In this document: positions 1 to 64,000 of the stretch, one piece after another
Layout of the letters: every line of letters begins with the position of its first letter
Position numbering within the stretch: position 1 is the stretch's first letter
DNA from: a virus
Taxonomy: Duplodnaviria > Heunggongvirae > Uroviricota > Caudoviricetes
Length of the DNA: 64,000 bases
IMG/VR virus record: IMGVR_UViG_3300045988_141797
Strand: one strand, 5' to 3'
Program-made: the position numbers and the translations under genes
The notes under the pieces: model-generated
Database searches by the model: none
Told to the model about the DNA's origin: nothing
What the model saw: the letters and a program-made list of their open reading frames with translations, nothing else

Positions 1-2915
1 CATGACTTGCCGTTAATCTGATGTCTGCAGAACCATCAAAAGCCACTCCACTTATTTTTCTGGCAGTTTTTAACTTTGTCGCTGTAGCTGCATTACCACT
101 TGTATTTTGATTTCCGGCAATATTAACGCCCGGAAGATTGATGTTTGCTGTACCATCAAACGAAACCCCGCCGATTGTGCGTGCCGTCTGAAGTTTCGTT
201 GCAGTTGCAGCATTGCCGGTAGTGCTCTGATTACCTGTTTTATTCACGCCCGGCAGGTCGATATTTGCGGTGCCATTAAATGAAACACCACCAATAGTTC
301 TTGCCGTTAGTAATTTCGTTGCAGACGCCGCGTTCCCAGTTGTGTTCTGGTTGCCCGTGGTATTTACACCAGGGATGGAATCTTTCGATGTGTAGACCTG
401 CGCCCACTCAGACCAACTGGCTGTATCAGCATCTCGTCGTGAACGTACATGTACAGGCGCATGAGCACCACTTGTACCGCTCCAACCTATGAACAACTCG
501 CCTTCACCAGCGGCAGCTGCGCCCTTAAGATGAAGCACATTCCCGTAAGCAGAAGGATAGCCGTTGTTGTACGCCTCATACATCTGCAATCCAGTAGTAG
601 CACCTTGCGTTGTACTGGTGAGCGCAGTAACACGCCCTCTGGACGTAATTGTTGGTATCGAAATGTTCGCAGAACCATCAAACTTAACACCGTTGATTGT
701 GCGGGCTGTTTGCAGTTTTGTAGCGGTTGCAGCATTACCTGTTGTGTTCTGGTTACCAGCAATGTTCACACCCGGCAGGTTGATATTGGCAGTGCCATCA
801 AATGCCACCCCGCCGATTGTTCTTGCCGTCTGAAGTTTCGTTGCGGTTGCAGCATTGCCGGTAGTGCTCTGATTACCCGTTTTATTCACGCCAGGCAGGT
901 CGATATTGGCGCTGCCATCAAATGACACTCCGCCGATTGTGCGTGCCGTCTGAAGTTTCGTTGCGGTTGCAGCATTACCTGTTGTGTTCTGGTTACCAGC
1001 AATGTTCACACCCGGCAGGTTGATATTGGCAGTGCCATCAAATGCCACCCCGCCGATTGTTCTTGCCGTCTGAAGTTTCGTTGCGGTTGCAGCATTGCCG
1101 GTAGTGCTCTGATTACCCGTTTTATTCACGCCAGGCAGGTCGATATTGGCGCTGCCATCAAATGACACTCCGCCGATCGTTCGAGCTGTCTTGAGCTTTG
1201 TGGCAGTATCTGCGTTTCCCGTCAAATTACCAGTAATACCACCGCCAACTTTTACGCCGTTACCGATGGACACCAACCCAGTTCTTAAGTTTATAGAAAA
1301 TGGTCTTAATGGCCCGATGTCACCATTTTCACCCTCCCCTTCATTTGTCGGGATAAGATGAAGATATTCCTCGGATCTCCTGAAGATAAGGCCAAAGTCC
1401 TGGTTAAATATTCGAAGGGCATTTATTGTGCCAATTTTTAGCTGCCCCCCCATTGTGTCGCCAGAACGCTGAACTGCGTTACCAGCTTGAGAAGCAATAT
1501 CCGTTAAGCCAAGATCTTCAGGGGTCAGAGTAATATCTGCCGACCCATCAAATGCCACACCGTTAATCTTTCTGGCTGTTTTTAATTTCGTCGCAGTATC
1601 GGCGTTCCCGGTCAGCGTACCAGTGATCCCCGCGCTGAAAGTCTGGCGTGCACTCCAGGTATTAGCTGTGCTCAACAGGGGGAGCTTTTCTCCGCTGGTT
1701 CCGAGTTCTCTTAAACCAAGGTATTGGATAACAGCCAGTGTGCTTGTTTTAGCAAGAATATCGCGACCGACTGACGTTAAATCAGTCTGGGCTACAGTGT
1801 CTGTTCCGGTAAAGTACGGTAATTTATTTGCCCCCGTCGCCAGGCCAGCGAGCGCGGTTAAGGTTGCGTCGAGAGGCTGCTTACCTGCCAGGGCATTTGT
1901 CATTGTAGTCGCAAAGTTCGGGTCATTGCCCAGCGCCGCAGCAAGCTCATTAAGAGTATCAAGAGCTTCTGGTGATGAGCCGACCAATGCAGAAATAGCG
2001 GCACGAACATAAGCGGTTGTTGCAATCTGAGTGTTGTTCGTACCTTGTGACGCCGTAGGAGCTGTTGGAACCCCCGTAAATGCCGGGCTTAATAACGGCG
2101 CTTTAAGAGCTAAAGCATCATTAATCGTCTGGCTAAACTGGGGATCATTGTTTATTGCATCTGCAATTTTTTTCAGCGTATCCAACGCTGAAGGAGAACC
2201 ATCAATAAGTGCGGTTATAGCGGCCTGAACAAAGGCAGCGTTTGCGATTTGTGTACTGTTTGTACCTTGTTCCGGAGTTGGAGATGTAGGGATACCTATA
2301 AATTCCGGGCTATCAACCGGAGCTTTAAGTTTATTTAACGTGCTGATAGCAAGGGGGGTTGCAGCTTTATATTCTTCGTCACTATCCAAAGCACTGGAGA
2401 ACTCAACACCTACAGCACGATTAGCGCGATATTTAGTGCTAATCATATCTGCGGTAACGGCTTGAGCATTGTCAGGCACGATCACTCGGCATAGCTCAAT
2501 CTGGTTAGATGCTATGCCCTCATCAACGAGAGCTATAATTCTCGCTGCGCTAATATCCGATGAACTATCTACCTGGCTGGTTTTCACTCCATGTTCGTAA
2601 TTAGCTTCAAGAACGATGATTGTCGTTACACCTGCTTCTACAGGAACAACAACATCACTGACTTGCTGCACGGATATCTGACATTTACCCACGTCAACTG
2701 AAGCCGCCCCTCTTCCCTCTGTTTTCTCGGATGTAATCCGCACAAACAGGCCATCCCCTGGCACCGGTTCAAACCCACAGTACACACCGGGCAGAACGAT
2801 ATTTTTCATCTTCCTGTTTAGAGCTTCGGTGCTATACAGCTCAAAGTATTGCATGTCTGCAATTAGTGGAGCGGAAATGTCCGAAGATAAGGTGACAATG
2901 TTCTTTACTTTATCT
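1..2915 (-). CDS. side tail fibre protein, mosaic, 3' end beyond window
   Basis: ATG at 2915 with GAGGG RBS; continuous minus-strand frame to position 1; N-terminal part has lambda Stf-like segments (IPTSPTPEQGTNSTQIANAAF, ALGNDPNFATTMTNALAGKQP); distal part carries tandem fibre repeats (TGNAATATKLQTARTIGGVSFDG) and an EEYLHLIPTNEG block seen in Mu/P1/P2-type fibres. Confidence 0.8.
30..1250. repeat. about 120-bp periodic coding repeats inside the tail fibre gene, including two near-identical 240-bp units
   Basis: direct comparison: about 723-937 is identical to about 963-1177; flanking units are diverged copies. Confidence 0.85.
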
Positions 2916-2925
2916 GCGCACATAA

Positions 2926-3372
2926 TTATCCCTCGACCTGTTCAATGGTCATGAGCAAGCTGTATCGCTTACCTTTGAATAAGGTGTCCTGTTGAGTACA
3001 AACAACCCCAAAAGCCTGATCCTCTGCATCTACGAGAACCAGCGTATTGAAATCGTAAGGTGTATCGTCCGGCATCGTTTCTTGTGGAAAAGCGGCATTA
3101 ATCGTAATGACACCATCGAGGCTGGAAAGAATGAGATTGGATTCAGCAAAATGCTGTGCATCACTTAACTTGAAGTCGAGCGGAATATCAGAAATAGTCC
3201 AGCCACCAGCACTATTTACCGTCACAAGATCGGACTTGCACCAATAAGCCTTTGTCATAACAAAACGCTCACCTCTGCCGATTGCAGACTCTGCACGGCG
3301 AGAGTAGTAGTAAGAAAGGAGTTGCGCCTTGTAAATACTGGAATCGCTTTGGGATTTTAAAGTTTCAGCCAT
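2926..3372 (-). CDS. tail/baseplate-associated protein, hypothetical
   Basis: 148-aa ORF directly upstream of and overlapping-coupled to the fibre gene. Confidence 0.4.
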   Translation of the reverse strand: MAETLKSQSDSSIYKAQLLSYYYSRRAESAIGRGERFVMTKAYWCKSDLVTVNSAGGWTISDIPLDFKLSDAQHFAESNLILSSLDGVITINAAFPQETMPDDTPYDFNTLVLVDAEDQAFGVVCTQQDTLFKGKRYSLLMTIEQVEG

Positions 3373-3488
3373 ACGAACATAGCCCCTTTAACAAGCAATA
3401 AATCGAAGGGCAGTATGTTCAGTTTGTGATTTCCAGTGGTCTTTTGTTTTGAGAAATGGCCCCACCCAGGTTGGCGGGGCCTGGTTTG

Positions 3489-4331
3489 CTAAGGTGCAAA
3501 ATTATAATCCAGCGCCCAGGCGTCGAGCGGGAGTTCATCGAGATGAAGCACTCTTTCCGTCGTCCGGTCTGGCCTTCCTGCGAACTGGATGCCGCCTATT
3601 TGAATGATCGTATCGCTAATAGATAGCTCATCGACCATCTCTTGCGTCGTGTACACCCCCTCAATAAAGGACACTTCCGCAGATAAGCAATTCAGGATCT
3701 CCGCCATTTCCGGCAATGTTGCGCTTAACTGGAAAGAAACACCATCAAACACGATATGCAATGGCAATAGCGGCGCTATAACCGTATCAAAATCAGCAAG
3801 TAGCTTCTGTACAGCAACGTCTCGGTCATCGCTATCATAAGCTCGATACAGCTTATTTTGGTTGACGACAACCAGCCCTCTGGATGTCAGGAAAAACTCA
3901 CCATATTGTGCCTGAGCGGTCGGTATTTCATTTGCGGTCGCGAAGAATGAACCATAGGGATGTTTTTCTGTATCGACAGGCGCATACAAAGGTTCCCATG
4001 AGACGGGGATTGTGCCAAATTCACGCCAGAACGTTTGCTCTATCGGCCTTACTGTTCCTTTGAAGTGCACCTCATCCAGTCGTTGAGCTAATAGCATTGG
4101 CCTGCGTGTTTTGTCCGTTTCTGTGATAACAAAGAAACGACCATATTCAGCAATGCGAGTGTCCATATCCTCCCTTGCCATTGTGAAAAACGATTTACGG
4201 TTGCTTATTCGCGTGAGAATAGGTTCAACCGATTCATTCCACACGTCCTGAATCGTATCAACAAAGGCGGCCCACAATTTAGAATCCTGTTTAAATTGCG
4301 TCAGACGCTCTTTTAGCCAGTTATTCTGCAT
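3489..4331 (-). CDS. putative baseplate/tail protein
   Basis: 280-aa ORF within the baseplate gene string; position only. Confidence 0.35.
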   Translation of the reverse strand: MQNNWLKERLTQFKQDSKLWAAFVDTIQDVWNESVEPILTRISNRKSFFTMAREDMDTRIAEYGRFFVITETDKTRRPMLLAQRLDEVHFKGTVRPIEQTFWREFGTIPVSWEPLYAPVDTEKHPYGSFFATANEIPTAQAQYGEFFLTSRGLVVVNQNKLYRAYDSDDRDVAVQKLLADFDTVIAPLLPLHIVFDGVSFQLSATLPEMAEILNCLSAEVSFIEGVYTTQEMVDELSISDTIIQIGGIQFAGRPDRTTERVLHLDELPLDAWALDYNFAP

Positions 4332-4340
4332 TGTGACCTC

Positions 4341-5771
4341 TTACGGATAGGTTATGCTGAACGTTGATGATTCCACGTCCAGATAAACAAAATCATTAAA
4401 GTACACAGCTTCTTTCATGTTCTGCGTAGCCACGTCATAAGACAGGAACATATCCAGCGATTCGATTACTCGCCAGATATCTTTTACTTTGACCTGTGCA
4501 TAACATTGCTGTGAATCGTCATCACTCTGCAATAGCTGGCTAAATGACATGGAGTCTTTACCGAAGTTCTCCTCCAGTGCCGCTTTAATTGCAGTTAGCG
4601 CGTCATCCACCAGCACACTCTTTTTTACGATACCGGTAAATTTGATGTTGAACGGCTGTTCATTGGTGGCGACGTATTCGAACTTCTTATTCAGCTCATT
4701 AGGGATACTCTCAAGGGCTGATAATATCTCTGTTTTCAGAGCTTCCTGTGTTACGCCGGGCTTGTGCCCACAAAAGAAAATTTTGTTGATATTACGCACA
4801 TCAAAGCCCGTGATTTTCTCCTGTAGCGCCTCCCCCCACACGTTAAGCCATGACGTGCCACTGACCACGTTCTGAATGAACTGGCGGTAATCACCGCCCC
4901 AAACAACCTGCTCATCGTAGGCCACATAATACTGCGCCCTGTTTCGGGTTTCCTCGGTAGTTTCCATGCCACCACCGCCAGAAATGATCGAATCGGTTTT
5001 TACTTCCAGTGATTCGACATACCCGGAGATGTTCCCTGCTGGTTCAAGTTTCTGGCCTTCAGCCAGCGTGTAATCACCGAGGCTTGCCATAATATCAATG
5101 CGTACCTGACTCCCTGCCGCTGGCATCATCCCCATTGATCCATCACCGAAGCGCACGCCGATCTGTTCTGTCGGCTTATAAACCAACACATAATGTTTAC
5201 TGTTATCCCTGGACATGCGGAACAGGGGGTTATGTGTCCATTTTTCCTCGACACCATTAGTTATCACGACAACTTCCAGGCTGGCGACTTCTGCTGTTAA
5301 CTCACGGGAAAGTAACAGCGTCAAGAATGGTGTTTCTTGCACCACGTCGAACGTTACGCTGACTGCTTCATGCTGTTTTACTTCTATGCCGGGTACTGTT
5401 TCACCAGCAGGGATAACAACACTACTGCTGGTTGCAATTGGTGTCTGGTCACTTGTCAGTAATTCAGCCCCTCCGGGTAGAGTAATATCCCTGTCGGTTT
5501 TGTTGGTGATGGAAACAGTGCCGTATGACGCATCGACCAAACGACCGACATAGCCACGGTCTTCCGCTGCCGCGAGAATACTTGCTCTACGCGTCGCGGT
5601 GGAAATGAATCCTTCTGTAAGTGCACGGCTTGCAAATGTACGCGCAATATAAACAATCTGCGCGCCCAAAACGGACTGCATTTGAATAAACTGGCTGTTT
5701 ACAAATCGCGCCCACCAGGGGTTTTCGTTCAGCTTGGCATTAAACTTGTCCAGTAATTCGGTAATACTCAC
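4341..5771 (-). CDS. putative baseplate protein (J-like)
   Basis: 476-aa ORF, stop/start overlap with the gp25-like gene; size and position typical of baseplate J. Confidence 0.4.
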   Translation of the reverse strand: MSITELLDKFNAKLNENPWWARFVNSQFIQMQSVLGAQIVYIARTFASRALTEGFISTATRRASILAAAEDRGYVGRLVDASYGTVSITNKTDRDITLPGGAELLTSDQTPIATSSSVVIPAGETVPGIEVKQHEAVSVTFDVVQETPFLTLLLSRELTAEVASLEVVVITNGVEEKWTHNPLFRMSRDNSKHYVLVYKPTEQIGVRFGDGSMGMMPAAGSQVRIDIMASLGDYTLAEGQKLEPAGNISGYVESLEVKTDSIISGGGGMETTEETRNRAQYYVAYDEQVVWGGDYRQFIQNVVSGTSWLNVWGEALQEKITGFDVRNINKIFFCGHKPGVTQEALKTEILSALESIPNELNKKFEYVATNEQPFNIKFTGIVKKSVLVDDALTAIKAALEENFGKDSMSFSQLLQSDDDSQQCYAQVKVKDIWRVIESLDMFLSYDVATQNMKEAVYFNDFVYLDVESSTFSITYP

Positions 5772-6142
5772 GCTGTATCTCCGCTATCTTTCTGCATAAC
5801 AACATTCACGGTGCCTCCTTTTGCCTGGAAGCTAATTAGTAACTGGTCTTCAGAGACAGTCGCGCAGCGGATCGCCTGGAGTCCAAGCCCTGGTAAGTCC
5901 TGCTGTAGCTTCGTCATCATTCGCGCTTCAATCGCCACTTCAACAATGTGTGACGTATCAGAACCGAAGGATTCGTGTTTGAACTCCTCCATCGGATTCC
6001 CCCATGACGGCAATCCGTAAACGCTGCCATTTGGTGTCCGTAGCCATTCATCGAGTCGGGCTATCCAGGCGTTTGTGTCGCCTTCAGCGATTACCACCCC
6101 GCTCTCGTTTGTCTGAAGGCGGGCATCAATCTCATAAAGCAT
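5768..6142 (-). CDS. putative baseplate wedge protein (gp25/W-like)
   Basis: 124 aa, size and position typical of GPW/gp25 family. Confidence 0.35.
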   Translation of the reverse strand: MLYEIDARLQTNESGVVIAEGDTNAWIARLDEWLRTPNGSVYGLPSWGNPMEEFKHESFGSDTSHIVEVAIEARMMTKLQQDLPGLGLQAIRCATVSEDQLLISFQAKGGTVNVVMQKDSGDTA

Positions 6143-6147
6143 CGGTC

Positions 6148-9100
6148 TTAATCCTCCAGTAATTTGTCAAGAGATGGGTCATTGATAGTCGTGCTGGCAC
6201 GCTGACGAGGTTGTGGTTGTGATGTGTTCACAACTTTGTCCTGATCGCCTTTGCGGTTGTCTTTGCTTACGCCAAGAATCTCTTTAAGAACGGAATAAAC
6301 GTTCTCCAGTGCTTTCAACATAGCCGGATCGTTATTTGCGGTATCTGTTGTTAGCATCTGCCTTATTCCGCTTCGTGCGAGGTCCGTGACGATTGGTAGC
6401 TGCGGAGGCATTGCAAGGAACGGTTCTTTAGCAGCCACGCCCGAAGCAAACAGGCTTTGATTGATTGCGCCAGTTGTGTCCCTGATCGTATCCGCCGTTT
6501 TCTGTATGCCACCATTCAGCCAACCGCCAACACTCCTTGTTAACGGACTAATAGCGCGAGCAACATCGGTATTCTGTCCAGAGGACTGCAATACAAAGTC
6601 ATTTAACATTCCGGTGCTATCAATACCGCCCACAAGTCGCGAGAGGTTATCTCCAACGGCGGGGAGGACGGCGGAGCCTACCTGGTTAAGCCCTGACACA
6701 GTTGAATCAAATAGCGAGCCAAAGAAGCCCCTGTCCTCACCTTCAACCACCTTGTAGCCGTTGTCGTACATCTGCACACCCGCCGGTGTCGATGTGGCAC
6801 GCTTCTCGCTGATGGTTGCCGGACTCTCCGGAAGCAGGCCAATGGTTTCTGTATCGCGGTTAACGTTGCGCTTTTGCTGTATAGCCGTAGTGATATCGGC
6901 GATCTGTTCCGCCTTCTGGAAACTAAAGTTTTTGCCCGTTGCTCTGGATATTTTTTCAACAAGAAACTTATCCAATTGCTTGGCTTTTGCTGCTAACGAG
7001 GACATCTCTTCCGGAGAACTGACAGGGCCGAGATTTAGCCCCATATTGGGATCTCCCCCAACTATCCCGGCGATGACGCCCCCAACACCGTCTGCACTCA
7101 TTAACCGCTCCGTCAATCCGGCTGCGGCGGAAGAATTGCCACTAGCTTTCGCGTGGCTGATCGCTTGGGCATTTTCCTGTTGAGCTGCCTTCGGTTTTTT
7201 AGCTGCCTGTGCGTGTTGAACCACGTCAGTAGGGCTAGGCATTACAGCCTGGGCTACGCTTGACGCAGGAATAGCAGAAGATGAGCCGTTGGCGTATTTG
7301 ACTTTGCTACCGACACTATATTGGGAGTTGCGAGCGATTAGAGGACCGCCCTTTTCCTTCTGGATTTTATTAATGTGTTCCAGCGTTTCATCATTGAATT
7401 GCCCTTCCCAACGCCCAGTTTTAGCGTTGAATGAACCAAGAGCTGTTTTGATGAAATTGTTGTTAACCGCCGGGTTACCCCCCTCCTTCGTCGCAATAGC
7501 GCGAACAAGGTGCGTCATAACTTCAGGGTTGCTAACGTCTATTTTATCGTTGGGGGATACCCCTAGATATTTGCTGACGTTTTCAATGTACTGATTGGTG
7601 TTGTTCTCTGTTGGTGGTGCCCATTTTGAAATGATGCTGGATACTGTTTGCAGCTTCTGATACCCAGCGGCAGCACTTGTACCGTTGTAATAACTCGATA
7701 CCTGGTTTGCCAATGCCCGAATCCCTTCTTCGGGCGTATTAAACCGCGCAAAACGCTGTTCGCCTTTCGCGTTCGGCGCTTCCAGTACCGCCCCCTCCTG
7801 ATTTGCAAAAACCAGGTTCCCCAGGTTGTTATTCCGGTAATTCCTGTTCTTGGCGTTGCTTCCGCCTATATTCAGATCAGTCGTTATTGTATTTTTTTCA
7901 GGCGCTTTAAATTCGTCTGGCGATTTGTAGCCGTGTTCACCCACGCCATCCTCACCTCTGCGCCCGCCCTGTAGCTGTCGGGCCAGATCATTAATTGCGG
8001 CTACCGTTTGCTTGGTGCCATCTTCAACGGCTTTCTTAACCTGCGCAGTGCCTTCGCTGCTTGATGAGAACGATTCTTTTAGGCTGCTGAATGCGTTCTT
8101 CGACGCGTCGATAGAACTATTTATGCCGCGAGCAATATTGCTGGTATCAAGACTCTGAAGTTTTTGTCCGACACCTTCAAAGCCTAGCGCGGACATCCCC
8201 TCGCCAATGAGGTTAGCCGCTCCCGTCACCAGACCGCCCATATCCAGGACGTTAGCAGCGGCGTAGGCGCTCTTTTGCTGTGTTGTAACGTCCTGCCCTT
8301 CCTTCAGGTTATAAGTCGCCCTCTGCGCTTCTGTGTCGCTGTAGCCGTCTACGGCATCATAACCAACCATAGCCACCTGGCCGATGACTGGAATCGCCCT
8401 GAATCCGGCCCTTGCGGCAACACCTCCGGCAGCTTTGAGAGCCACTTTTCCAGCTTCTTTTTTCGCGATGTTTTCACCAGTGGCAACGGCAACCTTACCC
8501 GCCTCTTTCCTGGTAAGGCTTTCCCCAGCGGAAGTTGCCGCTTTACCAGCGTCTTTCCCTGCCGCTCCACCAGCCGCCGTTTTGGCTACGCTTTCTTGAG
8601 TGACCTTACCTGCTCTGGTTTTAACTGAAGATTTATCACCCGATGATTTTGGTGAGGTACTACCCTCGTTCCCACCAGCATTTTTTGTCCGATTTTTTTC
8701 CTCGCCCGCACTGTTGTTTTTGCCTGGCTGATTTTTTTTCCCCTCTTTGCCTTCCTGACTCCTGCCCGTCTCAGTAGGTTTGCTGGTGTTTTTTCCCTTC
8801 TTGCCCTTGTTTTCTTTACTGTCTCCAGTGCGGCCCGTGTTGCCACCACGTGCACTGCTACGACCGCGTGTAGGGGATATTTTGGTACGTAATCTGCCAC
8901 CGCCGAGGAGGTCGCTCAGTTTTAGCCCACTCTCCTGGGACTTTCTTAGCTTCCGGATCTCTTCGGATACAGTTTCCAGCTCATCAATTATCTGGCTGTC
9001 GTTGCGTTGAAGAACTTTCGTTTGTTCTTCGATCGCACGCACAGATTTTTCTTTAACGGCTTCAGTAAATGCCTTTGCTGAACCGGGCGCGTTATCTGGA

Positions 9101-10011
9101 GTCTTCCTTTCATTGTCAGGTGCCGGGTAAGTAATGGCGGGGGCTTTTGCGACCACCGGTGCGCCAGCCGCCTTGTCGTTGCCATTATCTATCCATTCTT
9201 TCAATGATTTAGCCTTACCAGTAATCTCGCGGCTGATATCAAATACGCCCCGTGCTGCCATCCATAGTGGACCACCAGCCCCTACCCCGGCAGCATCGGT
9301 TACAGCTCCATCGTCGGCTTTCCCTGAACCATCAACCCCCATAATGGAACCGAGTTTTCGCAGGAACCCAACCTGTAGTTTTGCCTGTGCGCGTAGCTCA
9401 TTCTGGCGTGCGAGATCCTCGTTTTTTTTCTGAGAGGCAAATCGTCCGTTGCTATCCCGTAACGGTGCACCAGCGATGCTCTGGTTTTCTCTAACTGGTT
9501 GTTCTTGCCTTGCAGGCTGAATGTCAGGAGTGAGCGATTGAATGCGCTCAGGTGATGACTTCGTGGCTTTGCCTTCAGCCAGCGGTGCTGTTTTTGATTC
9601 CGAATGAGCGGTGCGGTGATCTGCTGCTGCTTTTTGCGGATTATCTATCTCGCTAGTGTTGTTTATACGTAATCTCTGTTTCCTGGTAGGGAGCCGGTCT
9701 TTATACGGCCCCTGTGTGAAACTGTTGCGTTGCGCCCCTGCTTTCCCTGTTCGGGCCAGGCGACGACTTACGCGTCCTTGTGGTGCGTCGCTGGTATCAG
9801 GATTGCGTCCGTAAGACTCAAGTGCTTTTTTTATTTCTGAAAGCGCAGCTAGCTCTTTCGCGTTTGCCGTTTGTATTGCGTCGATTATCGCTATTCGGTC
9901 TTTTTTATCGTTCAAAATAACCTCACTTACATCGGCGGTGATCACCCTGTTTTTTTGGCGTGGGCTTTGTATTTCTCTTCCAGTGCTTTTTCCATATGGA
10001 GTGCCCGCCAC
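6148..10011 (-). CDS. tape-measure / injection-type large tail protein
   Basis: 1287 aa; long K/G/A-rich low-complexity repeats (KEAGKVA); globular block NNLGNL...SKWAPPTENNTNQY of unknown enzymatic type. Confidence 0.45.
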   Translation of the reverse strand: MAGTPYGKSTGREIQSPRQKNRVITADVSEVILNDKKDRIAIIDAIQTANAKELAALSEIKKALESYGRNPDTSDAPQGRVSRRLARTGKAGAQRNSFTQGPYKDRLPTRKQRLRINNTSEIDNPQKAAADHRTAHSESKTAPLAEGKATKSSPERIQSLTPDIQPARQEQPVRENQSIAGAPLRDSNGRFASQKKNEDLARQNELRAQAKLQVGFLRKLGSIMGVDGSGKADDGAVTDAAGVGAGGPLWMAARGVFDISREITGKAKSLKEWIDNGNDKAAGAPVVAKAPAITYPAPDNERKTPDNAPGSAKAFTEAVKEKSVRAIEEQTKVLQRNDSQIIDELETVSEEIRKLRKSQESGLKLSDLLGGGRLRTKISPTRGRSSARGGNTGRTGDSKENKGKKGKNTSKPTETGRSQEGKEGKKNQPGKNNSAGEEKNRTKNAGGNEGSTSPKSSGDKSSVKTRAGKVTQESVAKTAAGGAAGKDAGKAATSAGESLTRKEAGKVAVATGENIAKKEAGKVALKAAGGVAARAGFRAIPVIGQVAMVGYDAVDGYSDTEAQRATYNLKEGQDVTTQQKSAYAAANVLDMGGLVTGAANLIGEGMSALGFEGVGQKLQSLDTSNIARGINSSIDASKNAFSSLKESFSSSSEGTAQVKKAVEDGTKQTVAAINDLARQLQGGRRGEDGVGEHGYKSPDEFKAPEKNTITTDLNIGGSNAKNRNYRNNNLGNLVFANQEGAVLEAPNAKGEQRFARFNTPEEGIRALANQVSSYYNGTSAAAGYQKLQTVSSIISKWAPPTENNTNQYIENVSKYLGVSPNDKIDVSNPEVMTHLVRAIATKEGGNPAVNNNFIKTALGSFNAKTGRWEGQFNDETLEHINKIQKEKGGPLIARNSQYSVGSKVKYANGSSSAIPASSVAQAVMPSPTDVVQHAQAAKKPKAAQQENAQAISHAKASGNSSAAAGLTERLMSADGVGGVIAGIVGGDPNMGLNLGPVSSPEEMSSLAAKAKQLDKFLVEKISRATGKNFSFQKAEQIADITTAIQQKRNVNRDTETIGLLPESPATISEKRATSTPAGVQMYDNGYKVVEGEDRGFFGSLFDSTVSGLNQVGSAVLPAVGDNLSRLVGGIDSTGMLNDFVLQSSGQNTDVARAISPLTRSVGGWLNGGIQKTADTIRDTTGAINQSLFASGVAAKEPFLAMPPQLPIVTDLARSGIRQMLTTDTANNDPAMLKALENVYSVLKEILGVSKDNRKGDQDKVVNTSQPQPRQRASTTINDPSLDKLLED

Positions 10012-10062
10012 TGCGGTAATTGTTCAACGTCACTAACTGGCTGGTAGCCGTATAACGTCAGG

Positions 10063-10887
10063 TTATTGATAATGGTTAGCCATCCATTCAGATCTAATTG
10101 ATGGGATAAATTCTCTATTGAGAAATGGGGCGTACAGCGTGGTAGTCACGTCTGCACCCTCCTTAGCGTTTTTGCAGCGTTGTGGCGGTAGGATCAGGCG
10201 GCTTGTGCCTCGTTCAATAGCCATTTTTAAGCCGTGGCGAAGGTCTTTCTGCATGAGCTGAATGCGAGCTACCAGAGGGGTAAACTCGGTTTCCAGAGCC
10301 ATGTTTTCAATGATATCGAATCGTCTGTTTGCAGCTTGTGTGAAGTCTTCTGGATCGTCGTTCAGAGATGTACACAAGGCCAACTCAGCTATGCGGAGAC
10401 GAGCAACCTCAGCACTGTACTCTGGAGTTTTCATATCAGGCAAAGTGGCGCGCATACGCTCAAGCAATTCAGCTCCTTTCCCTGTTAGTGGTTTAAGCGT
10501 CCACTCGGTTGGTACTCCGTTTATAGGGACCATAGTTTTAATAAACGGCGGGACAGTCAGGATTTCTACCGTTTCGGCAAGGTCTGAAAGGTTAATATCT
10601 GCGTGATGAACGTTTCCACAGTGACCACACTCGTATGAGTAAGTCATGACGGCATCAGGCCTGGAATTAACAAAGATCCACCAAAGCGCGGTTCTGCGAT
10701 CCTGAACTGTCCAGTTTGAGCTGTCGTTAATTTCGCCGTCTTGCATAGCATTGAGGTATTCTGTTGTGGTTGCCTCGTCTTCTGCCGGATTGATGTCTGA
10801 ATATTTCAGGGCATCTTTCACAGTAGGTGCATGAAACTGAATTTCTATTTCAGGCTGTGAAGGCAATGGGAATTTGGGAATGTTCAA
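10063..10887 (-). CDS. hypothetical tail-module protein
   Basis: 274-aa ORF immediately upstream of the tape-measure-like gene. Confidence 0.3.
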   Translation of the reverse strand: MNIPKFPLPSQPEIEIQFHAPTVKDALKYSDINPAEDEATTTEYLNAMQDGEINDSSNWTVQDRRTALWWIFVNSRPDAVMTYSYECGHCGNVHHADINLSDLAETVEILTVPPFIKTMVPINGVPTEWTLKPLTGKGAELLERMRATLPDMKTPEYSAEVARLRIAELALCTSLNDDPEDFTQAANRRFDIIENMALETEFTPLVARIQLMQKDLRHGLKMAIERGTSRLILPPQRCKNAKEGADVTTTLYAPFLNREFIPSIRSEWMANHYQ

Positions 10888-10929
10888 GGATTCCTCCGAA
10901 AGCTAGGTTCAGTTAGTTTTTCAGAGGAT

Positions 10930-11130
10930 AGGGAGTGTGTGATTTGTGGGAGTATTGAATAAGGATCTTTGTCGATCGAACAGCAACTATTGAGGGTGAT
11001 TTTTACACCTTAAGTGACGCAATTCACATATCCACAGAGTATTTTTATAAACCTTTTTCTCTTTTTAATCCTTTTTAGATCCTTTTTAGGCATCGCGGAG
11101 GCCAGGGGTGGCGGGGCTTGTAGAGGACCA
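10930..11130. other. putative plasmid-type replication origin region
   Basis: AT-rich, several GATC sites (gatctttgtcgatcgaac, tagatcc) and a DnaA-box-like ATATCCACA at about 11028-11036, directly upstream of the iterons. Confidence 0.45.
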
Positions 11131-11249
11131 AGGTGTAAGATTTGCCCTCAATTAAGCTATTGAGGTGTAAGATTTGCCCTCAGCAGGTGTAAGATTTGCC
11201 CTCAAAAGGTGTAGTAATTGCCCTCAAAGTGATGTAAAAATTGCCCTCA
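11131..11249 (+). repeat. five direct 20-bp iterons upstream of repA
   Basis: AGGTGTAAGATTTGCCCTCA at 11131, 11163, 11185 (exact), degenerate copies at 11207 and 11228; 22-bp spacing. Confidence 0.85.
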
Positions 11250-11273
11250 CCATTTGAAGGATCACACAGGGTT

Positions 11274-12029
11274 ATGAACAGAGCGGAATTAACGGCAAAA
11301 GCCGTCAGTCTGATTGAATCAGCGACACCAATTAGCCGTAGCTTGGCGCAGGCCAATGAGATCACAGAGGCGGCTTATCACCTGACACGCGACCAAAAGC
11401 GACTGTTGTTTATTGTGGTGGGAAGACTTCGCTATGCTTCTAAGGATGGCGTTCTTGGTTCAGGTGCCTGTGAGTTGACGGTCAACGAATATGCAGAGAT
11501 GTATAATTTGCCCTCTGCTGAAGCCAGCAAGGATATTCGTAAAGCTATCTCCGGACTTAGTGAGAAGAAAGTCACGATATATAACCCTGATGAATCAACC
11601 GAATCAGAAGACAGTTATGAGTCTTATCCCTGGATGATTAAGGAGGCTTACTCACCACGCCGGGGGACTTACATTATTCATCTGAATCCATATCTCATGC
11701 CGTTTTTTACTCTGCTTGATAAGAGGTTCACGAGGCTGAATTTTACTGAAGTGTCTCGCCTGACAAACCCTTATTCTATGCGGCTTTATGAGTCCTTATG
11801 CCAGTATAGAAAGGATGATGGGAGCGGCTTCGCTATACTTGGCGTTGAATGGATGCGGGAGCGTTATGGTCTTCCCAAAAGCTATCAACGGTACGCCGAA
11901 TTTAAGAGAAGCTTTCTGGCAAAAGCTGTAGCTGAAATCGAAAAAAACACAAAAATGAAAATAGTTTTCTCAGAGGTTACAGAAGGTGGCAGAGTTACAA
12001 AAATAAAATTCACCTATCAGCAGTCTTAA
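11274..12029 (+). CDS. repA: iteron-binding replication initiator
   Basis: Rep_3/RepE-like composition, flanked on both sides by its iterons; ORF-track start at 11241 would lie inside the iterons, so internal ATG 11274 preferred. Confidence 0.75.
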   Translation: MNRAELTAKAVSLIESATPISRSLAQANEITEAAYHLTRDQKRLLFIVVGRLRYASKDGVLGSGACELTVNEYAEMYNLPSAEASKDIRKAISGLSEKKVTIYNPDESTESEDSYESYPWMIKEAYSPRRGTYIIHLNPYLMPFFTLLDKRFTRLNFTEVSRLTNPYSMRLYESLCQYRKDDGSGFAILGVEWMRERYGLPKSYQRYAEFKRSFLAKAVAEIEKNTKMKIVFSEVTEGGRVTKIKFTYQQS

Positions 12030-12319
12030 GGGCAATTTCTACACCTCTCTGTAGGTGTAGGATTTGCCCTTAAAGATGGGAGATTGAGGGCAATTCTTAC
12101 ATCATTAGTTAGTTGGTTGGATCTTTAACGGCTAACATTATTTGTAATTTATTGATTAATAAGGAATGTGTAAAAATCACCCTCAGATGGCATCGTATGC
12201 TATAGCTATTTTTATCGCACTACTGTTGAATGTTTTATGGTTGTAACGCGTTGATTTTGTTGTGATGTGTAAAAAATGCCATCATTGACGTAAACAGCAG
12301 GTGTAGATATTGCCCTCAA
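12028..12319. repeat. second iteron set in both orientations (copy-control locus)
   Basis: iteron-like units at about 12028 (inverted), 12053, 12086 (inverted), 12166, 12262 (degenerate), 12299. Confidence 0.7.
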
Positions 12320-12360
12320 GTTTGCCCCTTCCCCACCTTCTCGCACTTTAATACTGCATT

Positions 12361-13098
12361 TCAAAACTTGATCACGTTGCTGGCGGCGCTTTTAAGTGCG
12401 CTTGTTGCTAAACCAGCAGCTCCATTGACTAATGCGGACAGGCCGGAACCGGCAGATGTGTATCGCTGGAACGTGATCGGATAGGACAAGAATTCGGACA
12501 CCTGATCACGTGAGCGGCTGATCTCTCCTATCTGAGTCGGAAATACACGCATTTCCTCTTCCAGCTCTTTCCCGCCTTCCTGTGTAACGCGGTATAGCCT
12601 GATATTCATGAGATAATCTGGCGGCAGGTTTAGCGTACCATCGCTATTGGTTACACGAGCGCGGCGCTCTTTGAACCAATTCATTATTTTGCCGTCTTCT
12701 GTGTCTCTGACCGTCATTGTTACCGGCCCGGCGGTTACGTGCGTTGGCTTATTGAACTCGACGCTACCAATGATTTTGCTTTCTGTTTCAATATTCCCGC
12801 TACTGTAAGTGATGTCCTTAACGAACATATCAAAGCCGCTTAATCCGTCTACGTCTACCGTCCACTGCCAGCCCTGGGCATAGCGGATACGCATAGCCGT
12901 AGCAACTACGTTCTTTCCGTAAGCGATGTCATTGCCGTAGCTCCCACTAACGCCACTGCCAGACACCGCTCTATCCAGAATGTCGCTGATAAGGTTGCTG
13001 GTGAACGATTTCGCGCTAAACGATACCGCACTGGCTAGCGTTTGCGTTGTAGCACTAAAAATACTCACGTAGCCCTCCGTGTTAAAAAATGGTAGCAC
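12361..13098 (-). CDS. virion structural protein, hypothetical
   Basis: 245-aa ORF in structural gene string. Confidence 0.3.
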   Translation of the reverse strand: MLPFFNTEGYVSIFSATTQTLASAVSFSAKSFTSNLISDILDRAVSGSGVSGSYGNDIAYGKNVVATAMRIRYAQGWQWTVDVDGLSGFDMFVKDITYSSGNIETESKIIGSVEFNKPTHVTAGPVTMTVRDTEDGKIMNWFKERRARVTNSDGTLNLPPDYLMNIRLYRVTQEGGKELEEEMRVFPTQIGEISRSRDQVSEFLSYPITFQRYTSAGSGLSALVNGAAGLATSALKSAASNVIKF

Positions 13099-13633
13099 CA
13101 GGGATAATGGCCCGGTTGGCTGCCATTTTTTCTTCTATCTCCTGAACACGCGCGTAGAGCGTCGCCTCATCAGGAAGATCGGAGTAATCAAACTTGCCAT
13201 CAATTGACGCCCTTCGCTGGCGGGCAACGTTGCGGACATTGATAAGTGCTTCAAGATATTCCTCAAGCATTCCGATAATCGCAGGTGGCACTTGCCACTC
13301 ATCCAGGTTGCGATCGCGGAGATTTACAAGGTATTGCATCTTGAAAGGCCAGCGTTCAGAACCGGTAAGCTCAAGTTCGACAAAACCGGCAATCTCGTCG
13401 GCGTAAACCAGAAGCCCGTTGTGGTCAGTGACGTGGACCAGAGACAGATAATCATCCGGAACAGGGATCGCCGTGCCGTCTGATTTCTCCAGCTTTAACG
13501 CCTTAACTACGCCTGCCCTGTCCTGGTAAGTAGTCAACGCTTTGAGCAGGAATGCTTTCAGTGTTTCCTCTTCCCGTACAAGAAGAGGATTGAATCGCGC
13601 TTTAACGCTTTCTAATAGTTCAGAAGGTGTCAT
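13082..13633 (-). CDS. virion-associated protein, hypothetical
   Basis: 183-aa ORF, overlap-coupled. Confidence 0.3.
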   Translation of the reverse strand: MTPSELLESVKARFNPLLVREEETLKAFLLKALTTYQDRAGVVKALKLEKSDGTAIPVPDDYLSLVHVTDHNGLLVYADEIAGFVELELTGSERWPFKMQYLVNLRDRNLDEWQVPPAIIGMLEEYLEALINVRNVARQRRASIDGKFDYSDLPDEATLYARVQEIEEKMAANRAIIPGATIF

Positions 13634-13684
13634 AAATACTCCGGACGGAGGGGGATAATCCCGCTCTTTTGAGCGGGATCGGTA

Positions 13685-14176
13685 TTACTCAACCCAGTTG
13701 TACACAATACGCAGGGTCGGTCTGACAACCGCCGTTACATCTTCTGATGAGAAATCAACGGCATCGGAATACACTTTGCAGTGTGAGTAAGTACGTGACA
13801 GACCTTTGCTGTCACCGCTGTTAGATTCAGCGGCAGCCTGGAAAGAGATATCCAGATATTTCTTCTGATAAACCATCTCTTTGACGGCAGCGAGTACAAC
13901 ACCTTCAATCGTCTCCGCACAGGTAACCTGAAATTCACCTGAGTTACGCAGCGGGCCGTGTTGGTTGAACTTCATACCGCCTGGAGCGTAATCTTCTACG
14001 TCTTCACGCGTCATTTCCGGTAACTGCGCGGTGCGGATCAGCACTGACAGATTTTCGTATCCCTTAATGGTCATCCAATATTCAGTGCCAATTAATTTTT
14101 CGCCTGCTGCCAGGTTCTTGTTGAATCTGGCTTTCAGGAAGGCGAGATCGGCTTTTGTGTTTGAAAAACCGGCCAT
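13685..14176 (-). CDS. putative tail tube protein (gp19-like)
   Basis: 163 aa, C-terminus ...IVYNWVE resembling the T4 gp19 tube family ending; downstream of the sheath-like gene. Confidence 0.45.
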   Translation of the reverse strand: MAGFSNTKADLAFLKARFNKNLAAGEKLIGTEYWMTIKGYENLSVLIRTAQLPEMTREDVEDYAPGGMKFNQHGPLRNSGEFQVTCAETIEGVVLAAVKEMVYQKKYLDISFQAAAESNSGDSKGLSRTYSHCKVYSDAVDFSSEDVTAVVRPTLRIVYNWVE

Positions 14177-14184
14177 AATTACTC

Positions 14185-14802
14185 CTAAACAAAAACAGAT
14201 GAGATATTGCTGCGGTTAATAGATGTGTTGCCACTGCATTGCAGAGTGACCGTGTTGTGGGTGAAATAGCCTTCCGATGTGCGCGGGGCGTCAAGCTGAT
14301 AGCTGACGCTTTTGATCACAACGTTCGTTAACATCACGTTCCTGCCGATATTTATCGTTACGGCCTCCGGGACTCGACCAAAAGGCGTAATGTCGTTTAG
14401 TTCTGGCGATGCCATTTTCAGCAACGTCGTGATGGCGTCATTCACCTCAATTTTTGCGCTGGATGTAGCTAAAAAATCCAGGACAAGGGTAAATTCCGGC
14501 GGTTGTTGCCCTTCCCACACGAGGGTGGAGTTGAACCGGCTTTTACTCGTGTACCCTGATGATGTCTGCACGATGCCTGCAAGAGATGATGCAGCCTCGC
14601 TAATAGCGCCTAACATGCTGCCCATCGCTTTATCTTCAAATGGCGACTGCCACAGAGACGATAGTTCGGCAGAGGAACCTTCGCCGATATATCCGACTAC
14701 CATATCCTCACTTGACTTGATGTAGGCTTTCATTAGCGGGCTTATGCCGTCTGCCATGATCGCGCCGCAAATCACTGCTATTTCTCCCAAACAGGCCACC
14801 AT
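14185..14802 (-). CDS. tail protein, hypothetical
   Basis: 205-aa ORF between sheath-like and tube-like genes. Confidence 0.3.
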   Translation of the reverse strand: MVACLGEIAVICGAIMADGISPLMKAYIKSSEDMVVGYIGEGSSAELSSLWQSPFEDKAMGSMLGAISEAASSLAGIVQTSSGYTSKSRFNSTLVWEGQQPPEFTLVLDFLATSSAKIEVNDAITTLLKMASPELNDITPFGRVPEAVTINIGRNVMLTNVVIKSVSYQLDAPRTSEGYFTHNTVTLQCSGNTSINRSNISSVFV

Positions 14803-14820
14803 TACAGGTGGCTTACATCA

Positions 14821-15567
14821 TTACAGACCGCGTTTTTTGCGGATGCGGATAGACTTACGGCGGCGAGTGTTAGCTATCGACGTATGTGCCTTACGGCGAG
14901 CTTTTTTCAGCGCCTGCTTTTGTAAGGACGTCATGCGACGCGGGCGCGGGCGTTTGCGGATGATAGTAACCTTGCCATCACGAACGACTTTTTTGCTGAC
15001 AGCTTCGAGCATTGCTGCATTGCCACCAGCAACGGTGTAAATCGCAATGGCTTCTTCCATCATTTCACTATCGCTTTCTGACAGTGCGTCAAATACGCGT
15101 TCTGCTGCCGCGTCATCTTCGTCATCGATCATCTCGGTGACGTCGTCCTGATCAGCGCCCAGGGCCACAGCCGCGTTAGCCAACGCCGCGAGTGCGTCGT
15201 TATATGCGTCAACCTGTTCGTCGGTCAGTTCCGTGTCTTCGTCAATGTCGGCCAGGCCAGCCATTGTGATTGCCAGCGCATCAAATGAATCCGCTTCAGG
15301 GTCGCCATCTTCTACCCAGCTCGCCAGCATTGAAGCTGCCAGACTGCGGATGTCACTTTGTGCACGGGATTCCACCGCTTCCATCATTGCGGCTTCGATA
15401 TCCGCGCCATCTGTTCCATTCTTGGCACTTTCCAGGATGGCGTTATCGCCACTTTCAAAACAACCAGAATCTTTGGCGCTTTCCAGTATGGCTGTATCTG
15501 CGTTATCGGCTGTTTTGCCTGCAAATAGCGCGCGCATGAATGGATCAACAACAGAATAGTTTTTCAT
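14821..15567 (-). CDS. strongly acidic protein with highly basic C-terminal tail
   Basis: D/E-rich body, C-terminus RKRPRPRRMTSLQKQALKKARRK... Confidence 0.35.
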   Translation of the reverse strand: MKNYSVVDPFMRALFAGKTADNADTAILESAKDSGCFESGDNAILESAKNGTDGADIEAAMMEAVESRAQSDIRSLAASMLASWVEDGDPEADSFDALAITMAGLADIDEDTELTDEQVDAYNDALAALANAAVALGADQDDVTEMIDDEDDAAAERVFDALSESDSEMMEEAIAIYTVAGGNAAMLEAVSKKVVRDGKVTIIRKRPRPRRMTSLQKQALKKARRKAHTSIANTRRRKSIRIRKKRGL

Positions 15568-15610
15568 TAGGAAACCTCATTCATCCCCGCGTTTCAGCGG
15601 GGAAGATAAA

Positions 15611-17266
15611 TCAACGCATCAGGATTGGTTTGCCGAGGATTCGACGGGCAGTGCCTGTTGGGCACACGGACCATTCCACTTCCCACAAGTCGATGTCTTT
15701 TTGAGTTACCTTGACCACATAAGGGTCAGAACCTTGAGATTCATCGCGTGGTGTAACCAGCGCACCAGCCGCATAAAAACGGTCCAGAAGATCTGTCAGT
15801 GCGTTAGTCAGACTTTCCTGCGTAACGCCATCAGGTTCATGCTTGATTGCCTGAGCAACTTCATAGAAATTGCGGGCAATTGCATTCATCAGTGATGAAA
15901 CGTGCTGGAATCGCAGATAGTTATTTTTGCTGTATGTCGTCAGGGAGTCGTCGATGTAGACAGAACCATCCGCTGCAACGCTTACAGGGTTAATACGAGC
16001 GGTCACATACGCTTCACGATCGATTGTGCCAATTCCGGAGAGTCTGGTGATGTTCTGGCGATCAATGATTGCGCGAGACAGACCAGCCGGGGCGTAATGC
16101 CAGCCGCCTACATCAGACACAAGCGCAACGCCTTTCGCTTTTGCCACGAACGCATCACAACTGATTCCGTAAACCACATTCATACCGCTGAAAGTGTCAC
16201 GGCATGAGTACGGGAAGTGATAACGTGCAGCCTGGTGGGATTTGCCGAAACCATGTGATTTAGCTTCCGCGATAGCGTTATCACCAGTCTGAGCACATTT
16301 CAGGTCGTAGAACATATCCACGCGAACGTCTTCTGCCAGCGAATTAATTTTTGCCAGCACGGATGCGTCGTAGCAGCCCATAGAAAGCAGTGCGGTATAA
16401 TTAACTTCTGACGCTTCGAGAACCTCTAACGCTTTCAGATAATCATCAGCGTCAATTGAGGACAGATCGCCATCTGTACCGCCTTCAAACGCTACATCTT
16501 CGAAAGTCAGCAAGTGAGCGGAGTCTTCGGCACCATCAGCCAGTACAGCTCCAAGCCTGGAGGACTGACTTTCTAACAACGCAGGAATCCATGCTGGCTG
16601 GCCCATATCGTTCGTTGCATCCGGATCGAAAGAAACCTGGTAGCTTTCCAAAGTTTCTACAGAACCATCGGTCTGTGTCTCTTTCAGTTCCAGAGTGAAC
16701 AGGTCATTTTCTTCGTCCTCACGGGTCAGTGATAACGTGCGGTTTGTCGAAGCATCACCGTCCTTTATGTAGAAAATAGCCAGTTCACTGCCGGAAATTT
16801 CAGGTGTTTCGCTTGCAGCGAAAGTTACCGGAGAAGTGGCTCCAGAAACGGCACGAACGGTCAGTGTATCGCCGATATTTACCGTTGCTTCGGTCGGAGC
16901 AATTTGCAGAGTTTTTGCTGACTTGGTGCTTTTCGACCTGGCCTGAACAGAAACGGCAATGCCCGGTACTTTCATGTCTTTTGCGCATACGCGAACCACA
17001 TAACCGGTGCCGCCTTTTACTGCGCGTTCAACGTGGCGATATGGTTCAAATGCGGCCCCGGTGCGCGGGTGAAGAGGTGAACCTAACACGCTCTGATAGT
17101 TGGCTGCTGTAACCTGCAAAACCTTGCCTGGTGCTCCTCTGCGGGAAATCACCAGCCCGGCAAAGACGGAAGCACCGCCAGATGTGTTGGACAGAATAGC
17201 ATCGGCATTTACGTCCGCTACCGCAACGCCCGCCGCCTGACCAACAGAAAAACCAATTTTATTCAT
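15611..17266 (-). CDS. putative contractile tail sheath protein
   Basis: 551 aa; N-terminal pattern and a GWH block resembling P2 FI-type sheath proteins; strong RBS. Confidence 0.45.
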   Translation of the reverse strand: MNKIGFSVGQAAGVAVADVNADAILSNTSGGASVFAGLVISRRGAPGKVLQVTAANYQSVLGSPLHPRTGAAFEPYRHVERAVKGGTGYVVRVCAKDMKVPGIAVSVQARSKSTKSAKTLQIAPTEATVNIGDTLTVRAVSGATSPVTFAASETPEISGSELAIFYIKDGDASTNRTLSLTREDEENDLFTLELKETQTDGSVETLESYQVSFDPDATNDMGQPAWIPALLESQSSRLGAVLADGAEDSAHLLTFEDVAFEGGTDGDLSSIDADDYLKALEVLEASEVNYTALLSMGCYDASVLAKINSLAEDVRVDMFYDLKCAQTGDNAIAEAKSHGFGKSHQAARYHFPYSCRDTFSGMNVVYGISCDAFVAKAKGVALVSDVGGWHYAPAGLSRAIIDRQNITRLSGIGTIDREAYVTARINPVSVAADGSVYIDDSLTTYSKNNYLRFQHVSSLMNAIARNFYEVAQAIKHEPDGVTQESLTNALTDLLDRFYAAGALVTPRDESQGSDPYVVKVTQKDIDLWEVEWSVCPTGTARRILGKPILMR

Positions 17267-17331
17267 GCTGCTCTTTTCCTCTTTATCGAGCGGATGAGAG
17301 AAGCCTCCCCATTTGCATGGGGAGGCTTTTA

Positions 17332-17622
17332 TCAGGCTTCGCCGACCGTGAAGCTGTCACCTACCGTCACTTCTTTGGTTGACGGATCAACGCTGACAGA
17401 GTTGACACTTACTGCGGCTTCATTAACCGTTACAGTGCATGTTGCTGTTTTATTTCCATCTGTAGTTTTGATGGTTAGTACCGCAGTACCAGCAGATACT
17501 GCGGTGCATGTGGTTCCATCAACACTCACAATTTCCGGATGATCGGATTCGACAGTGAAAGTTTTATCTGTCGCATTTGGTGGGGTAATAGTTACCTGAA
17601 TATCAGCCATTTTTTCCTCCAT
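17332..17622 (-). CDS. Ig-like (Big_2-type) domain protein
   Basis: 96 aa rich in T/V/S beta-strand pattern (TCTAVSAGTAVLTIKTTDG). Confidence 0.45.
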   Translation of the reverse strand: MEEKMADIQVTITPPNATDKTFTVESDHPEIVSVDGTTCTAVSAGTAVLTIKTTDGNKTATCTVTVNEAAVSVNSVSVDPSTKEVTVGDSFTVGEA

Positions 17623-17751
17623 ATAGCCCCCTATTCAGGGGCTTGTCTTACTTCTTTTTGGGTGTTTTTCGTGTCTTTGAAGTGCTTGCGGCGATAGTTT
17701 CACCTTCGTTTACTTCAATTGCCGTTGGTGAAACTGACACGTTCGCCACTG

Positions 17752-19449
17752 CTACTTTTTTTCGTTGATTTGCCCGCTCAACATGTCAATCGCACCTTCT
17801 TTCGAACGTGTCAGGCGAAGGCGAGTGAAATAGTTCTCACCGTTGCGCGGATGCACATCGTTGATTGCTGTACCCCAAAGAGTGGTGCGGTTTACCAGGG
17901 CTGGATTTGTTTCGTGGACATACGGAATAGCAGGCACAGCATCACCAGCGACCAGGCCAGCTTTACCAATGCCTTCGCCACGACCATAGAAGTAGATGTC
18001 GTCCAGGCCAAAGTCGTAGCCATGTTCCTGGAATTGTTTGCAGATAGGCTTCGGCACTTCGTAGATACGAATGGAACCAAACAGGGTGCCGATGTATTGA
18101 ATGTACGGCGACTGTACATAGCCCGGTGCCAACTGGAAGTGCTGCGGCGGTAAGGAACGCAGGAAGTTAGCAGCATCGCCACCAGCAAAGCCACCACGGA
18201 TACCGGTAGTCAGGGTGCGGTCAGCCATGTCCTGTGACAGCGCGTTCACTACATGGCGAATTAAACCAACCCACGATTCGTAGTTCTGCGCTTCTGGCAG
18301 TGCCACATCAAATTCACGACCGTAAACTGTGTGGAATACCAGAGTGCGCAGGCGCATCATATCGATTTCGTGGGAAATCCAGTTGCGCATTGCGGAGAAT
18401 TGCAATGCTGCCAGTTCGAGTCCGTGTTCACGGCTCAGGTCAGATGCTGTCATAACCGTATGTTCGGATGCGATCACGTACTGCGACGGGCGCAGGGCGT
18501 AATTGCGCATGGACTGGTTAATGACTGGTATCAGGCTCGGATTGCGTTCAATGTTGATTTCAACCTGAACAGCGATTTCTGTGCCTTCTGCTGGTGCTTC
18601 ATTAAAGGTGATATCGATAACGCCGGTATCGTATTTAACTTTTGCTGTAGCAGAGAAAGAGTTGCCGTTGACGTCTTTGTCGTTGAAATACAGGTTGCCG
18701 TCACCATCATCTACTTTGGACGGTTTGCGGTTAATCAGCAGTTTGTTGTAGCCCTGGCGCAGCGGGCAGGCCTGGCCTTCGAAGTTCTGGATATCAAACT
18801 GGAAGGTGGTTTTGCTGCCATCGCCTTTTTCGGTCAGGATGTACAGGCGTTTCATCTGCGAATACACGCCAGCAGACTGCATGTTCAGTTCATCGCCCTG
18901 CTCGAATGTACCGAATTTTGTACCAGCAACGTTGGTCAGCTCGTAAATATTGGTTTCATCACGATCACAAGGGATAAACGTACATGCGTCGCTGGTGGCT
19001 GCGCCGAGAGAAGCAGGCAGGATCAGTGCGGCATATTGTGCAACCTTCATTACACCATCGGAGGTGCGCATGTCCTTGGCTACTGATTCAAACATGGCTT
19101 TGCCAGCGCCTTCATGCGTCTCTTTAGCGGACTCCATCATCAGGCGCTCAAGTGCTACATGGGCGTTGGCTAATACATCGCTTGCCGGATAATGCCCATG
19201 CTGGCGTTTGTATTCATGAATAGACATGGCCCAGCTACCAATGATCTGGCGAGCTGCTTCTGGTCCAACGCCTTCAAACATTGGCTCTTTCTGGATAGCT
19301 TTTTCCAGGTTAGCCATCATCACTTCGTTGTCGGTAATCATGTTACCGGCAGCATCAGTGGTTGGATCGACGGTCATAGCCATGACGCTTGCCGCCCGAT
19401 TCATAATCTCGCGCTCGCGCTTACGAGCTGGCTCAATGTTCTTGTTCAC
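17752..19449 (-). CDS. virion structural protein, possibly major head protein precursor
   Basis: 565 aa, first gene of structural operon; assignment by size and position only. Confidence 0.3.
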   Translation of the reverse strand: MNKNIEPARKREREIMNRAASVMAMTVDPTTDAAGNMITDNEVMMANLEKAIQKEPMFEGVGPEAARQIIGSWAMSIHEYKRQHGHYPASDVLANAHVALERLMMESAKETHEGAGKAMFESVAKDMRTSDGVMKVAQYAALILPASLGAATSDACTFIPCDRDETNIYELTNVAGTKFGTFEQGDELNMQSAGVYSQMKRLYILTEKGDGSKTTFQFDIQNFEGQACPLRQGYNKLLINRKPSKVDDGDGNLYFNDKDVNGNSFSATAKVKYDTGVIDITFNEAPAEGTEIAVQVEINIERNPSLIPVINQSMRNYALRPSQYVIASEHTVMTASDLSREHGLELAALQFSAMRNWISHEIDMMRLRTLVFHTVYGREFDVALPEAQNYESWVGLIRHVVNALSQDMADRTLTTGIRGGFAGGDAANFLRSLPPQHFQLAPGYVQSPYIQYIGTLFGSIRIYEVPKPICKQFQEHGYDFGLDDIYFYGRGEGIGKAGLVAGDAVPAIPYVHETNPALVNRTTLWGTAINDVHPRNGENYFTRLRLTRSKEGAIDMLSGQINEKK

Positions 19450-19530
19450 GGTTAAACCCTAAATTCGGGCGCGGCGTGAAGATTCTTTTGACGAGGTGAC
19501 AATACTCACTTTGTTATTTAGTCAATAGCA

Positions 19531-19605
19531 TTAGAAAAATAATTTTCGTTAACAATCTTGTGTTAGTATGGTTTAATCTTAATTTTCTAACATAAAACAT
19601 TAGAA
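19531..19605. promoter_or_regulatory. operator cluster (TTAGAAAA / TTTTCTAACA half-sites)
   Basis: several copies of the window-wide operator half-site directly upstream of the 19609 ORF. Confidence 0.5.
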
Positions 19606-19608
19606 CAA

Positions 19609-20001
19609 ATGGCGTACAAGATCTTCGTTTCATACAAAAATGGTGCTAAAAGCCATTCTCTGAATACAAGCAGCAGATGCCTTGTAGAAGCTCAACTGTC
19701 ATCAATCCTTACTGAAAGAGACATTCTTTCCCTGGCTGAACGAATCGTGATTCTCCATTCAGGAAAGGCTATTCTTAATGTTCCCGCGCTTACCCCGCCT
19801 TCTGACGTTTTGGTATCTGTTAAGTGGCCTCAAATTGGCACGCCTGTAAGAGTGGAAGATCCTGTAACGACCACTCTTTATATGCCGAAGTCAGTAAGGG
19901 ATTGGCTTGCTGCGGTTGGTAATGGGAAGGTCAGCGCGGGGCTTCGGAAGCTGGTTGAAATGGCTGATATTCCGGAGCTGAAAAATGCATGGAGACAGTG
20001 A
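19609..20001 (+). CDS. hypothetical protein, operator-controlled
   Basis: 130-aa ORF immediately downstream of operator cluster. Confidence 0.4.
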   Translation: MAYKIFVSYKNGAKSHSLNTSSRCLVEAQLSSILTERDILSLAERIVILHSGKAILNVPALTPPSDVLVSVKWPQIGTPVRVEDPVTTTLYMPKSVRDWLAAVGNGKVSAGLRKLVEMADIPELKNAWRQ

Positions 20002-20012
20002 GTAGAGGAAAC

Positions 20013-20471
20013 ATGAGTCACGCGAACCCATCGAAAACACAATATCGTTTAATGCTGGCTATCGCGTCAGCTATACCAACCAGACTGAATCCACCCGCTG
20101 GCTATCCCGCTATTGTTGATGATTGTTTTCAGTATTACGGTGAAGACATCCTGAGTCAGTCTAAGGCACTCAAACAGTTATGCAAGGCAGGCATTCTTCA
20201 CTGCATAGGCGATCCGGATGATTTTGTAGTCATGCTGGCAGATCGTGACTCTTTTCTGCTGTCCTGGAAAGCCGGGGCGCGCGAAGCGCGTTTGGGTAAT
20301 GGTATTGGCTACATCGACTATAGCGATTGTCCGCTGGCATTTGCTGGTGGATATATGCATTGGCATGAGCGAAATAGAGGCCGTCAGCGCCAGTATCGCT
20401 TGAGTGACTTTAACGTCTGTCACGGTTTCGAAGAAGCTGACAGCCAGGACATCTGGCTTCAGGAGCCTTGA
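20013..20471 (+). CDS. hypothetical protein
   Basis: ORF 19989-20471; ATG at 20013 has GAGGAA RBS. Confidence 0.4.
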   Translation: MSHANPSKTQYRLMLAIASAIPTRLNPPAGYPAIVDDCFQYYGEDILSQSKALKQLCKAGILHCIGDPDDFVVMLADRDSFLLSWKAGAREARLGNGIGYIDYSDCPLAFAGGYMHWHERNRGRQRQYRLSDFNVCHGFEEADSQDIWLQEP

Positions 20472-20758
20472 TCCCCCTTCCCTTCCCAAATCTCCCTGTT
20501 TCTTTGGTTATTCAGTGCGTTTCTTTGGTTGCATTCATCGATAGTGCTGAATAACTGTTCAGTGTATGCCGGATACTTGTTTAACAGCACAGGCGTGTCC
20601 TCTGGCACTATGCAAGGGGTATAATCAATCAGATTTGCCTGTGGTTTGCTGGTGGCTTCTACGGTAATTTTCACTGGCACGCTGATTGATTTCTTTTGCC
20701 CGTTCCCGCTGCATCCTGATAACGTCATCAGGCACACGCACATCATTAACCCCAGCAT
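20459..20758 (-). CDS. o-spanin (Rz1-like outer-membrane lipoprotein)
   Basis: signal peptide with lipobox LSGC; overlaps the 3' end of the Rz-like gene in another frame; start uncertain (20758 or 20791). Confidence 0.55.
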   Translation of the reverse strand: MLGLMMCVCLMTLSGCSGNGQKKSISVPVKITVEATSKPQANLIDYTPCIVPEDTPVLLNKYPAYTEQLFSTIDECNQRNALNNQRNREIWEGKGDQGS

Positions 20759-21083
20759 TGCGTAAAGCAGTTTCAAGACGAGTAATTTCATTCTGGCTTT
20801 CCTCCCGTTGTTTGATCAGGCTGGTATTCAGTTCTGCTGTTTTGCGCTGGTACTCCTTCTCCAGTGTTTTAATTCTTTCGTTTTCAGCCATCATGGCAGA
20901 TCGCGATTTTTCACTTAACTGCAATGCGGTAGAAAGCGTGTTGTTCTCGCTTTCAAGTTGTGATTTTGAGTCTTCCAGGGAACGGATATACCTGATGTGA
21001 TCGATAACTGCCGCCGTAGTACGGTAAATTCCATAAATGGCTAAAAGCGCAACTACTATCAAAATTATCTTTTTCAAAACCAT
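20625..21083 (-). CDS. i-spanin (Rz-like)
   Basis: N-terminal TM helix (ILIVVALLAIYGIY) followed by coiled coil; ATG 21083 with GAAGAGG RBS; long ORF-track N-terminal extension rejected. Confidence 0.6.
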   Translation of the reverse strand: MVLKKIILIVVALLAIYGIYRTTAAVIDHIRYIRSLEDSKSQLESENNTLSTALQLSEKSRSAMMAENERIKTLEKEYQRKTAELNTSLIKQREESQNEITRLETALRNAGVNDVRVPDDVIRMQRERAKEINQRASENYRRSHQQTTGKSD

Positions 21084-21153
21084 CCTCTTCAGATTTTTTG
21101 TTGGTGTGATATGTGTACCAATTTGTAACCATTTATGGGCTAAAATGGTGTAG

Positions 21154-21948
21154 TTATGGTTCCTTTTTAGTGTTGCTTTGGAGCGCATCGATCACACCTT
21201 GTGGCATGATCAAACTGATTGCCGGACTCATTACTTCATCGCCCAGTAGAGAACCGGTTAACGTAATAGCTACAGCATTCTCCAGTCCCTGTTTGGCTTT
21301 TCCGGTAGAGTCCTTAACTTGCTGTACAAGTGTTGAGAGACTACTGCTCGTGTTGTTTATTGCATTTATTTGTTCTGTTGCTGCTTCCACTGCGTCTTTT
21401 AGTGCTTTGATCTCTTCTTCTGTTAGTGCTGGTTGCTGTGTTGTTCCGGTGGAACTTCCGTTGCCTGAAGCCTCCCCGCTTGACGCCTGAACTTTTGCAT
21501 TTATAGCGGTCATGGCTGAAGTGATTGGCACCAGTTCAAATGCTGCCAACGCGTCAATAAGCGATTGCGGATGCAGGGTATCTCCCATAACTGTTACGAG
21601 AGCAAATTCTGGCGCAGGAGATAACTCATTACCTTTGACGTAACATTCCCAGCCAATTTTCATCTGAAGTAATTCAGTTGGCGAAGTATACGGAGACAGC
21701 GAGTCGGCTAAATTGGTTGCTTCTGCACTGACAGTTTTCAGTTGTTCTGAAAAGACAGAAAGCTGATTGACCCATGAAACCACCGACGCCGGGTATGCTT
21801 TATCCTTCAGGATAAGAGCCTGGATATTCTCTTCCAGAGAACTGGCATTGGATGACGCTGTTTTACTTAGCGTGATAGATGCAGGCGTAGTTGTGCCTGA
21901 TGCATTTAGAATTTTGAATGCATTAACTTCAGCGATTGAATCAAGCAT
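21154..21948 (-). CDS. hypothetical protein
   Basis: 264-aa ORF between PAAR-like gene and spanins. Confidence 0.3.
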   Translation of the reverse strand: MLDSIAEVNAFKILNASGTTTPASITLSKTASSNASSLEENIQALILKDKAYPASVVSWVNQLSVFSEQLKTVSAEATNLADSLSPYTSPTELLQMKIGWECYVKGNELSPAPEFALVTVMGDTLHPQSLIDALAAFELVPITSAMTAINAKVQASSGEASGNGSSTGTTQQPALTEEEIKALKDAVEAATEQINAINNTSSSLSTLVQQVKDSTGKAKQGLENAVAITLTGSLLGDEVMSPAISLIMPQGVIDALQSNTKKEP

Positions 21949-22232
21949 TATGACACCTGAAAAATTGCCTCACCATTGGCGATGACTGAGCCACAAGAAA
22001 GGGGATCTCCCACACAAACAACTCCTTTCCCGCCTATTGCAAACCATGAGCGCGTCGATACGGCTGATCCGGGGTGCGCGCTATTTCCGTCTGTATGGCT
22101 GGGGAACGCTCCCCCATCTACAACTACTGGCTTTCCATTTACGGTAAACCAGGAAACTGTTTCTGCTACAGGTCGCGGAGGGAATCCTCCATGACCAGAA
22201 CAAACTGTGTCACTGGTCGCTATTGCACTCAT
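21948..22232 (-). CDS. PAAR-like spike-tip protein
   Basis: 94 aa, Gly/Cys/His-rich with CSGHGG and GDPLSCGSVIANGEA. Confidence 0.45.
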   Translation of the reverse strand: MSAIATSDTVCSGHGGFPPRPVAETVSWFTVNGKPVVVDGGAFPSHTDGNSAHPGSAVSTRSWFAIGGKGVVCVGDPLSCGSVIANGEAIFQVS

Positions 22233-22289
22233 CTAACACCTCCTTTTTCTTAAATCTTCTCCACTTTGTGATTTTCACTCTTCAGATTT

Positions 22290-22400
22290 CTTACTTCTCA
22301 TATTTGTCTCTGATTTGTCTCAAAAGGGTATCATGGGTACATCATGTATCATCTAAGTCTCTTTTGTGTCTCTTTTACGTCTCTAGTTTGATGCTTTTTA
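22290..22400. repeat. parC-like centromere repeats upstream of parM
   Basis: reiterated TTTGTCTC / TGTGTCTC / TACGTCTC units. Confidence 0.4.
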
Positions 22401-22481
22401 CGCTATCTAACTTCTGGTCTTATTTTGTTTTCTCATATAAAATTCAATTCTTTCTCAAATGTGTCTCAGAAGTGGAGCAAT

Positions 22482-23441
22482 ATGATGCGCATTTTTATCG
22501 ACGATGGTTCTACCAATATCAAAATGCTGTGGGAACAAGACGGGGAAACTCGAACCCATATCTGTCCGAACAGTTTTAAACGTGGATGGTCCGCCACATT
22601 TGGCGCAGGAAAGCCGTTTAACTACATCATTGATGACGAAAAATATTCATATGACTTGATTTCGCCGGATGTGCTGCCGACGAATAATGTGGAATGGCAA
22701 TACAGCCCGCTTAATGTGCTTGCTGTTCATCATGCCCTGCTTACAAGTGGCATTGAGCCTCAAGAAGTGGAAATAGTTGTCACGTTGCCACTGGCAGAGT
22801 TTTATGACGACGACGCACAATACAACATGAAAAATATTGAGCGGAAAAAGGCCAGCCTGATGCGACCAGTCACCCTTAACAAAGGTCAGGTTTTTACTAT
22901 CAAAAAAGTGACTGTGCGCCCGGAGTCAATACCCGCAGGGATCGGTCTGTGCGACAGCCTTGTGCCAGCGCATTCTGTGCTTATTGTTGATCTTGGTGGG
23001 ACTACTCTGGATGTGTCGATGGTCGCCGGGCAAATGACCGCCGTTTCTCGCGTATTTGGCGATTCTAATCTCGGCGTTTCGCTGGTAACTAAAGAGGTCA
23101 GACAGGCACTTGCAAAAGCGAATACCGAAACCTCTAATTATAATGTCGATCAATTAATCATTAATCGTGATGATGAGGATTATTTGACCGACAATATTAA
23201 CGATCCGTCTGCTATTGATGATGTTAAGAAAGCCATTTCGTCAAGCATAGAACGACTCCGTACACGCGTACTGGATGTGATCAGTGATTTCAAAGGATAC
23301 ACGCATGTTATGGTCATTGGTGGCGGCGCGCCGCTTGTTGCTGATGCTATCCGTGAGCAGGTAAACATTCGTGACGATAGGTTTTTCGTTGCTGATGATC
23401 CACAACTTGCTCTTGTCTATGGTCTAAAATCTATCGGTTGA
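22482..23441 (+). CDS. parM: actin-like plasmid segregation ATPase
   Basis: N-terminus MMRIFIDDGSTNIK...PNSFK and VLAVHHALLTSG match the ParM/StbA family; GGAG RBS. Confidence 0.85.
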   Translation: MMRIFIDDGSTNIKMLWEQDGETRTHICPNSFKRGWSATFGAGKPFNYIIDDEKYSYDLISPDVLPTNNVEWQYSPLNVLAVHHALLTSGIEPQEVEIVVTLPLAEFYDDDAQYNMKNIERKKASLMRPVTLNKGQVFTIKKVTVRPESIPAGIGLCDSLVPAHSVLIVDLGGTTLDVSMVAGQMTAVSRVFGDSNLGVSLVTKEVRQALAKANTETSNYNVDQLIINRDDEDYLTDNINDPSAIDDVKKAISSSIERLRTRVLDVISDFKGYTHVMVIGGGAPLVADAIREQVNIRDDRFFVADDPQLALVYGLKSIG

Positions 23442-23451
23442 TGAGGTTGCC

Positions 23452-23817
23452 ATGTCTCAGGAACGTCGAAAAGTATTGTTTTATCTTCGTCCTGGTCTTA
23501 ACGCCAGTGAGCAATATGCTGATGCAAAACTTGAGGGCCATCCATTAAGAGATCGCAATGATATGGCGCGCACAGCGATGCTTGCAGGTATCGCTCTTGG
23601 CGAGGTTGATAGCAGATTACCTCCCATGTTGGCATCGCTTTTATCCGGTGATAATAGCCCTGAAGTGATCAGAAAAATGCTGGTTTCATTTCTTGAAATT
23701 TCGCCTGAAGTTCGGGAAAACCCTGAAGGAAACCCCTCAGCCTCAGCGGATGTTAAAAAACCTGGCGTTTCGAAAAGCCGCTCTGCACAGAATTTGGCAA
23801 ACTCACTCCCTGATTAA
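23452..23817 (+). CDS. parR: ParR-like centromere-binding adaptor
   Basis: 121 aa immediately downstream of parM; N-terminal RHH-like region, acidic/disordered tail. Confidence 0.6.
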   Translation: MSQERRKVLFYLRPGLNASEQYADAKLEGHPLRDRNDMARTAMLAGIALGEVDSRLPPMLASLLSGDNSPEVIRKMLVSFLEISPEVRENPEGNPSASADVKKPGVSKSRSAQNLANSLPD

Positions 23818-23879
23818 CAAATCTACATCTTCAAAGGCTGCAATTTGCAGCCTTTTTTATACTGTTATGGTTCTAATTT

Positions 23880-23935
23880 GGTGCTCTTTTAGTACCAAAA
23901 CGGTGTTGTTGTGGTGCTGTTTTGTGTCTGGTTCC
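23880..23935. repeat. centromere-like repeats upstream of parA
   Basis: AGTACCAAAACGGTGTTGTT and a related GTGGTGCTGTTTTG unit. Confidence 0.5.
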
Positions 23936-24102
23936 ACTTTGAGGCTGATTTCGTGTTAAACAGGATGCAACAGAGGGCAAATTTCGAGTGTTTAGTGTTA
24001 TACTTTTGCAAAGCATAGTGACTCCACTATAGAGCCAAAACCGCATCAATAAGGCTTCTGTTTGGAGCCATTTTGATACCAAAATAACACCGAGGGACGG
24101 AT

Positions 24103-24744
24103 ATGATTATATTGGTAGCCAGCCAAAAAGGTGGCTGTGGCAAATCAACCACCAGCGTAAACATTTGTGCGGAGCTTGCCCGCGCAAATAAGGACGTAGT
24201 TCTACTTGATGCAGATAAGCAAGGAACATCTGCCCGTTGGGCATCGGACCGTAATGCGGCAGAGGTTTCTCCAGTAATTCATTGCGTCCAGAAGTTTGGG
24301 AATATTCGTGAAACACTTCTTGATCTGGACAAGCGTTATGAATTTGTGGTTGTTGATACCGCTGGTCGTGATAGCAAAGAGATGCGCACCGGTATTACTG
24401 CGGCGGATGTTTTGCTTGTTCCATTCAGGCCATCTCAGCCAGATTTAGACACGCTGGCGCATTTTGTTGAAGTCTTTGAAGAGGCTTTGGATCTGATGCC
24501 TAATCCTAGCATTAAGGCGTGCGCAGTTTTAACAATGGCCCCATCCAATCCGGTTGTGAATGAAGCCAATGAGGCCAAAGAGTACCTGGCTGAATATCCG
24601 CAACTGAAGTTGCTGAAAACCATCATTCGCGATCGCAAGGTTTACCGCGATTGTATGGCTGAAGGGAAGGGCGTTGTTGAGATGGACAACGGGAAAGCTA
24701 AAGGTGAAATCCAGATGTTGGTTAAGGAGTTATTAAGTGATTAA
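24103..24744 (+). CDS. parA: small Walker-type partition ATPase (type Ib ParA/ParF-like)
   Basis: deviant Walker A KGGCGKST, 213 aa. Confidence 0.8.
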   Translation: MIILVASQKGGCGKSTTSVNICAELARANKDVVLLDADKQGTSARWASDRNAAEVSPVIHCVQKFGNIRETLLDLDKRYEFVVVDTAGRDSKEMRTGITAADVLLVPFRPSQPDLDTLAHFVEVFEEALDLMPNPSIKACAVLTMAPSNPVVNEANEAKEYLAEYPQLKLLKTIIRDRKVYRDCMAEGKGVVEMDNGKAKGEIQMLVKELLSD

Positions 24745-25024
24745 GCCTCGTAAATCGGTAAAAGCCCCCGAAGTAAAAGACCTCGATCTTGAACGCCGAA
24801 TTGAGGCTTTTGCCAGCAAAGCTGATTTGGTGCCGGGTGAGCAACCAGAAGACAACAAAGTGCTCGATAAGGACGCCCCACGTGATTTTAAATCCATTCG
24901 TGTTGGCTTCAATGAATACGAGTACCAGGTACTTGATGCGTTAAGCAAAAAGCATAATCGCAGCAAATTGAATATGATCCGCCATGCTATCCTCATGCTT
25001 GCAGAGTCTGAGGATACAAAATGA
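24737..25024 (+). CDS. small ParG/ParB-like partner with RHH-like C-terminus
   Basis: 95 aa, overlap-coupled to parA. Confidence 0.5.
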   Translation: MIKPRKSVKAPEVKDLDLERRIEAFASKADLVPGEQPEDNKVLDKDAPRDFKSIRVGFNEYEYQVLDALSKKHNRSKLNMIRHAILMLAESEDTK

Positions 25025-25029
25025 CGCCG

Positions 25030-25130
25030 GAATGACACCGTTTTGGGTCCATGTGTTATTTTGAGGCTACTTTGATTCCTTTTTAGTACCAGAATGGTGT
25101 TGTTAGTGTACCGTAACGGTGCTTGTTTGA
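25030..25130. repeat. centromere-like repeats downstream of the parA operon
   Basis: CACCGTTTTGG (inverted), AGTACCAGAATGGTGTTGTT, AGTGTACCGTAACGGTGCTTG; same family as 23880-23935. Confidence 0.5.
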
Positions 25131-25159
25131 TGTTATAAAAGCCCCATATGGGGCTTTTC

Positions 25160-26002
25160 TTAATTAAGTGTGGCTATAATGTCGTTAGCTATCATTCGCG
25201 TTGATGCTTTACAGGATACAGAGCGACGGGATGGCATAGGATACACCTTGAAGCCATTGCCAACGTAAAGTTCGCGAATGTTAGGCGCACCACTGTTTGT
25301 TATCACAATTTTCGCTCCGCGTCTGTGGGCATCCACCAGCAGTGACACCAGCCGTTGTTGATCTTCAAACCTAAAGCTATGCCCTGAGTAATTTGTAAAT
25401 CCGGTAGTGTCGGGCAATGGTTCATAGGGGGGATCGCAGAAAATCACATCATCATTCCCGGCAGCCTCAATTACACCAGCAAAATCGCCGGACACAAATT
25501 CCGAATACTTTGAAATATCGTCAGCCAGGAACGCCTCCATTTCCGCGAGAGGGAAGTGGGGTGATTTCTGCTTTCCATATCCGACGTTGAACTCTCCTTT
25601 ACGGTTATAGCGAGTGACGCCATTAAAACAATGACGATTGAGATACAGGAACGCCGCTGCATGGTGAAGGGAATCATAAGCACCATTGTTGAATGCATTG
25701 CGAACATTCAAAAATGCATCAGCAGAGTTGTAATCCTGAAAAAAACGATATGCCAGTGTGATAAGAGAATGCCCTTCACGCTGCAATGTCTGATAGAAGT
25801 TAATCAGGTCATTATTGATATCGTTCAGCAGGTTGCTTTTAAATCCGGCATTAGTGAAAACAGCGCCACCTCCAACGAAAGGTTCTATCAACCGTTTTCC
25901 GTGGGGCAGGTGTTCGAAGATAATGGGCAGTGCAGAAAATTTGCCGCCGACCCACTTAAAGACTGGGCGATCAAATTCGTCCTCCGAGCGAATACGTCGC
26001 AT
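25160..26002 (-). CDS. dam: DNA adenine (N6) methyltransferase, Dam-like
   Basis: FKWVGGK N-terminal motif and DPPY catalytic motif; ORF-track start 26194 rejected in favour of the ATG at 26002. Confidence 0.8.
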   Translation of the reverse strand: MRRIRSEDEFDRPVFKWVGGKFSALPIIFEHLPHGKRLIEPFVGGGAVFTNAGFKSNLLNDINNDLINFYQTLQREGHSLITLAYRFFQDYNSADAFLNVRNAFNNGAYDSLHHAAAFLYLNRHCFNGVTRYNRKGEFNVGYGKQKSPHFPLAEMEAFLADDISKYSEFVSGDFAGVIEAAGNDDVIFCDPPYEPLPDTTGFTNYSGHSFRFEDQQRLVSLLVDAHRRGAKIVITNSGAPNIRELYVGNGFKVYPMPSRRSVSCKASTRMIANDIIATLN

Positions 26003-26069
26003 ATGGCTGATAGTGGCTTCCGCCGCAGGACGATGATTGTCGCTATAAGAAATAAATTTAGCACCAATA

Positions 26070-26876
26070 TCAGCCACGGATTCCCTCCTTATTTGCTTCA
26101 AATACAGCTCTTGCAAAACCGTAAGGTGTCGCGCTACGAAAATTCGCTCTTTCAGGCCCTGGCGGTGCCTTGTGTATTCGGTTATCTGGATCACCTAACG
26201 ACTTGTCGATTCGCGGAGTTGGCATGATGAATCCTTGTCCGCTCCACAGGCATGTTTTTTTGGTGTAATTGTCTTCCTTGCAATATGCAGTGAAGTGATA
26301 AGGATGGAATATGTGATCAGGTTTACGCCAGAATGTCGATATTTGGCTGACCGGGTTTTCAATCATGTACGGGCAACCAATCATCTTTGCAATGTCGTAA
26401 CACTGCCAGACAACCTGCATTGCTTTGAACTGGAAAACCGGATCTTTTTTTGCTTTATCTGCGAACCAGCGTGCGCCAGATACAGCCAGGTCAGTACATG
26501 GAGGGAAACCGGCTAAAAATACAACTCTGTGCAAATTTTTCCGAAGGAAATTGTAGACCTCATCACTGTCAATAATTGCGCTGATACGTGTGAGTACAGC
26601 ACCTGACTCCATCAATTGGCTGCCGGACTCCTGGTGTTGCGGATCGACAATGACTGCATCAATGCCGTGTTCCAGCCAGGGGGAAACCATATTCCCTGTA
26701 TAATCACAAAGACTCACCGCCAGCGGTCGGTTATTAATGCTCTGCTTCACCGCCAATGGCCTCCACCAGCGAGCTAAACATCGCGGATAATTCGCTTGTG
26801 AACAGAATGAAGTCAGCATCAAATCGCTGGGCAACATCTTCACGGTCGATGTCATCGTTCTGGTCATAGAGATCAT
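26070..26876 (-). CDS. DNA cytosine-C5 methyltransferase-like
   Basis: PC motif (AGFPPCTD) and ENV motif (MIENPV); true start probably internal (about 26819-26855), it overlaps the rdgC 3' end. Confidence 0.55.
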   Translation of the reverse strand: MISMTRTMTSTVKMLPSDLMLTSFCSQANYPRCLARWWRPLAVKQSINNRPLAVSLCDYTGNMVSPWLEHGIDAVIVDPQHQESGSQLMESGAVLTRISAIIDSDEVYNFLRKNLHRVVFLAGFPPCTDLAVSGARWFADKAKKDPVFQFKAMQVVWQCYDIAKMIGCPYMIENPVSQISTFWRKPDHIFHPYHFTAYCKEDNYTKKTCLWSGQGFIMPTPRIDKSLGDPDNRIHKAPPGPERANFRSATPYGFARAVFEANKEGIRG

Positions 26877-27639
26877 CGCAAAACGTCAGTGCTTTGATGC
26901 TCATGTCATCGTTTAACCTGAAGGTCGCGCGGTCCTGCCAGTTGATTGCAACTGTTGTTGCAACTTTTCCGGCTTCAATATGAGTCATTATTTCCTCTGA
27001 CTGTAGGTCTACTTTCTTGCAACGAACTGCGCCGCCGTCATCGAACAGAGATTTCAATATGGCTTCTTCGCCTGCTTTAAAGCCTTGAGGAAATGTTGAC
27101 TTGAACCATTCGGTCATAGTCATTTCGAGCGGTTCTATCGGCGTGAATGGAATCACTGGCAGGCTGCCAAGTGATTTACGTAAGAGCGCCAGCATTTCTT
27201 CTGCTTTTCTGGCGCTGGAAGCTTCTACGAAGACCAGATAGTTGTCGCGATCAATAAGGATTCGCGACAATGATTTGCGAGTGAATGCGCGAGGCAACAA
27301 AGAGTGGAGAACTTCATCCTTCAGGGTGTTTTTTTCCGACTTCTTCAGCTTACGAGATTGCTCATTTTCGAGCTTTTCCACTTTTTTCTGCACTTCCTCC
27401 TTAATGACATGGGAGGGCAGGAGCTTAATTTCTCGCTGTTGCTGGAGAAGTAGAAAACCGTGGTATTCATGGATCAGGTTGTCAGCCAGAACCGGCACCC
27501 ATCCGACTTTTGCCATTTCTTGTGATGCGCATGGAGTGAATGTGAATTGGCTTAAGGCATCACTAACGGTGGTTGAGTCCAGTTTAATTTCGCGGGCAAG
27601 GCGATAGACGTATATGTTTTTAAAGGCGACTAATCTCAT
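26734..27639 (-). CDS. rdgC: recombination-associated protein RdgC
   Basis: colinear similarity to E. coli RdgC as I recall it (LRKSLGSLPV, DDGGAVRCKKVDL, EDIDREDVAQRFDADFILFT); ATG at 27639 preferred over track start 27648. Confidence 0.85.
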   Translation of the reverse strand: MRLVAFKNIYVYRLAREIKLDSTTVSDALSQFTFTPCASQEMAKVGWVPVLADNLIHEYHGFLLLQQQREIKLLPSHVIKEEVQKKVEKLENEQSRKLKKSEKNTLKDEVLHSLLPRAFTRKSLSRILIDRDNYLVFVEASSARKAEEMLALLRKSLGSLPVIPFTPIEPLEMTMTEWFKSTFPQGFKAGEEAILKSLFDDGGAVRCKKVDLQSEEIMTHIEAGKVATTVAINWQDRATFRLNDDMSIKALTFCDDLYDQNDDIDREDVAQRFDADFILFTSELSAMFSSLVEAIGGEAEH

Positions 27640-27646
27640 GTTTCGC

Positions 27647-27690
27647 AAAACTGTGTTAGAAAATAAAACTCAATTATCTAACACAGTTTT
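27647..27690. promoter_or_regulatory. palindromic operator upstream of rdgC operon
   Basis: AAAACTGTGTTAGA ... TCTAACACAGTTTT 14-bp inverted arms. Confidence 0.6.
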
Positions 27691-27698
27691 GCATTTTG

Positions 27699-28376
27699 CT
27701 ATCCCTTTACAAAGGAGAAATTGCTCGCTGTTGCTTTTAGCGCGCCACCAGCTTTCAGGGCTATATCACCATCAGCGGCGACGGTTACATTGCTGCCTTT
27801 TACATTAACGTCTCCATCAGAGGATACATTGGTTTTGCTGCTTGATTTGACGTTAACCTCACCACCAGCATTAAGCACTATATTCGCCGGGCCGATTATG
27901 TAAATCTGGCCGGATTCGTTCATCCCTATCCTTGATCCTGCGGCGGTGTTTGCTATTTCATAGCCACCGCCAGCCGTTCTGACCTCAAGGATATTGTTTC
28001 GGTGAATAACAAAATCTTCAGTCGCCGAAAACTGGGGGCGGGCAGGAGCACCATCAACTTCTTCTGGCGACCATCCACTTCCTTGTCCGGAGGCTTCCGG
28101 AGGCACATTTGGTACGCCTCCTGGGGCATCCTGCGCCGCGCCAACGATTAAAGGTCGGCGCGTGTCTATCCTGCCTTTAGCATCCAGATAAGGAAATTCG
28201 ACCCAGACTAAATCGCCGCTGACTGTAGGTGTAAAGGCGTTACCGATAGGCATTTGATACTCTGCCCATGGGAGGTCTTCATCCGGTACACCGTCCCAGT
28301 CAGGCAGTATGCGGACCTGCGCTCGCATAAGTCCGGCAGGGTGTTTGGTCCCTACGATTTGCGCTCTGCGTTTCAC
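27699..28376 (-). CDS. putative baseplate spike protein
   Basis: 225 aa; N-terminal OB-like part, C-terminal repetitive beta-helix-like segment (GEVNVKSSSKTNVSSDGDVNVKGSNVTVAADGDIALKAGG). Confidence 0.45.
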   Translation of the reverse strand: MKRRAQIVGTKHPAGLMRAQVRILPDWDGVPDEDLPWAEYQMPIGNAFTPTVSGDLVWVEFPYLDAKGRIDTRRPLIVGAAQDAPGGVPNVPPEASGQGSGWSPEEVDGAPARPQFSATEDFVIHRNNILEVRTAGGGYEIANTAAGSRIGMNESGQIYIIGPANIVLNAGGEVNVKSSSKTNVSSDGDVNVKGSNVTVAADGDIALKAGGALKATASNFSFVKG

Positions 28377-29353
28377 TGGTTGGGTACTCCTAATATCATT
28401 CGTGTTGTATAGCCGATCCGGTCTTCAAAATGGGCTACGTTTTTCACCAGCAGCTTACGAGGCAACGATTCGTCCAGCTTATTTTCCTGGTCGTAACGAT
28501 ACACGAGGATCTCAATAACCATTCCCGGCGTGATGTCGGGATTACCCGCGACCTCAATATCCATTTTGGGTACGAGCGACAATTGCATATTGCGCAGAGT
28601 TTCCATATCCGGATCGGATATATAGCGTATTGGAAGTGAGCTATCGCCATATTCGACATAGCCTTCAGTCATTGAATAGCCGGTAAATCGATACTGAGTA
28701 TTTGCCGTAACGGCATACTCTTGCTGTATAAGCCTCATTTTTGAAATCGTGTATTCCGCCCTGGGGTTGTTCCCTTCATAGGTGAATGATGGTTTGGCTT
28801 TCATAAGGTCAGCTAATGTATAAAAGTTAAACTGACCACGGCAGGCCCAGCATAAAGCGCCTTTATCGCGGGCCATTTCAGATAGCATTTTGGAGGGTTT
28901 TTCCCCGGCGGAAAGATGGTACGTACAGCTTCGTTTCAATGCGCTGGAGGCGATTTTCAGTGTACCGGTATACGTCTTGAAAATGGTATCAGGCGTTTTA
29001 TTTGTATGCAGGTTAGCCCGTATAGCGGGGATCTTAAATATCCGAACGTCTTCACTGACTGCAATGACCGTGATGACATCACCAGCCAGCACCGCAGATG
29101 TTACGAAAAAAGTTGTTTTAAACGTGCCTGAATTGCCTTGTGGATCTCCCATCTCTGCAACCAGTGCTGCGCCGTATTTTGTTTTCCAGTCATCAATTAT
29201 GGTGCCGGTAATGTCGTGAATTTCCAGTTTCAGCAATGGTGCTCGCAGGTTTGCCTTTTCCACATATACGGCAGTGAATATCCACTCCCTGGGCACTTTG
29301 TTTCCGTTGATGGTAATGGACTGTAGAAAGTATTGCTGTAGCTCCTGGGACAT
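28373..29353 (-). CDS. putative baseplate hub protein
   Basis: 326 aa, overlap-coupled upstream of spike-like gene. Confidence 0.3.
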   Translation of the reverse strand: MSQELQQYFLQSITINGNKVPREWIFTAVYVEKANLRAPLLKLEIHDITGTIIDDWKTKYGAALVAEMGDPQGNSGTFKTTFFVTSAVLAGDVITVIAVSEDVRIFKIPAIRANLHTNKTPDTIFKTYTGTLKIASSALKRSCTYHLSAGEKPSKMLSEMARDKGALCWACRGQFNFYTLADLMKAKPSFTYEGNNPRAEYTISKMRLIQQEYAVTANTQYRFTGYSMTEGYVEYGDSSLPIRYISDPDMETLRNMQLSLVPKMDIEVAGNPDITPGMVIEILVYRYDQENKLDESLPRKLLVKNVAHFEDRIGYTTRMILGVPNQ

Positions 29354-29356
29354 GGC

Positions 29357-30124
29357 TTACCCCATTCTCAGAGAGGTTTCAGTAATAATTCGTTTCGCGT
29401 CCAGCTCCCAGGCGGTGATCACGTCTGCTATAACACTAATTGCCGTTTGTGCAGCATAAATACGCTCTTCCCCAATTGGGGCTGAAACATCAGTAAAACT
29501 GATGTCTTTAGCATCCTGAATCGCGCAAATTAGCGGGACGGGTACTCGTACCAGCGGGGTTGTTGCTTCAAACTGCGTTCCTGCCATCAAGCGAAGACGT
29601 GCTCCTAGCGAGTTACACATCAGACTCATGGTCGCCTTATCCGTCGCCATTAATGTAACGTCATACGTCAGATTTGCCTGGGTGTATTCCAGGGCTACTA
29701 AAGGCATACCGCTGCCAGGTTCGCAGAAGTGATCACATCTTTTGCGGTCTATCTGCTGGTCATTGTTGATATAGCTGATATCCATTGAGCGCGAGATATT
29801 AATCAGAGGGAGTGCATCGCGATTAATGTTCGGATTCTCTGGCTTTCTCCCTTGCCCGGCATTAGCACGGCGAACCGCTTTAAGGAACTCGACCGCGTTA
29901 TCAAAACGGGCAACATAAACACGCTCCGCTGGTGGGCGACTCAGGAATGATGCAAAGCGCCTTTCTTCTTTTGCTGGTTCCACCAGCGTTACGTCAGAAA
30001 AAATGTCACTGATTAGCGTAGCAAAAGCGTTATCCACTCTTTCCAGACCAGTTGTCTGGAATTTTCCAGTACGCGTTGTCTGCCACTCGCCAATGCGGGA
30101 CAGGAGAGTTTTGTTGGGTGTCAT
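29357..30124 (-). CDS. hypothetical structural-module protein
   Basis: 255-aa ORF. Confidence 0.3.
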   Translation of the reverse strand: MTPNKTLLSRIGEWQTTRTGKFQTTGLERVDNAFATLISDIFSDVTLVEPAKEERRFASFLSRPPAERVYVARFDNAVEFLKAVRRANAGQGRKPENPNINRDALPLINISRSMDISYINNDQQIDRKRCDHFCEPGSGMPLVALEYTQANLTYDVTLMATDKATMSLMCNSLGARLRLMAGTQFEATTPLVRVPVPLICAIQDAKDISFTDVSAPIGEERIYAAQTAISVIADVITAWELDAKRIITETSLRMG

Positions 30125-30924
30125 TCGATCACTCCGTTTTGAGTGGTATCAAAGTTCCTGGCCGGGATGCAGTAATAAAGGGAGCCGACGTGTTGTGTTC
30201 CGTAGCTGAAGATTCGATGCACGTACCACCAGCGGCGGGCGAGGCCATTCGCCATTTCTTCGTTCCATTCCAGGATTGAACCAACAGGTACGTTGTTTGC
30301 AGCAATACGCAGGATTAGCACTTCATCAGCAAGACCATCCTGTTCTCCATCGGCATCAATGGCATGAAACGAATCCCTTCCGTCCGGGTTATCCAGGACG
30401 TATACGATTTCCGGTTCCAGATAGGTAAGCTCACGCTGGTTGTTGTCCAGTTGCGTGAAAGACTCTTCACCTGTTTCATCGTTTACGACGCCATAGGTGC
30501 CATCAGCCGGGCGGTATAAAAGCGCCTCGAACGCGTCAGGGCTTGATTCAATAATGAGCATCCAATCGGCGCGGATCTGGTCGTTGAACGCTTTATGTCC
30601 GTTATATCGGGTTTTAAGCTGCTGGTTTGGTTCTCTGTTAGCGAGCGATGCCGGTAGGGGAGCGATGTCAGGTTCAATCACTTCCGTAACAGAGTCACCA
30701 GCATTATCAGGCCAATTATCATGGCTATTAGATTGGGTGGCGGCGTGCTCTTCCAGAATACTGAATGGCCCTGCACTGACATTCCCATTTTCCGTTGTGC
30801 TTCCTTCATTCGCTTCAACCGTCGTTGTCTCTTCTCTCTGCGTGCTGTCATGTTCTGTTCCCTTTCTCATCAGGCTTGCATCATCAGCAAGCCATTCATC
30901 AAAACGGCCCATAAGCGTCCTCAA
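30121..30924 (-). CDS. hypothetical acidic protein
   Basis: 267-aa ORF, first gene of this minus-strand operon. Confidence 0.3.
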   Translation of the reverse strand: MRTLMGRFDEWLADDASLMRKGTEHDSTQREETTTVEANEGSTTENGNVSAGPFSILEEHAATQSNSHDNWPDNAGDSVTEVIEPDIAPLPASLANREPNQQLKTRYNGHKAFNDQIRADWMLIIESSPDAFEALLYRPADGTYGVVNDETGEESFTQLDNNQRELTYLEPEIVYVLDNPDGRDSFHAIDADGEQDGLADEVLILRIAANNVPVGSILEWNEEMANGLARRWWYVHRIFSYGTQHVGSLYYCIPARNFDTTQNGVIE

Positions 30925-31075
30925 AGGTCGATTTATCAGGTATCGAAAGGAAGATTTTCGGGAGATTGTGATTTTGGATGGAGGAGGGGAATTGTTACAA
31001 TATGCACTTGCGCACGGTGCAACGGTGCGCTATCATTATGACATTCATTAATAATCATGGAGGATAAAATGATCG

Positions 31076-31378
31076 ATGAGCAAAAAGATTAACATAAAGA
31101 ATTTCAGGGATGAGTGGCTTGATGATTTTTTTGAATTTTCAATACCACACAAAAAGATACCTTCTGATATTCAGATTACATTGTTGCGGAAGCTGGATAT
31201 TATCAATGCTGCAACTACTTGGAAGGACTTGAGATCACCACCAGGTAATCGGTATGAGGAATTGTCAGGGAAGCTAAACGGCTATTCATCAATAAGGGTG
31301 AATAAGCAATACAGGTTAATTTTTAAGTGGGTTAACGGAAAGGCCGAGGACTTGTATCTCGACCCTCACAAATACTAA
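31076..31378 (+). CDS. higB: HigB-family toxin (RelE/ParE superfamily)
   Basis: 100 aa; toxin-first order; C-terminal block QYRLIFKWVNGKAEDLYLDPHKY typical of HigB toxins. Confidence 0.75.
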   Translation: MSKKINIKNFRDEWLDDFFEFSIPHKKIPSDIQITLLRKLDIINAATTWKDLRSPPGNRYEELSGKLNGYSSIRVNKQYRLIFKWVNGKAEDLYLDPHKY

Positions 31379-31449
31379 AACAAATACCCGGCGGATGGAC
31401 CGGGTACTGACCAGAGTCCACTTAATACGCACGCTAGTAAGGGCAAAAA

Positions 31450-31788
31450 ATGAAACAGGCAACCAGAAAACCGACGACTGTAGGTGATATCCTGCTGTAC
31501 GAATACCTGGAGCCGTTAGAGCTTAAGATCAACGAGTTAGCAGAAATACTTCATGTTCATCGTAACACCGTAAGTGCTCTTGTTAATAATAATCGTAAGC
31601 TAACGATGGATATGGCATATCGCCTGGCAAAAGCATTCGATACTTCTGTAGATTTTTGGATTAATCTTCAGACCGCAGTAGACCTGTGGGAAGTCGAAAA
31701 TGATATGCGCGTTCAGGAAGAGTTAAGTCGTATCAATACTGCTGAAAAATTTATTTCTCAGCGGAACCTGAATAAAAAAGCAGCCTGA
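31450..31788 (+). CDS. higA: HigA-family HTH antitoxin
   Basis: HTH (INELAEILHVHRNTVSALVNN), 112 aa, directly downstream of higB. Confidence 0.7.
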   Translation: MKQATRKPTTVGDILLYEYLEPLELKINELAEILHVHRNTVSALVNNNRKLTMDMAYRLAKAFDTSVDFWINLQTAVDLWEVENDMRVQEELSRINTAEKFISQRNLNKKAA

Positions 31789-31808
31789 TATAGTAAAACA
31801 CATACAAA

Positions 31809-31835
31809 AAGCCCACTTAACAAGTGGGCTTTCCT
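31809..31835 (+). terminator. intrinsic terminator after higBA
   Basis: perfect hairpin GCCCACTT-AACA-AGTGGGC followed by TTTCCTTT. Confidence 0.55.
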
Positions 31836-31844
31836 TTGGAATTA

Positions 31845-32204
31845 ATGAACATTAAACCTATCCGTACAGAACAAGATTATGAGGCCGCACTGCGTGCGGT
31901 CGAACCGATGTTCGATAACGAACCGGAAATGAACACCCCGGAAGGTGATTTCTTTGAGGTCATGTGTCTTCTCATTGAGGAGTACGAGAAAAAACATTAC
32001 CCAATTGAGCCACCATCACCTATTGAGGCCATTAAATTCCGTATGGAACAGCAAGGGCTGACCGTGAAGGATCTGGAACCGGCGATTGGTAAGTCAAATC
32101 GTGTTTACGAAGTGCTAAATGGAACACGAAATTTAACGTTACCTATGATTCGTCGTTTACATTCCCAGTTTGGCATTCCTCTTGAAAGCCTGGTTGGTGT
32201 ATGA
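31845..32204 (+). CDS. second HTH antitoxin-like protein (E. coli HigA/YgjM-type), no cognate toxin adjacent
   Basis: domain layout and C-terminal HTH (KSNRVYEVLNGTRNLTLPMIRRLHSQFGIPLESL) resemble chromosomal HigA as I recall it; ATG at 31845 follows the terminator. Confidence 0.55.
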   Translation: MNIKPIRTEQDYEAALRAVEPMFDNEPEMNTPEGDFFEVMCLLIEEYEKKHYPIEPPSPIEAIKFRMEQQGLTVKDLEPAIGKSNRVYEVLNGTRNLTLPMIRRLHSQFGIPLESLVGV

Positions 32205-32238
32205 GTTCGGCGGTCTGTATGACCGCCTTTGTTGTCAA

Positions 32239-33435
32239 TCAAGAACCTTTCTTCACGTACTCCATAAACATTTTTTCAGCTTGCCCAGGTGACGTTCCTG
32301 CCATGACCAGCGCATCAATGAACGCCTGCTTCTTCAGTGCGAACTGATCGGCAAGGCGTTGCTGAAGCTCCTTGTTTTTCTGTTTCTCACGTTGCAAGGC
32401 CGCTTCTTTTGCTGCCGCTCGTTTTTTCTGTGCGTCTGACAACTTTCTGGCCCTGGTCAGTTGGTCACGTAGCTTGTCGATCTTGCCGTTGTCCTTCGCC
32501 AGTTTTGTACTTAAAGCTGCCTGGCGCTTCTGATAGAGCCTCCATTCGCGTTTGGCGGCTTCAACGTTCGTTTTACTGCTACGATTGCGATTAAACTCCT
32601 TCTCGTCTTCTTTTGAGAAGTGTTTGGTTGTACGGCGGCGATCGTCACCAAATGCAATTTGCGTTGCAGCCTTTTGTAGCGCACGAGCAATACTCATCTG
32701 CCAACTGGCAGACTGTAGTCGTGTCATTGAGTGGATCACATGTTTACAGGCGACGCCTTGCAGCTTAGGGTTGCGAACTTTTGGATAGGCGTATTCTTTT
32801 GGCGGGGCCAGGGCAAAGTTACCCGCAGTGGCGATGTAGCGATACCAGTATTGATGGCGACCGCAGTCACAGTCGAAAGACACTCGCCCGGCACACAGTG
32901 ATTTTGTGACTTTCAGGGCTGATTTATCGTCTTCTGCGATGTCATCGACCATCTGATCCCATTCTTCAAAACGTACCCGGACAATGTGGTGCTGGTGAAC
33001 GGATATATCGGACGCTTCCACGCGGATATTAATCACATTGTGACGAAGAGATACGGGCGTAGCTCTTTTGATACCAGAACCGTCGTCTACGGCGTTATTT
33101 GCTCGCTTAATATCGATAGCCTGGCTGGACGCTACCAGTTGTGCGTATGTGATGCCAGCCGTCTTGCTGTCATATTTTTCGCGTGCTTTGCTTCGCAGCT
33201 TTTCGAAGCCTTTCAGATCGTCACGCGTAAAGAACGTGCCGCCTTTCTTTTTCCCCAGCTTAAGAATGTCTTCAGCTGATTTATTCCTAAGCCTGCCCGG
33301 CGTGAGTGTCCTGTGCGCCTGGCGGCGTTTGCGGTTTTGCTCTTTCCTGATGAGTTCAAATACGCGTGTGAAATCCTTAGAGGACAGGCCGTCAGTGATA
33401 TATCGCCCGTCCTGATTTTTCAGGAAGTCAGGCAT
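32239..33435 (-). CDS. SWIM-type zinc-finger protein with K/R/Q-rich coiled-coil tail
   Basis: CxC...CxH signature (SFDCDCGRHQ ... GVACKHVIH); C-terminal 100 aa is charged coiled coil. Confidence 0.45.
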   Translation of the reverse strand: MPDFLKNQDGRYITDGLSSKDFTRVFELIRKEQNRKRRQAHRTLTPGRLRNKSAEDILKLGKKKGGTFFTRDDLKGFEKLRSKAREKYDSKTAGITYAQLVASSQAIDIKRANNAVDDGSGIKRATPVSLRHNVINIRVEASDISVHQHHIVRVRFEEWDQMVDDIAEDDKSALKVTKSLCAGRVSFDCDCGRHQYWYRYIATAGNFALAPPKEYAYPKVRNPKLQGVACKHVIHSMTRLQSASWQMSIARALQKAATQIAFGDDRRRTTKHFSKEDEKEFNRNRSSKTNVEAAKREWRLYQKRQAALSTKLAKDNGKIDKLRDQLTRARKLSDAQKKRAAAKEAALQREKQKNKELQQRLADQFALKKQAFIDALVMAGTSPGQAEKMFMEYVKKGS

Positions 33436-33757
33436 TTTCTATCTCCGGTGCCGAGCCAGCGTAATCGCGAATCTTGTTTCTTAGCCATGCTGCGTCAGGA
33501 AGAGTTAACGTTGTCCCGACCGGCATTTCTTCCATTTCTGACTCATGGCCCACCAGCACGCGAAATACCCAGCGCAAATCAGCGTTGCCATAGGCGCGAT
33601 AGGCCGCCAGGTCTGAGCGATAAACCTCATCAATTTTTATCGTGTACTGGAAATTATCGGAGTGATACTCCGATACCCGCTTGATCATCTCCTGATGGAA
33701 TAGTGCGCGCAGCACATCGTCTTCAATGCATCGATCGTCGAGCCTGCTGTAACTCAT
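33428..33757 (-). CDS. hypothetical protein, overlap-coupled to SWIM gene
   Basis: 109-aa ORF with 8-nt overlap. Confidence 0.35.
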   Translation of the reverse strand: MSYSRLDDRCIEDDVLRALFHQEMIKRVSEYHSDNFQYTIKIDEVYRSDLAAYRAYGNADLRWVFRVLVGHESEMEEMPVGTTLTLPDAAWLRNKIRDYAGSAPEIENA

Positions 33758-33953
33758 AACAGTTCCTCACAGTCATAACCTGGGGGGAACTGTATGCAGG
33801 GTGTGAAATGCGAGAAACAGACAGTCCACCAGTTCAGGGGGATGTGGTTCATAAATCCCCTCACTGGTGACAAGTGACTTTCATTAATCTTTATGCGGGG
33901 GCCAGCTTCATTGTTTGCTGGCTGTAGATTAAAAATTAAATAGTGTGAATGAC

Positions 33954-34088
33954 ATGGACGTTATTCTCGAATTGTTAAAGCTAATTGTTCTGTTTATGAA
34001 CGCCTCGTTGACCACGCAAATACTGGCGTTAGTATTTTTGTTACTCTTCTACCTGGTATTAAGGGAGTTAACAAAGCTACTGAGTTGA
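33954..34088 (+). CDS. candidate small hydrophobic peptide (44 aa)
   Basis: manual translation MDVILELLKLIVLFMNASLTTQILALVFLLLFYLVLRELTKLLS; below ORF-track cutoff; weak RBS. Confidence 0.2.
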   Translation: MDVILELLKLIVLFMNASLTTQILALVFLLLFYLVLRELTKLLS

Positions 34089-34742
34089 TTAAAGTATCAC
34101 CGTATCTTCATCAATTACTTGCCCGGCCAGCGATTTTGGTTGGGTATTTCCTGCTTTAGCTTTTTGATCGCTGATAATGGACAGGAACGAGGCCATTATC
34201 CCTGCTTTGTTTTCTTTCTCTACCGCTCCTGTCATTTGTTTCAGGTAATCCGCGCTGGCAACATTGTGGTATACCGTTGCATAGCAGCACAGAATCATCA
34301 GGATGTGCTCTGGTCGGATATCTTGCCAGTTAACTCGATAAACCTCTTCACCGTTGCCGTTGTATTCGGTATCGACGATAGAGTCGGGGATCTCAAATGC
34401 CCCTTTGTTCTTGTCAGGCAGGGATAGCAGCCTTTGTAGTTTCAGCTCCCGGTATCTCTCCATGCCGACAATGATCGCTGCTCTGCCGTCGGCGTGCCGT
34501 GTTTTTAATGTTACCTGGCTGGCACCTGTACCGGCTGAAATGGTTGGCGTGATTTCGTCAACCAGCACCTTAAATTCACTTTTACGCAGCTCGGCAATTG
34601 CTGGTGGAATTTTTCGTTTTTGTTCAATAGCAGATGCAGGGAGCGGCTTTACTTTGTCAATTACAAGCGCGCCGTCTTTCAGGACTGCCGTAGCCATCAG
34701 CGGCTTGTTAGTAGAAAGACTGAATATTGCGATCTTTTGCAT
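34089..34742 (-). CDS. hypothetical protein
   Basis: 217-aa ORF. Confidence 0.35.
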   Translation of the reverse strand: MQKIAIFSLSTNKPLMATAVLKDGALVIDKVKPLPASAIEQKRKIPPAIAELRKSEFKVLVDEITPTISAGTGASQVTLKTRHADGRAAIIVGMERYRELKLQRLLSLPDKNKGAFEIPDSIVDTEYNGNGEEVYRVNWQDIRPEHILMILCCYATVYHNVASADYLKQMTGAVEKENKAGIMASFLSIISDQKAKAGNTQPKSLAGQVIDEDTVIL

Positions 34743-35007
34743 GGCTTTTACTCCACGATAGCAGGCACAAAAAAAGGCCGCACATGGCGGCCTGCTTTGG
34801 CGTTATGACTCCCTACCGCGCATCGGCTGAAAGTTAGTCGTCAAAAGAACCTTCAACGGGAGCCGTTTGCGCAATGGATTTTGTCCAGATTGTGATTTCC
34901 AGAATAGTGTCAACAATTTTTTTGAATTTTTTATTCGCGCTGAATTTGGCCTAAGTCATTTTGGCGTAGATGTTTGTTTTTGTAACATAAAACTTCAGTT
35001 TGTTTAC

Positions 35008-35637
35008 ATGAAGGATGGTTTTGTGAAGTTAAGGGTTTTGGGAGCAGTGCTCGCGGTTATATTGGGGGGAGTTTCTCTTAATGCTGCCTATGCAGGCGCG
35101 TTACCTGCAAAGTATGAGGCTGGGCTGAAGGTGTTGCGAAACGCCAAAACAAACTATACGCCTGATGAAGTTTCAAACTATTGCCAGAAAGAAAATATCC
35201 CGCTGAAACCTGTAGAGCCATTCTTTAAAAGCAACATTGAGTTCTGTGTATTTGCATATGCAGCAGATGAAACAGGCAAAGCCATACAAAAGACAGGGTA
35301 TTCCACCAAAGACACAATGTCGGTGTTAAGTAACGGCGTGTTGCAGTTTGAGCTTTATCGTCAGCAAGGAATGGGAGATCTATTGCAGCCTTTGTATATG
35401 CTGGCTTGGGTGCCTGAAGGGCAGCAGTTTCTTATCCGGAAAGGGATGCTTCGGCAAAGTGATGTGGCAGGATTCAATAACATGATGGAACTTGAACGAT
35501 CCGCGAAGCAAAAACAAGCACCTAAGCAACCTACAGCGGAATGCATTCGTAGTGAGATCCAAAAGATATTAAGTGAGCAGCCTTACATTGATCGTGGGGT
35601 AGCCGAAGTCGCTGCAAAAATGAATTGTACTAATTAA
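35008..35637 (+). CDS. secreted/periplasmic protein, hypothetical
   Basis: signal peptide MKDGFVKLRVLGAVLAVILGGVSLNAAYA; ORF-track N-terminal extension rejected. Confidence 0.45.
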   Translation: MKDGFVKLRVLGAVLAVILGGVSLNAAYAGALPAKYEAGLKVLRNAKTNYTPDEVSNYCQKENIPLKPVEPFFKSNIEFCVFAYAADETGKAIQKTGYSTKDTMSVLSNGVLQFELYRQQGMGDLLQPLYMLAWVPEGQQFLIRKGMLRQSDVAGFNNMMELERSAKQKQAPKQPTAECIRSEIQKILSEQPYIDRGVAEVAAKMNCTN

Positions 35638-35680
35638 CCTCAAATTGGATGAAAAGACAACAATGTATGGAGTTAATGAA

Positions 35681-36124
35681 ATGATACGCATAAAAAAAGA
35701 GAAACCATTTTCTTCAACAAAGACATCAAACTTGAATAAGCTGGCTATAGCGGCATTAATGTTTTTTCCTTTGATTGCTAATGCTGGGAATTTGCAGGTA
35801 AAGTGCGGTAGGTTTGATATAAAAATCTATCCGAACGCCATATTTCTGAATGGGAATAAGGTTGATAACGCGCACCGGAAAACTGAATCTGACGTAATGA
35901 GCTATGTGTTCCAGGAGTATGCCGAGATGGGGGGAACTTACACGTTGTACTCGCTGGATGTTCCTTCTCGCGGTGATATGACGTTATCTCATCAATGGCA
36001 GAACGCCGATGGCGAAGCTCTGCGCGAGGTTAAAACAGAAAAATGTGGCACTTTCCATTCTTTTAAAGGGAAAGCGCCCAATGTTAAATCTACGCTTGAA
36101 AAACAGCGTGCTGGTGAGCTTTAA
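35681..36124 (+). CDS. secreted protein, hypothetical
   Basis: signal peptide ...LAIAALMFFPLIANA; ATG 35681 has GGAG RBS. Confidence 0.4.
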   Translation: MIRIKKEKPFSSTKTSNLNKLAIAALMFFPLIANAGNLQVKCGRFDIKIYPNAIFLNGNKVDNAHRKTESDVMSYVFQEYAEMGGTYTLYSLDVPSRGDMTLSHQWQNADGEALREVKTEKCGTFHSFKGKAPNVKSTLEKQRAGEL

Positions 36125-36459
36125 GCCCCTTTAATCACGGAGATTTCGTTTCCCGCACGATAGCGGCGGGGAACGGAACTCTCCATCAGGTCACGAATTA
36201 CTCCCGCTTCACGCAGTTCCTCTGTCTCCCAGTATCTGTTTGTCACCAGGTCAAGGCTGGCAATGACTTTATGCCGGTCATTCGGCATTGCTTCTTTTTT
36301 AGCCATTATCATCAGTGAGAACTCTTCATCCAGTAGAATTTGATACCAGACTTTTGACAGTTCCAACTCTCTAATGAGGGTGAAGCGCCGCTCAATTGTG
36401 GCGGAAGAATAAGTGAAATCAATTTTTTTCGTGGCATACATTTTGCTGTGTCCGGTCAC
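36121..36459 (-). CDS. hypothetical protein
   Basis: 112-aa ORF downstream of antirepressor-like gene. Confidence 0.3.
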   Translation of the reverse strand: MTGHSKMYATKKIDFTYSSATIERRFTLIRELELSKVWYQILLDEEFSLMIMAKKEAMPNDRHKVIASLDLVTNRYWETEELREAGVIRDLMESSVPRRYRAGNEISVIKGA

Positions 36460-36497
36460 TTAGTAGTTAAAGCCCCGGCATGACCGGGGCAAATCTA

Positions 36498-37439
36498 TTA
36501 ACTAACAATCCAGTCGGTCGCTGCTACATCTTCTGGCTGTAAATCAATCGCACAGATCTTGCCGTCGCGAATGGTGCGCCAGTTTTTCCGTGAGCCTCTT
36601 TCGGGCCATACCCAGACACTTTCAGGCCAGGATGCTCGACGGCATACGGTTGCATACCCTGTTTTAATCTTCTCTCTGGCGGTATGCAACGACAGGTTTG
36701 CCTTTGGACTTTCAGGCACAGGATGGTGAATGGCCTGAAATAGCCCCATCCTGGGATGATACCAGCGTTTGTTACGTGGTTCTGCCTCCGACATAACCTG
36801 CTTAAAGGCTTTCCGGAAGGGGGCCAGGGCCACAATGGAGCGTCGCGCAAGCAAACCGTCGGGAGTTAAAAACTCATGCGTATCAGTGGGTATCCGGTAA
36901 GCGTTGACCAGGTTGCGGCATTTGGCTTCAGTCAGGCCGCATTTTGCCGCCAACTGGCGATAGCCAATGTAGCCTTCTGGAATATTGCCTTTCTTGATCT
37001 GCTCAAGTGTTTCGGTGACCCTGGACACTTGTGCCGATACCTCGGCTACCTGGGCATTTACGGCGTTGATCCTGCGTTCATGCTCAAGATGCATTTGCGC
37101 CATTTCAGCCAGGATTTCGGCTTTTGATTTTAACGGTCCCCTGACATTCTCCAGTTCGCGCCAGCGGTCCACCAGCCGGGCGGTGAATTCCGGAGAGAGC
37201 TGCGCGACGACGATAATACTATCGCGCTTGCCTTGTTCGCCTTCGAAGAAATAGGCTTTTGTGTATTTATTAGGGCTAAGTGATTGATTATTCTCAACTG
37301 TAGCCAATGGCGTATGTTGGATAACTCCTTTAGCAACAAGTCTTTCGATGCTGCGTTTAACATCAGAGTGACGACTTCCCACCAGTTCCGCGATCTCAAT
37401 GCTGGTCATTGTCGCTTTTTGAGAGATGGACAGATTCAT
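36498..37439 (-). CDS. Rha-family phage regulatory protein (antirepressor-like)
   Basis: N-terminus MTSIEIAELVGSRHSDVKRSIERL typical of the Rha family; start overlaps stop of the upstream small ORF (TGATG). Confidence 0.55.
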   Translation of the reverse strand: MNLSISQKATMTSIEIAELVGSRHSDVKRSIERLVAKGVIQHTPLATVENNQSLSPNKYTKAYFFEGEQGKRDSIIVVAQLSPEFTARLVDRWRELENVRGPLKSKAEILAEMAQMHLEHERRINAVNAQVAEVSAQVSRVTETLEQIKKGNIPEGYIGYRQLAAKCGLTEAKCRNLVNAYRIPTDTHEFLTPDGLLARRSIVALAPFRKAFKQVMSEAEPRNKRWYHPRMGLFQAIHHPVPESPKANLSLHTAREKIKTGYATVCRRASWPESVWVWPERGSRKNWRTIRDGKICAIDLQPEDVAATDWIVS

Positions 37440-37654
37440 CAGTGCACCTCCACGCAGTTCATCGGCAGATTCCAGTAATTGAGGATCTCCATCGCATCAA
37501 GAGTGAAGCGAGCAGCAAAAATACAGGGTTCTTCGGGAAGGTATGAGCGCGCCTCTGCTTCGGTAGCAGCCATTACGCAGATATAGAGGTGTTTTTGGCA
37601 GGAATAGAAACGCCAGATAAATTCAGAATGAGTTGGGGTAGGGATAGTAGCCAT
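37439..37654 (-). CDS. small leader ORF translationally coupled to antirepressor (icd-like position)
   Basis: 71 aa, strong RBS AAGGAGG, stop overlaps antirepressor start. Confidence 0.4.
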   Translation of the reverse strand: MATIPTPTHSEFIWRFYSCQKHLYICVMAATEAEARSYLPEEPCIFAARFTLDAMEILNYWNLPMNCVEVH

Positions 37655-37699
37655 ATTGGCAGCCTCCTTTTGCTAATTTAAGGAGCTACCGCGTGAGGT

Positions 37700-37800
37700 T
37701 CCAATCTCAATGGCGGTAGCACTGACTGGGTTGGAACTACCGGCGCAAAAGGGAACCGGCCTGCCTTTCGGCAGCCCAGCCAGCACTACCATTGATCTCT
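37700..37800 (-). ncRNA. candidate structured regulatory RNA / leader
   Basis: minus-strand 16-bp helix between 37775-37790 and 37715-37730 with three G-U wobbles (would be C-A mismatches on the plus strand), extended by CAATGG/CCATTG, enclosing hairpin CTGCC-GAAA-GGCAG. Confidence 0.4.
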
Positions 37801-37837
37801 GAGCTAAACGCTACGCATGGCTGTGCGATGGCATGAC

Positions 37838-37862
37838 ACAAAAAAAGACGCTTTCGGCGTCT
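37838..37862 (-). terminator. intrinsic terminator (minus strand)
   Basis: hairpin GACGC-CGAAA-GCGTC followed by T7 run on the minus strand. Confidence 0.55.
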
Positions 37863-37957
37863 GTGTCGCCTTTTGCATTATCCGGGGTTCCAATCCCGGC
37901 ACCCGTTTTTCTAAGGTGCCGTAGAAATATACCCCACGATAATGCCAGGGCGCAACT

Positions 37958-38125
37958 GTGTGTTTTCTTATGCTTTTCTTTTCTTCTTTTGGGCTTGCTT
38001 GCAGGCGTAGGCCATTGCTTTAGCTTTCACTTCATCCAGCTTCCCGGTGATCACTTCTTTTCCGAGAGTGACAAACCAGTCATAGCAACCGCCAGTGATG
38101 TTCTGGATTTGAAAGTTGAGGTAGC
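37958..38125 (-). CDS. candidate small basic protein (55 aa)
   Basis: manual translation MTVRYLNFQIQNITGGCYDWFVTLGKEVITGKLDEVKAKAMAYACKQAQKKKRKA; below ORF-track cutoff. Confidence 0.3.
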
Positions 38126-38452
38126 GAACGGTCATTTTGACACCCCCAGCGCGAGTAAAGAATGCAGATTATCGCGTGAGTGGCGGACAACGAGTGATGG
38201 GAAAAGACAGTAGCTGTTCATAGTGTAGTGACTCCTTGCTTTCGGAGCCGCCATCGACTGTTCCACGGTCTGGTGGCGGCGCAATAAAGGCTGGAACACC
38301 GTGAGTCAACGGGGGCTTTTCAGCCACCTATATTGCACCGCCATTGGTATGGCGGCGGCAATCATACGAAAAACCAAACGGTTTGTCTCAAAAAGTTGAC
38401 CGGTGTACCAATCGGTTGTGAATGTACAACGGTGGATCTCACAATTCAACTT

Positions 38453-38481
38453 AAAATGTTAGAAAATTAATTTATTAATTC
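38453..38481. promoter_or_regulatory. operator site at head of the immunity-I-like operon
   Basis: AAAATGTTAGAAAATTAATTTATTAATTC. Confidence 0.5.
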
Positions 38482-39084
38482 AGTCACCATCTGATACAAC
38501 GTCATTTCATCAGCATTGTGCCGCCTGAAATCTGCTTTGCCGCCTATTTTTCCATCAGCATGAACAGGAACCAACCAGGGGTATTGCTCGCGGATCTCTG
38601 CTGGCGCTGCGTGTTGATGGTGCCATTTACACAAAGGGAGGACGTATTTATGCGCGTTCTCTGCTGTTCTCCCGAAGATGTGGTGCAGGGATACCACAGG
38701 GCTATGCTGTCCGTGCATATGGCAGGCAATGCAGGGGAGAGCACCGATGGCAGTTTGTATCCGGCGCTCATCTGCTGTGAGTGTTCTGCCTTTCAGGCCG
38801 CGTGACGCGCGAGTTTTTTTGACAGGAGCAGAAGCGGCCTTCTCTTTTCTTCGCTGTTCATATTGCTTCGCTTTTTCAATTTTCTTTTGCCGATATTCAG
38901 GCGATGCGGCTTTTTCTCGCGCACGCTGCTGCTGGCGTTGAGCTTGCTGAAGACGCTTTGCCCTTTGTTCCTCCCGCCATTTCGGATCAGCCAGTTTTTG
39001 CAGGGCTTTTTGTGTCTGTTTCTCCCAATAGCTTTGCTTCATAGAAATACCCGGTTTGTCTACATCGCCGCTATGGTTGATCAA
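38467..39084 (-). CDS. Ref-like HNH endonuclease with basic disordered N-terminus
   Basis: N-terminal 85 aa K/R/Q/E-rich; C-terminal Cys/His cluster LPCIACHMHGQH...LHHIFGR...LPLCKWHHQH; true start may be internal. Confidence 0.45.
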   Translation of the reverse strand: MINHSGDVDKPGISMKQSYWEKQTQKALQKLADPKWREEQRAKRLQQAQRQQQRAREKAASPEYRQKKIEKAKQYEQRRKEKAASAPVKKTRASRGLKGRTLTADERRIQTAIGALPCIACHMHGQHSPVVSLHHIFGRTAENAHKYVLPLCKWHHQHAAPAEIREQYPWLVPVHADGKIGGKADFRRHNADEMTLYQMVTELIN

Positions 39085-39086
39085 AT

Positions 39087-39120
39087 GTGTTAGAAAATCA
39101 AAATTGATTTTCTAACACAA
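39087..39120. promoter_or_regulatory. perfect palindromic operator between divergent operons
   Basis: TGTGTTAGAAAATCAAAATTGATTTTCTAACACA. Confidence 0.65.
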
Positions 39121-39314
39121 AATGAAGATACTTTTTTTCAGACGCTATATCAGGAGGTCATGATGCTTGTCGCAATAAGTGCAATCCACCAGCAATCCGG
39201 TACAGAAATTGGGTTGCTATATGCCCTGTTTTTCACTGTCCTGGCGTTGTTTGAGCTGGGCATTGAACTCTTTGCTCTCATCAACTTTTGCGTAACGTTC
39301 CTGGGGAAACTTTG

Positions 39315-39926
39315 ATGTCAAAACGCATTATGAAAATTTACATCGCGGGTCCGATGACTGGTTATCCCGACTACAACCGCACAGCGTTTTTTTCGAAAGC
39401 AAAAGAGCTGATGGAGGTAGGGCATATTGTTCTGAATCCGGCGCTGTTACCTGCTGGCCTCTGCCAGAGCGAATACATGGATATTTGCCTTGCAATGGTG
39501 CGTTCGGCTAATGCGGTCTATTTGCTCAAGGGGTGGGAGGAATCAGTTGGCGCTCGTGCAGAGCACGAGCTGGCTCAAAAGCTGGGGCTGAATGTAATTT
39601 ATGAGTCACCAACCAACATTGAATGCCAGGTTGCTCCGCATATTTACCGGGAACTGGTCAATGCACTGCGTGATATCGCTGCTGTATATCACGGCACAGA
39701 ACAGCTTCGTGAGCGTTTAGCCCATACCATTTCCTATTACCTGTCTGCATCTCATGAGCACAAGCTCCGTCAGAAGGTAATGATCAAATTTATCATGAGG
39801 TTATCGAAATCCCTGGCAAGCGCCGATCCAAAGAATCCATTACCGAAAGAGGCAATGAATTACCTGAAGTCCTGCAACGTTGTTTCTGAAGATGGCGTTC
39901 TTTTGGTTAGAAGGAGTTCTGCGTGA
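39315..39926 (+). CDS. DUF4406-like (nucleoside 2-deoxyribosyltransferase-like) protein with C-terminal extension
   Basis: N-terminal KIYIAGPMTGYPDYNRTAF...VLNPAL pattern; C-terminal block shared with the 48011 ORF. Confidence 0.45.
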   Translation: MSKRIMKIYIAGPMTGYPDYNRTAFFSKAKELMEVGHIVLNPALLPAGLCQSEYMDICLAMVRSANAVYLLKGWEESVGARAEHELAQKLGLNVIYESPTNIECQVAPHIYRELVNALRDIAAVYHGTEQLRERLAHTISYYLSASHEHKLRQKVMIKFIMRLSKSLASADPKNPLPKEAMNYLKSCNVVSEDGVLLVRRSSA

Positions 39927-40240
39927 GCTGGCGGGGATGGGGAAGGGCAGAAATCATGATACTCCGCCAGTGCGCCGGGACTATGACAGTCGAGGGTATT
40001 GGGAGACTGATCGGGCGTACCGGTGGTGCTGTCAGGACTAAAGCGCGGCAACTGCGGATCAGCATGATTCTGAAAGGAGACTTTCACCAGTCAGCCAAAT
40101 ACCGGCAGAGCGATATAGAACTGGCGCGGCAGCTTCATCAGTGTGGTGTTCCCCGCCGTGAGATCGCAGAAAAACTCGAAATGCCCCTGGGAATGATTAA
40201 TCAGTACGTTTATTTCGAAAGGAGAGTACATGAAGTCTGA
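39923..40240 (+). CDS. hypothetical DNA-binding-like protein
   Basis: 105-aa ORF, overlap-coupled. Confidence 0.3.
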   Translation: MSWRGWGRAEIMILRQCAGTMTVEGIGRLIGRTGGAVRTKARQLRISMILKGDFHQSAKYRQSDIELARQLHQCGVPRREIAEKLEMPLGMINQYVYFERRVHEV

Positions 40241-40733
40241 AGGTTTAACGCCCGCACAACTGGCAGAGCGTAACGCTGAGTATGTAACGGAAATTTCCCG
40301 ACTTGAGAAAGAGCGCGCGGCGCTGGCGGCGGAGAATGCACTTGCTCGTAAAGCTGTTCAGGCATTCTGTGAGGTTGTTGGCGACAACACTGAGATTATC
40401 TCCGAGTTGGTTGGGCAAGATGGCGTTCTGGTTATTTTGAAGGCCATGAAGGCAACAGGAAATATGTCAGCCACCGACGCTTTCCTGGCTGAAATACGTG
40501 CGGAGGCACGCAACGAGGGGATTAACTACACCGCAAGCCGTCTTGCTGCTGCGTTCAATCACGGATTTATCAATAAGTCTTTGCGTGAAGTTTTCGACGT
40601 TACACGCATGATTTTGTCAGCGAAAGAAGAGTTGGCTAATGAACCGCATCCGATTGATGGCCTGTCCGGTGAATATGCGGAGAAATCCCTTGAAGAATGG
40701 GCGGAACAGATTCGCAAAGGAGTTCAGTCATGA
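40230..40733 (+). CDS. hypothetical protein, paralogous module with the 41974 ORF
   Basis: shares ERAALAAENA and [13 protein letters not shown] blocks with the 41974-42684 protein. Confidence 0.35.
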   Translation: MKSEGLTPAQLAERNAEYVTEISRLEKERAALAAENALARKAVQAFCEVVGDNTEIISELVGQDGVLVILKAMKATGNMSATDAFLAEIRAEARNEGINYTASRLAAAFNHGFINKSLREVFDVTRMILSAKEELANEPHPIDGLSGEYAEKSLEEWAEQIRKGVQS

Positions 40734-40963
40734 GCATCCGAACTGAACATGGATTTGGTCCTTCAACGGTCGAAGTCGAATGGCTTGATGATTGCCCTAG
40801 GTGCCAGCACGGCAAAGCCAGGGTAACAGGATGGTCGGTAACCAAAGATTCTTTGTGGGCGGGTGATGAGGCCGTTTGTTCCAAATGCGGTCACAAAGGT
40901 GAAATCGATGCTGATGGAGAGAATGCCTGGGTGGAAAGGGACGAAATCGAGGAGGCACAATGA
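40730..40963 (+). CDS. small zinc-ribbon protein
   Basis: CPRCQHG ... CSKCGH; AAGGAG RBS. Confidence 0.4.
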   Translation: MSIRTEHGFGPSTVEVEWLDDCPRCQHGKARVTGWSVTKDSLWAGDEAVCSKCGHKGEIDADGENAWVERDEIEEAQ

Positions 40964-41652
40964 GCAACATCGACATCGACACACTGGCGCTGCGTGAGGC
41001 GGCAGAACGTGCAATTCCGGCAATGGAACGCCTGTTAATGTTGCCAGTTGATGATGATCTGATAAGTGAACAGGAACTTAAAGATTACGGTGTGGATATT
41101 GATGCGCTCAACGCCTTCAAATTTCTGACCGGACCAGAAACCGTGCTGGCACTGCTGGATGAACGGGAAAGAAACCAGCAATACATCAAACGACGCGACC
41201 AGGAGAACGAGGAGATTGCGCTTACGGTTGGGAAGCTGCGCGTTGAGCTGGAAGGCAAAGACAGCAAAATAGCCAATCTTACCGCCGAACGCGATGCTCT
41301 TCGTGAAGGTGAGATGGGCGACGCTAGGCATAGCAACACACGGGCCGCAGCTGATATCTACTTCCAACTGGTCGAGGAGTGCGAAATTCCTGCTGGCGGA
41401 TCTCTGGTCGAGTACGTTGACGATATGCGCGAGAAGCTGGAAGCCGCAGAGAAGCGCATTGCAGAGTTAGAAAGTGGTTCTCAGGCACAAAAGTTAGTTG
41501 AAGCAATCATTGTTGCGATAGAAAACGAACAGGAAAGGCTTTTTGATGAAGATTACCTAATGGATTCGAAAGAATGCATTGACGTAATTCGTGAAGAAGT
41601 AAAGCGATGGAATGATTCCCGTGCCGCTGGCATTCGCATCAAAGGAGAGTGA
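40960..41652 (+). CDS. Ead/Ea22-like protein
   Basis: N-terminus [16 protein letters not shown]..., [35 protein letters not shown]-terminus AGIRIKGE, as in lambdoid Ea22-like proteins from memory. Confidence 0.55.
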
Positions 41653-41653
41653 G

Positions 41654-41977
41654 ATGACCACATCGCATTCTGCAATCACCCAGGAAAAAGTATTTCGCTT
41701 GCTCGAACGTCTGGAGGCGCTCGCCACGGAGGAGGATATATCCCCGGAGATGCTGGTCGAGTGCAGCCGTGTGATATTGCGTCGCAAGAACGACATCGCG
41801 CGGCTGACATCTGGCGCACCATCCGTATCAGCCAGTCCAACGCTTTATTGCAGCTTCTGCAACAAATCCCAGCACACCGTTAAAAAGTTAATTGCCGGGG
41901 ACAACGTTTTCATCTGCAACGAGTGCGTGAAAGATTGCAACAACATTATCCAGGAAGAGCAAAGGGAATCAGCATGA
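41654..41977 (+). CDS. small protein with ClpX-type N-terminal zinc finger
   Basis: C-terminal [36 protein letters not shown] closely matches the ClpX zinc-binding domain; AAAGGAG RBS. Confidence 0.6.
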
Positions 41978-42684
41978 AATTTTCCAAATTCTCGGAGTTG
42001 GTGAATAGTATTTTGTCCAACAACCACAGCCATCGTCGCGATATGGATGTAACGATCGTTGTTCATTCGCCTGGTCGCATCGGTTCAACACCATCAGTTG
42101 AGGTTCAGTCAATTCAGGTGGGTTTTGATTGGGATGCCGGGAAAGTGCTGATTTTCCCAGCACAGCCACTGACCACGCTAACACCAGAACAGATTACTGA
42201 TATCACGGATAGTGTGCGCAAAGGTCAGTCTTGGCACGCATATCAGGAATACAAGAAGCATAAAGAGCAGTTGGGAAAATTGTCGATTGAACTGGATGCT
42301 GCAAGACGGCGCATTACAGAACTGGAGAGCGAACGCGCGGTGCTGGCGGCGGAGAATGCGGAGCTGAAGTCTGTGCACCCTCAACCATTCGGAGCTGAGA
42401 TGATGAAGGCTCTTGATGCGTATGAGAAGCATCAGGATGAAGTGCCAGAGACTGGAATGCTCAATGCATTTTTCATCTTGCGCGACAGTATCCGTGTTGA
42501 CACCCCAGCCACCGATGCTTTCCTGGCTGAAGTACGTGCGCAGGGCGTGGATATGGCTCGTAACGCGATGATTGATTTTGTCGATGGTGAAGTTGGGCCA
42601 AACAAGAACGTTCCGGGGCTGATTAGAGGCGCAGAGATATGCGTAAGTATTGCTGAACAGCTTCGCAAAGGAGGCAGCCAGTGA
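41974..42684 (+). CDS. hypothetical protein, paralogous module with the 40230 ORF
   Basis: [15 protein letters not shown] and [13 protein letters not shown] blocks. Confidence 0.35.
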
Positions 42685-42956
42685 ATATCGACACGACAAT
42701 AACGATCGATACGCTCCTAAATACCGGTCTGGCACTTCTCGGTTGGCTTTACATCATGTCCCGTACATGGCGATGGCTGGGTTCCATTTTCCTGAAACAG
42801 TGGAAAAAACGGCGCAAACAGGAACTACGCCAGAAGGCATTAGAAGCGTTCTATGACGCATTTGAGCTTAGCCGCATTGAACCAGGTACAACAGCCAGGA
42901 TAGCGACAAAAGGCGACCTGATGATAGTGATGTTCAGACAGGAGAAAACAAAATGA
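42681..42956 (+). CDS. small membrane protein
   Basis: TM helix LLNTGLALLGWLYIM. Confidence 0.3.
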   Translation: MNIDTTITIDTLLNTGLALLGWLYIMSRTWRWLGSIFLKQWKKRRKQELRQKALEAFYDAFELSRIEPGTTARIATKGDLMIVMFRQEKTK

Positions 42957-43177
42957 CAGAACAGACGATGACAAATCGCGAACTTGTTGATGCCGCGATT
43001 GAACTTGCTGGCGATTTTTATTCCATGTTGGGTTACGAGCATCGACCTGGTTTTAAGTATTGGGAGTCACCGCATCCGCAAGAACAACAGGTGTTTGAAA
43101 TGGCCTGCCGTGCTTTTGAGGTTATTCGCGGTTCTGATGTGATGGAGGCCGTTGCCGACTTGGAGGATGAAGAGTGA
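42953..43177 (+). CDS. hypothetical small protein
   Basis: 74-aa ORF, overlap-coupled. Confidence 0.3.
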   Translation: MTEQTMTNRELVDAAIELAGDFYSMLGYEHRPGFKYWESPHPQEQQVFEMACRAFEVIRGSDVMEAVADLEDEE

Positions 43178-43485
43178 GCATCATTAAAGAAATGCCGGTA
43201 GAACGTGATGAATATGGCTGCTGGACACATCCGGAATATGAAAAGTTTTGCGCAGGTCGTGAATATATATCCACTGAGGAATTTGACGCCTGGATGAAGG
43301 AAAATAATCTTCAGTGGACTATTCGCAGTATGGATGAAGATCATTTTAATCTGGACGCAGATGGTCCCGATATTGCCGCCTGGGAACCAGAGCGACCAGA
43401 GGGCGAAGGATGGTTTGTTGGCTCTATTCATGACACTGAAGATGGCCCGGTTTGTATCTGGCTGCGGGAGAAGGTTGCCGCATGA
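43174..43485 (+). CDS. hypothetical small acidic protein
   Basis: 103-aa ORF, overlap-coupled. Confidence 0.3.
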
Positions 43486-44168
43486 CCCAGGCGCTGCATG
43501 AAGTGAATTTATATAGCCGTATTGATGGTTCAGGCTACAGAAACATATGGGTTGTTGGTGATCTGCATGGTTGCTACACCAGATTGATGTCTGAACTTCA
43601 TCGTGTGGACTTTGACCCGACACAGGATTTACTGATATCGGTTGGCGACCTTATCGATCGCGGCACCGAAAATGTTGAATGCCTGGAGCTATTGCAGATG
43701 CCCTGGTTTCGGTCGGTTATGGGAAACCACGAGCGATTAATGATCGATGCGTTAAGCCCCGCAGGCAACGTGAATAACTGGCTAATGAATGGCGGCCAAT
43801 GGTTCTTCATGCTGGACGCTGATCGGGAAATATTAGCCAGGGCGCTGGTGGAGCTGGTAAGACGTTTACCCTATATCATTGAGTTGAACACCGGGCATGA
43901 AACTATCGTTATAGCCCATGCCGACTATCCTGATAACGAATACCAGTTTGGTAAACCTGTTAGCGATCTCAATGTTACCTGGCGGCGTGAGCGATTTTAT
44001 GACGCGGTTGATGGTGTTGGTGGAATGATCACTGGTGCAGATAGCTTTATTTTCGGGCATACGCCAGTAAACAGCCCGAAATCTTTCTGGAACCAGCACT
44101 ACATAGACACTGGCGCGGTTTTTTGCGGAAATCTGACGCTAAAGCAGGTGAAGGGAGGCCAGCCGTAA
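43482..44168 (+). CDS. Ser/Thr protein phosphatase (lambda PPase family)
   Basis: GDLHG, GDLIDRG and GNHE metallophosphatase motifs. Confidence 0.8.
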
Positions 44169-44197
44169 TCCTGAACACATCGTTTATGCACTCAAAA

Positions 44198-44235
44198 CCG
44201 TGTTAGAATATTGATTTTAATTTTCTAACATATTA
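44198..44235. promoter_or_regulatory. operator site
   Basis: GTGTTAGAATATTGATTTTAATTTTCTAACAT upstream of the 44273 ORF. Confidence 0.55.
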
Positions 44236-44272
44236 TTTTACCGCTCGGAACAAAACAGAGTCGGTATACATT

Positions 44273-45268
44273 ATGAGTGCAATAATCACACCTCATTTCG
44301 TAAACGGAGCTGGTGTGGCTGTCTTTCCGGTAGACAAGCCCACCAGCAACTACATTGGCGCAGGTCGCCGTTTCATTATCTCTCCACTTCCGCGCGAACA
44401 GGCTGAAAACACGCCAGATGGCGTAGTGGATCTGAACTATTCGCTGGTTGCCAACCAGTCTCTGAAAGCATTTTTTCAAAGCGAGCGCGTATTTAACGCA
44501 TTAGGCGGTGAAGATTCGCTTGTTCATTGGGTAAGTTCCAATATCCACGATTGCCAGGCGCACGATAAGCGCGATTGCAGCCACCAGCTAACCACTCATT
44601 TCTATAACGGCTCTGCCGTTCGCCTGTGCTGGAAGCATGATGCGGAATACATGATGAAGGGGTACGGCAAGCTGGATGACCAGTTATCCCTGAATCGTGC
44701 CAACTGGGTTATGAACTGGGCTGCGAGCGAGTTAAAACTACCGCCAGAACGCGATCTGAGCATGGTTGAACTCACTTTTTGGGCCATTCGCCGGAATCTG
44801 AAAGACGAGCTGCCAGATGAAGCCGGTCGCATTGCATTTTGTCAGCCAAAACAGGAAATCCCTACCGGCACACTGAAAGAATCGGATATCACCTGGGAGC
44901 ACAGCACCCGTGAGCTGGTGGACATAACCGCAGAGCAGATCGTCAACCTGTCTGTAGATGAGGATTCCGGCCTGCTGTATATGCGCCGACCAAAAGCGGT
45001 TCTCGGTAAAAGCCCGGCTTATCTCCGGTTTGTGATTTCTCGTCCGTGCATCGGATGCGGAGGCAAAGTTAATCACCCGTTCATGTACCGCGCCCGCTCG
45101 TTAAACGAACACGATCGCTGGGCCGTTCCTCTTTGCGATGAATGCGCCAGAAGCGCAGAAAACGATGTCCGGGCATGGGAAAAAGCACATGGCATACGCC
45201 TTTACGTAGCCGCCAACCAGCTTTTCGACTTCGCCATCGAGCGCGGAGTGATCACGTTCAATAACTGA
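44273..45268 (+). CDS. hypothetical protein with C-terminal Cys cluster
   Basis: 331 aa; CIGCGG...CDEC near C-terminus. Confidence 0.35.
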   Translation: MSAIITPHFVNGAGVAVFPVDKPTSNYIGAGRRFIISPLPREQAENTPDGVVDLNYSLVANQSLKAFFQSERVFNALGGEDSLVHWVSSNIHDCQAHDKRDCSHQLTTHFYNGSAVRLCWKHDAEYMMKGYGKLDDQLSLNRANWVMNWAASELKLPPERDLSMVELTFWAIRRNLKDELPDEAGRIAFCQPKQEIPTGTLKESDITWEHSTRELVDITAEQIVNLSVDEDSGLLYMRRPKAVLGKSPAYLRFVISRPCIGCGGKVNHPFMYRARSLNEHDRWAVPLCDECARSAENDVRAWEKAHGIRLYVAANQLFDFAIERGVITFNN

Positions 45269-45284
45269 TGGAGTGGATCAAAAA

Positions 45285-45863
45285 ATGAAAGAACGCGGGA
45301 TGATTTTTAACGATGAGATGGTCCGGGCAATTCTTGGCGGGAATAAAACACAGACTCGCAGGATTGTTGAAGAAAAATTCTATGGACGAGCAGTTGCCGC
45401 AGAGTTGCTTGCCAAGCATTGTCCATATGGTCAACCGGGCGATCGTATTTGGGTTCGCGAAACCTACCGGGTACATGGCAAAGCGACGGACGTCGCAACG
45501 CTGGTTTATCGCGCAAGCGTGCGTAACTCCTGGACAGAACAAACGCACCGGGTTCCGGTCGATGTTTGTAATAAACCAGTATCAGAAAAGTGGACGCCAT
45601 CAATTCACATGCCGCGCTGGGCATCGCGCATTCTTCTGGAAATTACCGACGTGCGTGTGGAACGGCTGCATGACATGAGCGAGGCAGATGCTAAAGCAGA
45701 AGGCGCAACTCCGGCGACGTACAAGATTACGCCACCTGAAGCTGTTTATCGCGTTGGTTTTGGTGATATCTGGCGCAGTATTTACGGGCAGGATAACTGG
45801 CTATCTAACCCGTGGGTATGGGTAATCGAGTTTAAGCGTATTCAGGGGGCAACCAGTGAGTGA
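45285..45863 (+). CDS. putative ASCH/PUA-like domain protein
   Basis: N-terminal MVRAILGGNKTQTRR resembles the GxKxxExR ASCH signature; start ambiguous. Confidence 0.3.
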   Translation: MKERGMIFNDEMVRAILGGNKTQTRRIVEEKFYGRAVAAELLAKHCPYGQPGDRIWVRETYRVHGKATDVATLVYRASVRNSWTEQTHRVPVDVCNKPVSEKWTPSIHMPRWASRILLEITDVRVERLHDMSEADAKAEGATPATYKITPPEAVYRVGFGDIWRSIYGQDNWLSNPWVWVIEFKRIQGATSE

Positions 45864-46122
45864 GTCAAAATGCCAAATTAATGGCAACAAGATAGAACCG
45901 TGCGCGGCGTTGACGCAATCCCTGGAACATGACGCTGAATACACGACGCGAAAAGGTCTGCTGAAATACAAAATCTATAACCATGCATTAATTCATTCAC
46001 AAGACCTGATCATGCTGCGGTCAGGCGAGTTTTCTAAATCGCCGATTCGAATTTCATTTTGCCCGTTCTGTGGTGAAAGTCTGAAAACGTGGGAAGCGGA
46101 GGCAACCAGTGAGCAAAATTAA
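45856..46122 (+). CDS. small zinc-ribbon protein
   Basis: Cys pairs at both ends (C...C and CPFCGES). Confidence 0.3.
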   Translation: MSESKCQINGNKIEPCAALTQSLEHDAEYTTRKGLLKYKIYNHALIHSQDLIMLRSGEFSKSPIRISFCPFCGESLKTWEAEATSEQN

Positions 46123-46840
46123 CTATCAAGAACTGCGCGAGGCGGCGGAACAGGCAACGCAAGATGAATGGGTAGCATATATTTTGCCGGGTCATAACGG
46201 CATTTATCCTGCGCGCACGTCTGAGGGTAGGCATTGCGGATACTTTATTGACTGGCCTGGCATTGATGGGCAAAGGAATGCTGGTGCTAATGCCCGTTAT
46301 ATCGCGGCTATCCCACCAAAAGTTGCGCTGGCACTACTGGATGAGATCAACGCATTAGAGGAAACGCGTATCAACGATGTTTGCCGTATTGCGGAACTAA
46401 CAAAACAACTGGAGTCGGCAAAATCAAAACTCAACGAGCAGCGCGAGCATTACGAGGGAGTAATCGCGGATGGAGGTAAGCGCATAGCAGAACTGGAAAA
46501 ACAATGCGCTGAATCGGAGCGAAAAGCATTAAGCAACTTTGAAGAGTGTGCTGCGATGGCTGAACGTATCGAAGAGTTGGAGCAGGCCAACACAAGACAG
46601 GACGCCAATATAAACCACCAGCAGGAGGGCGTGACTCAATCAGTCACCCGATACATATATCACTACAACGCAGTGAATGGTTCTGACTCTATGTCTGGAA
46701 TTGCGCGGTTAACTTTCATGATCAAATCACAATCTGACCTTGACGCACTTAAAAGCGCACTTAGCAAGGTTGGTGGTTTCCGTGCAAAAGCAATTACATC
46801 TCTTTCATATCTTGGGTGTGAGGAAGATAGCAAACGATGA
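46109..46840 (+). CDS. Ead/Ea22-like protein (second paralog)
   Basis: MSKINYQELREAAEQA..., ALLDEINALEE, coiled-coil KSKLNEQREHYEGVIADGGKRIAELE. Confidence 0.5.
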   Translation: MSKINYQELREAAEQATQDEWVAYILPGHNGIYPARTSEGRHCGYFIDWPGIDGQRNAGANARYIAAIPPKVALALLDEINALEETRINDVCRIAELTKQLESAKSKLNEQREHYEGVIADGGKRIAELEKQCAESERKALSNFEECAAMAERIEELEQANTRQDANINHQQEGVTQSVTRYIYHYNAVNGSDSMSGIARLTFMIKSQSDLDALKSALSKVGGFRAKAITSLSYLGCEEDSKR

Positions 46841-47370
46841 AAGAAGGATTTAAAGATAATTCAGGTGCAGCGCAAAACACTGGAGAAATCATTGAGGCAT
46901 TTAATGGGGAGGAAATGCCCACTTTATTCAGAAAAGAATATCCGCGAAAGAGTAGAGCAATAGAATTGCTGTTTATCATTCTGTTTTTCGTGTTGCTGAT
47001 ACCAATAGCCTCAATATTAGTGACTGTTCTAATGGGGAAAGTATTTGAACCGTTAGTTGAACTGTATATCGATATAGTGTGGACCCCATTCAGGAAGCTA
47101 CACAATAAAATTAACCCACATAAGGAAACAGATATGGCAACTTTGAAAAAAGAAGATCTTTTTACCAAAAAACAAATCGCCGAGGCAAAAATCCTCGATA
47201 ACAACGGAACCTACTTCATCAACGGTTCCATTCTTCCAGTTTATATCAATGAGGATGGAGACACTTACCTTATTGAAGAGTACGAAAAAGGCGAGCCGAG
47301 CGAACACCTCATTAAAGATTTGTTCGCGGATGGCGTTATTGTTGCGGTTAATCCAATCGGATACAACTGA
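46837..47370 (+). CDS. membrane protein, hypothetical
   Basis: TM segment LLFIILFFVLLIPIASILVTVLM. Confidence 0.3.
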   Translation: MKEGFKDNSGAAQNTGEIIEAFNGEEMPTLFRKEYPRKSRAIELLFIILFFVLLIPIASILVTVLMGKVFEPLVELYIDIVWTPFRKLHNKINPHKETDMATLKKEDLFTKKQIAEAKILDNNGTYFINGSILPVYINEDGDTYLIEEYEKGEPSEHLIKDLFADGVIVAVNPIGYN

Positions 47371-47380
47371 GGCATAATTT

Positions 47381-47956
47381 ATGACCACTTTAACCGACAA
47401 AGAACTGATTAAAGAAATCAAAGAGCGCATAGGCAGTCTGGACGTGCGAGACAATATTGAGCGCCGTGCTTATGAAATTGCGCTGGCATCGCTGGAAGCA
47501 GAGCCTGTTGGTGAGTTTTATGAATACAAACCGGGTGACTGGTATCAGCGTTCGGTCGGGGATAAAGCACCAAAGTGGGTGCCGTTATATGCCACTCCGC
47601 CAGTTCCGGAATTGCAGGCTGATGTCGCACAAGCAATTGAAAATCTCAAGCAGAAGTTAGTGGAATGCAATCGCTATAACTACTGCGCAGATGCAGTTAA
47701 AGGCGTAGAGGATGCCAGCCGCGTCTTGGCACTCCAAAATCAAAATATGTCAGCACCGGTAACGCCGGAGGCCATTGAAAACGCAATTGAATATATCCGC
47801 AGTATCGCTTTTCACATCGATGAAGACGATTACCACGGCAAGCATATTGCGTATTTCATGCGACAAGCACTGGTCTGGCTGGAAGGGCATTCATGCAGCG
47901 ACGACAGACAGGGTAAAGCCGAGAATCAACCAGTACGCGGCAACCAGGCTGCCTAA
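47381..47956 (+). CDS. hypothetical protein
   Basis: 191-aa ORF. Confidence 0.3.
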   Translation: MTTLTDKELIKEIKERIGSLDVRDNIERRAYEIALASLEAEPVGEFYEYKPGDWYQRSVGDKAPKWVPLYATPPVPELQADVAQAIENLKQKLVECNRYNYCADAVKGVEDASRVLALQNQNMSAPVTPEAIENAIEYIRSIAFHIDEDDYHGKHIAYFMRQALVWLEGHSCSDDRQGKAENQPVRGNQAA

Positions 47957-48010
47957 TCCAATCGCGGTAATGAGTGGACCGGCAATCCTGATATTGATAA
48001 CGCAATCATC

Positions 48011-48463
48011 ATGCACGACCGCATAGATACGCTGGAAAATTGCGATGATGACCGTATTGAGGGTGTTAAGGCTGTTTTGCGCAGACTGGCTGGCAACTAT
48101 CCGGATATTCCGGATAGTTCGGTGCCAGCACCAGGAAAGGGCGTCACCGGTGAACGTATCCGAATTAAGCCGCATGTTTATCGCGAACTGGTTAACCGTC
48201 TCCACGATACAGCGATCAAGTGTGCTGGCACCCAGCAATTACGAGAAAGAATTAGCCGTGTTTTGGGCGACGTTATTACGCCAGATCATCATAAACAAGC
48301 CGAGAAAAGTGACCTGGAAAGGTGTCACCTTGAGGCGGCATTAAACATTAAGCCGGGGCATACGCTTGGCATTATCGATGCTCTGTTGGTTCATAAGATG
48401 GCCAGGGCTTTATTGCCGCTGGTGGCTGAAAAGCATGAGGCGGACCATGCCAACGAAAGCTGA
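48011..48463 (+). CDS. hypothetical protein sharing a module with the DUF4406 protein
   Basis: PHVYRELVNRLHDTAIKCAGTQQLRERI versus PHIYRELVNALRDIAAVYHGTEQLRERL. Confidence 0.35.
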   Translation: MHDRIDTLENCDDDRIEGVKAVLRRLAGNYPDIPDSSVPAPGKGVTGERIRIKPHVYRELVNRLHDTAIKCAGTQQLRERISRVLGDVITPDHHKQAEKSDLERCHLEAALNIKPGHTLGIIDALLVHKMARALLPLVAEKHEADHANES

Positions 48464-48715
48464 ATTACAGGTGCGCGTAGATGAGCTTGAAAAAGAGAAC
48501 GCGAGCCTCAAAAAAATGCTGTCGCGGGCGGAAAGGGAATTATCAGGCAAATTATTGCCAGAAGAACTGCCACCAGCAGATATACCTGATCGCGTGTCCT
48601 GATGGATGAAGTATTTCCGTGCACCGTGGGAGGCGTTTTGGTGCTACGACCATCGCAGATGGTGTGATGAACTTGATAGCAGTTTTCCCTACTTTGCGGA
48701 AGGGAACACCTGCCC

Positions 48716-49066
48716 TCAATGCAGGGGATAGCATTTGACGAAATCGATCACCCTATCCTGAGCTTCAGAAAGAAGGTCTTTTTCTCGCGCCAGGACGTCA
48801 GGATATTGACGTTCTGGCCTTATCAGATGCCGGAGCTTCCCATTAAGCAGAATGGCCTCAGAAAACACTTTTACGCTGTGCTTTATCCCCTCTGTTTCAC
48901 TTTTCAGCGTCAAAATAAAGCGCAATTGCTTATTAGCCTGATTCGGATTCAATACACGAATTTGCAGTTCGTCTATGCTGTTTCGCAATGGGATTGATGC
49001 CACCACACTGGTGCAGTCCCTGATTGTCTGAATTGAACGGCTAACATTGAGAACGTTATTGTGCAT
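48716..49066 (-). CDS. hypothetical protein, lone minus-strand gene in plus-strand array
   Basis: 116-aa ORF. Confidence 0.3.
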   Translation of the reverse strand: MHNNVLNVSRSIQTIRDCTSVVASIPLRNSIDELQIRVLNPNQANKQLRFILTLKSETEGIKHSVKVFSEAILLNGKLRHLIRPERQYPDVLAREKDLLSEAQDRVIDFVKCYPLH

Positions 49067-49098
49067 GTGCCTGATCCACTAACTCCTGGAGGTTTCTT

Positions 49099-49350
49099 GT
49101 GTCAGATCGAAATATAGCAGCTAAAAGCCAGGAAGAGCGAGACAAGGTGAACGTAGACCTTGCCGCCAGCGGCGTTGCTTACAAAGAACGGCTGAATATA
49201 CCTGTGATTGCAGAGCAGGTGGCCCGTGAGCAACCGGAAAACCTGCGCGCCTATTTCATGGAACGGCTACGGCACTACCGGCAGTTAAGCCTCCAGTTGC
49301 CAAAAGGGAGCGATCCGGTGTATCAGAACGAGGATGCACCAAAAAAATAA
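49099..49350 (+). CDS. hypothetical small protein
   Basis: 83-aa ORF. Confidence 0.3.
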
Positions 49351-49473
49351 CGGCAAGCTGGGGGAGAAATGTGATTAGCCCCCAGCGTGGCGCGCCTACA
49401 AACCCCGCTTTCACAAACTATGCCTTTTCAATGTATACTGTATGAATAAACAGTATTATTGAGGTAAAACGCT

Positions 49474-49863
49474 ATGGGCTTCCCTTCTCCTGCGGCGGAT
49501 TATGTTGAAAGCCGAATTTCTCTTGATCAGCAACTAATCAGGCATCCATCAGCCACCTACTTCATGCGGGCGGCTGACAGCCACTACCGCGAAGGCATAT
49601 TGCAAGGGGCGTTGCTGGTGGTTGATTCCTCGCTTACTCCGGTTGATGGTTCGCTGCTTGTCTGCGCTATGGAGGGTGAATATCGCATAAAGAGATACAG
49701 GAAGTATCCGCGCCAGCACCTGGAGGATTTAAGCACCGGGAAGAAAGAGGCGTTACCAGTGGATGACGATGGATACACGGGCAGTAATGCTGTTTTTGGT
49801 GTGATCACCCACATTATCAATGACGCCAGGGACGGTGAATTTGATGATAGTCCTGCTATATGA
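49474..49863 (+). CDS. humD: UmuD'-like S24 peptidase-fold protein (HumD-like)
   Basis: MGFPSPAADY...ATYFMRA...GALLVVD...GEYRIKRY, UmuD-type core without the N-terminal cleavable arm. Confidence 0.7.
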   Translation: MGFPSPAADYVESRISLDQQLIRHPSATYFMRAADSHYREGILQGALLVVDSSLTPVDGSLLVCAMEGEYRIKRYRKYPRQHLEDLSTGKKEALPVDDDGYTGSNAVFGVITHIINDARDGEFDDSPAI

Positions 49864-49997
49864 TTTGTTTTCAGAGAAACCATAGAGAGGCATGACTGGA
49901 CCTATATCGCCCTGGCCATTTAAATGATTCCTCCCATTAGACGCGGTTACTCACTTGAAGATAAGATGAGGTTATAATTCTCTTTTTAGGTACGCGA

Positions 49998-50420
49998 ATG
50001 AGTTCGTCTGCTTTTGTCACTGTTGTCACTGGAGTAAGCGTTTTTGTCCTAGGTCGACTCATCATCAAGGGGGTTGAGTCTTACATTTCATTCAAGGAAC
50101 AGTTGGGGGAAATATCGCATCTGTTATTGTCTAACCAAGCAAAGCTATCGAATCCCCGCTCTGACTTAAAACAAGAAATCATCCATGATTTGAAAGATGC
50201 GGCAGCACAGTTACGGGTGAAGTACGAACTATTACCTTTCTATATCAAAATGTTACCCATCGGTTTTCGCCTTGTTCCATCAGAAACTGAAATTCGTAAA
50301 GCGGCGCAAGAATTGAATCTGATAGCCTCGATACATGATGGTAAAACCGGAGAGCTGCCATATGAGCACATAGCCAAGATTGGATTACTGCTCAGAATTC
50401 CAACCACTTATTCTGCTTAA
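49998..50420 (+). CDS. membrane-anchored hypothetical protein
   Basis: N-terminal TM helix AFVTVVTGVSVFVLGRLII. Confidence 0.3.
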   Translation: MSSSAFVTVVTGVSVFVLGRLIIKGVESYISFKEQLGEISHLLLSNQAKLSNPRSDLKQEIIHDLKDAAAQLRVKYELLPFYIKMLPIGFRLVPSETEIRKAAQELNLIASIHDGKTGELPYEHIAKIGLLLRIPTTYSA

Positions 50421-50528
50421 TCCCAGCAATTGCAAGACTGCATCTCGAGGATTTAAGGCACCAAGAAGTGGTATTCAGCATCATTAAAACCTATAATTGC
50501 GTACACATAACGAGTACACGAGGTGTTT

Positions 50529-50750
50529 ATGCAATCCATTAACTTCCGTACCGCGCGTGGCAACCTTTCTGAAGTGCTCAACAATGTTGAAGCCGGGGAA
50601 GAGGTTGAAATCACCCGCAGAGGCCGTGAGCCAGCAGTAATTGTCAGCAAGGCTACTTTCGAAGCCTACAAAAAAGCGGCGCTGGATGCCGAATTTGCAT
50701 CCCTGTTTGACACTCTGGACTCCACCAACAAGGAACTGGTTAACCGATAA
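50529..50750 (+). CDS. phd: Phd antitoxin
   Basis: [39 protein letters not shown]... matches my memory of P1 Phd almost residue for residue. Confidence 0.85.
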
Positions 50751-51130
50751 TGAGGCATATATCACCGGAAGAACTTATTGCGCTTCATGATGCGAATATA
50801 AACCGCTACGGCGGCCTGCCTGGCATGTCAGATCCGGGCAGGGCAGAGGCCATTATCGGGAGAGTCCAGGCCAGAGTTGTGTACGAAGAGATTACCGACC
50901 TTTTCGAAGTCTCCGCCACCTACCTGGTGGCTACAGCGAGAGGGCATATATTCAATGATGCCAATAAGCGTACCGCGCTAAACAGTGCGCTGCTATTTCT
51001 ACGCCGTAACGGTATACAGGTATATGATTCTCCCGTGCTGGTGGAACTTGCGGTGGGGGCTGCAACTGGTGAAATCCCCGTATCTTCAGTAGCGGAAAAA
51101 CTACGTGAACTATATGGTTCCAATATTTGA
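50750..51130 (+). CDS. doc: Doc toxin (Fic-fold kinase)
   Basis: [17 protein letters not shown]...[15 protein letters not shown]; stop/start overlap with phd. Confidence 0.85.
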
Positions 51131-51165
51131 AAAGAAGCCCGCTCAACCAAGCGGGCTTCCTGCTA

Positions 51166-52272
51166 TCACTCAATGATTTTTTCTGCTGTCAGCCAGCTAA
51201 TTTCTTGCCTGTCTTTCGGCGGTTTTAGCATGTGGGCGTATTCAGCGACATTCTCCCACGGAATTGTTTTTGCCCACTCAACGATAGCATTGTGATCTGC
51301 AGTGAAGAGTGGAATGGTGTGCGATTTCAACCACTCTAATGTTGTAACGCCATGTTTTTTGGCGTGGTGCTGTGCATGATGCCGGGCTATCACTAGTAAT
51401 GGCATTGTCCATTCACTACCATCAGGCATCGTAAAGCGCATTGTTTTCGGCATATCTGATTCAAGAACAGCCTCCCGAATACCAGGGAACTCACCAAGAA
51501 CCATACGACGGTAGTAATCGCCGTTTTTACCACCATGCGATTTTGCGAACTCATCGAAATAATCTTGAGTGAGAAGAGGTGATTCTTCTGCGTTCAGCTT
51601 AATAGCCGTATAAATACCACATGGATTTTCTTCAGTTTTTGCTCGATCATGATGGGAATCGTAAAAGTGTCCATGTTCCTCCTCTGGAGGAGCAGACGTC
51701 AAAAGTATACGTGAGTCGCCACTAACTAAAGATGCTCTTAACATCCCGAATAGCCGATAGCTTACCAGAGCCGCGTCCATAACAATGATCAGAAGATGTT
51801 CACCATAATACCCGGCTACATCTTCCTCATAATTTAGGCGATATGGTTTAATTTCGCAGCCCCAAGATTTTTGGTAACGATGATTGAGGCCATTTTGAAC
51901 GAGTTGAAAATACTCTCCCAGCAATGGCGCTTTTGTATTAGCTTTCTCCCAATACATGTTCATGAGTGAAAGAGTTACCATTGCATTACGCTCAAAGTCT
52001 GGAGCGACTATGACCGTTTTAGACTCAGGCATCAGGATCGTATAAAGGATACAAATGATAGCCAGAGCAGACTTATGCCCTATCCCATGCGGTGTGGTAA
52101 CGCTGACTGCTGAACCTTTTTGTTGAATCGCCTCAACAATTAGCTTTTGCTGGTGGGTTAACTTAACACCCATCAACTCTTCTGCTGCTAATGCCCAGTC
52201 ATGGCTATATTTGCTTACCAGCTCTCTCCACTCTGGTAATTCGGTGATGTTTTTAGGCGTCAGCATCAGCAT
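51166..52272 (-). CDS. degenerate paralog of the large terminase ATPase domain, no nuclease domain
   Basis: colinear with the N-terminal 300 aa of the 57607-59115 terminase; Walker A interrupted (TPHGIGHKSA vs SGHGTGKSS); Walker B acid lost (LLIIVMDAA vs LLLILDEAS); unrelated C-terminal 100 aa. Confidence 0.6.
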   Translation of the reverse strand: MLMLTPKNITELPEWRELVSKYSHDWALAAEELMGVKLTHQQKLIVEAIQQKGSAVSVTTPHGIGHKSALAIICILYTILMPESKTVIVAPDFERNAMVTLSLMNMYWEKANTKAPLLGEYFQLVQNGLNHRYQKSWGCEIKPYRLNYEEDVAGYYGEHLLIIVMDAALVSYRLFGMLRASLVSGDSRILLTSAPPEEEHGHFYDSHHDRAKTEENPCGIYTAIKLNAEESPLLTQDYFDEFAKSHGGKNGDYYRRMVLGEFPGIREAVLESDMPKTMRFTMPDGSEWTMPLLVIARHHAQHHAKKHGVTTLEWLKSHTIPLFTADHNAIVEWAKTIPWENVAEYAHMLKPPKDRQEISWLTAEKIIE

Positions 52273-53059
52273 CCTCCGCTACCTCTGCCTCCACATCTGC
52301 CGCGACTTCATCGGACTGTTCTTCTTTGGCCTGTTCTGCAATCGCCGCACGGCATTTCGCCCTGGCTGTAGCGATGGCCTCAACTTTCACGTCATTAGGA
52401 ATACTTGAGGTGACATACATATCCAGTTCTTCAGCACGGAATACTGTTTTGTCCAGGAATTCATCAAGCATCCAGGTTAAGGAAAAGTCGCAGGAAATCA
52501 GCTCTACTTCGCCTTCCGCGCCGTTTGGGAAATGGATAAACATCTGCTTGCCCAAGCCAAGCACGCGACAAGCAGCCATCATTACTGCAAGTTCCAGGTC
52601 TTTGTTTTCACCTGCTACTGGTTGATCCACACCAGTAATAGTGCCGTTCAAATGGATATTATATGGCTGATATTTAGAGATGCGTTCTACACGCCATGTG
52701 CCGGTTAAGGTTCCCTGGCGGAAGATTATTGGCGTGACCGAAAGCGACAGCTCTCGAATGAGTTGTTGTGCTATGGCTGGGTCATACAGGGGATCTAACG
52801 CGATGCATCCATAAGACTGCGCCAGTTCAAACAATTCTTCCTGTGTGCACTGAATGTCTCTTGCCGTAATAAAACGTCTGACTCCCGTTTTTCCGTCACG
52901 CCAGATAGCAATGCCATTCTCACTATCTAACTCTTCGTCTAAACCCAGGTATGTAAGGATGGTTCGCTCAATGGTGGCAAAGGGCAGGGACATATCATCG
53001 TTTACATCCACCAGCAGGCCGTTACGCAGGCGATATTGAATGTTTTTGGTATTTTCCAC
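52253..53059 (-). CDS. hypothetical protein with acidic C-terminal tail
   Basis: 268-aa ORF, overlaps downstream gene by 20 nt. Confidence 0.3.
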   Translation of the reverse strand: MENTKNIQYRLRNGLLVDVNDDMSLPFATIERTILTYLGLDEELDSENGIAIWRDGKTGVRRFITARDIQCTQEELFELAQSYGCIALDPLYDPAIAQQLIRELSLSVTPIIFRQGTLTGTWRVERISKYQPYNIHLNGTITGVDQPVAGENKDLELAVMMAACRVLGLGKQMFIHFPNGAEGEVELISCDFSLTWMLDEFLDKTVFRAEELDMYVTSSIPNDVKVEAIATARAKCRAAIAEQAKEEQSDEVAADVEAEVAEDADADA

Positions 53060-53065
53060 GTTAAA

Positions 53066-53716
53066 TCACTCCACAACAAACCAGTCACAGGCCAGTAAAT
53101 CATCCACAGACGGCAACCAAACGCTGTCCATATTTTGTGCATCTTTCAATACAAAATGGTCACCATAAGGAACGTGAATGCCGTGTAAATTGACGCTTCC
53201 AGCGAGAACTAACCAGCAGAATTGCTTTTCGCCTTTCCACTCGCGTCGGGCAACTTTCTTGCCTTCCTTCAACCACATTAGCGCATCAGAGAAGTCGGCT
53301 GCTTCAAGGTCGATTTCTTCTTGCTGGGTGGTGATGCCACCAGCAGAAATAGTTACGCTCCCAGTAAGATTAATCATCACGCCGTTGTCATCCGTAATGA
53401 TGACCGTGGTTCCATTTTTGGAGGCGTCGTTAACCAGGCCATAGCATTCCTCAAATGGTTTCTCCGGGGCATAGAACAGATAACCGTTTTCATAAACGAT
53501 CAGATACCCGCCAGTTTTTGGTCGGTGTTTTTGTAAAAACATTGCGTCAACACAAACTGTTGCCCCTTTTGGTTCAACGAGTTCGATGCAGCCCCAAAGT
53601 GGGGCATCAGTTACTCCGAAAATAACAACATTTTTGATTTTCGATGCACTAACGTTTTTGTGAGCTTTGTATTTGGGAAGGAACTTAAAAAGCTCTTTCG
53701 TGGGCATGTTATTCAT
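53066..53716 (-). CDS. two-domain protein with C-terminal DUF2829 (Tad2-like) domain
   Basis: C-terminal 75 aa DFSDALMWLKEGKKVARREWKG...VWLPSVDDLLACDWFVVE matches the DUF2829 pattern. Confidence 0.5.
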   Translation of the reverse strand: MNNMPTKELFKFLPKYKAHKNVSASKIKNVVIFGVTDAPLWGCIELVEPKGATVCVDAMFLQKHRPKTGGYLIVYENGYLFYAPEKPFEECYGLVNDASKNGTTVIITDDNGVMINLTGSVTISAGGITTQQEEIDLEAADFSDALMWLKEGKKVARREWKGEKQFCWLVLAGSVNLHGIHVPYGDHFVLKDAQNMDSVWLPSVDDLLACDWFVVE

Positions 53717-53730
53717 AGCCTTTCCTCTAC

Positions 53731-54225
53731 TTAAAACTTTGCGTACTGAAGCGGTGTACGCTTGATTTCAATGCGGTCTTCCGATGTGCTACCAAAGCCA
53801 CCAGCACCTCGCTCTGTTTCATCGAGTTCATCAACTTCTACCAGCGATACCGGTTCAACACGCTCAAAAATGCCTTGCATGACCGCCATTCCTGGCTTGA
53901 GGCAAACGCCTTCACCACCGGGATCTGTAATCAGTTTTGCTTTGATTTCACCGCGATAATCGGAGTCGATAATTCCTACGCAGTTAGCCAGGCGCGTATG
54001 CTTTTTGCAGCCCAATCCGGAACGAGGATAAAGTTTCAGACACCAGCCAGGAGGGATCGCCATAGCGAGGCCGGTATGCACCCACCAGCTTGAGGAAATA
54101 GCGCCGTTGCTATTGATACCTGGCGTTATTTCAACAGCAATAAAATCCATCGCCGCCGATCCGGCGGTGGCGTAAACGGGGAGTCTTGCCGCCGGATGAA
54201 GGCGTTTCACTTTCACGTTAATCAT
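53731..54225 (-). CDS. dut: dUTP diphosphatase
   Basis: dUTPase motifs AGSAAMDF, RSGLG, GIIDSDYRGE, ERGAGGFGSTS. Confidence 0.85.
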   Translation of the reverse strand: MINVKVKRLHPAARLPVYATAGSAAMDFIAVEITPGINSNGAISSSWWVHTGLAMAIPPGWCLKLYPRSGLGCKKHTRLANCVGIIDSDYRGEIKAKLITDPGGEGVCLKPGMAVMQGIFERVEPVSLVEVDELDETERGAGGFGSTSEDRIEIKRTPLQYAKF

Positions 54226-54710
54226 TGCTTTTTAGCTCTCCGGGTAAATGTATAAATCCGGCGTTTGATATGCGGAGCGGTCGGAACGGAGACGCAGGTA
54301 TTCTCGATAACACCTTGTTCCTCCAGCGATCGCACAGCACGCAAGAACTGTGATGCATCACCACCGCCAGACAGCCAGAATTTGCGGGCATAGACGCTGC
54401 CATTACGGATAATTTCTGCGATCACCCGCGCTTGCGTCTGGCTTTCTCGATAGCCAAAGAGTTCTCTTGCCTCTCCTTGTGGGATAGCCAACTGATAGCC
54501 TTTCCCGCTACGGTGACGGACAAAACCGTGAGCAATGAGGTTCTTCAGCTCATTTCGGGTGCGGATACACCCGTACTCAGGGAACTGTGTGTTGATATCA
54601 CCAGGCTTATGCCATTCATCAGGACTATCAGCCAGGAGGGACAGAAGTTTCCCTGACAGCTCAGGATTAGTGGTTGGATAGCAGTTCAGGGATGGGTAGT
54701 AAGTTTTCAT
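54222..54710 (-). CDS. hypothetical protein
   Basis: 162-aa ORF, overlap-coupled. Confidence 0.3.
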   Translation of the reverse strand: MKTYYPSLNCYPTTNPELSGKLLSLLADSPDEWHKPGDINTQFPEYGCIRTRNELKNLIAHGFVRHRSGKGYQLAIPQGEARELFGYRESQTQARVIAEIIRNGSVYARKFWLSGGGDASQFLRAVRSLEEQGVIENTCVSVPTAPHIKRRIYTFTRRAKKQ

Positions 54711-55051
54711 TTGCGCCCCCTTGCCGGATAGCGCCCGGCATTTGCATCAGGAGCAATGAAGCCGCTGGTGGGGCGAGTGAAAACATGGTTAATTTTCTCG
54801 GTCATAGCGCGATAATTTTCCTGATAGTGGGCCAGGAGTTTTTCAGCAGCAATGACGGTTACTTTCCGGACGTAGCGTTCAGCTTCCTCCAGATTTCGCC
54901 AGTTTTTTTCGAGGGTAAACACGGGAACGGCATCAAGTCCGGTCATAACACCGAACACCACGACCGCCTGGTCGCGCTTAACGCCCGCAGTGAAGGTTAT
55001 GGTGTAACCGTCAACAGTGAAGCGTTTTGATTCCGTAATACGATTGTGCAA
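54707..55051 (-). CDS. hypothetical protein, first gene of operator-controlled operon
   Basis: 114-aa ORF. Confidence 0.3.
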   Translation of the reverse strand: MHNRITESKRFTVDGYTITFTAGVKRDQAVVVFGVMTGLDAVPVFTLEKNWRNLEEAERYVRKVTVIAAEKLLAHYQENYRAMTEKINHVFTRPTSGFIAPDANAGRYPARGRK

Positions 55052-55105
55052 AGTACCCTCCGCAATAGGCGAGGGTACTTTACATTAAAATGCACTGTCT
55101 AAAAA

Positions 55106-55130
55106 GATTGTTAGAAAATTAATTTATGAA
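55106..55130. promoter_or_regulatory. operator site
   Basis: GATTGTTAGAAAATTAATTTATGAA upstream of the 55051 operon, overlapping the Cre-like gene 3' end. Confidence 0.5.
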
Positions 55131-56152
55131 TCCATCAGGCGACTATTTGCACCAACGGATGCCCCGCTACGGCGCAAATATCGCATAAGTGTTTCGGGCT
55201 TTTTCCATGTGCCTTCCTGCATGATCTCGACCATTGACACCTGTTTCTCAGCCATATCAATTGCCGCACCAACACGCGCACTATGGCCTGTCCACGTCCG
55301 GTATCTTCCCTTGTTCGGCGTGGCATCTCGTTTGTTCAGCAACCCCCAGGCATCGCTGAATATTTTCTCCATTGCAGGTGCAGTAAGGGGCGTTGTCGTG
55401 ATTCTGGCCTTATTACTGCGGTGTATTGGCGGGAATAGCACCGCGTCCGGATGTTCTCGAAGTCCGGACACCTCCAGCCAGTCGTTCAGTACGGCGGTAG
55501 TGTAACGAGAAAGCACCTTATCAAGTCCGGCGGCGGTCGTGATGGTCTTCGTGTGTGAAATATGCAGCGTTACAGTGTCACCTGTTTGGTCCAGATCTCC
55601 GACGCGGATGCGCGAGATTTCTGACATACGCATCAGGGTATTGTATGCCACGAAGAGAAACGCCCGATTGCGCAGGTCCACCAGCCGCTCGGAACGGGAC
55701 AGCAACACGTCGAGCAATTTCAGATCATCCCACCGCAACGGTATAGCCTGGCCTGTTCGCTCGCCTTTTTCCGTTGCCGCTTCGCGCCGGATGCGCCGCA
55801 TGGCCAGAGACACACTTTTATCGTCCGACAGCGGCGGGAGGCCACATTGCGAAAGCAGCATGTTAAGCATGGCATAGTGCTTATCAATGGTGGTCGAAGC
55901 CAGATCGGCCTCATGCAACTGGAGAAGATACTCGCGGGCCATTTCCGGCGTAATCGGGAACCAGGGGCGCTGGCGCGAGTTACACCACCGCGCCCAGGAA
56001 TGAAACACCAGACGGAGATCACGAAGTGTATTTGGGGCATAAGCTCCCTGGTCGTTCATGAACTGCATAAAGTTTTTTGCAGCTTCCTGGTATTCGGTGC
56101 CAATATCGCGCAGAAAACCACCAGAACCGCCGGAGATAACTAGTTCACCCAT
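55124..56152 (-). CDS. Cre-like tyrosine site-specific recombinase
   Basis: colinear with P1 Cre from memory (WTGHSARVGAA, RIRVGDL, MRRIRRE, conserved C-terminal Tyr) but clearly diverged. Confidence 0.8.
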   Translation of the reverse strand: MGELVISGGSGGFLRDIGTEYQEAAKNFMQFMNDQGAYAPNTLRDLRLVFHSWARWCNSRQRPWFPITPEMAREYLLQLHEADLASTTIDKHYAMLNMLLSQCGLPPLSDDKSVSLAMRRIRREAATEKGERTGQAIPLRWDDLKLLDVLLSRSERLVDLRNRAFLFVAYNTLMRMSEISRIRVGDLDQTGDTVTLHISHTKTITTAAGLDKVLSRYTTAVLNDWLEVSGLREHPDAVLFPPIHRSNKARITTTPLTAPAMEKIFSDAWGLLNKRDATPNKGRYRTWTGHSARVGAAIDMAEKQVSMVEIMQEGTWKKPETLMRYLRRSGASVGANSRLMDS

Positions 56153-56303
56153 GAAACTATTAAACCTCTATATACAGATAACGCTACGTGAAAAATAGAA
56201 AACTGACAGGGTAGTTATAAGTTAATTTTCAAAATTCAAGCCTTTGATTCGAGGCATGATTTTTCATCCTTGTCAATACTGCCTGTTTACTGGAGATTAT
56301 AGC

Positions 56304-56337
56304 CTAACTTTAAATAATGCCAATTATTTAAAGTTAG
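56304..56337. other. lox-like recombination site (13-bp inverted arms, 8-bp asymmetric spacer)
   Basis: CTAACTTTAAATA-ATGCCAAT-TATTTAAAGTTAG, perfect arms, about 150 bp upstream of the Cre-like start; arms share TAACTT...ATA with loxP. Confidence 0.65.
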
Positions 56338-56416
56338 AAATCGGGACTTTTTCCCAAAAAAACACCGACCAGATCACTTCGCAAATCCGTCAGCCATGCG
56401 GTAGCCGCTCCTGGTT

Positions 56417-56521
56417 ACATTTTCTAATAGGAACAATCAAAAAAAAGCGGTTTTATCCTTTACTCACCTTGTTATTCGGCATAAATTTGTCACAGGACTT
56501 TTATGTTAGAAAACTAAATCG
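56417..56521. promoter_or_regulatory. pair of inverted operator half-sites upstream of the 56532 ORF
   Basis: ACATTTTCTAATAG at 56417-56430 and TGTTAGAAAACT at about 56505-56516. Confidence 0.45.
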
Positions 56522-56531
56522 AGTAGGAATA

Positions 56532-57569
56532 ATGAGTAAGAAGTCGATCGAGAATGAGTACAAACGGTTCCTGCAAACCGCTGAACGGTGGAAAGAGCTG
56601 GTGGTCGCAAACTCTGTTTTCCATGATACCAGTTATGTTGGCGAGGAATTTCGCCATGTTGCATTAACACATGATCCGGCTGTATTAGAAGAAGCTGAAA
56701 AATGCATAGCCGAATGGAAAGCCTTTGTTGATCTGTGTCGCAAGGATGATGACAAAGCCTCAAACATTGTTGAGTCGGTTTATTTACCGATCCCATTCAT
56801 TGTTGAGGATACTAATCAGAGTACGCATATCGTTATGCAAAGCGCAACCACAACGAGAACATTTACGCGCGAAGACCTGTTGAAAAAATACGATAAAACT
56901 ATAAAGAAAAGCATGAAAAACAGGATATTTTCACAGGTTGTCGGTGCGCTTGAAGAAGAACGCAGATTCTTCGCCGCTGAACGTGAGGGCGAGGTATACC
57001 GCGCAAGAAAAGAAGGTTATACCGATGTGGTGATTACCACCAATATTGAGGGCAACAATGGACTTTCACGCTTCAGAGTGGGTACGCACGGTGCGCTGAT
57101 CTTTGCAAAAAAAGCAAACACAGAGATTCCCGTTGTTAACAACGTTGGTGAGCGCCGCACCCTTACCATTTACACTGGCATTAAACCGCTTCCGTGCGGA
57201 CTTCTCGGCGAATTTGACCTTTATCGGGTTCGTGATCTGGAAAAGCAGCAGCCAAGCTACGTCGTGAAGTCATATATCCTGAGAAACATTGATATCCGCA
57301 ATCAGAGTTTAAAAAACAAATCAGATAAAATGCTGGCCGAAGCCGATCCAGCCATACACCAGATCGTTAGCCGGAAAATTCAAGAGGCTAAAGATGCAAT
57401 GGCAAGGCTGGATAAAATGGACCTGGAACTACTGGAAGTTATGATTGCCTCCGGCGATGACCTGACAGGCATCCGCCTTACTGAAGCCAGGAAAAAATAC
57501 GGTAAAAGCGTTGAAGAACGCTATGGGTACACATTCACACAAACGATGTACGCGGCAAAACTCTGGTAA
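56532..57569 (+). CDS. hypothetical protein, candidate master repressor by position
   Basis: 345 aa from ATG 56532; sits between lox/cre and terminase genes and is preceded by operator half-sites; ORF-track start 56244 rejected. Confidence 0.3.
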   Translation: MSKKSIENEYKRFLQTAERWKELVVANSVFHDTSYVGEEFRHVALTHDPAVLEEAEKCIAEWKAFVDLCRKDDDKASNIVESVYLPIPFIVEDTNQSTHIVMQSATTTRTFTREDLLKKYDKTIKKSMKNRIFSQVVGALEEERRFFAAEREGEVYRARKEGYTDVVITTNIEGNNGLSRFRVGTHGALIFAKKANTEIPVVNNVGERRTLTIYTGIKPLPCGLLGEFDLYRVRDLEKQQPSYVVKSYILRNIDIRNQSLKNKSDKMLAEADPAIHQIVSRKIQEAKDAMARLDKMDLELLEVMIASGDDLTGIRLTEARKKYGKSVEERYGYTFTQTMYAAKLW

Positions 57570-57606
57570 TCGCAAGCCACCCACAAGCCCCGAATCGCCG
57601 GGGCTT

Positions 57607-59115
57607 TTAAATGTCAATATCAGGAATATCCACTTCTGCCAACACCTGATCGCGGAATGTTGCGAGTTCTGCGCCAATGTCTTCATTAGCAGGCACGTAA
57701 TCCACCAGCATAGTGAAGCAGTAGGTATCCCATCTGTCCGGTGACTTGATGTTTAACTTCTGCCGCATGTGCTCCTTGCGCATCATCGCTACCTTCCCTT
57801 CTTCGTTAAGCATATACGGGATTTTTGATGCCTGATCTGCGGTTTTGGGGTCACTATCGATACGCATACGCCCGGATTTAATGGCATCCCCTGCCATAAT
57901 ATTGGCGTAAGCACGCTGATTGACAAAGCGTTCTCTGTCTCTCAGCGCAAACATAGGCTTACCCCAACGGATGCGAACGGGATTAGCACCACGGCGGACA
58001 AGCTGCGCACACGTATCTGAACCAAAGCCATCAGCATCCACAGCAATGGTGATGTTCGGGTATTTATCAGGAGTGCATTCGTTATAGATAAAGTCGGCAA
58101 AAGCCAACGGGTCCATAGTGCCTGGCATCTCCAGTATCTTAAAGTTTACAACGCGTCGTTTCTCACGATAACCGGATACTTTGCATATATTGAGCACCGA
58201 TTTGTCGCGACCATTACCGACGTCAGCGGTCGCTACCCAGCCCCAATCTTTCTCCAGCAACACTTTACGCCGTGCGGCGCGGTCGCACTCATCACGACCA
58301 AGCAAATACCCGTTAATTGCACGCGGGAACTGGCCCAGCACCTTAACCATGTACTCCAGCGAATCCCTGCCGCCGTACTCCAGCAATTTCTCACGAATAA
58401 AGCTCGGTTCAACGAATGGTGATTCTTCAGAGTTAAGGACTATTGCCGTCCAGACACCTTCCGGATTGCCTTCTGCCTTTGCCCTTGAATGGTGAGATTC
58501 ATAAAAGTAACCGCTTGGACGCGTAGGCTGGGAAAGCATGAGCATACGGTTATCTTTCTGCGTTAACGCCCCCGTCATGACGTTAATCGCCTTATCGGAT
58601 ATGCCCGATGCTTCATCAAGGATTAGCAGTAAATGCTCAGCGTGCTCCCCCGCCAGTGCCTCTTCGTTACCGAGTCGATAACCTTTACAGAGCACTTCCC
58701 ATATCCCTTTACGGGAACGCTCATAAAACATGGTGTCAGACAGGACAAAATAGGTCTGTAACCAGCCGTGACGCTTAACAGCATTCGCCCAAAACTGTTT
58801 CACGTATTTGAATACGCCTGTTTTTACCTGGCCTATTTTGTTCGCAACAATAATGACGCGGGCGTCGGGGAACAGGATCATGAAAATTAGTAGCAACATC
58901 GCGGTAAGGGACGACTTACCCGTTCCGTGTCCGGACGTAACGGTCGTCCTGCTCCCCGTCTCCTGCACTGACTGAATGATCTGCTGCTGCTGGTGGGAGG
59001 GGAACATCCCAAAAATATCGACAACCGCCTGGGTAAAGTTGTATCGATACCTGATAACCATATCGCGCCAACGTGGATCACTGGTGACGCACTTAATCTT
59101 ACGACCACCAGCCAT
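57607..59115 (-). CDS. terminase large subunit (PacB-like)
   Basis: Walker A SGHGTGKSS, Walker B LLLILDEAS, C-terminal nuclease-type acidic residues; 502 aa. Confidence 0.8.
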   Translation of the reverse strand: MAGGRKIKCVTSDPRWRDMVIRYRYNFTQAVVDIFGMFPSHQQQQIIQSVQETGSRTTVTSGHGTGKSSLTAMLLLIFMILFPDARVIIVANKIGQVKTGVFKYVKQFWANAVKRHGWLQTYFVLSDTMFYERSRKGIWEVLCKGYRLGNEEALAGEHAEHLLLILDEASGISDKAINVMTGALTQKDNRMLMLSQPTRPSGYFYESHHSRAKAEGNPEGVWTAIVLNSEESPFVEPSFIREKLLEYGGRDSLEYMVKVLGQFPRAINGYLLGRDECDRAARRKVLLEKDWGWVATADVGNGRDKSVLNICKVSGYREKRRVVNFKILEMPGTMDPLAFADFIYNECTPDKYPNITIAVDADGFGSDTCAQLVRRGANPVRIRWGKPMFALRDRERFVNQRAYANIMAGDAIKSGRMRIDSDPKTADQASKIPYMLNEEGKVAMMRKEHMRQKLNIKSPDRWDTYCFTMLVDYVPANEDIGAELATFRDQVLAEVDIPDIDI

Positions 59116-60479
59116 TAGTCATCCTCCGGCTGGTCTATCGCAATCTCGTCATCTACAGCATCAAAACCGGTATCCCCCGCGTCATAATCACCGTAGATAT
59201 CAGCCGTGGCGGAAGGGTCTATATTCAGGTCTTCATCATTGGCCTCAAATTCACCGGCTTTACGTTCTCCGTTCCGGTCGTAATCCCCCATCCCAAGCCT
59301 ATCAACGATTTTCGCTACTTCAGCCCGGCGTTGTGCAAGCCATTGTGGGAGTCCAGCTTGTTGCTCGGCAAACTGTTTCGCCTCTTTATCCAGTTGCTCA
59401 TCATCAACATCGTTAACGTCAGAAACCGGAGGCTCCAGAAGTGAGATCGCTTTTGCCGCTCGTGCCGCCAGGATAGCCGGGACACTGACGCCCTGCCGCT
59501 CGATATATTCAGCAACACCTATATCATCCAGCTCCTCGCGCTCACGCATACGTATAGCGGCGGCGATAACCCTGGCGGCGCGTGCGTCAGCGCCAATGCG
59601 ATACTCAATCTCCTTGCCACGCTGCTCGGCTTGTAGGCGGGCAATCGCCAGTTTTTCTCTGGCCTCAGCCTCCCTGAATGCCTGCTGACGCGCGCCCTGC
59701 GCAAGTTTTTCATCCCCCTGGCGTAGCTTCTGCTCGTTCTGATAGATGGCTGCCAGCCTGGTGATAAAGTCATTCATGTAGTAGGCCGCATCGCTGATCA
59801 GTCCGAGAAGACGCTGCCCTGGGTGCATCCCCTCTGGCTGTGTATCACCGAGGGCGTCAATCTCTTCCTGTAGTCGCTCCGCTTCCTGGTCAACGATAGC
59901 CTGATACTGAATTGCTCGTTCCTGCGCCATCTGTATCGCAAGTCGTAAATGTTCAGTCGCGCCGTTCTTCATCATCTCACGGGCGACGTTGGTGGCAGGC
60001 AAAGTGGTGCTTTGAGCTGATGAATCAGGGATCATTTGCAATGATCCCTTGTTTCGTTGGGCTTTATCGCTGCTTTTAGGGATCATTTCTCCCATTTCAT
60101 CACAAAATGATCCCTTCACATCCTTGTGTATCTTGTTGTTATTACTTGGCTTTTCTTTGTGATCCGCATTTTGTTTTTGCGGCATGGCGCGGAACCGTCC
60201 ACCAGCCAACGATTTGTCAGTTTTTGTAAATTCTGTGCTTTTATTAGCCTTTTTTTGCTCTTTTTTTGAGCCGGTGGCGCTGCTTTTTGCGCGCTGTTTT
60301 GTACTTTTCCCGGTAGCCTTAGCTTTCGCCTTAACCTCATTTTTTTTCATATTGAGATGCTTTCTGGCGGTGTTAAAGCTGAGGTCATGCTGCTCGCAAT
60401 ATTCTTTTATGGTGATCCCGGTTGCTTCTCTTAACTCCAGGAACTTAGCTCGATGCGCTTCCCAGTTAATTAACGTCAT
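59115..60479 (-). CDS. terminase small subunit (PacA-like), contains pac-like site
   Basis: N-terminal HTH, overlap-coupled to large terminase; GATC heptamer cluster within N-terminal coding region. Confidence 0.55.
   Translation of the reverse strand: MTLINWEAHRAKFLELREATGITIKEYCEQHDLSFNTARKHLNMKKNEVKAKAKATGKSTKQRAKSSATGSKKEQKKANKSTEFTKTDKSLAGGRFRAMPQKQNADHKEKPSNNNKIHKDVKGSFCDEMGEMIPKSSDKAQRNKGSLQMIPDSSAQSTTLPATNVAREMMKNGATEHLRLAIQMAQERAIQYQAIVDQEAERLQEEIDALGDTQPEGMHPGQRLLGLISDAAYYMNDFITRLAAIYQNEQKLRQGDEKLAQGARQQAFREAEAREKLAIARLQAEQRGKEIEYRIGADARAARVIAAAIRMREREELDDIGVAEYIERQGVSVPAILAARAAKAISLLEPPVSDVNDVDDEQLDKEAKQFAEQQAGLPQWLAQRRAEVAKIVDRLGMGDYDRNGERKAGEFEANDEDLNIDPSATADIYGDYDAGDTGFDAVDDEIAIDQPEDD
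60028..60167. repeat. pac-like cluster of GATC-containing heptamers
   Basis: GGGATCA 60028, TGATCCC 60042, GGGATCA 60079, TGATCCC 60108, TGATCCG 60161; five Dam sites in about 140 bp. Confidence 0.55.
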
Positions 60480-60868
60480 AGGGAAGCCTCACGTTTTTTC
60501 ACAGCGGCGTTCCATAGCTGGTTAGTCATCGCCACCAACTGACGCTGCTCCTTTCGTAATTGAGCTTCTATCTTTCGGTTGGTGTTTTTCACCAACAGCC
60601 GACCGAATTCAGGAGTGCGCCCGCGCACCTTGAACTGGTATCCATTCAGGCCATGTAACCAATATTTCCGGGGGTATACGCGGTCGTCTATTTCGCAAAT
60701 GGCACGACTGGAACGAACAAAAAAACGTATGATGTTATTTACGTTTACGCGCGACACATGAAGGTGAGGATATTGTGCTTTTGCACGGCTGGTGATTTCG
60801 GTGACCGTCAGATAGCAGTTAGCCCTGATCATGATATCCGCTATTTCGGCGCTACTGATTTGCTCCAT
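60476..60868 (-). CDS. hypothetical protein, candidate late activator by position
   Basis: 130 aa, first gene of the operator-controlled terminase operon. Confidence 0.3.
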   Translation of the reverse strand: MEQISSAEIADIMIRANCYLTVTEITSRAKAQYPHLHVSRVNVNNIIRFFVRSSRAICEIDDRVYPRKYWLHGLNGYQFKVRGRTPEFGRLLVKNTNRKIEAQLRKEQRQLVAMTNQLWNAAVKKREASL

Positions 60869-60944
60869 TTATCCCCCGGATAGAAAAAGACCGAGGGGAT
60901 GATAATCAGCTTGTTAATACTGAGAAGACTGTCAAAAACATGAT

Positions 60945-60976
60945 CTATTAGAAAATTAATATCAATTTGCTAACAC
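60945..60976. promoter_or_regulatory. operator site
   Basis: CTATTAGAAAATTAATATCAATTTGCTAACAC. Confidence 0.5.
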
Positions 60977-61359
60977 TACCAGCGGGATAAACGAACAACA
61001 TGCTTAACTTTTGCCTCCCACTTCCCTTTATGTTTGTTGATCACCGCCTGCGCCATCTTCAGACTGGCTTCAAAATCGGCTTTTCGACCACTATTGCCCA
61101 CCAGCAACGCTCCGTCTATTTCAGGTAAGCATAAGTAATCCTGCTCGACGGTAAGCGGCATTGATGATGTAACCTGGCAGGCTTTCCATCTGAAGCGTAT
61201 GCGCACACTCCTGACTGACATCACGACATAACCTGATATTGTGCTCTTGTGTCCGGCGTCTGTGCGTGTAGCCTTGCATGATGTTATCTTGCAGGTGATG
61301 ATATCCCAACCAATGTGCATCGCATCCTCAATGCGTAATTTAGTAGCCTCGTACATCAA
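60976..61359 (-). CDS. hypothetical protein
   Basis: 127-aa ORF. Confidence 0.3.
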   Translation of the reverse strand: MMYEATKLRIEDAMHIGWDIITCKITSCKATRTDAGHKSTISGYVVMSVRSVRIRFRWKACQVTSSMPLTVEQDYLCLPEIDGALLVGNSGRKADFEASLKMAQAVINKHKGKWEAKVKHVVRLSRW

Positions 61360-61931
61360 AAAACCTCCCAGTCAGTAGCGATAATATCAACACCAGTTGC
61401 AAACCAGTCTGTCTGTGCCTGTAAATCCCCATTCATCATTACCAGGCGAGGCATAACCATCACATCACAACCTTCAACAATATCGAATGCCTCTTCCGGC
61501 AGGAATTCGACGAGCTTTTCTTTGCTGCCAACACTGCCACGGAGCATCGATATATAGCTCCCTTTAGGCCATGATGTTCGCCGGGCATCAAGCCCCTTCA
61601 TCATCCAGTAAAAGGCCGATGAGAACGGGATGTTCTTTTTGGCGATGAGCACGTTATTCGCTTCTGTGTACTTCAGGAACTTAACTAACCTTACCATCGA
61701 CTCGGATAACGCAATGTACGGCTCATGATTGATTGCTGACACACTTACGCCGTGCAGTCCAACACTTACCACTGTCATATCACCGTTCTGTGCGGTTTCG
61801 ATGTTGACGCCTTTACGAACTAACGCTGCATAAAGCTCCTCGCGCTTTTGCGTCCAGCATTCTCGTCGCCCTATAAAGTCACTCAAAACGAGATCATCTT
61901 CTAAATACGCGTTATCGTTCGCCGTTAACAT
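61356..61931 (-). CDS. second DUF2829 (Tad2-like) domain protein
   Basis: C-terminal half FSSAFYWMMKGLDARRTSWPKG...DLQAQTDWFATGVDIIATDWEVF parallels the DUF2829 block of the 53066 ORF. Confidence 0.4.
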   Translation of the reverse strand: MLTANDNAYLEDDLVLSDFIGRRECWTQKREELYAALVRKGVNIETAQNGDMTVVSVGLHGVSVSAINHEPYIALSESMVRLVKFLKYTEANNVLIAKKNIPFSSAFYWMMKGLDARRTSWPKGSYISMLRGSVGSKEKLVEFLPEEAFDIVEGCDVMVMPRLVMMNGDLQAQTDWFATGVDIIATDWEVF

Positions 61932-62383
61932 AACGTCTCCTTTTTTACACGCGCGACTATCCCCCGGCTGAACCGGTAGTGACGTCGTAACTTCGTATTA
62001 ATTAAGGGTTACAGCCTGAGCGGCTATATGATGAATTGAAAGGAGTTGTGGCGGTGGTGCCTCCACCTGCCAGGTTAGCCACGCCCGGCGACGACACTTA
62101 TCAGAACGTAGTGAATGAAAATGGCTTCGTCACGAGCGCATAGCCGCAATTACCACAACGGAAACGGCGCTCACGCTAATTAAACGCCTTTTCCTGTTGT
62201 ACGCCGTGCTCTTCCGGCTGTCACACCGAATCGCCAGGATGGTGAATCCGCAGTCCGACGCTATGAACGGGGCTTGCACATTCCGGCTACCTGGTGTGCC
62301 CATGCAGTGTTAGTAAAAGGTACCTAACAGCTACACCAGACCGCTAACGACGCATGTGCCATACGCCGTGTTACAACCAAATG

Positions 62384-62459
62384 TGGTGGCCCCTACCGGA
62401 CTTGAACCGGTGACCGTGCGATTATGAGTCGCCCGCTCTAACCACTGAGCTAAAGGGCC
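62384..62459 (-). tRNA. tRNA-Ile2-like (anticodon CAU)
   Basis: cloverleaf with CCA encoded; anticodon arm GGCGA-CTCATAA-TCGCA; close to E. coli ileX from memory; could formally be elongator Met. Confidence 0.8.
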
Positions 62460-62469
62460 AGATTACTGT

Positions 62470-62598
62470 TAATTACGCTTACGCTTTTTGCCAGAACCGC
62501 GTAAGGCTTTTGCCGCTTGCTCTACCCCGTATGCAACCACCAGCAGAAACAATAATGTCCACTCCGGGTTTTTATCGGCAAACGCCCAAAAATCCATC
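62470..62598 (-). CDS. candidate 42-aa membrane peptide
   Basis: manual translation MDFWAFADKNPEWTLLFLLVVAYGVEQAAKALRGSGKKRKRN with AAGGTGG RBS; below ORF-track cutoff. Confidence 0.25.
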
Positions 62599-62888
62599 AC
62601 TTGCAGCCACCTTTTAAGACAAAACGCCATTGCTGTTAGGTTGCGGTGCCGGGTGCCTCCCGGTGACGTTAACCAGTTAACAATTAACGCCGGATCACTT
62701 ATGGATTCTCGTTACGCCAGTAAAAAGACCACCTTTACTGTTTTAACTGTTCCGCGTGCGCTTAGCCGCATTCACCGCAATGGTAAGAGCATTTGGCTGA
62801 CTGGGCGGCGATGACGCCTGTACGCATTTGGTGATCCGGTTCTGCTTCCGGCATTCGCTTAATTAGCCAAATACTCTTAACGTTGCGC

Positions 62889-62975
62889 TGGCGGAGAGTA
62901 ATGGAATCGAACCATCATCGCTTGCGCAATGGGACGGTTTTCAAGACCGCTTGAGCACCATGCTCCCTACTCTCC
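62889..62975 (-). tRNA. tRNA-Ser (anticodon UGA), type II
   Basis: anticodon arm GCGGT-CTTGAAA-ACCGT, long variable arm, T-loop TTCGATT, discriminator G, CCA encoded; short D-loop. Confidence 0.65.
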
Positions 62976-63081
62976 AGTGATTGTGATGGTCGGTGCTGAA
63001 CTCCGACACAGGGTTGTAGCAAGCCCCGCAAAGCGCGCACTACTGTAGTTGCGGCACATCAGCCTGTGCATTCATCACAAC

Positions 63082-63155
63082 GGTAAGGGTACTTCGTAGG
63101 GATTCGAACCCTCTGCCAAGCTCGGCGATCTCCGACGTCGCAAAATACCCTTACC
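63082..63155 (-). ncRNA. non-canonical tRNA-like element
   Basis: perfect 10-bp terminal helix GGTAAGGGTA/TACCCTTACC extendable to about 15 bp, canonical T-arm AGGG-TTCGAAT-CCCT, no standard D or anticodon arm, no encoded CCA. Confidence 0.35.
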
Positions 63156-63163
63156 TGTTGTGT

Positions 63164-63239
63164 TGGTGCCGGTTAACGGACTCGAACCGCTGACATCCTG
63201 CTTACAAGGCAGGCGCTCTACCAACTGAGCTAAACCGGC
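63164..63239 (-). tRNA. tRNA-Thr (anticodon UGU)
   Basis: GCCGGTT acceptor, anticodon arm CCTGC-CTTGTAA-GCAGG, T-loop TTCGAGT, CCA encoded. Confidence 0.85.
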
Positions 63240-63243
63240 AATT

Positions 63244-63330
63244 TGGTGGGGAGTGATGGAGTCGAACCATCCGAGTCGCAATGACAGTAGATTTACAGTC
63301 TACCCCGCTACCCCTACGGACTAACTCCCC
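63244..63330 (-). tRNA. tRNA-Tyr (anticodon GUA), type II
   Basis: anticodon arm GTAGA-CTGTAAA-TCTAC, long variable arm, T-loop TTCGACT, CCA encoded. Confidence 0.75.
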
Positions 63331-63335
63331 TAAAT

Positions 63336-63412
63336 TGGCGATGGTGGGTGGATTCGAACCACCGACCGACAGCTTAGAAGGCTGCTGCTCTATCCTACTG
63401 AGCTACACCATC
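63336..63412 (-). tRNA. tRNA-Arg (anticodon UCU)
   Basis: GATGGTG acceptor, anticodon arm GCAGC-CTTCTAA-GCTGT, T-loop TTCGAAT, CCA encoded. Confidence 0.8.
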
Positions 63413-63875
63413 ACTTGCCGGGTACGTCTCCGGCGAGGGCTTCCACCTCCGTATGCTTTTCGGCGCACCGCGCCCTGGCTGCAATTCGGTAACAGGGGAT
63501 GCATAACCCTGGCTTCCAGCGTGATTAGCGCCTTCAGCATGACGGGATATACCCGTTACAAGACATTATCCCAGAAAGCCATTAACCAATGGCTGTTACG
63601 CGGGAGGGACGTAACAGGTAAGGGCGCTGACCAGAAAGACCTGACCCTTCTCATTCATCTGGTTAATCACACCAGCGCCCTTGCCTGTTATGCCTCCCCG
63701 TTCCCTAATACACAGACGGGGACACTCTGCGGTCGATTTTTTGACGGGGGACGACTCATACCCCGTGGCGTCAGGCTTCTTAGGCCGCTACCATCATCAG
63801 ATCATCGTTTGCATTTACTTTAATGGTCGGGTTCTAAACCGCCGCAAAGTCGCTAACCATGACGAAAACACTGAA

Positions 63876-63900
63876 AAAACACCCACCCGAAGGTGGGCAA
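63876..63900 (-). terminator. intrinsic terminator (minus strand)
   Basis: hairpin GCCCACC-TTCG-GGTGGG followed by T-run on minus strand. Confidence 0.5.
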
Positions 63901-64000
63901 ATATCCCACTCGCGGTATTGCCACTTAGGCGTATGGTCAACCTGGCAACTCGGTGTCCTCAACGGGGAAGGAATAACCCCGCCATACTTACCGCCGCGCC

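Follow-up and report, generated by a model that had tools for sequence, protein, structure and literature searches.

A 1.47-kb cassette at about positions 10888-12360 of the 64,000-nucleotide stretch of phage DNA analysed here (the window) is very probably the replicon that maintains the prophage of a phage D6-like, P1-related phage-plasmid of E. coli. It is best described as a theta-type, iteron-controlled replicon whose initiator (Pfam Rep_3, winged-helix WH1-WH2) and origin belong to the RepE/ori2 lineage of the F plasmid. The feature is real and appears to be functional, an iteron replicon distinct from that of P1 residing inside a P1-like phage. The D6-like replicon is already known from annotations in public records, and its initiator and origin are related by descent to F RepE/ori2 and not to P1. 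The locus is an annotated replication module of well-sampled phage-plasmids of E. coli, Salmonella and Shigella, with a textbook iteron mechanism, and its discovery value is small. The anatomy of the cassette, its homologies, its sequence conservation, the purifying selection on its initiator gene and its plasmid-only carriage are observations of the present analysis.

Organization of the origin, repA and the iterons

The cassette is bounded by a pmgB homologue on the left and a tub homologue on the right, and its transcription is antisense to that of the late genes. The features of the locus, together with the partition genes of the same element, are the following.

10063..10887, minus strand: pmgB homologue, a late morphogenesis gene, left flank (41% identity to P1 PmgB, E = 6e-72; D6 annotation)
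10991..11008, minus strand: upstream inverted iteron, variant GTGTAAAAATCACCCTCA (motif match; inverted repeat, 95% complementary)
11020..11036, plus strand: DnaA box ATATCCACA (11028-36, 8/9 match) with a degenerate tandem box 5' of it
11040..11089, plus strand: AT-rich element of 50 bp, 80% AT, with four CTTTTTA-type repeats and one GATC (11078), read from the sequence
11090..11130, plus strand: GC-rich spacer between the AT-rich element and the first iteron, 35% AT
11131..11249, plus strand: origin iterons, five direct 20-mers at 11131-50, 11163-82, 11185-204, 11207-26 and 11230-49 (motif and repeat search)
11274..12029, plus strand: repA, a 251-aa RepE-family initiator (Rep3_N and Rep3_C, corresponding to WH1 and WH2)
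11499..11516, plus strand: iteron-like site inside repA, ATGTATAATTTGCCCTCT, codons M-Y-N-L-P-S (repeat search)
12027..12318, both strands: downstream iteron cluster, presumed copy-control/incompatibility locus (motif and repeat search), with copies at 12027-44 (minus), 12055-72 (plus), 12085-102 (minus), 12168-85 (plus) and 12301-18 (plus) and a degenerate copy at 12267-84 (plus)
12361..13098, minus strand: tail-tube (tub) homologue, right flank (43% identity to P1 Tub, E = 2e-53)
22485..25024, plus strand: partition loci, with ParM and a StbB-like protein at 22485-23817 and a small ParA-type ATPase and a 95-aa partner ORF at 24103-25024

The iteron motif TGTARNWWTYRCCCTYA has 11 matches in the window against 0.06 expected by chance; all of them lie within 10991-12318, and the rest of the 64 kb contains none. 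The exact 18-mer GTGTAAGATTTGCCCTCA occurs three times (11133, 11165 and 11187), and seven times when up to three mismatches are allowed (0.04 expected). Three of the five origin iterons are identical and the two closest to repA have diverged; their spacing is 32, 22, 22 and 23 bp. A comparable array abuts rep in phage D6 and in the relatives L007, L009, L011 and L012. The upstream inverted iteron (10991-11008) has the same sequence as the downstream copy at 12168-85 in the opposite orientation, so that the two bracket the origin and repA. This upstream copy is kept in D6, and L009 carries inverted copies at the equivalent place. At the codons of the site inside repA, L009 and L011 (RepA 72% and 64% identical, respectively) show a perfect match to the motif, and comparison with F repE revealed no such site there. 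The original prediction mentioned neither the upstream inverted iteron nor this intragenic site.

On the far side of the gene, the first downstream iteron (12027-44) overlaps the repA stop codon. Since the downstream repeats have the same motif as the origin iterons, they are predicted to be RepA sites. An Rfam scan of positions 10500-12700 returned no known regulatory RNA, only sub-threshold microRNA and snoRNA matches, two of which fall on the palindromic iteron pair at 12027-12072.

The origin core contains only one good DnaA box, and a strict scan with the consensus TTWTNCACA found no perfect box in the origin. Two matches to this consensus, at 12167 and 12266, were rejected as DnaA boxes; they are the left halves of iteron-like sites. 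In each of the six relatives compared, the same distance separates a TTATCCAC-type box from the AT-rich element. The AT-rich element is presumed to be the DNA-unwinding element, and the GC-rich spacer that follows it has a comparable counterpart in F and in all relatives compared. There are three GATC sites in the origin (10964, 10974 and 11078), only one of which is in the AT-rich element. At least three GATC sites are found in about 1.6% of the 200-bp windows of the present sequence, and the origins of L009 and L012 have none. A GATC enrichment representing a P1-like Dam-control feature was consequently rejected, the sites being only three and not conserved in the relatives.

The original prediction of an iteron plasmid replicon ordered as origin iterons, repA and a second iteron cluster is borne out, and the downstream set was correctly described as running in both orientations (12027-12318). 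Its five 20-bp direct iterons stand, and their supposedly uniform 22-bp spacing does not. Likewise, the origin does have a DnaA box (a single 8/9 match) and is AT-rich (80% over 50 bp), and the claim that it is GATC-rich fails. The predicted repA is a genuine gene encoding 251 aa, with both Pfam Rep3 domains above their cut-offs.

The initiator, its carrier and the evidence for function

RepA scores 103.1 bits against Rep3_N (cut-off 22.4; E = 2.2e-29) and 56.8 bits against Rep3_C (cut-off 21.1; E = 2.7e-15). The presence of both domains, together with iterons beside rep, a DnaA box and an AT-rich region, assigns the system to the Rep_3/RepE type. Aligned over 228 residues, RepA and RepE of the F plasmid are 50% identical (E = 2e-86), to an even degree in both domains, and the best PDB matches are F RepE chains (about 1e-73), with R6K Pi and pPS10 RepA distant next. 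Against the NCBIfam RepE equivalog NF010305, RepA reaches 281.4 bits and thus falls below the cut-off of 342; this explains why PGAP names it 'RepB family plasmid replication initiator protein' and not RepE. It also means that regulatory details of RepE, for example dimer-operator repression, may not carry over.

The closest known phage is D6. The two RepA proteins are 98.4% identical, the DNA of the locus is about 90% identical, and the cassette, like D6 orf42, is flanked by homologues of pmgB and tub; orf42 carries in the D6 record (NC_050154/MF356679) the annotation 'replication initiation protein; similar to P1 gene repA?; pfam01051'. The origin iterons of D6 have the same sequence and positions, and its downstream iteron sites are the same; the downstream spacers are merely 53% identical, so that the megablast alignment ends at window position 12107. 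D6 differs by a 46-bp insertion containing P1-type iteron-like sequences that the window does not have. Seven complete E. coli plasmids (89-93 kb) match the locus (10900-12360) with 100% identity, and PLSDB contains three of them. Further relatives from metagenomes and genomes, with RepA 78, 72, 64 and 57% identical and with differing genomic contexts, keep the same plan: one or more DnaA boxes are accompanied by an AT-rich element and a GC-rich spacer, five or six direct iterons stop just short of the ATG, and inverted iterons occur at the stop codon or beyond it. The layout recurs in D6, L007, L009, L011 and L012, across RepA identities of 57-98%.

A gap of 14 bp separates pmgB from tub in P1, whose replicon is elsewhere; the D6 lineage therefore has a self-contained 1.47-kb cassette at the pmgB-tub junction. 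The partition genes of the present element, recognized by Pfam (StbA_N/ParM 2e-69, Plasmid_stab_B 3e-14 and ParA-type ATPase families) and also annotated on a plasmid with the 100% identical replicon, lie about 10 kb from the replicon and are of types other than those of P1. This distance agrees with the work of Pfeifer et al. (PMC7969092), in which replication and partition are co-localized in P1-g1, and 14 persistent genes lie between them in the D6 subgroup, P1-g2. In the D6-like element pYU39_89, also of P1-g2, a 'repB associated with iteron sequences' has been described (PMC6799933).

Several observations bear on whether the cassette is in use. Between the window and D6, repA shows 55 synonymous and four non-synonymous codon differences, and the gene appears to be under strong purifying selection. 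In the downstream non-coding DNA, the iteron columns (degenerate copy 12267-84 included) are 90% identical to D6 and the spacers 53% (Fisher p = 1.3e-11). Among 5426 complete E. coli genomes, 94 carry the locus in 101 places, all of them on plasmids and none chromosomal. No other Rep gene was found in the examined part (about 65 of 92 kb) of a matching plasmid.

These data can be set against the idea that the cassette is a decaying or auxiliary remnant, another origin maintaining the prophage, or that the downstream repeats serve a role other than copy control, for example that of a centromere. Such a reading would be in line with the lack of a strong repA promoter (see below), with the antisense position of the cassette within the late-gene block and with the location of the partition genes elsewhere. 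It is opposed by the codon pattern of repA, the selective conservation of the iterons amid diverged DNA, the retention of the module across relatives with RepA 57-98% identical, its restriction to plasmids in the 94 genomes, the absence of a second Rep gene from the examined parts of the matching plasmid, and the motif that the downstream repeats share with the origin iterons. We consider a remnant highly improbable, and a working replicon for prophage maintenance is the interpretation that we retain.

Proposed mechanism and control of repA

By homology with mini-F we infer each biochemical step described here, as well as autonomous replication, the promoter position and the incompatibility behaviour. 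RepA monomers would occupy the five direct iterons and host DnaA the adjacent box or boxes. The two proteins would then jointly melt the 50-bp AT-rich element, which would allow the host helicase and replisome to load. The six downstream iterons would act by titrating RepA and by pairing with their counterparts in the origin (handcuffing or looping), leading to low copy number and incompatibility, as do F incC and P1 incA; the downstream cluster (12027-12318) is presumed to be analogous to these two loci. The upstream inverted iteron, as a member of the flanking CACCCTCA-variant pair (10991-11008/12168-85), probably joins in both titration and handcuffing.

As in P1, repA would most likely be autoregulated by RepA occupying the promoter-proximal iterons. 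The 24 bp that separate the last iteron from the ATG contain no F-type operator, and the single inverted repeat there has arms of 5 bp, which is why P1-style autorepression through iterons is favoured. It would nevertheless be the least secure step of the model. The D6-clade relatives all likewise have no operator inverted repeat between iterons and rep. A consensus scan found no sigma-70 promoter for repA on the plus strand, and a weight-matrix scan gave nothing above background near repA, the same scan recovering the F repE promoter at 11.4. The best candidate within the iterons, TGn-AAAAAT at -38 inside iteron 5, scores no better than background; its position is kept in D6 and L007. Elsewhere, a P1 late-promoter-like sequence upstream of pmgB was dropped, given its loose TTCAATA resemblance and its lack of a -10 element.

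A more specific proposal can be formulated for the D6 clade as a whole (RepA 57-100% identical, iteron (A/G)TGTARNNNYTGCCCTCA), although we regard it as tentative and rather doubtful. The clade could constitute a distinct incompatibility and regulatory variant of mini-F that has lost the RepE dimer operator and relies on purely iteron-based autoregulation as in P1, with a conserved iteron in the rep coding sequence and an inverted pair bracketing origin and rep. The P1-type RepA iterons that flank the replicon in some members (D6 and L007, not the window) might then have a decoy function against IncY P1 prophages resident in the same cell. The literature searched contained no description of operator loss, an intragenic iteron, a bracketing pair or P1-type iterons for a D6-clade replicon, nor any experimental study of the D6-type replicon (the D6 genome paper, PMC5800970, lay outside that search). 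Operator loss, the intragenic iteron and the P1-type iterons beside the replicon in some relatives are where residual interest lies.

Comparison with the P1 and F replicons

The resemblance to P1 is one of layout. In both cases five origin iterons abut repA, a second iteron cluster follows the gene and a DnaA box is placed at the far side of the origin, and the carrier here is a P1-like myovirus prophage; the annotated repA promoter of P1 sits inside its origin iterons. This layout is common to the iteron replicons of F and P1 generally and does not by itself indicate P1 ancestry. A true P1-type (IncY) replicon, namely a diverged homologue of P1 oriR, RepA and incA inherited vertically with the P1-like phage body, would account for the P1-related carrier, for the order of five origin iterons, rep and second cluster annotated in P1, and for iterons that abut rep without a separate operator. 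The proteins argue otherwise: homology to P1 RepA was rejected, since BLASTP gave no meaningful alignment (E = 0.056), as against 2e-86 for F RepE. Allowing up to two mismatches, nothing in the 64-kb window matches the P1 iteron core GTGTGCTGGAGGGAA, and the 19-bp P1 iteron GATGTGTGCTGGAGGGAAA is unrelated to the present ones. P1 has five clustered Dam (GATC) sites in its origin, nine incA iterons and an adjacent parABS locus, and here the five-site cluster and the adjacent parABS are missing. Finally, the P1 replicon is located between upfA and parA, near gene 23 and parS, whereas the present one is between pmgB and tub. A P1-type replicon is thus extremely improbable, and P1-type descent is effectively refuted at the sequence level.

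The designation 'P1-type replicon' in the original prediction consequently holds for the mode of working and not for the family by descent, the locus being an F RepE/ori2 relative that has neither the five-GATC cluster nor an adjacent par. The same prediction rightly anticipated that RepA and the iterons would differ from those of P1, and the near-identity to P1 or P7 RepA that it named as evidence to the contrary did not emerge from the alignment. The carrier does have a P1-like body, with flanks 41-43% identical to P1 pmgB and tub and a match of the window to phage D6. The type distinct from that of P1, which it considered probable, is in agreement with the literature, where P1-like elements have the replicon types IncY and p0111 and D6-like elements fall under neither (bioRxiv 10.1101/2025.09.12.675607; PMC7969092). 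Identity with the p0111 replicon is unlikely in view of this literature and of PLSDB typing, and D6 repB and p0111 repA have been screened as separate genes (bioRxiv 10.1101/2025.09.12.675607).

Typing assigns P1-like elements to IncY or p0111, whereas the D6 replicon is absent from common plasmid-typing databases (bioRxiv 10.1101/2025.09.12.675607), and D6-like elements therefore go untyped. A RepE/ori2 relative with an iteron of its own would be a clean marker for them. Whether it is compatible with the IncFIA, IncY and p0111 elements that often occur in the same hosts is a testable question, and the locus offers an example of replicon swapping at different sites in an otherwise syntenic phage backbone.

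The closest parallels are with F. Its replicon comprises a pair of DnaA boxes, an AT-rich region containing a 13-mer, four iterons, the repE gene and its operator inverted repeat, and the five iterons of incC, which limit copy number and cause incompatibility (PMC13028717). A mini-F plasmid has been built from a 1430-bp F replication element (PMC13028717), approximately the size of the present cassette. Alignment of the present origin to F ori2 pairs the DnaA box (ATATCCAC versus TTATCCAC in F) as well as TATTTTTATAA and TTTTTAGATC in the AT-rich element, and the single box with its degenerate neighbour is in a position equivalent to that of the two tandem boxes of F. The 3' half of the iteron, TTGCCCTCA, is common to the F iteron TGTGACAAATTGCCCTCA and to the present iterons, and the variant copies GTGTAAAAATCACCCTCA have 12 consecutive bases (AAATCACCCTCA) in common with F ori2 iteron 2. 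Both replicons also have a GC-rich spacer, an iteron overlapping or directly following the rep stop codon, a second iteron cluster downstream and a size of about 1.4-1.5 kb.

The differences from F are nonetheless substantial. The 5' half of the iteron is GGTGTAAG or ATGTARNA here and TGTGACAA in F, so that only the 3' half of the 19-bp F iteron TGTGACAAATTGCCCTCAG is recovered. There are five origin iterons versus four in F, and the last of them is 24 bp from the repA ATG, where F has a promoter/operator segment of about 98 bp with an inverted repeat. The downstream iterons are of mixed orientation, whereas the F incC copies were all found inverted relative to those of ori2; an extra inverted iteron lies upstream of the DnaA box, unlike in F; and no counterpart of the F sopABC locus adjoins the replicon.

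These comparisons bear directly on the possibility that the locus is a true IncFIA (F ori2/RepE) replicon, which would be functionally interchangeable with F-type plasmids and incompatible with them. F RepE is indeed the closest characterized relative of RepA, and the shared iteron 3' half and the 12-base match of the GTGTAAAAATCACCCTCA variants point the same way. However, the identity is only 50%, the 281-bit score is below the 342-bit equivalog cut-off, the iteron 5' half differs, and both the F operator inverted repeat and an adjacent sopABC are absent. The matching plasmid is typed in PLSDB as rep_cluster_1704 and not as IncFIA. In addition, the identical replicon co-occurs with an IncFIA/FIB/FIC plasmid in strain 2021CK-00607, which hints at compatibility with F; this is weak evidence from one strain, because a multi-replicon F plasmid can use its other replicons. 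An IncFIA replicon proper is in our view very improbable. By sequence criteria the replicon is neither IncY nor IncFIA, and its origin is homologous to F ori2 in a sense that goes beyond analogy.

P1-type iterons next to D6-type replicons

In two relatives, phage D6 and the metagenomic L007, P1-type (IncY) RepA iteron sequences with the core GTGTGCTGGAGGGAA adjoin the D6-type replicon.

P1-type iteron sequences (core GTGTGCTGGAGGGAA)
L002 (phage D6), about 7450-7500
L007, 3705-3719, 4838-4852, 4890-4904, 5069-5083, 5232-5246 and 5249-5263

The D6 sequences are carried by a 46-bp insertion relative to the window, at window position ~12345. Six P1-type iterons are present in L007, whose RepA is 78% identical to that of the window, and five of them are interspersed among the relative's own iterons downstream of rep. 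The same core has no match in the window at up to two mismatches. The P1-type iterons of D6 and L007 could be decoy or incompatibility sites directed against P1-type prophages, or they could be relics of a replaced replicon.

The L007 relative lies on an 87-kb contig, adjoining a 2234-aa SNF2/helicase protein, and it is also neighbored, on a second contig, by a 998-aa ddrB-ParB protein (neighbourhood loci: L007 and L008 7727-8756; L008 1-177). These neighboring genes are unlike those of the window, and the same replicon type is thus found in a different context in L007.

Late genes and partition modules around the cassette

Features of the window outside the replicon
6148-10011, (-) strand, 1287-aa ORF, counterpart of the P1 sit-like "tail injection transglycosylase" or tape-measure protein
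22485-23817, partition module with an actin-type ParM and a StbB-like protein
24103-25024, partition module with a small ParA-type ATPase and a 95-aa partner

In P1, the late genes pmgB and tub are only 14 bp apart (L006 44492-45999), whereas in the window they are separated by the replicon (10888-12360), which is antisense to both. With the cassette so placed and oriented, late transcription to pmgB and sit would need either to cross the replicon or to restart past it; the search for a late promoter ahead of pmgB in the window found none. The long ORF to the left of pmgB has a central part consisting of a long low-complexity segment rich in Lys, Gly, Ala and Ser. The two partition modules, which are unlike each other, are adjacent and located ~10 kb from the replicon.

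Iteron copies within repA and bracketing the origin

Iteron-related sites
Window 11499-11516, iteron-like sequence inside repA, codons M-Y-N-L-P-S
L009 4229-4246 and L011 3217-3234, perfect intragenic iteron in two relatives
Window 10991-11011 and 12165-12185, arms of a 21-nt inverted repeat, 95% complementary

The M-Y-N-L-P-S codons form a perfect iteron in L009 and L011, even though their RepA proteins are only 64-72% identical to that of the window, and F repE lacks this site. The sequence at 11499-11516 could be a genuine intragenic RepA site or a mere product of coding constraint.

The arms of the inverted repeat are two copies of the iteron variant CACCCTCA and enclose the origin, repA and, of the downstream iterons, the three closest to the gene, an arrangement also kept in D6. 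The last 12 bases of this variant are identical to those of iteron 2 of F ori2.

Follow-up and report, generated by a model that had tools for sequence, protein, structure and literature searches.

Gene organization of the partition locus

The DNA analyzed here is a 64,000-nucleotide stretch of phage sequence (64 kb, hereafter the window), in which the region 22290–25160 holds two partition cassettes on the + strand, both intact and each with a terminator of its own, type II first and type Ib second. The four partition genes lie where an earlier sequence-only reading had placed them. The type II cassette consists of parM (22485–23441), which encodes an actin-like segregation ATPase of 318 aa, and parR (23452–23817), which begins 10 nt past the parM stop codon and encodes a predicted StbB-type centromere-binding adaptor of 121 aa belonging to a minor allele. 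The type Ib cassette consists of parA (24103–24744), encoding a small deviant-Walker-A partition ATPase of 213 aa, and orf95 (24737–25024), a gene with a GTG start that overlaps the parA stop codon by 8 nt, an arrangement of translational coupling. Its 95-aa product is a ribbon-helix-helix (RHH) partner of ParA and a candidate centromere-binding protein.

The parR stop and the parA start are 285 bp apart, which fits the 300-bp limit of the sequence-only reading, and its proposal of two complete systems of different types (II and Ib) was borne out by the gene families and by the repeat array that accompanies each system. An intrinsic terminator at 23833–23855 (+ strand), kept in six D6-like variants, closes the parMR operon, and a bidirectional terminator at 25137–25158 (strand unassigned), the perfect palindrome AAAAGCCCCATATGGGGCTTTT, is common to the type Ib operon and the convergent dam gene. 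The separate terminators and an invariant −10 element before parA indicate that the cassettes are separate operons.

Type II cassette

ParM matched the Pfam StbA_N family (2e-69) and the ParM C-terminal domain (9e-56), and aligned over its full length with the R1 ParM structures in the PDB (E 1e-110). Identity to the pMAR2 protein and a parM dN/dS of 0.01–0.02 further support the assignment. ParR was identified by Pfam Plasmid_stab_B (3e-14) and by the pB171 ParR structure 2jd3 in the PDB (3.9e-7).

Upstream of parM, a parC-like iteron region (22290–22390, + strand) consists of 11-bp units that share a GTCTC core and fall into two clusters. The units of the first cluster start at 22295, 22306 and 22317, followed by a degenerate unit at 22328, and those of the second at 22346 (degenerate), 22357, 22368 and 22379. 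A promoter-proximal iteron pair, TTCTCAAATGTGTCTCAG (22451–22470, + strand), adjoins the parM ribosome-binding site and is kept in both ParR alleles. The spaced motif GTCTC-N6-GTCTC, with at most one mismatch, occurs 8 times in the 64 kb, with 7 of the matches at 22295–22467, and a count of 8 was reached in 0 of 100 shuffles. Lag-11 autocorrelation upstream of parM gave z = +5.7. The TGTCTC-type repeats noticed at this place in the sequence-only reading are therefore GTCTC units in 11-bp phase that exceed chance expectation. For the parMR promoter, no sigma-70 consensus match was detected at 22230–22480, and reading by eye gave no convincing hexamer pair.

Type Ib cassette and its RHH partner

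ParA carries the deviant Walker motif KGGCGKST at residues 9–16 and is without an N-terminal DNA-binding domain. It matched NCBIfam ParA_partition over its full length (2e-46), with a score of 158 bits that lies under the curated (equivalog) cutoff of 180. Its best solved relative is ParF (3e-18, PDB), and it also matched the VirC1 and MipZ profiles. The dN/dS of parA was 0.03–0.06; both motors, ParM and ParA, are thus under strong purifying selection (dN/dS 0.01–0.06).

The 95-aa protein belongs to a family that is annotated as hypothetical everywhere and is without assigned function. It gave nothing in Pfam, NCBIfam or a single-sequence PDB search, and PDB sequence searches up to E 10 returned neither ParG nor any other partition protein. 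A word-indexed protein search retrieved near-identical relatives only, and an exhaustive search reached the family. The family profile gave non-significant matches only against the PDB, the best of them (E 0.2) being the RHH proteins HP0222 and CopG. The product is laid out as a basic N-terminus with a conserved M-x-K-x-R, a helix at residues 16–29 and then a C-terminal RHH domain; across the family (50 homologues), conservation reaches 90% or more at M1 and R5 and extends to the motif IExFAxxAD. On the basis of the family members and the fold, the 95-aa protein is an RHH protein and a predicted DNA binder. Given this fold, its earlier description as the partner of ParA is plausible in the sense of an adaptor. 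The RHH identity of this "hypothetical" family, which includes orf61 of phage D6, is new here, if modest.

The ParA–RHH pair is also found without ParMR in plasmids of Serratia, Arsenophonus, Acinetobacter and Moraxella, and in the Arsenophonus plasmid paIh6 it lies directly after the replication initiator gene (repA). The pair is a mobile two-gene module.

Repeat arrays and promoter of the type Ib cassette

Upstream, in the 5′UTR and downstream of the ParA operon, 8-bp pseudo-palindromes (TGGYRCCA-like) recur every 11 bp in arrays. The upstream array (23868–23936, + strand), candidate centromere 1, contains six to seven 11-bp units, namely TGGTTCTA, TGGTGCTC, TAGTACCA, CGGTGTTG, TGGTGCTG, (TGTGTCTG) and TGGTTCCA, and an analogous array was present in all relatives compared. 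It is followed by an extended −10 element, TGTTATACT (23996–24004, + strand), a candidate parA promoter that has the same position in 6 of 6 D6-like variants and is kept despite diverged flanks. A strict consensus promoter scan missed this element and picked up nothing credible as a promoter for either operon. The 5′UTR array (24019–24092, + strand) lies past the −10 element and before the ribosome-binding site, and its seven in-phase 11-bp units (TGACTCCA, TAGAGCCA, CCGCATCA, AGGCTTCT, TGGAGCCA, TGATACCA and TAACACCG) form a candidate operator or a second part of the upstream centromere. The downstream array (25033–25135, + strand), candidate centromere 2, comprises some nine units in 11-bp phase, among them an inverted CACCGTTTTGGGTC as well as GTACCAGAATGGTG and GTACCGTAACGGTG. 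Arrays like it occur in D6 and in the relatives L003, L005 (Serratia) and L009–L011.

Lag-11 autocorrelation was elevated across the intergenic region upstream of parA (z = +5.3) and downstream of the operon (z = +3.4). All four matches to GTACCAAAACGGTG (at most two mismatches) lie in the flanks of parA (23892+, 25036−, 25086+ and 25108+), confirming that repeats of this type stand on both sides of the gene in direct and inverted orientation; the 14-mers originally noticed are pieces of the longer arrays of 11-bp-phased units. We also trained a weight matrix for type Ib units on relatives only and scanned it over the 64 kb. The densest 150-bp bin started at 23926 (9 hits versus 1.04 expected) and covers the end of the upstream array together with the 5′UTR array, with the caveat that the consensus is degenerate, that a few moderately dense bins occur elsewhere in the window and that the downstream array scores weakly. 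Support for the downstream array was therefore taken from its periodicity and the 14-mer matches.

Six D6-like variants have arrays of the same core at the same positions, in which the unit cores persist and the spacers diverge. In the Arsenophonus flanks the motif was visible on reading, yet no significant lag-11 signal was obtained in this AT-rich DNA. Each of the two systems has its own array, above chance and 11-bp phased, and the proposal of these repeats as candidate centromeres is supported at the sequence level. The centromere candidates are a modest new result, and precise candidates are now on hand for cloning and binding tests.

Lineage context and ParR/iteron alleles

The replicon is a D6-like (P1 subgroup 2) phage-plasmid of E. 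coli. DNA identity over 3 kb was 99.7% to NZ_LR890273, a 93-kb E. coli plasmid, and 85% to phage D6. The flanking genes match those of D6-like elements, with PAAR/upfC and upfB upstream and dam and rdgC downstream. The tandem locus is bordered on one side by the PAAR/upfC gene and on the other by the methylase region, in front of which some elements have a glnS insertion; this slot and the order and orientation were identical in D6 and in 5 of 5 D6-like plasmids whose flanks were read. The plasmid pSa1423-90k (L004) was left out of the comparisons because its par region is without intact ORFs.

The tandem arrangement, with both cassettes retained, is found in phage D6 and in every one of the 122 related plasmids matching the locus, and this locus is the sole partition determinant of the closest whole plasmid. 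A third partition system of the P1 type was ruled out, as no P1-type ParAB is annotated in that plasmid. The constant slot among D6-like elements, the 122 of 122 plasmids and the status of sole determinant together make the tandem par locus a lineage trait. The trait has been reshaped by cassette-level recombination: the region is a mosaic in which identity changes sharply at the cassette borders, and in the comparison with L009 parA and orf95 are nearly identical (dS 0.03) and parM has a dS of about 2.

A finer pattern was found in the type II adaptor. D6-like elements carry two discrete, co-varying ParR/iteron alleles, in which a ParR of 121 aa goes with the iteron core GTCTCT, as in the present locus, and a ParR of 112 aa with TTCTCAA, as in D6 (the major allele). 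The present ParR is only 56–60% identical to that of other D6-like elements and was found at 95% identity or more in 7 plasmids only. ParM stays 94% identical across the two alleles, and the ParR C-terminal tail is conserved. The ParA–RHH cassette recombines independently. These alleles, likewise a modest novelty, provide natural material for a clean incompatibility experiment.

Function and origin of the tandem locus

We consider it highly probable that the locus serves plasmid partition in a D6-like (P1 subgroup 2) phage-plasmid and is composed of two autonomous cassettes arranged head to tail. No experiments on any D6-like par gene were found in the literature within reach, and we infer binding, ATPase stimulation, autoregulation and a stability role for both cassettes from R1, pB171 and TP228. 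By this analogy, ParR dimers of the type II cassette would use their N-terminal RHH domain to bind the GTCTC iterons that precede parM in 11-bp phase. In the ParR–iteron complex, the conserved C-terminal tail of ParR would then capture ParM-ATP filaments, and the growing filaments would push sister plasmids apart. ParR bound to the iterons probably also represses the parMR promoter. In the type Ib cassette, dimers of the 95-aa RHH protein may coat the arrays of 8-bp pseudo-palindromes upstream, in the 5′UTR and downstream of the parA operon, and the expected role of the protein's basic N-terminus is to stimulate ATP hydrolysis by nucleoid-bound ParA, whose gradient would space plasmids along the nucleoid. 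The 5′UTR array probably gives autorepression.

With both cassettes intact, partition might nevertheless be carried by one of them, the other being a redundant back-up or, under most conditions, acting mainly as a determinant of transcription or incompatibility. A precedent exists in SCP1, which has two complete systems, just one of them critical for its stability under laboratory conditions (PMC13245405). The different recombination histories described above (dS 0.03 for parA/orf95 versus L009, about 2 for parM) also suggest that the cassettes are not tightly co-adapted. This one-sided arrangement is credible but unlikely, given that dN/dS is at most 0.06 for both motors across deep synonymous divergence and that neither cassette has been lost from D6 or any of the 122 related plasmids. 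For pB171, each half of the double locus reportedly stabilises plasmids (work of Ebersbach and Gerdes from 2001), which we also count against it.

The preferred reading of two autonomous cassettes can be extended to one in which the cassettes split the labour, the adaptor/centromere parts act as swappable incompatibility alleles and orf95 founds a type Ib centromere-binding family. We advance this joint reading speculatively and, taken as a whole, rather doubt it. If the division of labour were true, one system could look after the quiescent prophage, leaving incoming or lytically replicating DNA to the other; if the allele reading were true, related phage-plasmids could co-reside; and the 95-aa protein would found an uncharacterised, widespread family. 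E. coli, Salmonella and Shigella commonly harbour P1/D6-group phage-plasmids, which spread resistance genes and whose persistence is decided by their inheritance as plasmids of one or two copies.

The sequence-only reading had suggested a cointegrate history, and a recent fusion of two replicons, each bringing its own partition system, would agree with the sharp identity changes at the cassette borders and with the occurrence of the ParA–RHH module alone on unrelated plasmids. The distribution of the locus does not support this suggestion: it occupies the same slot in D6 and five D6-like plasmids, 122 plasmids match it and it is the sole par determinant of the closest whole plasmid. Its position, order and orientation are constant in D6 and every D6-like plasmid inspected, and the only plasmid replicon (RepB) lies about 10.5 kb away, with no second replicon adjoining either cassette. 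In addition, ParM (42%) and ParA (43%) are similarly diverged from the pB171-type locus. A recent cointegrate is therefore improbable.

It is more improbable still that ParA and the 95-aa RHH protein form a positioning or regulatory module for another purpose (VirC1- or MipZ-like, or phage gene control), as the sub-cutoff NCBIfam partition score, the VirC1 and MipZ profile matches and a partner without annotated function anywhere might suggest, because ParA shares 43% full-length identity with its pB171-type par2 counterpart and has ParF proteins as its best structural relatives, because its gene is coupled to that of an RHH protein between arrays on both sides as in pMAR2 par2, and because the pair directly follows the replication initiator gene in Arsenophonus paIh6.

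Comparison with known partition systems

The pairing of type II with type I-RHH was described as uncommon in the sequence-only reading, which is incorrect: it is the combination seen in pB171, the prototype of a double par locus, and in pMAR2, and a 2026 survey recorded the combination in 971 PLSDB plasmids (PMC13245405). Double par loci of these two types have been familiar since pB171, and the present locus adds no new principle. Using the EPEC plasmid pMAR2 as the comparator for the pB171-type locus, we found the same two adjoining types, par1 being parMR (type II) and par2 parAB (type Ib). Identity to the pMAR2 proteins was 42% for ParM, 33% for ParR and 43% for ParA over its full length. 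The ParA partner has 91 aa in pMAR2 and 95 aa here, and its gene overlaps the parA stop codon in both. The 95-aa protein had no detectable similarity to pB171 ParB (BLASTP E 2.1; hhalign probability 1.4%). Short-repeat arrays lie on both sides of the parA operon in both loci, but those of pMAR2 par2 are ATCACA and TTCATA hexamers with a 7-bp periodicity, whereas those described here are 8-bp pseudo-palindromes at 11 bp. The layout also differs: the cassettes of pB171 and pMAR2 diverge from a shared central (parC1) region, whereas here they stand in tandem on the + strand with the terminator at 23833–23855 between them. Cross-talk through a shared operator, as in pB171, is therefore unlikely in the same form here.

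Taken singly, the type II cassette resembles ParMRC (StbAB) of R1/NR1 in its full-length ParM match, its Plasmid_stab_B ParR and its two 11-bp-phased iteron clusters upstream of parM. R1 parC has 5 + 5 iterons of 11 bp on either side of the promoter. The present locus has fewer clear iterons (about 3–4 + 3–4 and the proximal pair), a different iteron sequence and a phage-plasmid replicon. The type Ib cassette resembles ParFGH of TP228, in that ParF is the nearest solved relative of ParA and the partner is built like ParG, with a flexible basic N-terminus and a C-terminal RHH domain. ParG binds short-repeat arrays. In TP228 the centromere/operator is confined to the upstream side, whereas here there are arrays on both sides of the operon.

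The closest counterpart is orf58–orf61 of phage D6 (NC_050154), whose genome paper is said to be that of Gilcrease and Casjens from 2018. This locus is orthologous, with identities of 94% for ParM, 96% for ParA and 96% for orf61, and differs in its ParR/iteron allele, which is the other one (TTCTCAA iterons and a ParR of 60% identity), and in a glnS insertion downstream. The D6 record annotates StbA-type, StbB-type and "ParA-like partition protein" products and leaves orf61 hypothetical; with the orf61 family as the predicted RHH adaptor, the partition parts list of the D6 lineage is complete.

Two partition operons of different types in tandem

The region 22290-25160 carries four ORFs in two operons, all on the + strand, and the sequence-only reading of two partition systems of different types placed back to back was accurate. 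The first operon opens with parM (22485-23441), whose 318-aa product matches the Pfam StbA_N (2e-69) and ParM C-terminal (9e-56) domains; in a PDB search, R1 ParM crystal structures matched it over its full length (E 1e-110). parR (23452-23817; 121 aa) starts ten bases past the parM stop and matches Pfam Plasmid_stab_B (3e-14), with pB171 ParR (2jd3, 3.9e-7) as its sole real PDB match, and a strong stem-loop with a T-run (23833-23855, + strand) forms a terminator on its 3' side. The second operon begins 285 bp past the parR stop with parA (24103-24744; 213 aa), in which the deviant Walker A box KGGCGKST can be read from the sequence. Its product matches NCBIfam ParA_partition end to end (2e-46) at 158 bits, below the curated cutoff of 180, and its nearest solved structures are TP228 ParF and ParA (3e-18). 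A 95-aa ORF with a GTG start (24737-25024), hereafter orf95, overlaps the parA stop codon, and the operon ends at a bidirectional terminator (25137-25158), a perfect palindrome flanked by A and T runs.

This palindrome also serves the convergent Dam-family methyltransferase ORF (25160-26194, - strand), which measures 344 aa from the first GTG called by the ORF finder and is annotated as 305 aa in relatives. At the other end, a 94-aa PAAR-motif ORF (Pfam 6e-7; 21948-22232, - strand), equivalent to P1 upfC, adjoins the parC region, the candidate centromere upstream of parM; it is annotated in several relatives and unannotated in the closest, NZ_LR890273.

Assignment to the D6-like phage-plasmids

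A 92.8-kb non-mobilisable E. coli plasmid shares 99.7% identity with the 3-kb par region and six other plasmids share 94-99%, while 113 further plasmids of about 90 kb from Escherichia, Salmonella and Shigella matched at about 88% in the coding parts only. The sole match in the phage collection was phage D6 (85%). Phage genes flank the locus: upstream lie PAAR/upfC-like and upfB-like genes, and downstream dam, rdgC and genes for the baseplate and tail. From these matches and flanking genes, the source of the window is therefore a D6-like phage-plasmid, a group termed P1 subgroup 2 (PMC7969092). The D6 record annotates orf58 and orf59 as stability proteins of the StbA and StbB types, orf60 as a 'ParA-like partition protein' and orf61, the orf95 ortholog, as hypothetical; for the D6-like pYU39_89, a paper from 2019 gives the partition functions as parA, stbB and parM (PMC6799933). 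In the closest complete plasmid, no partition genes are annotated beyond this locus, and a RepB replicon lies about 10.5 kb from it.

glnS (glutaminyl-tRNA synthetase) separates the par locus from the methylase region in D6 (L001 6843-8504) and in the D6-like plasmid variants L009 (4344 onwards) and L011 (4049-5713); it is absent from the window (slot 25025-25160), and is unannotated in variants L003 and L010. Its presence or absence marks a variable cargo slot directly past the downstream repeat array. Another D6-like plasmid, pSa1423-90k (NZ_MK356557.1), has a par region without intact par ORFs, just scattered short annotated CDS, which looks like a frameshift-ridden assembly rather than true gene decay.

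Type II iterons co-vary with the ParR allele

Upstream of parM, GTCTC occurs five times on one strand within 22306-22379, at spacings of 11, 40, 11 and 11. Allowing at most one mismatch, GTCTC-N6-GTCTC has eight matches in the window, seven of them within 22295-22467; none of 100 shuffles reached eight, and the lag-11 autocorrelation of the region was significant (z=+5.7). D6 and four other D6-like plasmids carry two clusters about 40 bp apart at the same position, built on the core TTCTCAA where the window has GTCTCT. The proteins differ in parallel: the 112-aa ParRs of other D6-like elements are 88-99% identical among themselves and 56-60% identical to the 121-aa ParR of the window, whereas ParM is 94-95% identical across both ParR types. 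The ParR differences fall in the N-terminal half, the one that binds DNA in the structure of pB171 ParR, and the C-terminal tail NLA[ND]SLPD is conserved; in R1, ParR contacts ParM through its C-terminal tail. Only seven plasmids carry a ParR of the window type (at least 95% identity), which is paired with GTCTCT iterons in the window and these 7 plasmids; in each of the 262 other matching plasmids, whether D6-like or otherwise, identity is below 60%. No intermediates between the 121-aa/GTCTCT and 112-aa/TTCTCAA types were seen among the D6-like elements compared. That the iteron core co-varies with the ParR type is the best evidence at hand for the iterons being the ParR sites, and it shows two discrete ParR/iteron specificity alleles within the D6-like lineage.

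A predicted ribbon-helix-helix adaptor family

The 95-aa protein alone gave zero sequence matches in Pfam, NCBIfam and PDB. An exhaustive search recovered homologues in 101 cluster representatives (E <=1e-3), whose alignment opens with a basic, conserved N-terminus (M1 and R5 at least 90%), continues through the motif IExFAxxAD and a variable linker, and closes with the C-terminal block FKxIRVPFNEYEYxxLExxAxxxGRSKLNxIRxAI. Scanned singly, 21 of 50 members matched NikA-like RHH and another 14 RHH_1, with others matching TraY, RHH_7 and TacA; the top PDB matches of the family profile, weak at E about 0.2-0.3, were the RHH proteins HP0222 and CopG. In the AlphaFold model (mean pLDDT 86; above 92 across residues 51-90), residues 16-29 form a helix, which is followed by an extended segment and two further helices (60-72 and 77-92). 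We identify the protein from these profiles and the model as a ribbon-helix-helix protein and probable adaptor, with the build of type Ib centromere-binding proteins such as ParG and pB171 ParB, and by analogy with these we infer that it binds DNA.

In Serratia, Arsenophonus and Moraxella plasmids the gene of the homologue either overlaps or directly adjoins that of a small 'AAA family ATPase', and in the Acinetobacter plasmid NZ_CP087315 a gap of about 50 bp separates it from the ParA homologue upstream. The pair occurs without ParMR in all these plasmids, and in Arsenophonus paIh6 it is directly downstream of the replication initiator gene. 'Hypothetical protein' is the annotation of every named family member, and PHROG lists the family as 'unknown function'. 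Homologues also occur on very large contigs, among them the Sodalis glossinidius and S. praecaptivus chromosomes and a 1.5-Mb Pantoea cypripedii replicon, and the family is therefore not restricted to small plasmids.

Type Ib arrays and the candidate parA promoter

With at most two mismatches, the 14-mer GTACCAAAACGGTG from the sequence-only reading matches the window solely at 23892(+), 25036(-), 25086(+) and 25108(+). In 11-bp register, these sites are portions of three arrays: six to seven units upstream (23868-23936), seven units in the 5'UTR between promoter and ribosome-binding site (24019-24092), and about nine units downstream (25033-25135). Lag-11 autocorrelation was significant on both flanks of the parA operon in the window, D6, L003 and a Serratia plasmid (z 3.2-5.3); the AT-rich Arsenophonus plasmid gave no significant signal. 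Expectation-maximisation training on the D6 and L003 flanks only yielded a weight matrix that converged to the pseudo-palindrome TGGYRCCA; its densest 150-bp bin in the window was at 23926 (9 hits against 1.04 expected). The matrix is degenerate, and it scored the downstream array weakly.

In a comparison of six D6-like variants, intergenic DNA had diverged to 40-78% identity or could not be aligned, and the following keep their positions: the cores of the units, the terminator after parR, the ribosome-binding site and, at 23996-24004 (+ strand), an extended -10 element, TG(T/C)TATACT. We take this element to be the candidate parA promoter; the 5'UTR array would then be an operator. On the sequence evidence, the first reading of the locus as two complete partition systems that have candidate centromeres is well supported.

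Purifying selection and cassette exchange

Decay is seen in neither cassette, and both are under purifying selection. For parM, dN/dS between the window and other variants was 0.01-0.02 (dS about 2); against D6, L003 and L011 it was 0.03-0.06 for parA and 0.05-0.12 for orf95. Against L009, the common D6-like variant, parA had zero amino-acid changes (dN 0, dS 0.03), and the orf95 value of 0.39 stems from very few changes (dS 0.035).

Nucleotide identity to L009 is mosaic: 40-50% in parC, 75-92% in parM, 40-70% in parR, 72-78% upstream of parA and 98-100% in parA and orf95, with the sequence downstream of orf95 unalignable. Recombination therefore swaps cassettes and their centromere regions inside a fixed genomic slot. 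Between window 24065-25024 and L009 3154-4075, parA/orf95 are 98-100% identical (dS 0.03), next to a parM with dS about 2 and between arrays that differ on either side; this indicates a recent recombination whose breakpoints lie close to the start of parA and the stop of orf95.

Proposed mechanism and comparison with known double par loci

Onto the identities, folds, conserved repeat architecture, its co-variation with the ParR allele, separate operons and purifying selection established here, we place a mechanism whose steps are modelled on the R1, pB171 and TP228 partition systems. Iteron-bound ParR would capture ParM filaments, which would push plasmids apart; the array-bound RHH protein would use its basic N-terminus to stimulate ParA on the nucleoid, so that plasmids become equally spaced; and each adaptor would repress its own operon. 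Either both cassettes or one of them may contribute in vivo; in SCP1 one alone of two partition systems matters (PMC13245405).

The locus is of a known kind, in a known phage-plasmid lineage. That the pairing is uncommon, as the sequence-only reading held, was not borne out: a 2026 PLSDB survey found type-I RHH-ParB with type II in 971 plasmids and termed the combination previously reported (PMC13245405). The cointegrate origin it proposed likewise found no support. The small ParA family alone occurs in more than 3,300 plasmids (E <=1e-30). The new points are small: a family of RHH adaptors, the candidate centromeres and a pair of ParR/iteron alleles.

pMAR2 of EPEC E2348/69 carries a pB171-type double par locus, with parR and parM on one strand and parA and a 91-aa parB divergent. 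Its proteins share 42% (ParM), 33% (ParR) and 43% (ParA) identity with those of the window, and pairwise comparisons found no similarity between its ParB and the 95-aa protein. Short repeats lie on both sides of the pMAR2 par2 operon too, but as ATCACA/TTCATA hexamers with a 7-bp period. The D6-like locus is thus related to the double locus of pB171, from which it differs in three respects: its operons are tandem rather than divergent, its RHH adaptor is of a different family, and its centromere repeats are different.

Follow-up and report, generated by a model that had tools for sequence, protein, structure and literature searches.

The closest described relatives of the protein analysed here are the HigA antitoxins of Escherichia coli K-12 and Shigella (YgjM, from the ygjN-ygjM locus), in which an N-terminal helical domain is followed by an XRE-type helix-turn-helix (HTH) domain. 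In YgjM-type HigA proteins, both the toxin-interaction and the dimerisation regions are reported to be N-terminal (PMC7160566). The three-gene order described below is also present in phage D6 (MF356679), where orf70-orf72 are annotated as a RelE-family toxin followed by two "HigA family addiction module anti-toxin" genes. The paper on D6-like plasmids names "higA-higB" only (PMC6799933), and our literature search turned up no discussion of the second HigA. Anti-addiction and competition between plasmids mediated by toxin-antitoxin (TA) modules are established ideas (PMC12548467).

The whole stretch of DNA analysed, 64 kb in length and hereafter called the window, is a P1-family phage-plasmid of the D6-like kind. 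In these elements, the interval flanked by homologues of P1 tail genes 7 and 25 is a hotspot for higBA modules. We refer to sister D6-like plasmids with a PF09907 higB at this hotspot as type I, and to those with a PF05015 cassette, like the window, as type II. The match between the window and the complete type-I plasmid NZ_LR890273.1 extends over 95% of the window at ~98% identity and includes 25 kb at 99.4% that contain repB and parM, indicating that the replicon is common to both types. The backbones of type-I sister plasmids are 98-99% identical to the window, repB and parM included. The features of the locus are as follows.

30975-31075, plus strand: left end of the resident cassette and upstream region of higB; type-I homology (99.3-99.4%) ends at 30974
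31010-31015 and 31025-31030, within the preceding feature: inverted repeat GCGCAC/GTGCGC, candidate HigA operator
31076-31378, plus strand: higB, predicted RelE-fold toxin of the PF05015 (Rts1 HigB / GraT) class, 100 aa
31383-31408: hairpin in the higB-higA spacer, 10-pair stem, found by the terminator scan as a minus-strand call
31450-31788, plus strand: higA, predicted cognate antitoxin, YbaQ-like with an N-terminal HTH, 112 aa
31808-31832: 11-bp hairpin at the right end of the cassette, arms 100% complementary, 3-nt loop
31845-32204, plus strand: orphan higA of the PF09907-partner (E. coli K-12 HigA/YgjM) class, 119 aa, assigned by profiles and structure model
32209-32227, plus strand: terminator-like hairpin GGCGGTC...GACCGCC followed by TTTGTTGT, 3' of the orphan

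The preliminary description had placed a toxin-first HigB/HigA pair at 31076-31788, and both the coordinates and the profile matches bear this out. HigB gave a full-profile match to PF05015 (HigB-like_toxin, E=1.2e-34), has GraT as its nearest solved relative (6F8S_B, E=7e-14) and matches phrog_3066 ("toxin of TA system"). HigA scored 102.5 bits against TIGR02607 (antidote_HigA, cutoff 47.7), carries PF01381 at residues 16-70 and aligns with E. coli YbaQ (2EBY, E=1e-53). The two genes are separated by an unusually long, hairpin-bearing spacer of 71 nt. The module is predicted to be a PF05015/TIGR02607 higBA of the Rts1 HigBA / GraTA class, and the GCGCAC/GTGCGC repeat upstream of it is a candidate operator that we infer only. 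At the protein level, the D6 allele of HigB is 89% identical to that of the window. The cassette 30975-31844 was found in 76 of 5426 E. coli genomes, plasmid-borne in every case. A search for flanking repeats as a mobile-element signature around the cassette returned only short, chance-level matches, and an Rfam scan of 30800-32400 gave nothing near the gathering thresholds, only terminator-like noise.

The second HigA belongs to a different class from its neighbour. Although the ORF finder placed its start at a GTG at 31824, this codon falls within the hairpin, and the homologues and RefSeq start at the ATG at 31845. The protein matches phrog_1373, and its PF01381 (HTH_3) domain is C-terminal (residues 63-115), while residues 6-112 match E. 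coli/Shigella HigA of the YgjM type (5IFG_B, 5YCL_A; E=2e-8). The AlphaFold model (pLDDT 91.6) comprises a two-helix N-domain (helices 9-23 and 32-51) and then a five-helix HTH domain, and its only full-length Foldseek matches in the PDB, 6KML_B, 6KMQ_B, 6JQ4 and 5YCL, are E. coli/Shigella HigA proteins from HigBA complexes at 29-32% identity. Likeness to the neighbouring HigA is confined to the HTH (28% over 54 residues). Model, Foldseek and the E=2e-8 match thus agree with the earlier view that the layout is of the YgjM type, unlike that of the upstream neighbour. K-12 HigA is nevertheless only ~30% identical to the orphan and longer (138 aa against 119 aa), and the D6 counterpart is 98% identical. 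The orphan is not a truncated fusion protein, as hundreds of stand-alone homologues of 118-124 aa share its end point.

Identical in sequence to the orphan is WP_021551809.1, the toxin-paired HigA of type-I plasmids, which on NZ_LR890273.1 is encoded directly downstream of its HigB, WP_021551810.1. The type-I cassette occupies the same insertion site in a backbone ~98-99% identical to the window (repB, parM) and keeps its toxin gene and operator-bearing promoter, whereas the window has the PF05015/TIGR02607 cassette there. The 870 bp at 30975-31844 stand in place of a type-I stretch of ~390 bp that comprises the promoter, two operators and the toxin gene, up to the higA start codon. Correspondingly, loci L091 and L131 are ~99% identical to the window on either side of the cassette, as far as 30974 and then from 31845 onward, and carry operators and a PF09907 higB between these flanks, and homology of the orphan to toxin-paired loci begins at the ATG at 31845. 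Among 154 homologous loci, a full PF09907 higB lies directly upstream in 119 and the PF05015 cassette in 18; all 18 are D6-like, so that the orphan state with this cassette is found in D6-like elements only. About 11% of the other loci of the family also lack an intact toxin. In close homologues from Kluyvera chromosomes and Salmonella prophages, the antitoxin gene lies 5 nt downstream of the PF09907 toxin. These sequence comparisons show that the cassette was replaced and identify the orphan as the antitoxin half of a PF09907-type higBA.

That no toxin accompanies the second HigA had been noted before and holds for the whole 64-kb window, in which tblastn with three PF09907 HigB queries gave a best match of only E=0.12. 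A PF09907 toxin gene directly upstream, in a toxin-first operon, is absent; the orphan is a member of an antitoxin family and its locus is an incomplete module. Type-I loci carry the operators ATCCCAGCATGGGAC and GTCCCATATTGGGAC upstream of their PF09907 higB. A search of the 64-kb window for AGTCCCA-N4-TGGGACT (up to 3 mismatches) returned one match and for TCCCA-N4-TGGGA (up to 1 mismatch) none, in both cases no more than chance, which leaves the orphan without a cognate DNA site there. The earlier proposal that it might repress host TA loci is accordingly narrowed to elements that carry TCCCA-N4-TGGGA operators, of which the window has none. Unlike the K-12/Shigella higBA locus and the close homologues, the orphan has no toxin, operator or promoter of its own in the window.

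The cassette swap removed both native operators and the native promoter, and the former Shine-Dalgarno sequence GGAG lay in the 3' end of the lost PF09907 higB. A promoter scan found no plus-strand site close upstream of the orphan; an extended -10-like site, TGATATAGT, is present at 31786-31794. The 31808-31832 hairpin stands 12 nt upstream of the orphan ATG, with a folding energy of -14.6 to -15.7 kcal/mol (centroid fold -14.6, z=-3.56 against shuffles), and recurs in D6 with one loop base changed. It had been called a perfect terminator hairpin. The stem is indeed perfect, with 11-nt arms, but efficient termination is not supported, because the T-tract 3' of it, TTTCCTTTGG, is imperfect and the consensus terminator scan gave a minus-strand call only. 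The hairpin probably terminates the higBA operon in part. Downstream of the orphan, the 32209-32227 hairpin is followed by a convergent tail gene, with no further plus-strand gene.

Toxins that the orphan might meet can be named. Nineteen type-I plasmids with a PF09907 higB were found among 5426 complete E. coli genomes, and a chromosomal PF09907 higBA of lambdoid prophages in 148 of the 5426, so that competing elements with a cognate or near-cognate toxin exist in the same hosts. The prophage HigA is identical to the orphan at 54 of 55 positions in the N-domain, and the HigB paired with it (WP_000692026.1) shares 89-90% identity with the type-I plasmid toxin. These prophage copies adjoin the immunity region, next to which exclusion genes are typically located. 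No complete E. coli genome contained both plasmid types; on the tree, type-I higA alleles are interspersed with those of type II, and the alleles are mosaic, which indicates that the plasmids do meet and recombine. It is plausible but unproven that the orphan, if expressed, would neutralise the HigB of sister plasmids and lambdoid prophages. The earlier suggestion that a solitary antitoxin could neutralise a competitor or chromosomal toxin thereby gains specific candidates in the type-I and prophage HigBs. It does not extend well to the chromosomal HigB of E. coli K-12 (YgjN), which we considered and regard as an unlikely target since K-12 HigA is so distant from the orphan.

We favour, with a probability of roughly 0.55, the explanation that the orphan is a PF09907-partner antitoxin left behind after a cassette swap and able to neutralise that HigB if it is made. 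The incoming cassette, a complete higBA unrelated to the old one and equipped with a hairpin of its own, displaced the old promoter, operators and toxin gene in the lineage that led to the window, the exchange ending a few bases short of the start codon of higA. Retention of the antitoxin was presumably the sole viable route to loss of the toxin gene, which would explain why the antitoxin stayed behind. The orphan might be expressed by read-through of the weak-tailed hairpin or from the -10-like site. If made, it would be expected to bind and neutralise type-I HigB in trans, given that its sequence does not differ from that of the toxin-paired protein. The element would then be immune to incompatible sister plasmids and their post-segregational killing, as well as to the closely related prophage HigB toxins, and would impose a different addiction module of its own. 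Whereas the swap is shown by sequence comparison, expression, neutralisation in trans and any fitness benefit are inferred. Overall, the orphan is a relic antitoxin whose cross-immunity is plausible but unproven.

A possible though less probable explanation is that the orphan is purely a relic, functionless, barely expressed and drifting, whose conserved look comes from re-imported type-I alleles. The window differs from type-I higA alleles by 10-20 synonymous and no nonsynonymous changes, and pairwise pN/pS values are 0.04-0.11. These pairwise figures were at first persuasive as proof of selection; we then downgraded the argument, because type-I and type-II alleles are intermixed on the tree and constraint appears relaxed among the variants that only orphan copies carry. 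Recombination can account for most of the conservation, which type-I alleles share. The private variants number ~5 synonymous and ~5 nonsynonymous, not clearly distinct from the neutral expectation (P ~0.05-0.16), and those of the pseudogene lineage 2 and 6, so that selection on orphan copies looks relaxed, with counts small enough to be compatible with moderate constraint as well as neutrality. The lost promoter, operators and Shine-Dalgarno sequence speak for a pure relic, as do the toxin-less loci elsewhere in the family. Type-II elements have inactivated the gene independently four times or more (by truncation near codon 62, by a shorter truncation, by Q69* and by a frameshift), and of the 76 type-II plasmids that complete E. 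coli genomes contain, ~57 lack the HTH half. The orphan is thus decaying in most relatives, and selection for its retention appears weak or episodic. Against a mere relic, ~19-20 of the 76 keep it full-length, several of them with a product that does not differ from the paired antitoxin although backbones and higB alleles vary, and the commonest truncation retains exactly the N-domain, the part reported to bind the toxin (PMC7160566).

Two further readings assign the orphan other roles. By analogy with T4 Dmd and with the orphan antitoxin-like enzymes that counter DarTG1, it might shield the phage-plasmid from abortive infection by PF09907 HigB-type toxins, whether of lambdoid prophages or of PD-lambda-2-like systems. 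Counter-defence by phage-borne orphan antitoxins has precedent (10.1101/2024.07.11.602962), PD-lambda-2 is an experimentally proven defence system (PMC9519451), the partner toxin family matches the PD-Lambda-2_A profile (E=1e-41), the orphan matches positions 1-119 (of 402) of PD-Lambda-2_B (E=6.7e-43), and the prophage copies lie beside the immunity region as noted above. We nevertheless consider counter-defence improbable, as two-gene PF09907 higBA pairs are not known to defend against phage, and weak expression signals and frequent loss also count against it. Moreover, B is the toxic component of PD-lambda-2 and A neutralises it (PMC9519451), so a free HigA-like domain, by titrating A, could trigger the system rather than block it. 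A local role, as second antitoxin or co-repressor of the PF05015 higBA or as regulator of orf73, the additional gene downstream in D6, is very improbable. The three genes are co-oriented and close-set, higA followed by an orf73-like gene is seen with both cassette types, and three-gene defence systems derived from TA modules exist (PMC9519451). Yet toxin classes and antitoxin architectures differ, the PF05015 pair has its own cognate antitoxin, the operator of the orphan's family is missing from the window, and orf73 is retained where the HTH of the orphan has been deleted. Regulation of orf73 is excluded for the window, since orf73 is absent from it, as it is from other plasmids with an identical orphan.

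Returning to the left-behind antitoxin, we also consider, tentatively and as a rather unlikely extension, a succession of addiction modules in which only the toxin half was swapped, for a new and unrelated higBA, and the old antitoxin kept, giving one-way immunity to sister plasmids and related prophage toxins while cells that lose the plasmid are killed. Part of the same rather unlikely proposal is that the common 66-aa truncation represents a pared-down antitoxin that has given up DNA binding but retains the N-domain for contact with the toxin. One-way immunity would explain why type II outnumbers type I (76 against 19 in complete E. coli genomes). Antitoxins without a toxin abound and are mostly uninterpretable; the present case is of the ordinary kind and its novelty is modest, but its origin and likely targets are identifiable, in that one can name the toxin it was paired with, the replacement and where this begins and ends, and the competitors in which the toxin persists. 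A vague idea of anti-addiction thereby becomes a defined question of type-II against type-I plasmids. If one-way immunity is true, the locus is a natural example of addiction-module replacement and of TA competition between incompatible phage-plasmids. If it is false, the locus gives an order of TA decay, the toxin first and then the DNA-binding half of the antitoxin, and illustrates how recombination can lend a relic a conserved look.

Among known systems, PD-lambda-2 shares homology with the old module: its A protein is a homologue of the toxin that the window has lost, and the first ~119 residues of its B protein are homologous to the orphan. However, B, the toxic component, extends to ~400 aa with a C-terminal ImmA/IrrE peptidase domain, and the system includes a third gene, C (PMC9519451); the window contains none of these. 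The orphan ends at residue 119, where the stand-alone 119-aa proteins also terminate, with no peptidase. The HigB of the window did not match the PD-Lambda-2_A profile, which the type-I toxin alone matches, and a PADLOC search with D6 orf73 for the C component (P4 antitoxin-like) gave no match. With an N-terminal match to B only, an A match confined to the absent toxin, and neither peptidase nor C, membership in PD-lambda-2 is ruled out. Solitary HigA genes are common in general. A functional parallel is offered by the chromosomal ccd locus in relation to the ccd of F and by E. coli ybaQ, which is present without its toxin in most E. coli genomes; like the orphan, these involve a solitary antitoxin akin or identical to that of a competitor (PMC12548467, PMC10790755). 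In contrast to chromosomal ccd and ybaQ, the orphan is a predicted antitoxin carried on the mobile element itself, beside the addiction module that replaced its own.

Among phage-plasmids of the P1 family, the window belongs with the D6-like elements, and it matches 112 PLSDB plasmids from E. coli, Salmonella and Shigella. Three genes in one orientation fill the region 31076-32204, which is bordered by homologues of tail genes 7 and 25 of P1:

31076-31378, plus strand: gene 1, higB, a full-length PF05015 HigB-like toxin (E=1.2e-34)
31450-31788, plus strand: gene 2, higA, a TIGR02607 HigA scoring far over the curated cutoff
31808-31832: hairpin with perfect 11-bp arms and a 3-nt loop
31845-32204, plus strand: gene 3, the orphan, 119 aa with a C-terminal HTH_3 domain
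32209-32227: terminator-like hairpin 3' of gene 3, with a convergent tail gene beyond it

A sequence search of the structure database gave GraT as the closest solved relative of gene 1, and gene 2 aligned with E. coli YbaQ (PDB 2EBY; E=1e-53). The hairpin at 31808-31832 (centroid fold -14.6 kcal/mol, z=-3.56) is followed by the tail TTTCCTTTGG, which is a poor T-tract, and termination there is therefore probably partial. The sequence after the higB stop (31372-31425) is similar to that after the higA stop (31790-31820), with ATACTAAAACAAATAC corresponding to ATAGTAAAACACATAC and then AGTCCACTTAA to AGCCCACTTAA, and an extra hairpin (31383-31408) splits the first copy. This likeness may represent a duplicated terminator region, which would explain the unusually long higB-higA spacer (71 nt). 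Overlapping the higA stop and lying 5' of the hairpin and the orphan, TGATATAGT (31786-31794) is similar to an extended -10 promoter element (TGnTATAAT); D6 keeps the same site, which was not reported by a consensus promoter scan requiring a -35 element.

Over nearly its full length, gene 3 matched YgjM-type HigA of E. coli and Shigella (E=2e-8); with gene 2 it has only a generic HTH in common. Its AlphaFold model (pLDDT 91.6) comprises an N-domain of two helices and an HTH domain of five, and the HigA chains of HigBA complexes from E. coli and Shigella were its only full-length structural matches. The 64-kb window as a whole encodes no toxin of the PF09907 type. Domain, structure and toxin searches thus bore out every particular of the preliminary description, namely a higBA pair, a hairpin and a YgjM-type orphan without a toxin. 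The relatives of the orphan form a tight family of 118-124 aa in Enterobacterales and beyond, and in chromosomes of Kluyvera and lambdoid prophages of Salmonella, homologues 83-87% identical to it lie 5 nt 3' of a 100-aa PF09907 HigB. In 154 loci drawn from scans of genomes and viruses plus previously fetched loci, a PF09907 higB stands immediately 5' of the orphan homologue in complete form in 119 and in partial form in 6. The PF05015/YbaQ-like cassette takes its place in 18 loci, all of them (18/18) D6-like, and the remaining 11 are without PF09907 higB, some owing to a contig edge or high divergence.

Some other D6-like elements, here called type I, carry PF09907 higB and higA at exactly the same hotspot, as in the complete plasmid NZ_LR890273.1 and the comparison loci L091 and L131. 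The latter two are ~99% identical to the window as far as 30974 and then from 31845 onwards. Between these flanks they hold ~390 bp, consisting of operators ATCCCAGCATGGGAC and GTCCCATATTGGGAC around a promoter and then higB, the counterpart of which in the window (type II) is the 870-bp cassette (30975-31844). NZ_LR890273.1 aligns to 95% of the window (~98% identity), including a 25-kb block at 99.4% with repB and parM inside, and the cassette is one of just five differences >100 bp. The other window stretches >100 bp without a match are 35446-35763, 42556-42657, 48120-48730 and 51209-52281. One RefSeq accession, WP_021551809.1, serves for HigA in both plasmid types. These data make the orphan a well-supported case of a cognate antitoxin left behind after a cassette swap, in which the native promoter, both operators and the GGAG Shine-Dalgarno (at the 3' end of higB) were lost; the rest of the window holds no copy of the operator. 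Most parsimoniously, an unrelated complete higBA cassette would have taken over the toxin half of the resident module, and the antitoxin would have stayed because, following TA addiction logic, a cell losing both halves together would die. From 31845 to ~35445 identity to NZ_LR890273.1 is 94-96%, compared with 99.4% in the left flank, and this greater divergence on the right suggests that a less closely related type-II donor passed on the cassette through homologous recombination.

The 5426 complete E. coli genomes contain 19 type-I plasmids and 148 lambdoid-prophage chromosomal copies of the paired module, the latter adjoining the immunity region; none has both type I and type II, which fits incompatibility. 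The N-domain of the prophage HigA is identical to that of the orphan at 54/55 positions, and the prophage HigB shares 89-90% identity with the plasmid toxin. HigA proteins of this class are reported to contact the toxin and to dimerise through N-terminal regions (PMC7160566). Given the sequence identity, the HigB toxins of sister plasmids and of related prophages could be neutralised by the orphan. With only ~30% identity between the antitoxins, the chromosomal HigB of E. coli K-12 is an improbable target. As a prophage moron, the paired PF09907 higBA is flanked by dicB/ydfC and repressor genes in a lambdoid prophage of the E. coli E2865 chromosome (L164:4057-4721) and by a minor tail gene and a tape-measure gene in Salmonella (L007-L010:2693-3360).

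Compared with type-I alleles, the window orphan has 10-20 synonymous and 0 nonsynonymous differences, and pairwise pN/pS among type-II copies is 0.04-0.11. In the tree and variable-site table, alleles of both types are intermixed and mosaic, so this conservation may have been imported via recombination from the toxin-paired state. Variants private to type II (~5 synonymous vs 5 nonsynonymous, no clear departure from neutral) indicate relaxed constraint. Moreover, at least four independent events have inactivated the orphan, namely truncation at ~codon 62 (with a 66-aa N-domain ORF remaining), a shorter truncation, Q69* and a frameshift; it is full-length in ~19-20 and truncated in ~57 of the 76 type-II plasmids in complete E. 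coli genomes. Selection on the orphan looks weak or episodic. The proposed anti-addiction role is partly supported and has gained named targets in the 19 plasmids and 148 prophage copies; expression of the orphan and any benefit from it are putative. We slightly favour, at a probability of about 0.55, a relic that would still give trans-immunity when expressed. That it is a relic of no present function is a tentative second reading, distinctly less probable. A role as local regulator takes only a small share, as does counter-defence.

The commonest orphan state in D6-like plasmids is the 66-aa ORF, with the entire N-domain kept and the HTH lost (L002:3894-4094; L136-L144:3001-3195); a divergent orf73 allele is joined to this ORF, which makes up a PHROG of its own (phrog_10398) and is labelled HTH/HigA protein in RefSeq. 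D6 orf73 (L001:5316-6044; phrog_8191) encodes 242 aa, with membrane segments predicted and the C-terminal half resembling a coiled coil, and had no Pfam or PADLOC family. It comes after the orphan in D6 and many type-II plasmids and is likewise present in type-I plasmids; the window is without it (junction ~32230-32247). Its alleles are 36-100% identical across plasmids otherwise 95-99% identical, a pattern that suggests diversifying exchange, like that of exclusion or defence genes. A Tad2 family protein (Thoeris anti-defence) is annotated on NZ_LR890273.1 at 32861-33436 (window ~61356-61931) in a block 99.8% identical to the window, and the annotation of that sister plasmid, not of the window, further lists tRNA genes, a hicA toxin and phd/doc.

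Over this locus the window is 94.8% identical to phage D6, and its cassette is 100% identical to that of pCUVET19-1396.3. Compared with the D6 pair (L001:4126-4837), the toxin HigB (31076-31378) differs at 11/100 residues (12 synonymous, 11 nonsynonymous; pN/pS 0.23), and the cognate HigA (31450-31788) has an unchanged protein sequence (100% identity; 4 synonymous and 0 nonsynonymous changes). The higB alleles of E. coli plasmids fall into two groups, one of 13 at >=99% identity and one of 63 at 90-95%. The close gene 2 homologue ybaQ occupies 4833 chromosomal places in the 5426 genomes, with the toxin half kept in only ~1260 genomes. Orphan HigA genes are thus commonplace, which counts against a special purpose for gene 3, and the host's usual one (ybaQ, 2EBY) might blunt the plasmid HigB.

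In PADLOC, the PF09907 toxin matched PD-Lambda-2_A (E=1e-41) and the orphan matched positions 1-119 of 402 of PD-Lambda-2_B (E=6.7e-43). PD-lambda-2B is a HigA-peptidase fusion (PMC9519451), whereas the orphan is the stand-alone form; that it is a truncated fusion protein was rejected, since a stand-alone 118-124-aa family exists. The concepts of orphan antitoxins, anti-addiction and plasmid competition through TA systems are established (PMC12548467, PMC10790755). The orphan gene already carries a label in the D6 record, with orf70-72 given in GenBank as a RelE-family toxin and two 'HigA family' antitoxins, and the D6-like plasmid paper names only 'higA-higB' as killing system (PMC6799933). 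New here are the naming of the partner that is missing, the limits of the replaced stretch, and one hotspot found in three states (paired, orphan and truncated) across a population. The locus lends itself to a clean experimental test of addiction-module succession.

Follow-up and report, generated by a model that had tools for sequence, protein, structure and literature searches.

The region at 36498-38481 of the viral DNA analysed here (the window, a stretch of 64,000 nucleotides) is very probably the immI (immunity I) control region of a D6-like plasmid prophage, judging by its family matches and layout, and it follows the logic of both the P1/P7 immI operon and Gifsy-1 isrK. The window as a whole is a D6-like plasmid prophage, with 89.8% identity to phage D6 and 98.4% identity to an E. 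coli plasmid. In P1-like plasmid prophages, which frequently act as carriers of resistance genes among Enterobacteriaceae, superinfection immunity and induction are determined by C4/Icd/Ant regions. The antisense-RNA switch of these prophages is already known and the locus is an ordinary example of it in a relative of D6, a textbook system for which a reading of the raw sequence could be confirmed. Its scientific value is modest, and the testable lead that it offers is a second, tandem C4-like RNA (c4#2) together with the ORFan orf55. The features of the region are collected in Table 1.

Table 1. Features in and around the immI-like region, in coordinates of the window.
Feature	Position	Strand	Basis
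D6-type C1 operator (monovalent), candidate, AAATTAATTTTCTAACA	38457..38473	-	repeated motif
Promoter-like TTGAAT-17-TACATT	38421..38449	-	read from sequence; 7 nt downstream of operator
Promoter-like GAGACA-17-TATGAT	38361..38389	-	consensus scan; ends ~13 nt before c4#2
Divergent C4-like RNA c4#2	38269..38348	-	Rfam C4, sub-threshold
Candidate c4#2 targets a2/b2	38229..38265	-	complementarity and register
29-aa leader ORF	38132..38221	-	alignment to 61-aa Icd-like gene
orf55, 55 aa, conserved	37968..38135	-	phrog_7786
Promoter-like TTGCGC-18-TATATT, predicted cassette promoter	37926..37955	-	alignment with P1c4 (P51b)
IsrK-family leader RNA (a1, b1, intrinsic terminator)	37839..37920	-	Rfam isrK RF01394
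C4 antisense RNA (c4#1)	37709..37796	-	Rfam C4 RF01695
C4 target sites a2/b2	37666..37704	-	pattern search
icd homologue, 71 aa	37439..37654	-	NF033153, P1/D6 Icd identity
Rha-type Ant-like protein, 313 aa	36498..37439	-	Pfam Phage_pRha, phrog_63
GC-rich hairpin GCCCCGG/CCGGGGC + TTT, distal cassette end, after ant	36469..36490	-	read from sequence

At the centre of the cassette is an element that can be identified, from its family match, covariation and pairing partners, as a bona fide C4 antisense RNA (c4#1). It scores 76.7 bits (E 3.3e-14) on Rfam C4 (RF01695, gathering score 45 bits) in a full-length match to model positions 1-87, and the mature RNA is predicted at 37712-37790 (79 nt), its ends being placed by alignment to the annotated c4 of P1. 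The original prediction had described a 16-bp helix with three G-U pairs that works only as minus-strand RNA, and both points were borne out. Manual pairing of the arms joins 37775-37790 to 37715-37730 over 16 bp, including the three G-U pairs, and the minimum free energy (MFE) structure consists of a long closing helix around two hairpins. The stability is strand-specific: the folding energy is -46.4 kcal/mol (z -5.46) for the minus-strand RNA versus -32.0 (z -1.38) for the plus strand, where internal loops break the helix. Comparison across homologues, proposed along with folding as a check, gave a consistent answer, with compensatory changes at 14 of 25 pairs among 10 homologues; helix covariation is thus established at the level of sequence. 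A conserved AUGG at the C4 5' junction and CC-R-CC after the helix are found in all homologues.

The same stretch can also be read as protein-coding, with 37676-37792 specifying a 39-aa 'Ash family' protein in place of an RNA gene. When translation is started at the conserved AUGG, the product matches Pfam Phage_ASH at 33 bits (cut-off 26), the label 'ash family protein' was given by PGAP in the 98.4% identical plasmid, and orf45 of Gifsy-1, which lies downstream of isrK and is probably the same ORF, has been reported to be translated (PMC4825925). However, the length of the ORF from the AUGG ranges from 14 aa in P1 through 28 in Kp020009 and 31 in P7 to 39-60 elsewhere, the substitutions in the RNA helix are compensatory, the AUG has no upstream Shine-Dalgarno (SD) sequence, and the ORF has its stop ahead of icd and no coupling partner in this locus. 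We consider a protein gene in place of the RNA hardly credible; the public annotation of the C4 gene as 'ash family protein' hides the RNA.

The assignment as C4 is reinforced by what its unpaired segments can pair with. The a' segment (GTTCCAA, 37731-37737) and the b' segment (CCTTTTGC, 37745-37752) have exact complements of 7 nt and 8 nt, respectively, at two places, upstream at a1/b1 and downstream at a2/b2. The sequence TTGGAAC occurs at a1 (37887-37893, inside a hairpin loop of the IsrK-like leader) and a2 (37698-37704), and GCAAAAGG at b1 (37869-37876, in the same leader) and b2 (37666-37673), as found by pattern search. In the 64 kb of the window, the combination TTGGAAC..GCAAAAGG is found only as a1/b1, as a2/b2 and as the complement within C4, against a chance expectation of 0.00. 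The b2 site overlaps the icd SD (AAGGAGG, 37663-37669), so that the complementarity search suggested for this ribosome-binding site returned exact a2/b2 matches. Co-variation was assessed in 14 modules plus the metagenomic contig L050, which was read directly from sequence: complementarity is perfect at all four sites in 9 modules and at three sites in 2 more, with the positions fixed. At least seven specificities can be distinguished (among the window, D6, RCS47, P1, P7, Stx2, L016/L029, phiP27, Kp020009 and L050). Between the window (TTGGAAC) and D6 (TTGAGAC), for instance, a1, a' and a2 have all switched together, and the recognition code of the window is also present in several metagenomic contigs. 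The unpaired segments of C4 conserve complementarity to a1/b1 and a2/b2 and not a sequence as such, and this exact, position-specific complementarity, co-varying in homologues, can be regarded as established from the alignments. Because the a/b code is readable from sequence alone, it could be used to predict which D6-like and P1-like elements are heteroimmune.

These findings also bear on whether the structured element might instead be a cis-acting transcription attenuator or leader, as the original prediction had left open beside a c4-like antisense RNA. The element lies in the leader, with a terminator before it and the first ORF after it, a position that would suit an attenuator, and the CI RNA of the related P4 system works on transcription termination (PMC4825925). 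Against this, the 16-bp helix of c4#1 is followed by no U-tract, the pattern of conservation in its unpaired segments is that of complements to the target sites and not that of a terminator/antiterminator pair, and the founding members of the Rfam C4 family act in trans (PMC12197685). An attenuator is very unlikely, and of the two readings offered it is the antisense one that is supported.

Upstream of C4 lies a leader that is placed in the IsrK family by a score of 62.5 bits on Rfam isrK (RF01394, gathering score 50 bits). Its 3' end contains an intrinsic terminator, recovered by consensus scan as a stem at 37846-37862 followed by TTTTTT(G). A terminator had been proposed at 37838-37862 and is indeed present, but it is not a free-standing element, being the 3' end of the leader. 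Just before the leader, the hexamers of the predicted cassette promoter fall, in the alignment with P1, in exactly the columns of the annotated -35 and -10 of P1c4 (P51b), and the site may serve as the cassette's own promoter, the positional homologue of P1c4 (P51b). Homology to the P1-like phages RCS47 and JL22 begins exactly at this site.

Downstream of C4, the 71-aa ORF matches NF033153 (phage_ICD_like) at 49.4 bits (cut-off 25) and has 62.7% identity with P1 Icd and 97.2% with D6 Icd, which establishes it as a member of the Icd family by sequence comparison. As anticipated, it has a strong ribosome-binding site and a stop codon that overlaps the next start: the TGA of icd (37439-37441) and the ATG of ant have one base in common (TGATG). 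This overlap suggests that translation of ant is coupled to that of icd. The expectation of a Rha-family antirepressor-like gene was likewise met with a match to Pfam Phage_pRha (PF09669; 33.6 bits versus a gathering score of 29.9) over N-terminal residues 11-98, a winged-helix Rha domain. The protein also falls in phrog_63, 'anti-repressor Ant' (E 1.1e-57), and is 85% identical to D6 Ant. No ANT domain was detected in it, and BLASTP against P1 Ant1 gave no significant similarity (E 0.039 over 67 residues only).

The operator had been placed at 38453-38481, and the repeated core AAATTAATTTTCTAACA does lie inside that interval, where it directly follows the stop codon of ref. It is found at 13 sites in the window at up to 3 mismatches, compared with 0.20 expected, several of them as inverted pairs, so that the repeated motif is itself an established feature. 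The core is similar to the P1 operator consensus (P1 Oc4) read as its reverse complement; the P1 consensus in its own form, ATTGCTCTAATAAATTT, has 0 matches in the window at up to 3 mismatches. A 17-mer shifted to 38466-38482, also considered as the operator, had only 2 matches, and a k-mer scan put the repeated core 9 nt further on. A C1 homologue, 80% identical to D6 C1, is encoded at 56532-57569 with the operator motif just upstream. The original prediction had put the whole cassette under this master-repressor operator. The motif is real, but it stands 500 nt upstream of the cassette, with c4#2, the leader ORF and the 55-aa ORF in between, and the cassette has its own predicted promoter; in the P1-like phage RCS47, a P1-type operator is found ~45 nt upstream of the same cassette. 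The gap from the operator to the nearest -35 is 7 nt and there is no overlap with the -35 of any predicted promoter. The promoter-like sequence beyond this gap is a candidate for control by C1, and in homologues from E. fergusonii, S. dysenteriae, L016 and L050 its hexamers are in place while the spacer has diverged. The promoter-like sequence before c4#2, which may also function as a promoter, similarly has hexamers that are kept and a variable spacer in homologues.

The cassette is found well beyond the window. The tandem of isrK (a1/b1) and C4 upstream of icd and an ant-type gene is also present in P1, P7, RCS47, 673R5 and D6, and the RNA tandem occurs as well in phiP27, Stx2 phages, Klebsiella phage 020009 and L050. 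Since the isrK-c4 segment is found at 70-92% identity in both lambdoid phages (phiP27, Stx2) and P1-like phages, it is mobile between unrelated phages. Besides the lack of similarity between Ant and P1 Ant1/2, the operator 500 nt away and the strong terminator before C4, two further observations count against the immI reading. The cassette is absent from some D6-like relatives, and is therefore dispensable for maintenance of the plasmid prophage; in these elements homology to the window picks up again at 36477. Near this point lies the GC-rich hairpin after ant, for which the terminator scan made no call, its U-run being short. In addition, D6 has a further c4-icd-ant module adjoining repL, outside the window, and immunity may be governed by either module or by neither. 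No second icd copy was found in the 64-kb window, and a weak tblastn match at 60521-60574, tried as one, falls in an lpa-like ORF just upstream of pacA.

With these facts in hand, one can ask whether the module, while genuinely controlled by C4, determines immunity at all. Ant may not act on its own C1; it could be a trans-acting antirepressor or regulator directed against the repressors of other prophages, or a DNA-binding regulator. Such a role would fit its lack of similarity to P1 Ant1, its N-terminal winged-helix domain, the mobility of the isrK-c4 segment and the D6-like elements that do without the cassette, and it has a precedent in AnrP of Gifsy-1 (PMC4825925) and in trans-acting antirepressors (PMC3121763). 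On the other hand, an Ant of 85% identity sits in the same place in D6, its PHROG family is named 'anti-repressor Ant', and a predicted operator-controlled promoter lies upstream in the same orientation. We judge a role other than against its own C1 to be rather unlikely, and continue with the immI reading, in which Ant would antagonize the C1 of the same prophage and C1 would control the upstream promoter.

In the proposed mechanism, the cassette-internal promoter would produce the IsrK-like leader with its decoy a1/b1, ending at the intrinsic terminator, and read-through transcripts would extend into C4, icd and ant. Because a strong terminator stands between the cassette promoter and C4, synthesis of C4 would depend on read-through. 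C4 would then be cut out of the read-through transcript. In P1, RNase P carries out this excision. A long closing helix with G-CCA after it is similar to the acceptor end of a tRNA, which would fit RNase P, and we infer by analogy, with the conserved AUGG and CC-R-CC as indirect evidence, that c4#1 is likewise excised by RNase P from a longer transcript and acts in trans. The b' segment in its hairpin loop and the a' segment in the linker would pair with b2 and a2 of the mRNA, and, with b2 lying over the icd SD, pairing with C4 would stop translation of icd. As ant starts at the icd stop codon, ant would also remain untranslated, and c4 is described as blocking ant mRNA at its ribosome-binding site (PMC12197685). 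Derepression could occur if transcription outruns C4, or if the short IsrK-like RNA titrates C4 through a1/b1. In Salmonella, IsrK is a read-through leader that activates the coupled antirepressor, with the processed RNA STnc1160 downstream (PMC4825925).

The closest well-described relative of the arrangement is the P1/P7 immI operon (Oc4/Op51, P51a/P51b, a1-b1, c4, a2-b2, icd, ant1/2), which has the same order of parts; the annotated Oc4, a1, b1, c4, a2, b2, icd and ant of P1 follow one another as in the window. The original prediction had recognized this P1-type logic of an RNA-controlled, coupled antirepressor, and the C4 match, the Icd match and the complementarity uphold it. It had also supposed that the sequences differ, which is true of Ant and the recognition sequences but not of C4 and Icd. 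Both C4 RNAs match RF01695, and the two Icd proteins share 62.7% identity. The promoter can be aligned with P51b, and in both systems b2 covers the icd SD, the start of ant overlaps the stop of icd and the leader has a terminator-like hairpin; by these comparisons the cassette parts are homologous to their P1 counterparts, beyond mere analogy. The recognition sequences of P1, in contrast, are TTGACAG (a) and GTTAGTG (b), whereas those of the window are TTGGAAC and GCAAAAGG; the Rha-type Ant of the window is not homologous to Ant1/2; and the operator, which is of the D6 type, points the other way and stands 500 nt upstream, beyond another RNA module. In D6 the gene content and order are unchanged (ref, two small ORFs, icd, ant), with 89.8% nucleotide identity over the whole region, but the a-specificity is TTGAGAC at a1, a' and a2, and Ant and C1 are 85% and 80% identical to those of the window. 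In P22 sar/ant, a small RNA also blocks translation of antirepressor mRNA, but sar is a true cis-antisense RNA from the opposite strand, without the C4-type fold, processing or a/b site pairs. An ImmI-related region with c4, icd and an antirepressor has been described in pYU39_89, a D6-like plasmid 99% identical to D6 (PMC6799933). In the Gifsy-1 isrK-STnc1160/orf45-anrP locus of Salmonella, the IsrK-family leader has a promoter and a terminator of its own, read-through leads into a downstream RNA that is processed (the C4-like one by position), leader and downstream RNA are complementary to each other, and the antirepressor is translationally coupled; unlike there, the coupled upstream ORF in the window is a separate icd. 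In Gifsy-1, the only case for which this is known, IsrK has two isoforms, a short sRNA and a read-through mRNA, of which the short form trans-activates the antirepressor, and it binds Hfq (PMC4825925). The CI RNA of satellite phage P4 is also a processed small RNA between upstream and downstream complementary sites (seqA/seqB/seqC), and seqA has been called a structural homologue of IsrK (PMC4825925); it differs in acting by transcription termination on replication genes and in having no icd/ant payload.

Between the operator and the cassette lies the less familiar part of the region. The architecture of the unannotated c4#2 is C4-like, with a long closing helix and two short hairpins, and it scores 39.5 bits (E 5.8e-5) on Rfam C4, under the gathering score of 45; similarly sub-threshold matches (36.5-42.3 bits) are found at the equivalent place in D6 and other D6-like loci. 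The copy in E. fergusonii is 92.5% identical, compared with 55% for the flanking leader. The MFE is -36.2 kcal/mol (z -4.4) and the plus strand is equally stable (z about -4.4 to -4.5), so the strand of c4#2 cannot be assigned by folding. In 7 distinct sequences, no pair changed on both sides and 209 of 500 shuffles reached the observed covariation score. A scan of IMG/VR with the 61-aa Icd-like protein gave only one contig, already in the compared set, and the diversity of c4#2 is therefore too low for a covariation test. Species-representative genomes contained no relative of the c4#2 core or of orf55. Seven-nt complements of the unpaired segments lie +4 and +34 nt after the RNA, close to the +5 and +36 of a2 and b2 after the main C4. 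These are TGGAACA (38259-38265) as candidate a2 and GGAGTCA (38229-38235) as candidate b2, the latter overlapping an SD, AAGGAG. The duplex energy is no better than that of shuffled controls (z -0.01), and the sites are plausible but unproven targets.

The 29-aa leader ORF that follows can be aligned to the beginning of a gene for a 61-aa Icd-like protein on plasmids of E. fergusonii and S. dysenteriae, and from this alignment it is what a deletion has left of a second icd-like gene. The ORF ends in a stop codon that overlaps the orf55 ATG (ATGA). The 55-aa ORF had been foreseen at 37958-38125; it exists, with coordinates displaced by 10 nt (37968-38135), the only error among the features foreseen, all of which are present. 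It belongs to phrog_7786 (E 9e-42), and in a large database it is represented by only 16 protein clusters, none of which bears a functional name and nearly all of which come from contigs of tens of kb, most of them 80-94 kb; orf55 is confined to D6-like elements. The most divergent homologues have more synonymous than non-synonymous codon changes (14:3 and 12:6). An AlphaFold model (pLDDT 84) has four strands and one helix. Searches of the PDB gave no sequence match and no fold match (best E 1.7), a domain search gave only a weak match to DUF3319 below the cut-off, and there is no similarity to P1 Coi.

The RNA c4#2, lying before an icd remnant that overlaps orf55, is the one item here that may be undescribed. 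The picture can be extended, tentatively and with some doubt, into a tiered antisense network in D6-like prophages, in which c4#2, with its own specificity, would gate the leader ORF and hence translation of orf55. This tier would lie downstream of the C1 operator and ahead of the mobile cassette of IsrK, C4, icd and ant; the leader ORF would persist solely because its stop overlaps the next start, and the main C4 would have a sponge in the short IsrK-like RNA. If this were true, orf55, a protein with no solved match, found only in D6-like elements and having a confident predicted fold, would be under antisense control. Across homologues, the residues of the leader ORF vary, but the overlap of its stop with the orf55 start persists, also in a 31-aa variant that has indels.

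The control system of this region is already known, since the RNA families score above threshold, the Icd protein is homologous and related elements have been described in the literature on D6-like ImmI regions. The original prediction, a Rha-type antirepressor gene coupled to a small ORF behind a terminator and a structured leader RNA after the logic of P1 c4, icd and ant, was confirmed as an observation, and its interpretation is supported. The structured leader matches the Rfam C4 antisense RNA family (76.7 bits; gathering score 45), and the stretch ending in the terminator, whose stem and U-run are present, matches IsrK (62.5 bits; gathering score 50). The a and b sites lie as in the annotated P1 record, where operator Oc4 is followed by promoters P2c4 and P1c4, then a1, b1, c4, a2, b2, icd and ant. 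P1, P7, RCS47, phiP27, Stx2 phages, a Klebsiella phage, D6 and one metagenomic D6-like contig all have an IsrK-like leader and C4 in this tandem arrangement. Across the 2.4 kb around the cassette, identity is 89.8% over 99% of the length with Escherichia phage D6, a P1-like plasmid prophage, and 98.4% with an E. coli plasmid; 456 PLSDB plasmids carry at least part of this region. The D6 record shows the matching order of ref, three small hypothetical ORFs, an Icd-like protein and 'anti-repressor Ant', and a 2019 paper on pYU39_89, a D6-like plasmid 99% identical to D6, already described its ImmI-related region as comprising c4, icd and an antirepressor (PMC6799933).

The helix of the leader is present as predicted, with its three G-U pairs, and is specific to the minus strand, which folds to -46.4 kcal/mol (z -5.46) versus only -32.0 kcal/mol (z -1.38) for the plus strand. 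Compensatory changes across homologues affect 14 of 25 pairs in the closing helix and first hairpin. A conserved AUGG at the 5' junction and a G-CCA after the helix would be compatible with RNase P processing as known for P1. The TTGGAAC..GCAAAAGG pattern occurs within the 64 kb only at a1/b1, at a2/b2 and, as its complement, inside C4 (chance expectation 0.00). Complementarity of the leader to the ribosome-binding region of the 71-aa ORF proved to be exact, b2 overlapping the icd Shine-Dalgarno sequence. Fourteen homologous modules were compared, together with a D6-like contig (L050) read directly from sequence; perfect complementarity is kept at all four sites in 9 of the 14 and at three sites in 2 more. 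The pairing positions are fixed; the sequences vary from phage to phage, and at least seven specificities result. Between the window and D6, a1, a' and a2 have changed together (GGA versus GAG), a three-way co-variation between close relatives. The specific a/b code of the window recombines site types that are already known, and several IMG/VR contigs share it. An attenuator had been offered as the other reading of the same helix. That reading is not supported: the helix has no U-run after it, and what the loops conserve is their ability to pair with the targets. The element is best taken as a c4-like antisense regulator.

Downstream, the 71-aa protein scores 49.4 bits on NCBIfam phage_ICD_like (cut-off 25) and shares 62.7% identity with P1 Icd; its strong ribosome-binding site and its overlap with the next gene are as predicted. 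The 313-aa protein carries the expected Rha domain at its N-terminus (33.6 bits; cut-off 29.9) and is assigned to PHROG 63, 'anti-repressor Ant' (E 1e-57), with no significant similarity to P1 Ant1. In published systems, c4 acts at the ribosome-binding site, where it prevents translation (PMC12197685). In Gifsy-1, some transcription passes the IsrK terminator, and processing of the longer transcript yields a stable RNA from the part downstream of IsrK; the short form of IsrK turns on the coupled antirepressor in trans, through that complementary region (PMC4825925). Given these mechanisms and the pairing and co-variation seen here, we propose that C4 would repress translation of icd and ant, and that a short IsrK-like RNA may be able to titrate C4.

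The C4 gene can also be read as protein. Translated from the conserved AUGG, it scores 33 bits on Pfam Phage_ASH (cut-off 26), and in the nearest plasmid PGAP labels it 'ash family protein'. Since the frame is not conserved in length (14 to 60 codons in homologues) and substitutions follow the RNA helix, this is probably an artefact, a protein family derived from what is an RNA gene, with the caveat that a probably corresponding ORF of Gifsy-1 has been reported as translated (PMC4825925).

Features of the immunity region and related sites in the window
Feature	Position	Strand	Remarks
Cassette	~36478-37967	minus	IsrK-like leader, C4, icd, ant
Cassette promoter TTGCGC-18-TATATT	37926-37955	minus	predicted; aligns column for column with P1's P1c4/P51b
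a1/b1, TTGGAAC..GCAAAAGG	37869-37893	minus	in IsrK-like leader
Intrinsic terminator	stem 37846-37862, then U-run	minus	end of IsrK-like leader
Main C4	37709-37796	minus	mature RNA 37712-37790, predicted by alignment with annotated P1 c4
C4 closing helix	37775-37790 with 37715-37730	minus	16 bp including three G-U pairs
b', hairpin loop CCTTTTGC; a', linker GTTCCAA	within C4	minus	exact complements of two site pairs
Ash reading frame	37676-37792	minus	from AUGG
a2/b2, TTGGAAC..GCAAAAGG	37666-37704	minus	just after C4
icd (71-aa ORF)		minus	SD AAGGAGG; TGA shares one base with ATG of next gene
orf55	37968-38135	minus	55 aa
icd remnant	38132-38221	minus	29 aa
Second C4-like RNA	38269-38348	minus	sub-threshold
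Operator	38453-38481		core AAATTAATTTTCTAACA, 38457-38473
Ref-like nuclease	38467-39084	minus	directly upstream
Other AAATTAATTTTCTAACA copies	19529-19592, 27654-27683, 39088-39117, 44201-44230, 55109-55125, 56504-56520, 60946-60975		motif matches
Cre-type recombinase-like ORF	55124-56152	minus	candidate
C1 homologue	56532-57569	plus	345 aa; 80% identical to D6 'prophage repressor, similar to P1 C1'
tRNA cluster	62384-63412	minus	Met, Ser, Thr, Tyr, Arg
STnc100-like match	62642-62779	minus	within tRNA cluster

The predicted operator is a real repeated motif. The P1 operator consensus has no matches in the window at up to 3 mismatches; in a k-mer scan at up to 3 mismatches, the motif AAATTAATTTTCTAACA occurs 13 times against 0.20 expected, often as inverted pairs. 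One such pair (39088-39117) lies just upstream of ref, and another site (56504-56520) sits a short way before the C1 homologue, a distant relative of P1 C1 (21% identity, E 1e-7). Several copies are overlapping inverted pairs resembling P1 bivalent operators. The Ref-like RecA-dependent nuclease (Pfam RecA_dep_nuc, E 6e-36) has its stop codon inside the operator. The ORF beside the C1 homologue resembles a Cre-type recombinase by sequence and synteny, in a neighbourhood like that at P1/D6 genome ends.

Placing the cassette under this master-repressor operator is true only indirectly. Homology with the P1-like phages RCS47 and JL22 starts exactly at the cassette's own predicted promoter. RCS47 has a P1-type operator ~45 nt upstream of it, whereas the window has nothing operator-like there and its nearest operator lies 500 nt upstream. 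The cassette is also optional, an insertion/deletion among D6-like elements, some of which lack it cleanly (loci compared: L021, L040, L041, L051). In L021, the direct repeats a1 and a2 recombined with loss of C4, and in L051 and L052 an IS605-type element (TnpB/OrfB and Y1 transposase) directly follows orf55. D6 carries a further a1b1-C4-icd-ant(Roi-like) module adjoining repL (L046 11693-12170; phage D6 20693-21170), in a genome part outside the window, bringing its C4-type RNAs to three.

A modest lead is the second C4-like RNA in tandem, together with orf55. The latter had been placed 10 nt off, the only error among the predicted features. Its protein is under purifying selection and occurs in no more than 16 clusters; almost all of the contigs involved are tens of kilobases long (mostly 80-94 kb). 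The predicted structure is confident (pLDDT 84) and has four strands and one helix; it resembles nothing in the PDB by sequence or fold, and the protein is unrelated to P1 Coi. The second RNA (39.5 bits, E 5.8e-5) recurs at the corresponding position in D6 and in further D6-like loci (36.5-42.3 bits). No other non-coding segment of the region is as well conserved: it shares 92.5% identity with the copy on an E. fergusonii plasmid, where the adjoining leader shares 55%. In E. fergusonii and S. dysenteriae plasmids it is followed by an intact Icd-like gene of 61 aa and then by the 55-aa ORF, ant being absent; in the window and D6 this icd is reduced to 29 aa. The remnant drifts in amino-acid sequence, and its stop/ATG overlap with orf55 is always kept, even in a 31-aa variant with indels. 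Candidate targets (TGGAACA, and GGAGTCA over the SD), which are complementary to the unpaired segments of this RNA, lie in the a2/b2 register of the main C4. Their duplex energies show no advantage over shuffled controls, the covariation test has no pair changed on both sides, and both strands of the element fold equally well. In one D6-like contig that is more distant, the 55-aa ORF comes directly after the operator and promoter, without this RNA. A second C4-type regulator is probable but unproven. Elsewhere in the window, an STnc100-like sub-threshold match (40.8 bits against 47) falls among five clustered tRNA genes.
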